A DNA stretch of 15,308 bases. It comes from a virus (Duplodnaviria > Heunggongvirae > Uroviricota > Caudoviricetes). Under the pieces are notes generated by a model. It was not told where the DNA came from and searched no databases. It saw only the letters and a program-made list of their open reading frames with translations. Shown in pieces: positions 1 through 15,308 of this stretch (the first letter of the stretch is position 1; every line of letters begins with the position of its first letter). Where the stretch lies: positions 1 through 15,308 of the IMG/VR virus record IMGVR_UViG_3300048588_000114. One strand, 5' to 3'. The translations under genes were made by a program, and so were the position numbers.

Positions 1-1
1 A

Positions 2-76
2 CGCCTCCCCAAAGAACTCCCATTTAACCTTCAATTGGAACAAGGCTTTCAATCCACTAAGGTAGCTAAGCCTTAA
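2..76 (+). CDS. Possible 3' end of an upstream gene truncated by the window edge ([24 protein letters not shown])
   Basis: Frame 2 is open from base 2 to TAA at 74-76, followed by a 52-nt AT-rich gap before panD. All neighbouring genes are on +. No motif is recognisable. Confidence 0.3.
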
Positions 77-128
77 AACCAACGTTATTAAGTTTCTCCC
101 ACTTTTACTAATAAATAACCAAATATCT

Positions 129-638
129 ATGTTTCACACCTTACTAAGAGCTAAACTCCACAACGTTGTGGTTACTGACGCCCAGCTTCACTATGTTGGA
201 AGCGTTACAATTGACGAAAATCTAATGAAAGCAGTAGGTTTACTGCCTAATGAGAAAGTCTTAATAGTGAATAATAAGAGAGGTAGTAGGATTGAGACAT
301 ATGTGATAAAAGGCAAGCCGGGTTCTGGTGTGATATGCCTAAATGGAGCAGCTGCTCATCACTTTGCTCCGGGTGAAGAAGCCATCATAATGGCCTTTGG
401 ACACTATGATCAATATGAGGCAAAGTTCCACAGACCTAAAGTCATCTTTCCTTCAGACAAGAACACTAAATGGAAAACTCCAAAAGAGGTAGTATATGAG
501 ATGCTGAAGATGGATGCGCTGGAACAAAGTGAAGGATTCGATTTAGAGTACATCGACAAGTTAGCCTTACAAATGGCTTTCACTCCAGAAGAAATTATAG
601 GCTTCATAGCTGATTTAAAGTATAACGTCAAACAATAA
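129..638 (+). CDS. panD: Aspartate 1-decarboxylase (pyruvoyl-dependent, PanD family) with ~55-aa C-terminal extension
   Basis: PanD residues occur at the same numbers as in E. coli: K9 and H11 (RAKLH), G24-S25 autocleavage site (HYVGSVTID), R54/T57/Y58 (SRIETYVI), N72-G-A-A (CLNGAAA) and I86. The core ends near HRPKVIF..KN (~aa 113), followed by extra helical sequence. Confidence 0.93.
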
Positions 639-643
639 ACCTT

Positions 644-1843
644 ATGAAAAATGTTGAGTTTAGCCCTAGCTTAGGAGCGGGCAAGAGCAAGGAATTTGAA
701 AATCTCTATTTTCTCCTCTCCAAAGAGATAGTGGCTAATGGTTCCCGGACTGGTTCAAGAAATGGAGACACTGTAGAATATCTAAACTTTAAGACAGTTG
801 TTGAAAATCCACGTGCCCGTTGTGTTGGAGGCTATGGCCGTGATATCAATATCTTCTTTCTTTTAGCAGAAGCCATGTGGATATGGACTGGAAGAAAGGA
901 TTTGGAGTTCTTAAACATCTTCAATTCTAATATGGCGCAGTTTTCAGATGATGGAATGACCTTTCATGCGCCATACGGCTATAGAATGAGGTTTCAAGGC
1001 GAGCACTCCAGCAGTAATGCGCCATATAATCAAAGATTTGATCAATTACATAAGGCATTAAATCTCCTCAAGGCTAATAGCGAAGACAGGCGGGTAGTGA
1101 TAAGTATTTGGAACCCTGAGTTAGATTTAGGTACTCAGTCCAAAGACTTGCCTTGCAACGATATGCTGATGTTTAAGATTAGAAACGGTAGGCTTCATCA
1201 AACAATTCAAAATCGTAGTAATGATCTTCACTGGGGTTTGCCTACAAATGTGTTCCAATTCTCTTTTATCGGAGAAGTGATGTCTAAGATTTTAGGTGTA
1301 GGATTGGGTGATCAGGTGCACAACTCCCAGTCATTACACTGTTATTTATCTAATCCATTGACAAATGCTGTAGCTGAGGCGGTTACGTCTGGCGAAAGGT
1401 CAACCCTGTATGATGATTCTTCATATTCAGAAATGGATTTCCGTTTCGATACTGACTTAGTCAACGCCCGGCTAATGACTGTGGACGAGATATTCAATAA
1501 AATCATTGATAGGCTTCTTATGTACCATAGAGTACATGATTCTACTACATTACAGAATATGATGGGTGATGAAGCATCATTTACTGATAGTATTAGTAAG
1601 CAGTCTGAGTATTTTGCTTTCGTATATGATATGCTACACACCTATATTCTCTATACAAAGACTGAGCGTACTAATGATGATCGTCTTTCTGCGATAGAGA
1701 ATTTACTAACTCTAAAAAGAACTCGTCATTGTTTTGATTACATGACCTTAGGTCTCAACTTCTTTATAAAGCGTTTAAAAGATCGAACCCTACCGGAGGG
1801 CTTATTATCTCTAAATTCAAAAGATTTATTAGGTAAGCTATAA
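644..1843 (+). CDS. Thymidylate synthase-superfamily enzyme, probably a phage dUMP hydroxymethylase-like protein rather than canonical ThyA
   Basis: TS-fold motifs: GSRNG (R21-like), LAEAMWI (E76 = E. coli E58), EDRRVV, catalytic KDLPC171N, R191-S-N-D194, WGLPTN202 (= N177) and SLH232CY. The C-to-R spacing is 20 aa, as in E. coli TS. PCN, RSND and SLH replace canonical PCH, RS[AC]D and GDxH. Confidence 0.85.
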   Translation: MKNVEFSPSLGAGKSKEFENLYFLLSKEIVANGSRTGSRNGDTVEYLNFKTVVENPRARCVGGYGRDINIFFLLAEAMWIWTGRKDLEFLNIFNSNMAQFSDDGMTFHAPYGYRMRFQGEHSSSNAPYNQRFDQLHKALNLLKANSEDRRVVISIWNPELDLGTQSKDLPCNDMLMFKIRNGRLHQTIQNRSNDLHWGLPTNVFQFSFIGEVMSKILGVGLGDQVHNSQSLHCYLSNPLTNAVAEAVTSGERSTLYDDSSYSEMDFRFDTDLVNARLMTVDEIFNKIIDRLLMYHRVHDSTTLQNMMGDEASFTDSISKQSEYFAFVYDMLHTYILYTKTERTNDDRLSAIENLLTLKRTRHCFDYMTLGLNFFIKRLKDRTLPEGLLSLNSKDLLGKL

Positions 1844-1848
1844 GCCCG

Positions 1849-4800
1849 ATGGAAGAGAACTTATCTAAATGGGTGAAATCAAATAACCTCCGGGTTATAG
1901 AGATTTCACCTATTTTATTTGAAATAGAGGAAGTTGGTCGTTTTCTTTTGCTGGAGGAGAAAGAAGGGAAGATCATTGATAAAGACATGAATATTCTCTT
2001 CTACCAGGAAGAACTAAATCTCATTGAGGAACAAGATGTTAAATTCATCCTGTTTGAGTTCGGCGGTAGGTTCTACTACACAGACTACGATGCTGATAAA
2101 TTTGAATCCAATGAATTTACACTAAAAGCGAAATTTAATGACTTCAAGTATTTAGGCAAGAAAAGAAAAGACCTTGACTTAGAGTTTGTTCATTTAGGCG
2201 TTCATTCAGAATATGAACTATTAAACGGGACTAGATTAGCTGAGGATTGGGTGAAGAAAGCAAAATTTCTAGGCCACAAGAGCCTCGCTATAATTGATAG
2301 GAATACTTTAGGGGGAACCCTAGCCTTTCAGCTTGCTTGTGATAAGGCTAAAATCAAACCGATTATTGGGGAGACCATAACTGTAGCTTATGAACAAAGC
2401 GGTGAAAACGTCATAACTAATGAATTAGTTGTTTATGCTAAGAATGAACAGGGGTGGAAAAACCTCCTACTAATTAATAAGCAAATCAATATTGACAACA
2501 ATGGATATATATGGGAAAAAGACCTGAAAAGCTGCTCCTCAGGCATTATCTGTGTACTATCCAAGGAAAGCGTTGTCAATAAAGTTAGTGACCTTAAAAC
2601 AGCCAAAGAATACGTTTTGAAGTACAAGAAATGGTTTGATGGTCTTTACTATCAACTTGATTCTGTTGACTACTTCGATGATTATAAATACAAGGAATAC
2701 GCTTCTTCTGTATATGAATATCTACACAATCTCTATGATTTAGTGCCTCCAATATTGATTGGTGATAGTTATTATATGGATGAAGAAGAGGCAATAGCCC
2801 GTATATATCTAAACGAGACTAAGAGAGTTCGCCAAGCACTCTCCCATCGCCAGCATTACAAGTCTGTATTAGAACATTTTCAATCATTTTATAGTAATTA
2901 CGATATAGATGATGAGAAAAGATATGCTTCAGGTCTAAATTTCTTAGAAGTGCTCCAAGCAGCAATTTCCAATACCTTAGAGCTTGACAAGGAAATCACG
3001 TTTAAAATTGATGTAGGCCGGAATAAGCTACCAAAATTTGAATATGATGGTGATATTGAGGAATTGTTTTTCTCCCTTCTACAGAAAGGACTAAAGAAAA
3101 AAGTTAAGAAGCGTGGGAAAGATGTAGAAACATACCTAAAGAGGCTGGAGGAAGAAGCCGATGTAATAGTGAACGCTAAGTTTGTTGACTATTTCTTGAT
3201 TCTTTGGGATATGATTAAACAAGCTAAGGACAATGGTATTGGCGTAGGCGTAGGAAGGGGTAGTGTTGGAGGCTCACTAATTGCTTATTTATTAGATATA
3301 ACAGACATTGATCCAATTGAGCATGATTTACTCTTTGAGAGGTTCCTAAATAAGACCCGTGCTATGCCTGAGAAGCACTATACCGTCAATGAAACTTTGA
3401 TTGGTAGAGTGACTAAATATAGAGAGGGACAAACTTGTAAGTTGGAAGGGAAAGATATTTTGATTGATGATCTATATAAAATGGATTATAAGAAGTTCGG
3501 ATTAGAGATTAGCATAGAATTAGTCACCCGTCCAGATCAAAACCCTGATATTGATGTAGACTTTTCAACAGCAGGAAAGGATAGTATCAAGCAATTTCTT
3601 AGAGATAGGTATGGAGAAAGGTACGTTTGTTCAGTGGGAACCTATAATACAGCCCGTATCAAAGGGGCAATTAAAGATTTCGCCAGAGCCGATGGACTTC
3701 CGTTCACTTTTGTTAATACGGTAAATAAGTTCATTAGTAAACCTACGCCGGGGGAAGATGATAAGTGGGAGACAATATTTTCTGACGCTATGTCGGCTCC
3801 TATCTTAAAGAAGTTTATAATGGATAACCCTACACTGATCAATGCTGTAAAGAGCATCCTAAATCAGGCTAAGGTTCCATCAATTCATGCGTCTGCGGTG
3901 ATTATCGTTCCTAAGAAAGACCATTTAGGAAATGATATGGATATATTTGACTGGATGCCGGTGCGTAAAGTAGTGGAGGATGGACATGTGACGCTCATAT
4001 CTGAGTGGGAAGGCAAATATTTAGATAAAGCAGGATTCTTAAAAGAAGATATTTTAGGACTATCGCAGCTTGATAAGTTTAGCTTTATACAGAAACTGAT
4101 TAAGCGTCTAAGAGGAGAAGATATTGTGTTAGCAGATATACCGCTTGACGATCAAGAAGCATTTGAAGTGTTCCAAGGAGGCTACACTGAGGATGTGTTT
4201 CAGATGGGGTCTTATGGCCTTAAAAGGTTTTGTAGGATGGTTAAGCCAGACGGCTTTGAGGATATAGTGGCTATAAATGCTCTTTGGCGTCCGGGGCCAA
4301 TGCGTTCTAATGCGCATTTTGATTATGCTGATATTAAACATGGTAAGAAGAAGCCTCAATATGACTATATGCTCAAGTCAGTGACTGATAACACATATGG
4401 TCTCTACGTCTATCAGGAGCAGATCATGAAGGCTACACACGTTCTGGGGAAACTAACCTTGGCCGAATCTGATGAGGTGCGTACCGTGATGAAGAAGTTC
4501 GATAAGGCGAAGATGGCGACCTTTAAGGATAAATTCATCAAAGGGGCTATTGAGAATGGCTGTCCGGAGAAGAAAGCCTCTGTGATATGGGATAAGTTAG
4601 AGAGATTTTCTGGATATGGCTTTAATAAGTCCCATTCAGCAGCATACGGGCTTATGACTTATTGGTGCGCTTGGTTTAAAACACATTACCCGGAAGAATT
4701 CTATACTTCATCTCTAAATTTCAGTCAAGATGAGATTGAAGTCATTCAAATCTTAGATGAAATAGAGTCAAGAAAACTTAGGCTCAAGGTCTATCCACCA

Positions 4801-5553
4801 GACATCAATCGTTCAAACGAATCTTTCTATACGGATGTAGTAAACTCACTAATTTATTGGAGTTTGACGAAAATAAAAGGGCTGGGGGATAAGTCAGTGG
4901 CTAAGATTATGGAGGTACGAAAGAGCGGTGAGTTCCTTTCTGTCTATGATTTTATTGAGAGAATGAAAGGGACGGGCATAGGAGTAGGGGCAGCGAGAAA
5001 TCTCATAATCGCAGGTTGCTTTGATGAAGTTGAGAACTTAGATGAGCCTAAAGATCGCAGAGACCTACTAAAATCCACCTATAAGACTAACAAAGAACTC
5101 ATTGGCTTTGAGGAAAAATACCCAATAGAAATCACAAGGAAAAATTACGTTTGGACTTATGAGCAAAAGGCTCTTACAGGATTCGGGAAAGTTGACTACA
5201 AGGGACTGCTAAGGGCCACTAATCCGAAGCTACCAGACTTATATCTAAACCCGGACGAATTCTTAATTACAGAAGCAAAGAACAAGAAATCAGTTCTAGC
5301 TGGTAGGATAGTTAGTTGGACTGAAAGATCAAGTAAGCGGGGGAAGTTCGGAATCCTACAAATGGAGTGTAACAACAAGATGATGCGTTGTGTTATGTGG
5401 TCTGACGTCTGGGATGAAGCTAAAGATCACATTGAAAAGGCTAAAAAAACTGGTGGATTGGTCGCTATTATAGGCAAAATAGGGTATGATGATTATGCTC
5501 AATGTAATGCCCTCTACTCAGATAGTGAAATAACAAGGATAATTGATTTATGA
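1849..5553 (+). CDS. dnaE: DNA polymerase III alpha subunit (family C, DnaE-type), phage-encoded
   Basis: PHP domain (FVHLGVHSEY, LAIIDRN, IIGET, GDSYY), then YFLILWD, GVGRGSVGGSLIAYLLDITDIDPIEHDLLFERFLN, catalytic PDIDVDF (D569/D571), HASAVII, KEDILGL (D734), NALWRPGPM, YVYQEQIM, GYGFNKSHSAAY, HhH LTKIKGLG, and a C-terminal OB-fold (VLAGRIVSWTERSSKRGKFGILQME). Confidence 0.97.
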   Translation: MEENLSKWVKSNNLRVIEISPILFEIEEVGRFLLLEEKEGKIIDKDMNILFYQEELNLIEEQDVKFILFEFGGRFYYTDYDADKFESNEFTLKAKFNDFKYLGKKRKDLDLEFVHLGVHSEYELLNGTRLAEDWVKKAKFLGHKSLAIIDRNTLGGTLAFQLACDKAKIKPIIGETITVAYEQSGENVITNELVVYAKNEQGWKNLLLINKQINIDNNGYIWEKDLKSCSSGIICVLSKESVVNKVSDLKTAKEYVLKYKKWFDGLYYQLDSVDYFDDYKYKEYASSVYEYLHNLYDLVPPILIGDSYYMDEEEAIARIYLNETKRVRQALSHRQHYKSVLEHFQSFYSNYDIDDEKRYASGLNFLEVLQAAISNTLELDKEITFKIDVGRNKLPKFEYDGDIEELFFSLLQKGLKKKVKKRGKDVETYLKRLEEEADVIVNAKFVDYFLILWDMIKQAKDNGIGVGVGRGSVGGSLIAYLLDITDIDPIEHDLLFERFLNKTRAMPEKHYTVNETLIGRVTKYREGQTCKLEGKDILIDDLYKMDYKKFGLEISIELVTRPDQNPDIDVDFSTAGKDSIKQFLRDRYGERYVCSVGTYNTARIKGAIKDFARADGLPFTFVNTVNKFISKPTPGEDDKWETIFSDAMSAPILKKFIMDNPTLINAVKSILNQAKVPSIHASAVIIVPKKDHLGNDMDIFDWMPVRKVVEDGHVTLISEWEGKYLDKAGFLKEDILGLSQLDKFSFIQKLIKRLRGEDIVLADIPLDDQEAFEVFQGGYTEDVFQMGSYGLKRFCRMVKPDGFEDIVAINALWRPGPMRSNAHFDYADIKHGKKKPQYDYMLKSVTDNTYGLYVYQEQIMKATHVLGKLTLAESDEVRTVMKKFDKAKMATFKDKFIKGAIENGCPEKKASVIWDKLERFSGYGFNKSHSAAYGLMTYWCAWFKTHYPEEFYTSSLNFSQDEIEVIQILDEIESRKLRLKVYPPDINRSNESFYTDVVNSLIYWSLTKIKGLGDKSVAKIMEVRKSGEFLSVYDFIERMKGTGIGVGAARNLIIAGCFDEVENLDEPKDRRDLLKSTYKTNKELIGFEEKYPIEITRKNYVWTYEQKALTGFGKVDYKGLLRATNPKLPDLYLNPDEFLITEAKNKKSVLAGRIVSWTERSSKRGKFGILQMECNNKMMRCVMWSDVWDEAKDHIEKAKKTGGLVAIIGKIGYDDYAQCNALYSDSEITRIIDL

Positions 5554-6212
5554 CCTATAAAAGAACTAATAAAACTAAGAAAAAGATCGAGACACTATTC
5601 AGTTTCATTGATTCTAACAACTTTTATGACCTTGCTGATTCCGATAGATGGCAAGGATTTAGGCTGCTCAAGAAAGACAATACTGCTGAGCATACACATT
5701 ATGTGACTTTGTTTGTGTTATTTATATGCCGGGCACTTGGTTTATCAGCAGAAGACACAATAAAAGTTCTTCAATATGCTATTCTACACGATTTTGATGA
5801 GACTTATAGCGGGGATGTTAGACACCCATTCAAATACAATCCATTTAATGGGCCTCAAGTTAGAGCGGCAATAGACGCCTACACAAATCACCGTCTAACC
5901 AGCCTCAAGTCTGGATTGTTCAATGATGTGCTAAAAGAAATTCCTAAACTGCATGATAATCCTAAGTTTCACAAGATCGTAAAATTAGGGGATTGGATGA
6001 GTATGTACTATTGGCTAGATAGGGAGCGTAAATGTGGCAATAAATTTGTCGTTCCGCACTTGAAATACTGCGTTTCCTCTATTGTTTCTTTAGGGTTGGA
6101 CTTTGAGTCACTCTTCGGTATAGACAATCAAATCAGCAAAGATATCAAACAACAACAAATACAAAATAGACTATGGCAACTTCAACAACAACCAAGCGCA
6201 CCCCGAAACTAA
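5550..6212 (+). CDS. HD-domain deoxynucleotide phosphohydrolase (YfbR/DatZ-like)
   Basis: Pattern RW...NTAEH...AILHDFDETYSGDVRHPFK...IVKLGD matches the YfbR/DatZ signature (RW, AEH, HD-x-x-E, GD-x-x-x-P-x-K, K-x-x-D). ATGA overlap with the dnaE stop. Confidence 0.82.
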   Translation: MTYKRTNKTKKKIETLFSFIDSNNFYDLADSDRWQGFRLLKKDNTAEHTHYVTLFVLFICRALGLSAEDTIKVLQYAILHDFDETYSGDVRHPFKYNPFNGPQVRAAIDAYTNHRLTSLKSGLFNDVLKEIPKLHDNPKFHKIVKLGDWMSMYYWLDRERKCGNKFVVPHLKYCVSSIVSLGLDFESLFGIDNQISKDIKQQQIQNRLWQLQQQPSAPRN

Positions 6213-6571
6213 GCCCGGAGGCAGCAAGACAGAAATCTTTCAATGAAGCAGTGGCTCTCATTAGAAAAAAAGAGCCTGAGATGGCTCAGGCAATCGAAGA
6301 AATGGTTATCCATGTAGGCGGAACCTACGGGGATAAGTATGCTAATTCCCCCATTGAGACAAAAGGGCTAATTTATTGGGCAGATGATAAGGCTAAAGGC
6401 TATAACATAGGGCAGGCTGCTAGATATATTCAGCGCTACCTAACAGATGGTTTCAAAAAGTCTGATAATCCTACAGACATAAAGAAATGTCTTCACTATA
6501 TTCTCTTTGAGCTAACCCGTCTAATTAAACTGGACAAGGTTAAAGTTAAATCTAAAGATATTATAGAGTAA
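6173..6571 (+). CDS. DUF3310-family protein (T7 gp1.7/SaV-like, putative nucleotide kinase)
   Basis: GTYGDKY...IETKGLI...GYNIGQAARYIQRY...KKSDNPTDIKKCLHYIL resembles the family pattern Y..HY...I...F..GN..KY..R...K....DL.KA..Y. Overlaps the HD gene by 40 nt. Confidence 0.62.
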   Translation: MATSTTTKRTPKLSPEAARQKSFNEAVALIRKKEPEMAQAIEEMVIHVGGTYGDKYANSPIETKGLIYWADDKAKGYNIGQAARYIQRYLTDGFKKSDNPTDIKKCLHYILFELTRLIKLDKVKVKSKDIIE

Positions 6572-6573
6572 GC

Positions 6574-7116
6574 ATGGCACAACTCAGATTAAACTTAGGA
6601 GACCGGGAATTATTCCTGAAGGTTGACTTATTCGAGGGGCAAGAAGAGATAGATGTAGACAAGATTTTGAAGATTGATATTCTTAATCTTACTGCTGAAA
6701 TCCTAACCTTTCCAGTGATTTACAACAGGCTAGGTTTAATCTTAGCTGATAAGCAAAACACTCTAAAAGAAGTAGATTTATCCTATCGAATATGGAGAGC
6801 CAAAACTGCTGAGGCAATCAAAAATGAGTGGAATGGTGATGATACCAAAAAGGTTATCCGGGGTGGTAAATTCACTAAGGATGACGTTGAGGACTACATC
6901 CACATCCATCCAGTCTATAAGGCTAAAAAGCAACAAATAGCTAGGGCTGAGAAGGAAGTTGCTTATCTCAATTCAATTTATTGGGCGGCTAAGGATAAGT
7001 CAGATAAGTTAGAGAAATTGTCCCTGATGCTCAAATCTGATGATATAGATTTAGATAATATAGTTAAATCATTCAATGGGGTGCAGATAAAAGTTAAGAA
7101 ACCACTAATTTCATAA
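6574..7116 (+). CDS. Putative recombination mediator protein, UvsY-like
   Basis: Predicted long amphipathic helices with the FTKDDVEDYI...YKAKKQQIARAEKEVAYL...KSDKLEKL pattern typical of UvsY-like proteins. It sits immediately upstream of the SSB and RecA/UvsX genes. Confidence 0.5.
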   Translation: MAQLRLNLGDRELFLKVDLFEGQEEIDVDKILKIDILNLTAEILTFPVIYNRLGLILADKQNTLKEVDLSYRIWRAKTAEAIKNEWNGDDTKKVIRGGKFTKDDVEDYIHIHPVYKAKKQQIARAEKEVAYLNSIYWAAKDKSDKLEKLSLMLKSDDIDLDNIVKSFNGVQIKVKKPLIS

Positions 7117-7137
7117 ACAAATAAAACAAAAACAACA

Positions 7138-8517
7138 ATGTCAAATCTAAGAGACAAGTACAAGGCTACCTCAACCAAAGCGTTGAAGGGGCAAATACAA
7201 GATGAAGATTCTCTTGTAGGCTCAGGAGACCGGGCGGGCTACCTCTCCATTGAGGAAGGAGCCAATAAATTCAGGATTTTCCCCGCTCATAATCCCGAAA
7301 CTGGTTCATTTTATGTGCTCGTATTGAAGCACTGGATCACCATTGAAGGTGATGATGGTAAGGAGAAACGCTCAACTGTCTTTAACGCTAAACAACATGG
7401 TGGTTTAAAGAAAGACCCTTTTGAAGAATATGTGAAGGGTGCTTCCGCTTGGCTTAACGCCAATGAAGATGATGACGCTGCTGGTAAAATCTCCACTATG
7501 ACTGATTGGAAGACAGGCCTCACAGCATCAGCATCGTGGTTGCTTTATGCTAATAAGGTGAAAACCAAGGATGGCGTAGTGAGCAAAGAGTTCGGAATGC
7601 TGGAATTTAACAAAACAACCCGTGATGGCTTGAATAAAATCGCTACTTTTGAAGAAGAAGACGAGGCAATTCAGGTTGATCCATTCACCGACCCTGATGA
7701 AGGCTTCCCCGTTACTATAACCTATACAGCGAAAGCTAAGAAAGCTGCTGATAAGTATTCGGTTACTATTGGAACTAAGCCAAAAGCAATGCCGTTAACC
7801 GATGAAGAATTAGAAGAATTCGACAGTGCGAAACCCCTTGATCAATTAAATCGTAATTATACCGTAGATGATCTAAAGAAAGCTATCGAAGGCATCCAGT
7901 TCTTTGATGCGAAGTATGAGATTGGCTACTGTGAGAGCGATGAGTGGCAAGAAAAGGTTGATGAACTTACTGATATGGTCAGCAAAGGGAAAGCTAAGCC
8001 AGCCGCCAAGCCAGCGGCTCCAGCTAAGAAGGCCGTTGCTCCTTCAAAACCTGTCGCTAAAGCTAAGCCCGCTCCTGTAGAGGAGGAGGAAGCTGAAGAG
8101 GAGGCAGAGGAAGAAGAGGAGGAGAAACCTAAAGCCCCGGCTAAGAAAGCAAAAGGTGATCAATTTGACGGAATGGATCGTGATGAGTTAACTCAGTTCT
8201 GGGGTGACGAAGACCTAAAGCCTACTGGAGATGCAATGGGTGTGAAACTTCTCAAGTCAGATGATGAGACAGAAAGAAGGAAGAAGGTACGGCAGGTGTA
8301 TAATGCCAAATTAGCCGCTGCCGAGGAAGAGGAAACAGAAGAGGTAGCTGAAGAAGAGGAGGAAGAGGAAGCGCCTAAGAAACCTGTAGCCAAAGCCGCT
8401 CCAGCCAAGAAACCAGCAGCTAAGCCTGTTGCTGAGGAGGCCGAAGAGGAAGAGGAGGCAGAGGAAGAACTTAGCCTTAAAGCCATTAAAGACAAGATTA
8501 AGGCAGGCAAAAAATAA
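7138..8517 (+). CDS. Single-stranded DNA-binding protein, T4 gp32-like, with long Ala/Lys/Pro and poly-Glu C-terminal region
   Basis: The N-terminal ~280 aa contain YLSIEEGANKFRIFP, FYVLVLKHWI, DPFEEYV, WLLYAN and DPFTDPDEGFPVTIT, resembling gp32-like phage SSBs. It has an acidic low-complexity tail, a strongly A-rich leader, and lies within a recombination module. Confidence 0.68.
   Translation: MSNLRDKYKATSTKALKGQIQDEDSLVGSGDRAGYLSIEEGANKFRIFPAHNPETGSFYVLVLKHWITIEGDDGKEKRSTVFNAKQHGGLKKDPFEEYVKGASAWLNANEDDDAAGKISTMTDWKTGLTASASWLLYANKVKTKDGVVSKEFGMLEFNKTTRDGLNKIATFEEEDEAIQVDPFTDPDEGFPVTITYTAKAKKAADKYSVTIGTKPKAMPLTDEELEEFDSAKPLDQLNRNYTVDDLKKAIEGIQFFDAKYEIGYCESDEWQEKVDELTDMVSKGKAKPAAKPAAPAKKAVAPSKPVAKAKPAPVEEEEAEEEAEEEEEEKPKAPAKKAKGDQFDGMDRDELTQFWGDEDLKPTGDAMGVKLLKSDDETERRKKVRQVYNAKLAAAEEEETEEVAEEEEEEEAPKKPVAKAAPAKKPAAKPVAEEAEEEEEAEEELSLKAIKDKIKAGKK
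8095..8469 (+). repeat. Low-complexity purine-rich (GAA/GAG) repeats in the SSB tail, including a perfect 21-nt direct repeat GAAGAGGAGGCAGAGGAAGAA at 8095-8115 and 8449-8469
   Basis: Read directly from the sequence. Both copies encode EEEAEEE. A third Glu-rich tract lies at about 8320-8370. Confidence 0.75.
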
Positions 8518-8544
8518 TAATCATTGTTTAACCCACTTAAATGA

Positions 8545-8574
8545 AAGCCCGCCACACGGCGGGCTTCTTTCTTT
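8545..8574 (+). terminator. Rho-independent terminator after the SSB gene
   Basis: Perfect 9-bp stem AAGCCCGCC (8545-8553), ACAC loop, GGCGGGCTT (8558-8566), followed by the T-rich tail CTTTCTTT. Confidence 0.8.
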
Positions 8575-8577
8575 ACT

Positions 8578-9675
8578 ATGAATATAACAGACAAATTGAT
8601 CGAAAAGTTTGATAACACTAAGGTGTTCAAATTTGAAAAGCTAGACCCATTTAGTGAGGAGAGCAGTTGGATACCAACATATAGTCCTTCTTTAGATTTA
8701 AGACTAAAGACACTTGGACTACCAGGCGGTATCATAGAAGTTCGTGGTGATTCTCAAGCTGGGAAGACTACATTCTCTCTAATGTCAATGAGAGGCTGCT
8801 TAGAAACATATGGTGAAAGGGCTGTAGTTATTGTACTTTCATCAGAACGCCGGGATAATAAGCCCTACGCTGAGAAGCTAGGGGTGGATGTCTCAAAGGT
8901 TTTGATCATTCGTATAAAGACTATTGAGGATGTCTTCAACAAGACAAAGCAGACAGTTGATATGGTTAAAAAGATGATAGCCGATGGCGAAATCAAGATG
9001 GAGGGAAAGCCGAAGTTTTTCTTTACTTGGGATTCTTTAGGGAATACAGTGTCTCGACAGGAGAAAGAGACCATGGAGATACGCTCAAAGGTAGTCGAAG
9101 TCAAAACAAAAGAAGATGAGAAAAATGAGACTAAGTCCGCAGCTATGGCCTCTGCAGCAAGGGCAATTTCTTTAGGATTTCGTTCTATCATCGCTCTTAG
9201 TGATGATATAGATATCACATTCCTTTTTATCAATCGCTCATATGAGAATATAGAGGGACATGGTAAAACCTCAGCTGGAGGCACTGCTGTTACCTATTAT
9301 CCCTGCATGAGGATAGAATTGAGCCGCAAAGAAGGCATTAAATTCACTCAGGACGGAGAAGAAATGGGTCAAATCACTTTAGTTAATGCCTTTAAGACGG
9401 ATTTTAGCCGCCCTAAGCAGAAGTTTGCTATTGAAATTGGATATGGCTACGGGTTTGTACTAACAGAAGATGACCTTCAGATTGGTTTTGATGCTGGAAT
9501 TTTAGAGAAATACGGCAATGGAGCTAAGTTTATGAAAGGTAAACTCCAATGGAAGTCACGCCGGGAGCTATATAAACTCTATGAGGAGAATAATCCATTT
9601 ATCAAAGTGCTTACAAAAAAGCTAATAAAATTAGCTCATGCGAAGGTATTAGAAGAGCGACAAGCCCAAAGTTAA
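8578..9675 (+). CDS. recA: RecA/UvsX-family recombinase
   Basis: IPTYSPSLD..L..GLPGGIIEVRG, Walker A GDSQAGKT, catalytic Glu in VLSSE, Walker B FFTWDSLG, FLFINRSYE and AGGTAVTYYPCMRIEL (compare RecA TGGNALKFYASVRLDI). Confidence 0.92.
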   Translation: MNITDKLIEKFDNTKVFKFEKLDPFSEESSWIPTYSPSLDLRLKTLGLPGGIIEVRGDSQAGKTTFSLMSMRGCLETYGERAVVIVLSSERRDNKPYAEKLGVDVSKVLIIRIKTIEDVFNKTKQTVDMVKKMIADGEIKMEGKPKFFFTWDSLGNTVSRQEKETMEIRSKVVEVKTKEDEKNETKSAAMASAARAISLGFRSIIALSDDIDITFLFINRSYENIEGHGKTSAGGTAVTYYPCMRIELSRKEGIKFTQDGEEMGQITLVNAFKTDFSRPKQKFAIEIGYGYGFVLTEDDLQIGFDAGILEKYGNGAKFMKGKLQWKSRRELYKLYEENNPFIKVLTKKLIKLAHAKVLEERQAQS

Positions 9676-9682
9676 TTAGTAT

Positions 9683-10729
9683 ATGTTAGCCATTGCGACA
9701 GATATACACGTTGATAAAGACAATATTCCAGAGGTTGACAAGTCTCTGGAATTTTTGTTACTATACCTCGTGGAGAAAGAAATTAATACACTAATCTTAT
9801 TAGGGGATTTATTCACCGATAGGACAGGTCAGACATTAGAGACACTACTCTTTTGGAAGAGAAAATTGCGAAAGTTTAGCGATAATGGAATTGAAACACA
9901 CATAATTCCTGGAAACCACGATAAGACAGACCTTGAGAGTGAGGATAGTTATGTTTCCCTATTTGAAGACATCCCAGGCATACACGTATATCCTGCTGGA
10001 GGGATTATAGTGAAAGAGAATTATATCTATGCTCTCCTGCCTTATTTTAAAGAAACTGGGAGTTATATTAGCCGCTTAAAAGCACTCTGTAAAGAGGTTG
10101 AGAAAGCCATTAACAAGCATAAGCCAGAAATGGTCTATCTTGGAACACATATTGCTGTTGATCAGGTTAGGAATAATGATGGTAGCTTAGTAGAAAACAA
10201 CATTAAACCCTCATTATTTAAGCTATTCACTAGGATTCATATAGGTCATTACCACAATGAGCAAGACATTGATGAGTACCTCAGCTATATAGGTTCTCTA
10301 CAACCGAAGGATTTTGGTGAGAATAATGAGAAAGGATTCTTAGTAATAAACAGCGATTTCGAGGAAATAAGAGTTAAGCCTAACTTCAAAAAGTACATTA
10401 AAATCACGCTTGATTTGGATGATGCAAGCCGTGAGCATATTGCGAAGATGCGTGAGAAGTATGCTAACTCTATACATAATGTGCGCTTCATATTTAAAGG
10501 AACTGTAGAGCAATTAGAGACGGTAGATAAAAAGTGGTTTAATGAGGTGGGTATTGATGTTAAAAAGAACTCTAAATCCCTATTAAAATCTATAAAAGCG
10601 GCTTCCGAAGGTGAGATAGCCTCCTTCACAAAACAGACTATTACTAAAAACTTCATGGAGTTCTGTAAGCAGAATAGCATTGAAGGCAGGAGAATCCCTA
10701 AAGGTTTCAAATATATAAAAGCATTATAA
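9683..10729 (+). CDS. sbcD: SbcD/Mre11-like metallophosphoesterase nuclease (T4 gp47 analogue)
   Basis: All five phosphoesterase motifs are present: ATDIH, LLGDLF, IPGNHD, GTH and IGHYH, plus YIGS. Adjacent to the SbcC-like gene. Confidence 0.9.
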   Translation: MLAIATDIHVDKDNIPEVDKSLEFLLLYLVEKEINTLILLGDLFTDRTGQTLETLLFWKRKLRKFSDNGIETHIIPGNHDKTDLESEDSYVSLFEDIPGIHVYPAGGIIVKENYIYALLPYFKETGSYISRLKALCKEVEKAINKHKPEMVYLGTHIAVDQVRNNDGSLVENNIKPSLFKLFTRIHIGHYHNEQDIDEYLSYIGSLQPKDFGENNEKGFLVINSDFEEIRVKPNFKKYIKITLDLDDASREHIAKMREKYANSIHNVRFIFKGTVEQLETVDKKWFNEVGIDVKKNSKSLLKSIKAASEGEIASFTKQTITKNFMEFCKQNSIEGRRIPKGFKYIKAL

Positions 10730-10730
10730 C

Positions 10731-12677
10731 ATGTGGTACTTAGATAAATTTAGAGCAGAAGGCTTTATGTCCTATAAGGAACTAGAGTATGACTTCAATA
10801 AAGGAGCCACTACGCTAATTTATGGAGTTAATCACGATGAGTTGGGCGCTGATTCTAATGGTGCTGGTAAGTCTGCGATAGTCAAAGGCATAACGATAGC
10901 CCTTGTTGATTTACCGGACAAGAATCTAACGAAAGATGAGTATATCAATGACTTCGTCAATGTTTCGAAACTCCAATTAGACTTAGTCAATCCGGTGCAT
11001 AACAAGACCTTATCAGTTGTTAGGATTTTCAAGCGTAGTAAAGATAATCAAGCTATCCTATTTGAAGATGGTGTGCAGCAAGAAAAGCTAACATCTGTAG
11101 GAGAAGTGAATAAAAGAATACTTGCTCTGTTAGATATATCAAAGGAAGATATTCTTAATTACTATATAATCAATCAGGATAACAGTAATTCATTCTTTGA
11201 AGCCACGGATGCATCCCAGAAAGCCACTATTACCCGATTTGTTAATGCAGACCTTGTAGATAAGGCCATAACAGCCGTACAAACTGATATTGATACTAAG
11301 AATAAACAGATTGATAAGGTGAAAGCCGCTATAGCTACTAACGATACTAAGATTGAAGTTATAACCAAGCAAATTGATTATGAGCGCAATGAAAGGTCTA
11401 AGGATTTAGAGGAAGAGAAGACAAAGTATCAACAAAAAGTCCTATCTTTACAGGATAAAATCACTAATTCAAAGACTGAAGCTAATAAATATGCTAATGA
11501 GTTAACAAAACTGGAGGGGCAATTAGTAGGTTTAGAGGAATCATTAGATGAAACCTCAACAGCAGAGGCTAAAGAGAGCCTAACAAAGAATAAGAAAAAG
11601 CAAGCTGATTTTGACTTATCATTAGGAGAGCTAAGGAAACCTATTGCTGAGATAAATAGGATAATGGCTGGGGAGACTAAATGTCCTAAATGTGGATGGA
11701 CTTGGGTGGAAGATGGAGATGGCAGAACCCTAAAGGAGCTAAATGATCAGAAGGAAGAGTTTGAAAGACTTATTCAGCAAATTCAAGAGGCGTCAAAGAA
11801 GACAGAAAAACGCATTGCTAAGCTACGAGAAGCCATTAGCCAGTCAAATACCCAGCAGGAGGAATTGGAAGCATTACGGGCAGAAATTTCAAGGAATAAA
11901 AGGAAGTTTTCGGCCACGAAGCAATCGGTAGAGGACTATAACACCGAAATCAAGCTATATCGCAAGAAGATTGATGAAATGACTAATTCTGCGAATTCGA
12001 CAGTTAGAATCACTAATCTTGAGGCCGAAATTACCCAAATATCACAAGATACCGAAGAACTACAGGATGCTCTAAAAGTACTAAATGATGAGAAGAATGA
12101 TTTGACGTTCTGGAACATCAACTTAGGTATAAAGGGCTTTAAGACCTTTTTAGTCAACAAAACACTCTTGAGCGTAGAGGGCTATGTAAACCTGTTCCTA
12201 TCTAAGTTTAAAGTTGACCTCATCGTGAAGATTCAAGGTTTTAAGACCCTAAAGACAGGTGAGATTAGGGAGAATATAGCTGTATCTATAAGCCGGGATG
12301 GGGGAGACACTTGGAAACCCTTTAAGCGCCACTCAGGTGGTCAACGCCGAAGAATAGATGTATGTGGTATTCTAACTGTACAGGCCTTCATAAATAACAC
12401 ATCTAAGTATGGTGGGCTTGATCTACTAGTGTTAGATGAGTTTTTTGAAGGTTTAGACACCAAGGGCCAACAGGGAGTGTTAAAGATTTTAGTGAGAACA
12501 GGCGTCACAACGCTTGTTATAAGTCATAACAACAATGATATAGGCGCTGAGAATCAAATCTGGGTGAATTACAAAGACAAAACATCCACACTATCCTATG
12601 AAAAAGGCAAATTTAGAGAAGATAAACAAAGCCAAAGCCCTAGCCTCAGCAAGAAAAAAAGCCTCTCAAAAGTCTGA
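10731..12677 (+). CDS. sbcC: SbcC/Rad50-like SMC-family ATPase (T4 gp46 analogue)
   Basis: FRAEGFMSY, Walker A NGAGKS, Q-loop IINQ, coiled coils with a central zinc hook C318-P-K-C321, signature SGGQ, Walker B/D-loop LLVLDEFFEGLD and H-loop ISHN. Confidence 0.92.
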   Translation: MWYLDKFRAEGFMSYKELEYDFNKGATTLIYGVNHDELGADSNGAGKSAIVKGITIALVDLPDKNLTKDEYINDFVNVSKLQLDLVNPVHNKTLSVVRIFKRSKDNQAILFEDGVQQEKLTSVGEVNKRILALLDISKEDILNYYIINQDNSNSFFEATDASQKATITRFVNADLVDKAITAVQTDIDTKNKQIDKVKAAIATNDTKIEVITKQIDYERNERSKDLEEEKTKYQQKVLSLQDKITNSKTEANKYANELTKLEGQLVGLEESLDETSTAEAKESLTKNKKKQADFDLSLGELRKPIAEINRIMAGETKCPKCGWTWVEDGDGRTLKELNDQKEEFERLIQQIQEASKKTEKRIAKLREAISQSNTQQEELEALRAEISRNKRKFSATKQSVEDYNTEIKLYRKKIDEMTNSANSTVRITNLEAEITQISQDTEELQDALKVLNDEKNDLTFWNINLGIKGFKTFLVNKTLLSVEGYVNLFLSKFKVDLIVKIQGFKTLKTGEIRENIAVSISRDGGDTWKPFKRHSGGQRRRIDVCGILTVQAFINNTSKYGGLDLLVLDEFFEGLDTKGQQGVLKILVRTGVTTLVISHNNNDIGAENQIWVNYKDKTSTLSYEKGKFREDKQSQSPSLSKKKSLSKV

Positions 12678-13128
12678 TTATTCAATTCTATCTATTGATC
12701 CAGCAACAAAATGCGGCGTAGCCTATCAACGCCCTAACAAACCGTGGGCGGTAGAGTTATGGGACTTGACCCGTAAAGCAAATGAGAGTGACGGACTCAA
12801 GTGGATGCGCTTTCGGGCTAAGATTAAAGAACTTTGCTCCAAGTATCAAATTCAATTAATAGTGTATGAACGCCCAGCAGGACAGCATATGGGAGCCGTC
12901 ATACATCACGCTAAGCTGGCCGCTGTTATTGAAGAGACCGCTGCACAGCTTGAAATTGAATGTAAAGCCTATTCTGCTGGAGAGATAAAAAACATGGCTA
13001 CCGGGAAAGGGAATGCTACTAAGCCGATGATGATCAAGGCTGCTCAAGATCGCTTAGGTTACACAGGCAATGACGACAATGAGGCCGATGCCCTGTGGCT
13101 GCTACAAAAGGCCAAATCAGAGTTATAA
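12598..13128 (+). CDS. ruvC: RuvC-like Holliday junction resolvase
   Basis: ILSIDPA (D7-like), IVYE (E66-like), EIKNMATGKGNATKPMM (compare RuvC VKQTVVGIGSAEKSQV) and DDNEADAL (D138/D141-like). The basic N-terminus overlaps sbcC by 80 nt, so the start is uncertain. Confidence 0.85.
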   Translation: MKKANLEKINKAKALASARKKASQKSDYSILSIDPATKCGVAYQRPNKPWAVELWDLTRKANESDGLKWMRFRAKIKELCSKYQIQLIVYERPAGQHMGAVIHHAKLAAVIEETAAQLEIECKAYSAGEIKNMATGKGNATKPMMIKAAQDRLGYTGNDDNEADALWLLQKAKSEL

Positions 13129-13154
13129 TCAATCTAATTATTCTAAGACGTATA

Positions 13155-13448
13155 ATGGCGAATACTTGCAATTTTTGGTGTATGGATTGTACCTGTGGTG
13201 CCTCTGGAAAAGAAAGGAATTTCCAGATAGATAAGCCAGAAGGTAAGGAAAATGAACGCACACCTTGTCCTGAAAATCCTAAAGTAAAATTGAAATTGAT
13301 GGGAATGAAAACATTCGGAGGCAAGACAATGTCTAAGGATGAGCGCATTGCTAGTCTAAAGAAACGGTCAAAAGATCATCACAAAAGAGAGATTGAAGAA
13401 GTTAAACGGGCTAAAATCAAGCGTTTCGACGAAACAGGATACAACTAG
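13155..13448 (+). CDS. Small Cys-rich protein, possible FmdB-like zinc ribbon with basic/charged C-terminus
   Basis: The in-frame ATG at 13155 avoids overlap with ruvC and is preferred over the ORF-track start at 13095. The protein starts MANTCNFWCMDCTC...TPCP, followed by a highly charged helical tail. Confidence 0.5.
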   Translation: MANTCNFWCMDCTCGASGKERNFQIDKPEGKENERTPCPENPKVKLKLMGMKTFGGKTMSKDERIASLKKRSKDHHKREIEEVKRAKIKRFDETGYN

Positions 13449-13451
13449 CCT

Positions 13452-14108
13452 ATGATAACTATGACCTATAACTACTTTGCCCGGTGCAAGGTGATCTATT
13501 CTAATAAAGAGGTCATTAAATGCCTGTACATCATAAAAAAATCAACTAATGCGAGAGCAGTAGATGAAGCTAAGATTAGGCTATTACAGCAACTCAATCA
13601 AATCATAACGAAGAATATAGATAACTTCTTCAATATGATAAAGAAAGATGAGAAGGAGCCTATTCATACTAAGGATGACATGGTAGGAGAGTGCTATATC
13701 ATACTACAGAACTGTATTCTCAAGTTTGATATGAAGAAAAACAAGTATTTTTTCTGGTATTACAACAAGGCTCTCACTCGTGCGCTAATACGAATTAGGG
13801 AAAAGATGTATTTGAAGCATTATGCTGTAGATACATTGCCTGATTATGAGAACGCCAATGACTACTATTTCGTGTCTATGGCTAATCAGGAGCAGGGGTT
13901 GGTTGACTATTACTTAGAGAATTATGGGCTTGATAAGCAAGAGAGGCGAATAGTTAAATCCCTAATAAACGGTCAAAAACTTAGGAACTTCTTAGAGAAG
14001 AATAAAGACATAAGTTGGAACAAATACTACGCCCTGACTGCTTCAATTAAAAAGAAATTAGAACCGCTCAAGGAAGAGCTAAAAACCTATACTGATGTTA
14101 AAATCTAA
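13452..14108 (+). CDS. Phage RNA polymerase sigma factor (sigma-70 family, regions 2 and 4-like)
   Basis: DDMVGECYIILQNCILKFDMKKNKYFFWYYNKALTRAL resembles region 2 (DL.QEG.IGL..A..KFD..RG..FSTY). LDKQERRIVKSLING...ISWNKY...IKKKL resembles region 4. Confidence 0.68.
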   Translation: MITMTYNYFARCKVIYSNKEVIKCLYIIKKSTNARAVDEAKIRLLQQLNQIITKNIDNFFNMIKKDEKEPIHTKDDMVGECYIILQNCILKFDMKKNKYFFWYYNKALTRALIRIREKMYLKHYAVDTLPDYENANDYYFVSMANQEQGLVDYYLENYGLDKQERRIVKSLINGQKLRNFLEKNKDISWNKYYALTASIKKKLEPLKEELKTYTDVKI

Positions 14109-14400
14109 CTTTCCAATCATAGAGATATTAGTCTTCGAGGGCTTTCATATCGCTACAGTAACTAAATCTACAGGTGAAATTCAATATTGGTCTGTTAAGC
14201 AGTTCGATGTAAACACCTCCGGGTCTGAGCCTGTTGAGTTCATCCAGTTTTATGGCGTGAATATCACGGAGTTTGTCGAAAGGTCAATTAATACTAACGT
14301 TAAGGAAATCGTGGCTCAATTTGAGAAATGGATAGAGCCACACCCAGTACTTATTGTTAAATTACCTAAGTTTGCAGAATGGCAGCATTATACGATGTAG
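14095..14400 (+). CDS. Hypothetical protein
   Basis: 101-aa ORF, co-oriented and tightly overlapping both neighbours. No recognisable motif. Confidence 0.65.
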   Translation: MLKSNFPIIEILVFEGFHIATVTKSTGEIQYWSVKQFDVNTSGSEPVEFIQFYGVNITEFVERSINTNVKEIVAQFEKWIEPHPVLIVKLPKFAEWQHYTM

Positions 14401-14651
14401 AGAAAGACAAGCACCTCATTCATAAAGAGGTTCGTCAAAGAATTATCACACAGCGCCCAGAGTTACTACATAAACTCACCAGTAAAAAGTTCGCTGAATC
14501 ACTATTAATCCTACGGGGGTTTCTGTCCTGTTTCAATATAATGGCAGAAGAGCCATTGAGAGAACAGGAAATCAAGGATTTATTACTGACTGAGTTAGTA
14601 AAATACATCTGTGATGAAGAATCAAAACCTCAAGTCTATCAAGCAAATTAG
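14379..14651 (+). CDS. Hypothetical protein
   Basis: 90-aa ORF filling the gap between neighbours. Predicted helical, with no recognisable motif. Confidence 0.6.
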   Translation: MAALYDVEKDKHLIHKEVRQRIITQRPELLHKLTSKKFAESLLILRGFLSCFNIMAEEPLREQEIKDLLLTELVKYICDEESKPQVYQAN

Positions 14652-14940
14652 GGAAATCCTAAAGTTTCTCAACGAAACCTTTCCTGATCATAAATATCCT
14701 AAGTTTCGGGCGTATCTTAGCCCGGATGATGATTTCCGTTGGTGGAATATTGTAACCGATGATTGGTTTCTCTATATGGGAAGTCCAACTGGTGGGAATA
14801 TAGATGATCATGAGGATTTTAAGCTATGTAAAGAAGCTATTCGCACTAAGTTTAAGAACCTCAACATGGTATTTGCCTATCAGTACTATGTATCAGGAAG
14901 CATTAAATTAAAGGCACCCGGTCACATTTTAGTAAAATGA
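14611..14940 (+). CDS. Hypothetical protein (possible paralog of the next gene)
   Basis: 109-aa ORF. Its stop overlaps the next start (ATGA at 14937-14940). Confidence 0.65.
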   Translation: MMKNQNLKSIKQIREILKFLNETFPDHKYPKFRAYLSPDDDFRWWNIVTDDWFLYMGSPTGGNIDDHEDFKLCKEAIRTKFKNLNMVFAYQYYVSGSIKLKAPGHILVK

Positions 14941-15302
14941 AGAAAGAGCGAACGCAAGAAGACATACTCAGGGCGTTAGGTGTTTGGCCTACTAGAGCTA
15001 AGAAAAAATATCTACCTAAAGGAAAGGATTTAGTTAGGGTTCGCAATGTTGTTCGGCTTGTTAACAAAAAGGTTTGCCCAGATAAGCCTAAATTTTGTGG
15101 GTTCTTTCCAACAATTGAAAATCCTGAACTGAAGTTTTATGTTGCCACATCTAACTTTTACTTGGATGAAAGTCCGGTATATAGGCACGTACAGAAAATA
15201 GTCAAGAAGATGTATCCTGACCTTAATGTTCACTTTGTTCATCTCTATTCAAAAGAGATATACTACAACTTCACCCGTAACAACGGAATCTATATTATCT
15301 AA
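14937..15302 (+). CDS. Hypothetical protein (possible paralog of the previous gene)
   Basis: 121-aa ORF, translationally coupled via ATGA. Shares PKF, V-T..(F/W)..L...SP and LN..F motifs with 14611..14940. Confidence 0.65.
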   Translation: MKKERTQEDILRALGVWPTRAKKKYLPKGKDLVRVRNVVRLVNKKVCPDKPKFCGFFPTIENPELKFYVATSNFYLDESPVYRHVQKIVKKMYPDLNVHFVHLYSKEIYYNFTRNNGIYII

Positions 15303-15308
15303 GGTTTA

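Follow-up and report, generated by a model that had tools for sequence, protein, structure and literature searches.

The window, meaning the whole 15,308-nt stretch of phage DNA that was analysed, appears, with moderate confidence, to hold the nucleotide-level front end of a 5-hmdU hypermodification pathway together with a module of the aspartate decarboxylase PanD and an amidoligase, the likeliest product being 5-(β-alanylamino)methyl-dU. The phage combines the known enzyme set for rebuilding thymine with PanD and an amide ligase, so its DNA probably contains an undescribed β-alanine-bearing base, whose final identity is put forward as a hypothesis. Thymidine hypermodifications shield phage DNA from nucleases, restriction enzymes among them, and are also a source of DNA-labelling enzymes. 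To our knowledge, every donor yet characterised (Gly, Ser, Glu, putrescine, and 1,3-diaminopropane) is drawn from host pools, the known tailoring steps are performed by enzymes that use PLP, radical SAM chemistry, flavin, or acetyl-CoA, and neither PanD nor an ATP-dependent amide ligase has been linked by experiment to thymine hypermodification.

The source genome (G000) is that of a 110-kb phage with a host range of Bacteroidota-type bacteria, and its circular assembly has an exact 112-bp terminal overlap, so that the start of the window is an arbitrary cut. A megablast search of the window against phage records returned no match. Six-frame searches for TS, ThyX, HMUDK_hel, ADDT, DAO, PRA-PH, DUF3310, and GNAT covered the whole genome, and a Pfam sweep covered the ORFs outside 75–95 kb, save for four crossing locus boundaries. 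The features of the window are as follows:

1–76, + strand: 3′ end of the Amidoligase_2 gene, with its stop codon at 74–76; these last 76 nt are repeated through the 112-bp overlap
79–91, + strand: putative promoter-like motif CCAACGTTATTAA, 37 nt ahead of the PanD start codon
129–638, + strand: PanD, pyruvoyl-dependent L-aspartate 1-decarboxylase, 169 aa (Pfam PF02261 Asp_decarbox, 2.7e-44, 150 bits)
644–1843, + strand: dUMP hydroxymethylase-type TS homologue, 399 aa (Pfam Thymidylat_synt, 1.7e-23; phrog_5131, 2e-73)
1849–5553, + strand: DnaE-type replicative polymerase, 1234 aa (Pfam PHP, DNA_pol3_alpha, finger, and HHH_6)
5550–6212, + strand: YfbR-like HD 5′-deoxynucleotidase, 220 aa (PF12917, 1.6e-12, 47.9 bits, cut-off 25.9)
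6173–6571, + strand: small conserved ORF, 132 aa (phrog_480, unknown function, 2.2e-5; no Pfam match)

The tight, co-oriented block of five genes described in the original prediction is real, with ORF calls spaced by 5-nt gaps, one 4-nt overlap, and one 40-nt overlap. Pfam and PHROGs match PanD, the TS homologue, DnaE, and the HD nucleotidase, but not the fifth ORF, and therefore four of the five proposed identities are confirmed. The fifth, a gp1.7-like DUF3310 kinase, is not borne out: PF11753 has no match genome-wide even at an E-value of 10, hmmscan of the small ORF is empty at 0.01, and its profile aligns with T7 gp1.7 at an hhalign probability of 0.6%. A weak profile match (5e-5 in a 58-sequence search) links it to a weakly DUF3310-like protein of phage L032, and the ORF may at most be distantly DUF3310-like.

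The reading of the TS-like gene as a dUMP hydroxymethylase is upheld by its placement in a clade with the known enzymes (tree support 96/96). The protein is 41.6% identical to SPO1 gp29, 41.9% to the PaMx11 enzyme, 38.5% to that of M6, and 25.6% to E. coli ThyA, with profile scores of 237–287 bits to the three phage proteins and 76 bits to ThyA, and it keeps Cys171, R191, S192, D194, N202 (the uracil-type Asn), H232, and Y234. The six-frame searches detected no second TS homologue, canonical ThyA or otherwise, and no ThyX in the genome, leaving the window copy as the sole TS homologue. A MazG-like protein is encoded at 51.9 kb of G000. By homology and from established pathways, the TS homologue would convert dUMP into 5-hmdUMP and the phage DnaE would put 5-hmdU into DNA, while the HD nucleotidase, a candidate editor of the dTMP/dUMP pool, would drain canonical dT/dU nucleotides, probably along with the MazG-like protein. 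In L032, an unrelated phage with PolA, the hydroxymethylase gene is likewise followed by a YfbR-like one. The five genes at 129–6571 had been thought to form one unit. Among the 80 best viral relatives, however, 79 carry TS–DnaE(–HD) without PanD, and PanD clusters elsewhere use PolA or PolB; TS–DnaE–HD, seen in all but two of the 80 loci, is a shared chassis and lies outside the novelty.

The original prediction had left the 5-hmdU DNA kinase (5-HMUDK) and the amino-acid:DNA transferase (AADT) to be sought beyond the window, and both are present at 60–66 kb of G000, together with a flavin lyase of the PaMx11 gp47 type. Two of the proteins encoded there were located by Pfam:

G000 62921–63901: AADT (aGPT-Pplase2; PF18724 (ADDT), a marginal score of 28.7 bits against a cut-off of 26.2)
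G000 65197–66180: 5-HMUDK helical-domain protein, HMUDK_hel (PF18723, 183 bits)

Three P-loop kinase paralogues each match the N-terminal (kinase) half of phrog_800, and the 5-HMUDK thus appears to be split into these paralogues and the separate helical-domain protein. The conserved E-x-E...C-K motif of the AADT aligns with PDB 25qc. The DAO-type flavoenzyme matches PDB 8z2o/8z79, annotated as ‘flavin-dependent lyase’, over its full length at 6e-19, and retains W51, Y180, Q182, K202, R242, Y244, and K268, which form the base and carboxylate pocket (PMC11472151). PaMx11 arrives at 5-acetylaminomethyl-dU through gp46 (AADT/PUGT), gp47 (flavin lyase/NGTO), gp48 (acetyltransferase), and gp49 (5-HMUDK) (PMC8989533, PMC11472151). 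By analogy, the split 5-HMUDK would phosphorylate 5-hmdU within DNA, the AADT would then attach an amino acid to the base, and the lyase would trim the adduct to 5-aminomethyl-dU. No GNAT acetyltransferase was found, as PF00583 has no match in the genome at an E-value of 0.1 and no family of acetyltransferases appears in the Pfam sweeps.

PanD consists of a core (residues 1–113) and a tail of ~55 aa, the latter being present in most members of the phage sublineage and missing in the divergent member L025. PDB PanDs match the protein down to 6e-28. Related loci were recovered with an alignment query, a single PanD sequence retrieving none. In the alignments, K9, H11, Y22, G24–S25, R54, T57, Y58, N72, and I86 are invariant in phage and bacterial PanDs, the Gly24–Ser25 self-cleavage site being kept, and all catalytic and Asp-binding residues are intact in every PanD linked to hypermodification clusters. 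PanD would convert free L-aspartate into β-alanine, a scarce metabolite that the phage would thereby source for itself and, with 66,258 T positions in its genome, would require stoichiometrically. It had also been suggested that PanD decarboxylates Asp already attached to DNA, in the manner of the PLP decarboxylases of M6 and ViI; M6 gp52 and ViI gp226 do decarboxylate DNA-bound amino acids (PMC8989533), and the Pfam sweep (the genome outside 75–95 kb and the four boundary ORFs) found no PLP enzyme. However, the active site of PanD is a small inter-subunit pocket, and K9, R54, T57, and Y58, which hold free L-Asp, are the same as in bacterial PanDs. Pyruvoyl PanD chemistry requires a free primary α-amine, which an N-α-linked Asp does not have, making decarboxylation on DNA highly improbable.

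The most informative partner of PanD, absent from the original prediction, is the amidoligase, which is its true upstream neighbour across the circular junction (complete gene at G000 109368–110174, 268 aa; Pfam PF12224, 1.1e-8; phrog_2443 ‘amidoligase enzyme’). The family profile identified no solved relative by sequence, and these came from the fold search alone, in which the AlphaFold model (pLDDT 94.9) matched Glu–Cys ligases, YbdK, Dop/PafA, and glutamine synthetases, with a Foldseek probability of 1.00 for GshA, GshF, YbdK, and plant GCL. The model places the protein in the GS/GCL-type carboxylate–amine ligase superfamily, and E8, E10, E55, N57, H94, R186, E201, and R203, which include the acidic and Arg residues that bind metal and ATP in this superfamily, are invariant in the family alignment. 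Four distinct intergenic copies of the pattern CNAMMGTTATWWA occur within the 110 kb; they precede PanD, the amidoligase (by 22 nt), a ResIII helicase (by 21 nt), and an ORF at 85840. The 372-aa protein encoded upstream of the amidoligase was rejected as a further pathway enzyme: it is acidic and of low complexity, rich in Lys, Pro, and Ala, has a single small conserved core, and lacks a counterpart in L031 and L032. The amidoligase would use ATP to couple β-alanine to a DNA-borne group, 5-aminomethyl-dU, and would thus stand where PaMx11 has its acetyltransferase. Characterised members of the superfamily activate the γ-carboxylate of glutamate, not β-alanine, and a β-alanine-specific subfamily is not definable because the PanD-linked ligases are scattered in the amidoligase tree rather than clustering together.

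PanD and the amidoligase also lie within AADT/kinase clusters of two unrelated phage lineages. In L032 (73 kb), the amidoligase, lyase, and PanD are three overlapping genes, downstream of which lie an AADT, three kinases, HMUDK_hel, the hydroxymethylase, and the YfbR-like HD gene. The cluster of L031 (140 kb, PolB) comprises HMUDK_hel, dUTPase_2, NT5C, PanD, GATase, AADT, a kinase, an amidoligase, and a hydroxymethylase; with a GATase but no lyase detected, it shows that no single scheme fits all PanD clusters. The AADT might instead install the β-alanine made by PanD directly on 5-phosphomethyl-dU to give 5-[(2-carboxyethyl)aminomethyl]-dU, the tethered carboxylate then being amidated or extended by the amidoligase, with ammonia from the GATase in L031-type clusters and a different amine in G000. 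AADT/Pplase2 enzymes do take Gly, Ser, putrescine, and 1,3-diaminopropane (PMC8989533, PMC13458397), PanD, GATase, and AADT are consecutive in L031, and the carboxylate activated by GS/GCL-type ligases, as identified by the fold search, resembles that of a tethered amino acid. Yet G000 and L032 have gp47-type lyases whose carboxylate-binding Arg keeps its GxRPY setting and which would strip the β-alanine off such an adduct again, and in L032 it is the amidoligase and lyase rather than the AADT that share an operon with PanD; direct installation is therefore judged rather unlikely.

Ligation to 5-aminomethyl-dU, the preferred reading, also draws on the distribution of PanD. All 27 near-complete relatives have HMUDK_hel (27/27), whereas none of them (0/27 in each case) yielded a match to PanD, to the amidoligase, or to a lyase or AADT of the G000 type, the last two being sought by single-sequence queries that divergent homologues could escape; G009, a relative with PanD, retains the AADT, lyase, and kinases. 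Within the phage group, PanD and the amidoligase come and go with the AADT and lyase. PanD adjoins thymidine-hypermodification genes in three unrelated lineages; most of the TS–DnaE(–HD) relatives have no PanD. Gene neighbourhood in these lineages and the presence/absence pattern make the proposed link between PanD and thymidine hypermodification well supported. The earlier reading stands in its core pathway and in this link, and is not upheld in the five-gene unit, the kinase label, and the Asp-adduct decarboxylation. As a separate observation, the phage group swaps tailoring cassettes (glycosyltransferase, radical SAM, or amino-acid type) on one conserved 5-hmdU chassis; how host defence drives diversification could be studied cleanly in this natural system.

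Some PanD genes nevertheless stand apart from hypermodification genes: a complete 360-kb phage and several fragments encode PanD but no HMUDK. In L076, a further unrelated phage in which the pairing with amidoligases recurs, PanD is followed by three amidoligases and adjoins LuxE, LuxC, and an aminotransferase, a setting that resembles small-molecule synthesis, and the pair may have been reused there in a 7-deazaguanine-type cluster. In G000, ~45 kb separates PanD and the amidoligase from the DNA-acting enzymes of the AADT/lyase cassette. PanD and the amidoligase could accordingly make a free small molecule (a β-alanyl or γ-glutamyl compound, or a pantothenate/CoA precursor), and their place near the hydroxymethylase gene would then reflect chance insertion into an early operon. 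Against this, PanD lies within AADT/HMUDK clusters in L031 and L032, its gain and loss in the phage group track the AADT and lyase, the amidoligase subfamily usually adjoins an AADT among loci with enough flanking DNA, and the Pfam sweep, which covered the genome outside 75–95 kb and the four boundary ORFs, turned up no panB, panC, or CoA genes. A free product is accordingly considered quite improbable. PanD marks a subset of amidoligase clusters, namely those of this sublineage, L031, and L032. Because PanD is missing from most amidoligase/AADT clusters, β-alanine may not be the general ligase substrate, and PanD may be a mere supply add-on to such clusters.

The broader proposal, that in at least three unrelated lineages PanD makes β-alanine as a stoichiometric DNA building block which a minimal GS/GCL-fold ligase attaches post-replicatively to 5-aminomethyl-uracil, is tentative and on balance doubtful. 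If the preferred reading holds, it would add a phage-encoded donor-supply enzyme to hypermodification and an ATP-dependent amide ligase working on DNA, and would give a function to the amidoligases left unexplained by Lee et al.; under the broader proposal, 5-(β-alanylamino)methyl-dU would be a new natural base, and its synthesis the first reaction to form an amide bond on a nucleobase of polymeric DNA at the expense of ATP.

Compared with the bacterial PanDs of E. coli (1PPY/1AW8) and M. tuberculosis (2C45), the phage enzyme belongs to the same fold family, shares the self-cleavage and active sites, and is 42–56% identical over its core, but differs in its C-terminal tail, its amidoligase partner, and the lack of panB/panC nearby. 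Among the papers of the searched library, none joins PanD to 5-hmdU chemistry, in agreement with the original prediction, which knew of no such case; PanD is new in 5-hmdU hypermodification, whereas amidoligases in such clusters had already been noted by Lee et al., who described uncharacterised metaviromic 5-HMUDK/AADT clusters with amidoligase and glutaminotransferase matches (PMC8989533). The same amidoligase–AADT pairing is seen here at most loci with enough flank, the further partner being a GATase or a lyase, and the aspartate decarboxylase, which that paper does not mention, is found here. Like G000, PaMx11 has a dUMP hydroxymethylase (42% identity), a 5-HMUDK, and an AADT, and its gp47 lyase agrees with that of G000 in the pocket residues, which makes 5-NmdU the likely intermediate. 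The AADT–lyase–acetyltransferase–kinase gene order of PaMx11 (PMC8989533) is paralleled by the AADT–amidoligase–lyase–kinase order of several amidoligase-subfamily loci. PaMx11 has an acetyltransferase, whereas G000 has none and instead encodes an ATP-dependent GS/GCL-fold amidoligase and PanD; the G000 kinase is also split, 45 kb separates the two loci that house the pathway genes of G000, and its polymerase is DnaE. The α-dapT modification of Acinetobacter phage SH-Ab 15599 likewise relies on a scarce aspartate-derived C3 amine, 1,3-diaminopropane, which comes from host genes whose levels rise upon infection and is installed directly by the transferase (PMC13458397); in G000, by contrast, the enzyme that forms the donor is encoded by the phage, as is an additional ligase.

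The window covers the opening 15.3 kb of a complete virus record of 110,210 bp (G000), the ends of which overlap by exactly 112 bp, indicating a circular assembly with an arbitrary start. As the original prediction stated, five open reading frames lie at 129–6571, all on the plus strand, separated by two 5-nt gaps, one 4-nt overlap, and one 40-nt overlap, and the identities proposed for the first four are borne out by both Pfam and PHROGs:
129–638, plus strand, PanD
644–1843, plus strand, thymidylate-synthase (TS) homologue
1849–5553, plus strand, DnaE
5550–6212, plus strand, YfbR-like HD protein
6173–6571, plus strand, 132-residue ORF without a Pfam match

The fifth had been read as a DUF3310/gp1.7-like kinase, a label left unsupported because the PF11753 (DUF3310) profile finds no match in the whole genome even at an E-value of 10, a profile built from this ORF plus its relatives shows no match to T7 gp1.7 (0.6% in hhalign), and its sole link to DUF3310 is a weak profile match to a protein of another phage, itself weakly flagged as DUF3310. 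In some relatives, the DnaE call is broken into two or three fragments separated by additional ORFs (L016:11694-15937 and L017:4614-9160), and the hydroxymethylase of another phage (L031:14835-16907) bears an HNH-containing intein; these replication genes appear to be targets of mobile elements. A protein with a Tad2-like (anti-Thoeris) domain (9.5e-23) is encoded within 15–35 kb of the genome.

The five genes are present, and the prediction missed their neighbor across the circular junction, an Amidoligase_2 protein (G000 109368–110174, ending at window position 76; PF12224, 1.1e-8; phrog_2443). Contiguous contigs of related phages carry the unbroken order amidoligase–PanD–hydroxymethylase–DnaE–HD, so the adjacency is not a junction artefact. 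The predicted amidoligase structure is confident (pLDDT 94.9), and its structural relatives are glutamate–cysteine ligases, YbdK, Dop/PafA, and glutamine synthetases, all of the ATP-dependent carboxylate–amine ligase superfamily. Ten homologues share, without exception, the acidic, His, and Arg residues characteristic of such ligases. G000 contains the motif CNAMMGTTATWWA at no more than four distinct sites, every one intergenic (window 79–91; G000 85806–85818, 101888–101900, and 109333–109345), which precede PanD, the amidoligase, a ResIII helicase, and one structural-region ORF, so that the amidoligase and the PanD operon have one copy each. Directly upstream of the amidoligase, a 372-residue protein (G000 108156–109274) has poly-Glu and Lys/Pro/Ala-rich tracts around a small conserved core, GDLFFNALKGKEEV. 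This sublineage conserves the protein and the phages L031 and L032 lack it; it may be a DNA mimic or nucleoid-type protein.

Solved PanDs align end to end with the phage protein (2c45, 6e-28; 1ppy, 2e-22), which keeps Lys9, His11, Tyr22, the Gly24–Ser25 self-cleavage site, Arg54, Thr57, Tyr58, Asn72, and Ile86. These residues are invariant in an alignment of 18 phage homologues and bacterial enzymes, and likewise in PanDs from three other phage lineages. Judged by its sequence, PanD is most likely functional as an L-aspartate 1-decarboxylase that uses free aspartate; the rival explanation that it decarboxylates DNA-bound aspartate is unlikely. Most members of this sublineage have a tail of some 55 residues bearing the motif ALQMG.T..E, which a divergent member (L025) lacks. 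PanD is rare among deposited phage genomes, occurring only in Gordonia phage Jace and Achromobacter phage 2-1 once records resembling host contamination are left out. In one relative (L050:10801-12549; WBZN01000151.1), PanD and the dUMP hydroxymethylase share a single open frame of 583 codons (P0121), which may be a natural fusion or may stem from a sequencing error; its nearest relative, L049, has them in separate frames.

The TS homologue retains the catalytic Cys171, the R-S-x-D motif, the uracil-type Asn202, His232, and Tyr234. Its identity is 41.6% to SPO1 gp29, 41.9% to the PaMx11 enzyme, 38.5% to that of M6, 31.7% to that of ViI, and 25.6% to E. coli ThyA, and T4 gp42 gives no BLAST match. 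A small tree groups it with SPO1, M6, PaMx11, and ViI (96/96 support), leaving ThyA and gp42 outside, and its length (399 residues) resembles that of the SPO1, M6, and PaMx11 hydroxymethylases (381–409) rather than ThyA (264). The predicted assignment as a dUMP hydroxymethylase is well supported by homology. A second, canonical ThyA or ThyX was not found: G000 holds just one TS homologue and no ThyX.

The other enzymes of known pathways, 5-hmdU DNA kinase (5-HMUDK) and amino-acid:DNA transferase (AADT), were both found elsewhere in the genome, at 59.9–66.2 kb, together with a flavoenzyme, by a Pfam sweep that took in nearly all ORFs:
59987–60610, P-loop kinase paralogue matching the kinase half of phrog_800, the full-length 5-HMUDK family
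61560–62549, flavoenzyme (8z2o/8z79 match)
62921–63901, AADT (PF18724, 28.7 bits; cut-off 26.2)
63898–64572, second such kinase paralogue
64569–65192, third such kinase paralogue
65197–66180, separate 5-HMUDK helical-domain protein, HMUDK_hel (PF18723, 183 bits)

5-HMUDK is split into three kinases and a stand-alone helical-domain protein, a layout shared by the unrelated phage L032. Over its whole length, the flavoenzyme aligns at 6e-19 with two solved chains named "flavin-dependent lyase", 8z2o and 8z79. Read against the PaMx11 gp47 structure, it keeps Trp51, Tyr180, Gln182, Lys202, Arg242, Tyr244, and Lys268, and the Arg242 position is proposed to hold the glycine carboxylate (PMC11472151). 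A MazG-like PRA-PH protein (G000 51851–52528) is a candidate dTTP/dUTP pyrophosphatase.

HMUDK_hel occurs in all 27 near-complete relatives (~100 kb), whereas PanD, the amidoligase, the G000-type lyase, and the G000-type AADT occur in none of them (0/27 each), and amidoligase–PanD is found at 1 of the best 80 viral loci with the hydroxymethylase–DnaE block. The AADT, lyase, and kinases of G000 recur in G009, a relative with PanD. PanD and the amidoligase might instead make a free metabolite; their joint presence and absence with the AADT and lyase indicates that the four travel as a set despite lying at two loci 45 kb apart. The original prediction had counted absence of panD from relatives with TS–DnaE–HD against itself, and panD is indeed absent there; the idea survives, since these relatives also lack the AADT and lyase. 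Other cassettes adjoin HMUDK_hel in PanD-less relatives. In two close relatives, L177 (G013 39000-57000) and L178 (G026 29500-47500), it lies beside the terminase gene, accompanied in one by a TET-associated glycosyltransferase and a dUTPase and in the other by radical SAM/SPASM, GT1 glycosyltransferase, cytidylyltransferase, and kinase genes. Tailoring cassettes can be exchanged on a common 5-hmdU chassis. TS–DnaE–HD is the chassis conserved in a large group of phages that all appear to make 5-hmdU DNA, and it lies outside the novelty.

PanD and amidoligase genes also meet in unrelated phages. L032 (73 kb, high G+C, PolA) has overlapping amidoligase, lyase, and PanD genes, followed by AADT, three kinases, HMUDK_hel, hydroxymethylase, and a YfbR-like HD protein; L031 (140 kb, PolB) has HMUDK_hel, dUTPase_2, NT5C, PanD, GATase, AADT, kinase, amidoligase, and the intein-bearing hydroxymethylase. 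As the module accompanies PolA and PolB too, polymerase type is irrelevant to it. Across about 40 viral and metagenomic loci, this amidoligase subfamily usually adjoins an AADT where the recovered flanks suffice, partnered by a GATase or lyase. In L076:10001-20351, part of a phage-like contig of 88 kb that carries a WhiB gene, three Amidoligase_2 genes come after PanD, and then methyltransferase, 5'-3' exonuclease, LuxE, LuxC, class III aminotransferase, PTPS/QueD, and radical SAM genes; the pair there looks to be in a 7-deazaguanine or polyamine context, and LuxE/LuxC with the aminotransferase could convert beta-alanine to 1,3-diaminopropane.

From directly observed gene content, conserved residues, neighborhoods, and co-variation, we infer the chemistry as follows. 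By analogy with PaMx11, the AADT and lyase would yield 5-aminomethyl-dU, PanD would supply beta-alanine, and an ATP-dependent amide ligase in the acetyltransferase's place would form 5-(beta-alanylamino)methyl-dU. G000 has no GNAT acetyltransferase, and an amide ligase occupies that slot in related clusters. Three things make it probable that PanD feeds a thymidine hypermodification: its neighborhoods in unrelated phages, the AADT association of the amidoligase subfamily, and the phyletic pattern within this phage group. This specific product, the simplest option, is put forward only tentatively; a less likely alternative is that beta-alanine is itself the donor used by the AADT. With 66,258 T positions in G000, each progeny genome could use tens of thousands of donor molecules. 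To our knowledge, bacterial beta-alanine is otherwise required only for CoA. A phage-made supply fits such a demand, and donor supply matters in the dapT phage (Acinetobacter phage SH-Ab 15599), as infection raises host diaminopropane genes (PMC13458397). Against this scheme, PanD is missing from most amidoligase clusters, no lyase was detected in L031, which carries a GATase, and known ligase-superfamily members activate glutamate.

By its gene content, G000 encodes a genuine system for thymidine hypermodification that belongs to the known 5-hmdU/5-HMUDK/AADT type, in which PanD and the amidoligase are a putative, uncharacterised tailoring branch recurring in several phage lineages. Within the literature library searched, no paper combines "5-hmdU" with "aspartate decarboxylase". 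Lee et al. left unexplained the amidoligase and glutaminotransferase matches in metaviromic 5-HMUDK/AADT clusters and did not mention aspartate decarboxylase (PMC8989533). The order AADT–amidoligase–lyase–kinase, seen at several amidoligase loci, parallels the AADT–lyase–acetyltransferase–kinase order of PaMx11 (PMC8989533).
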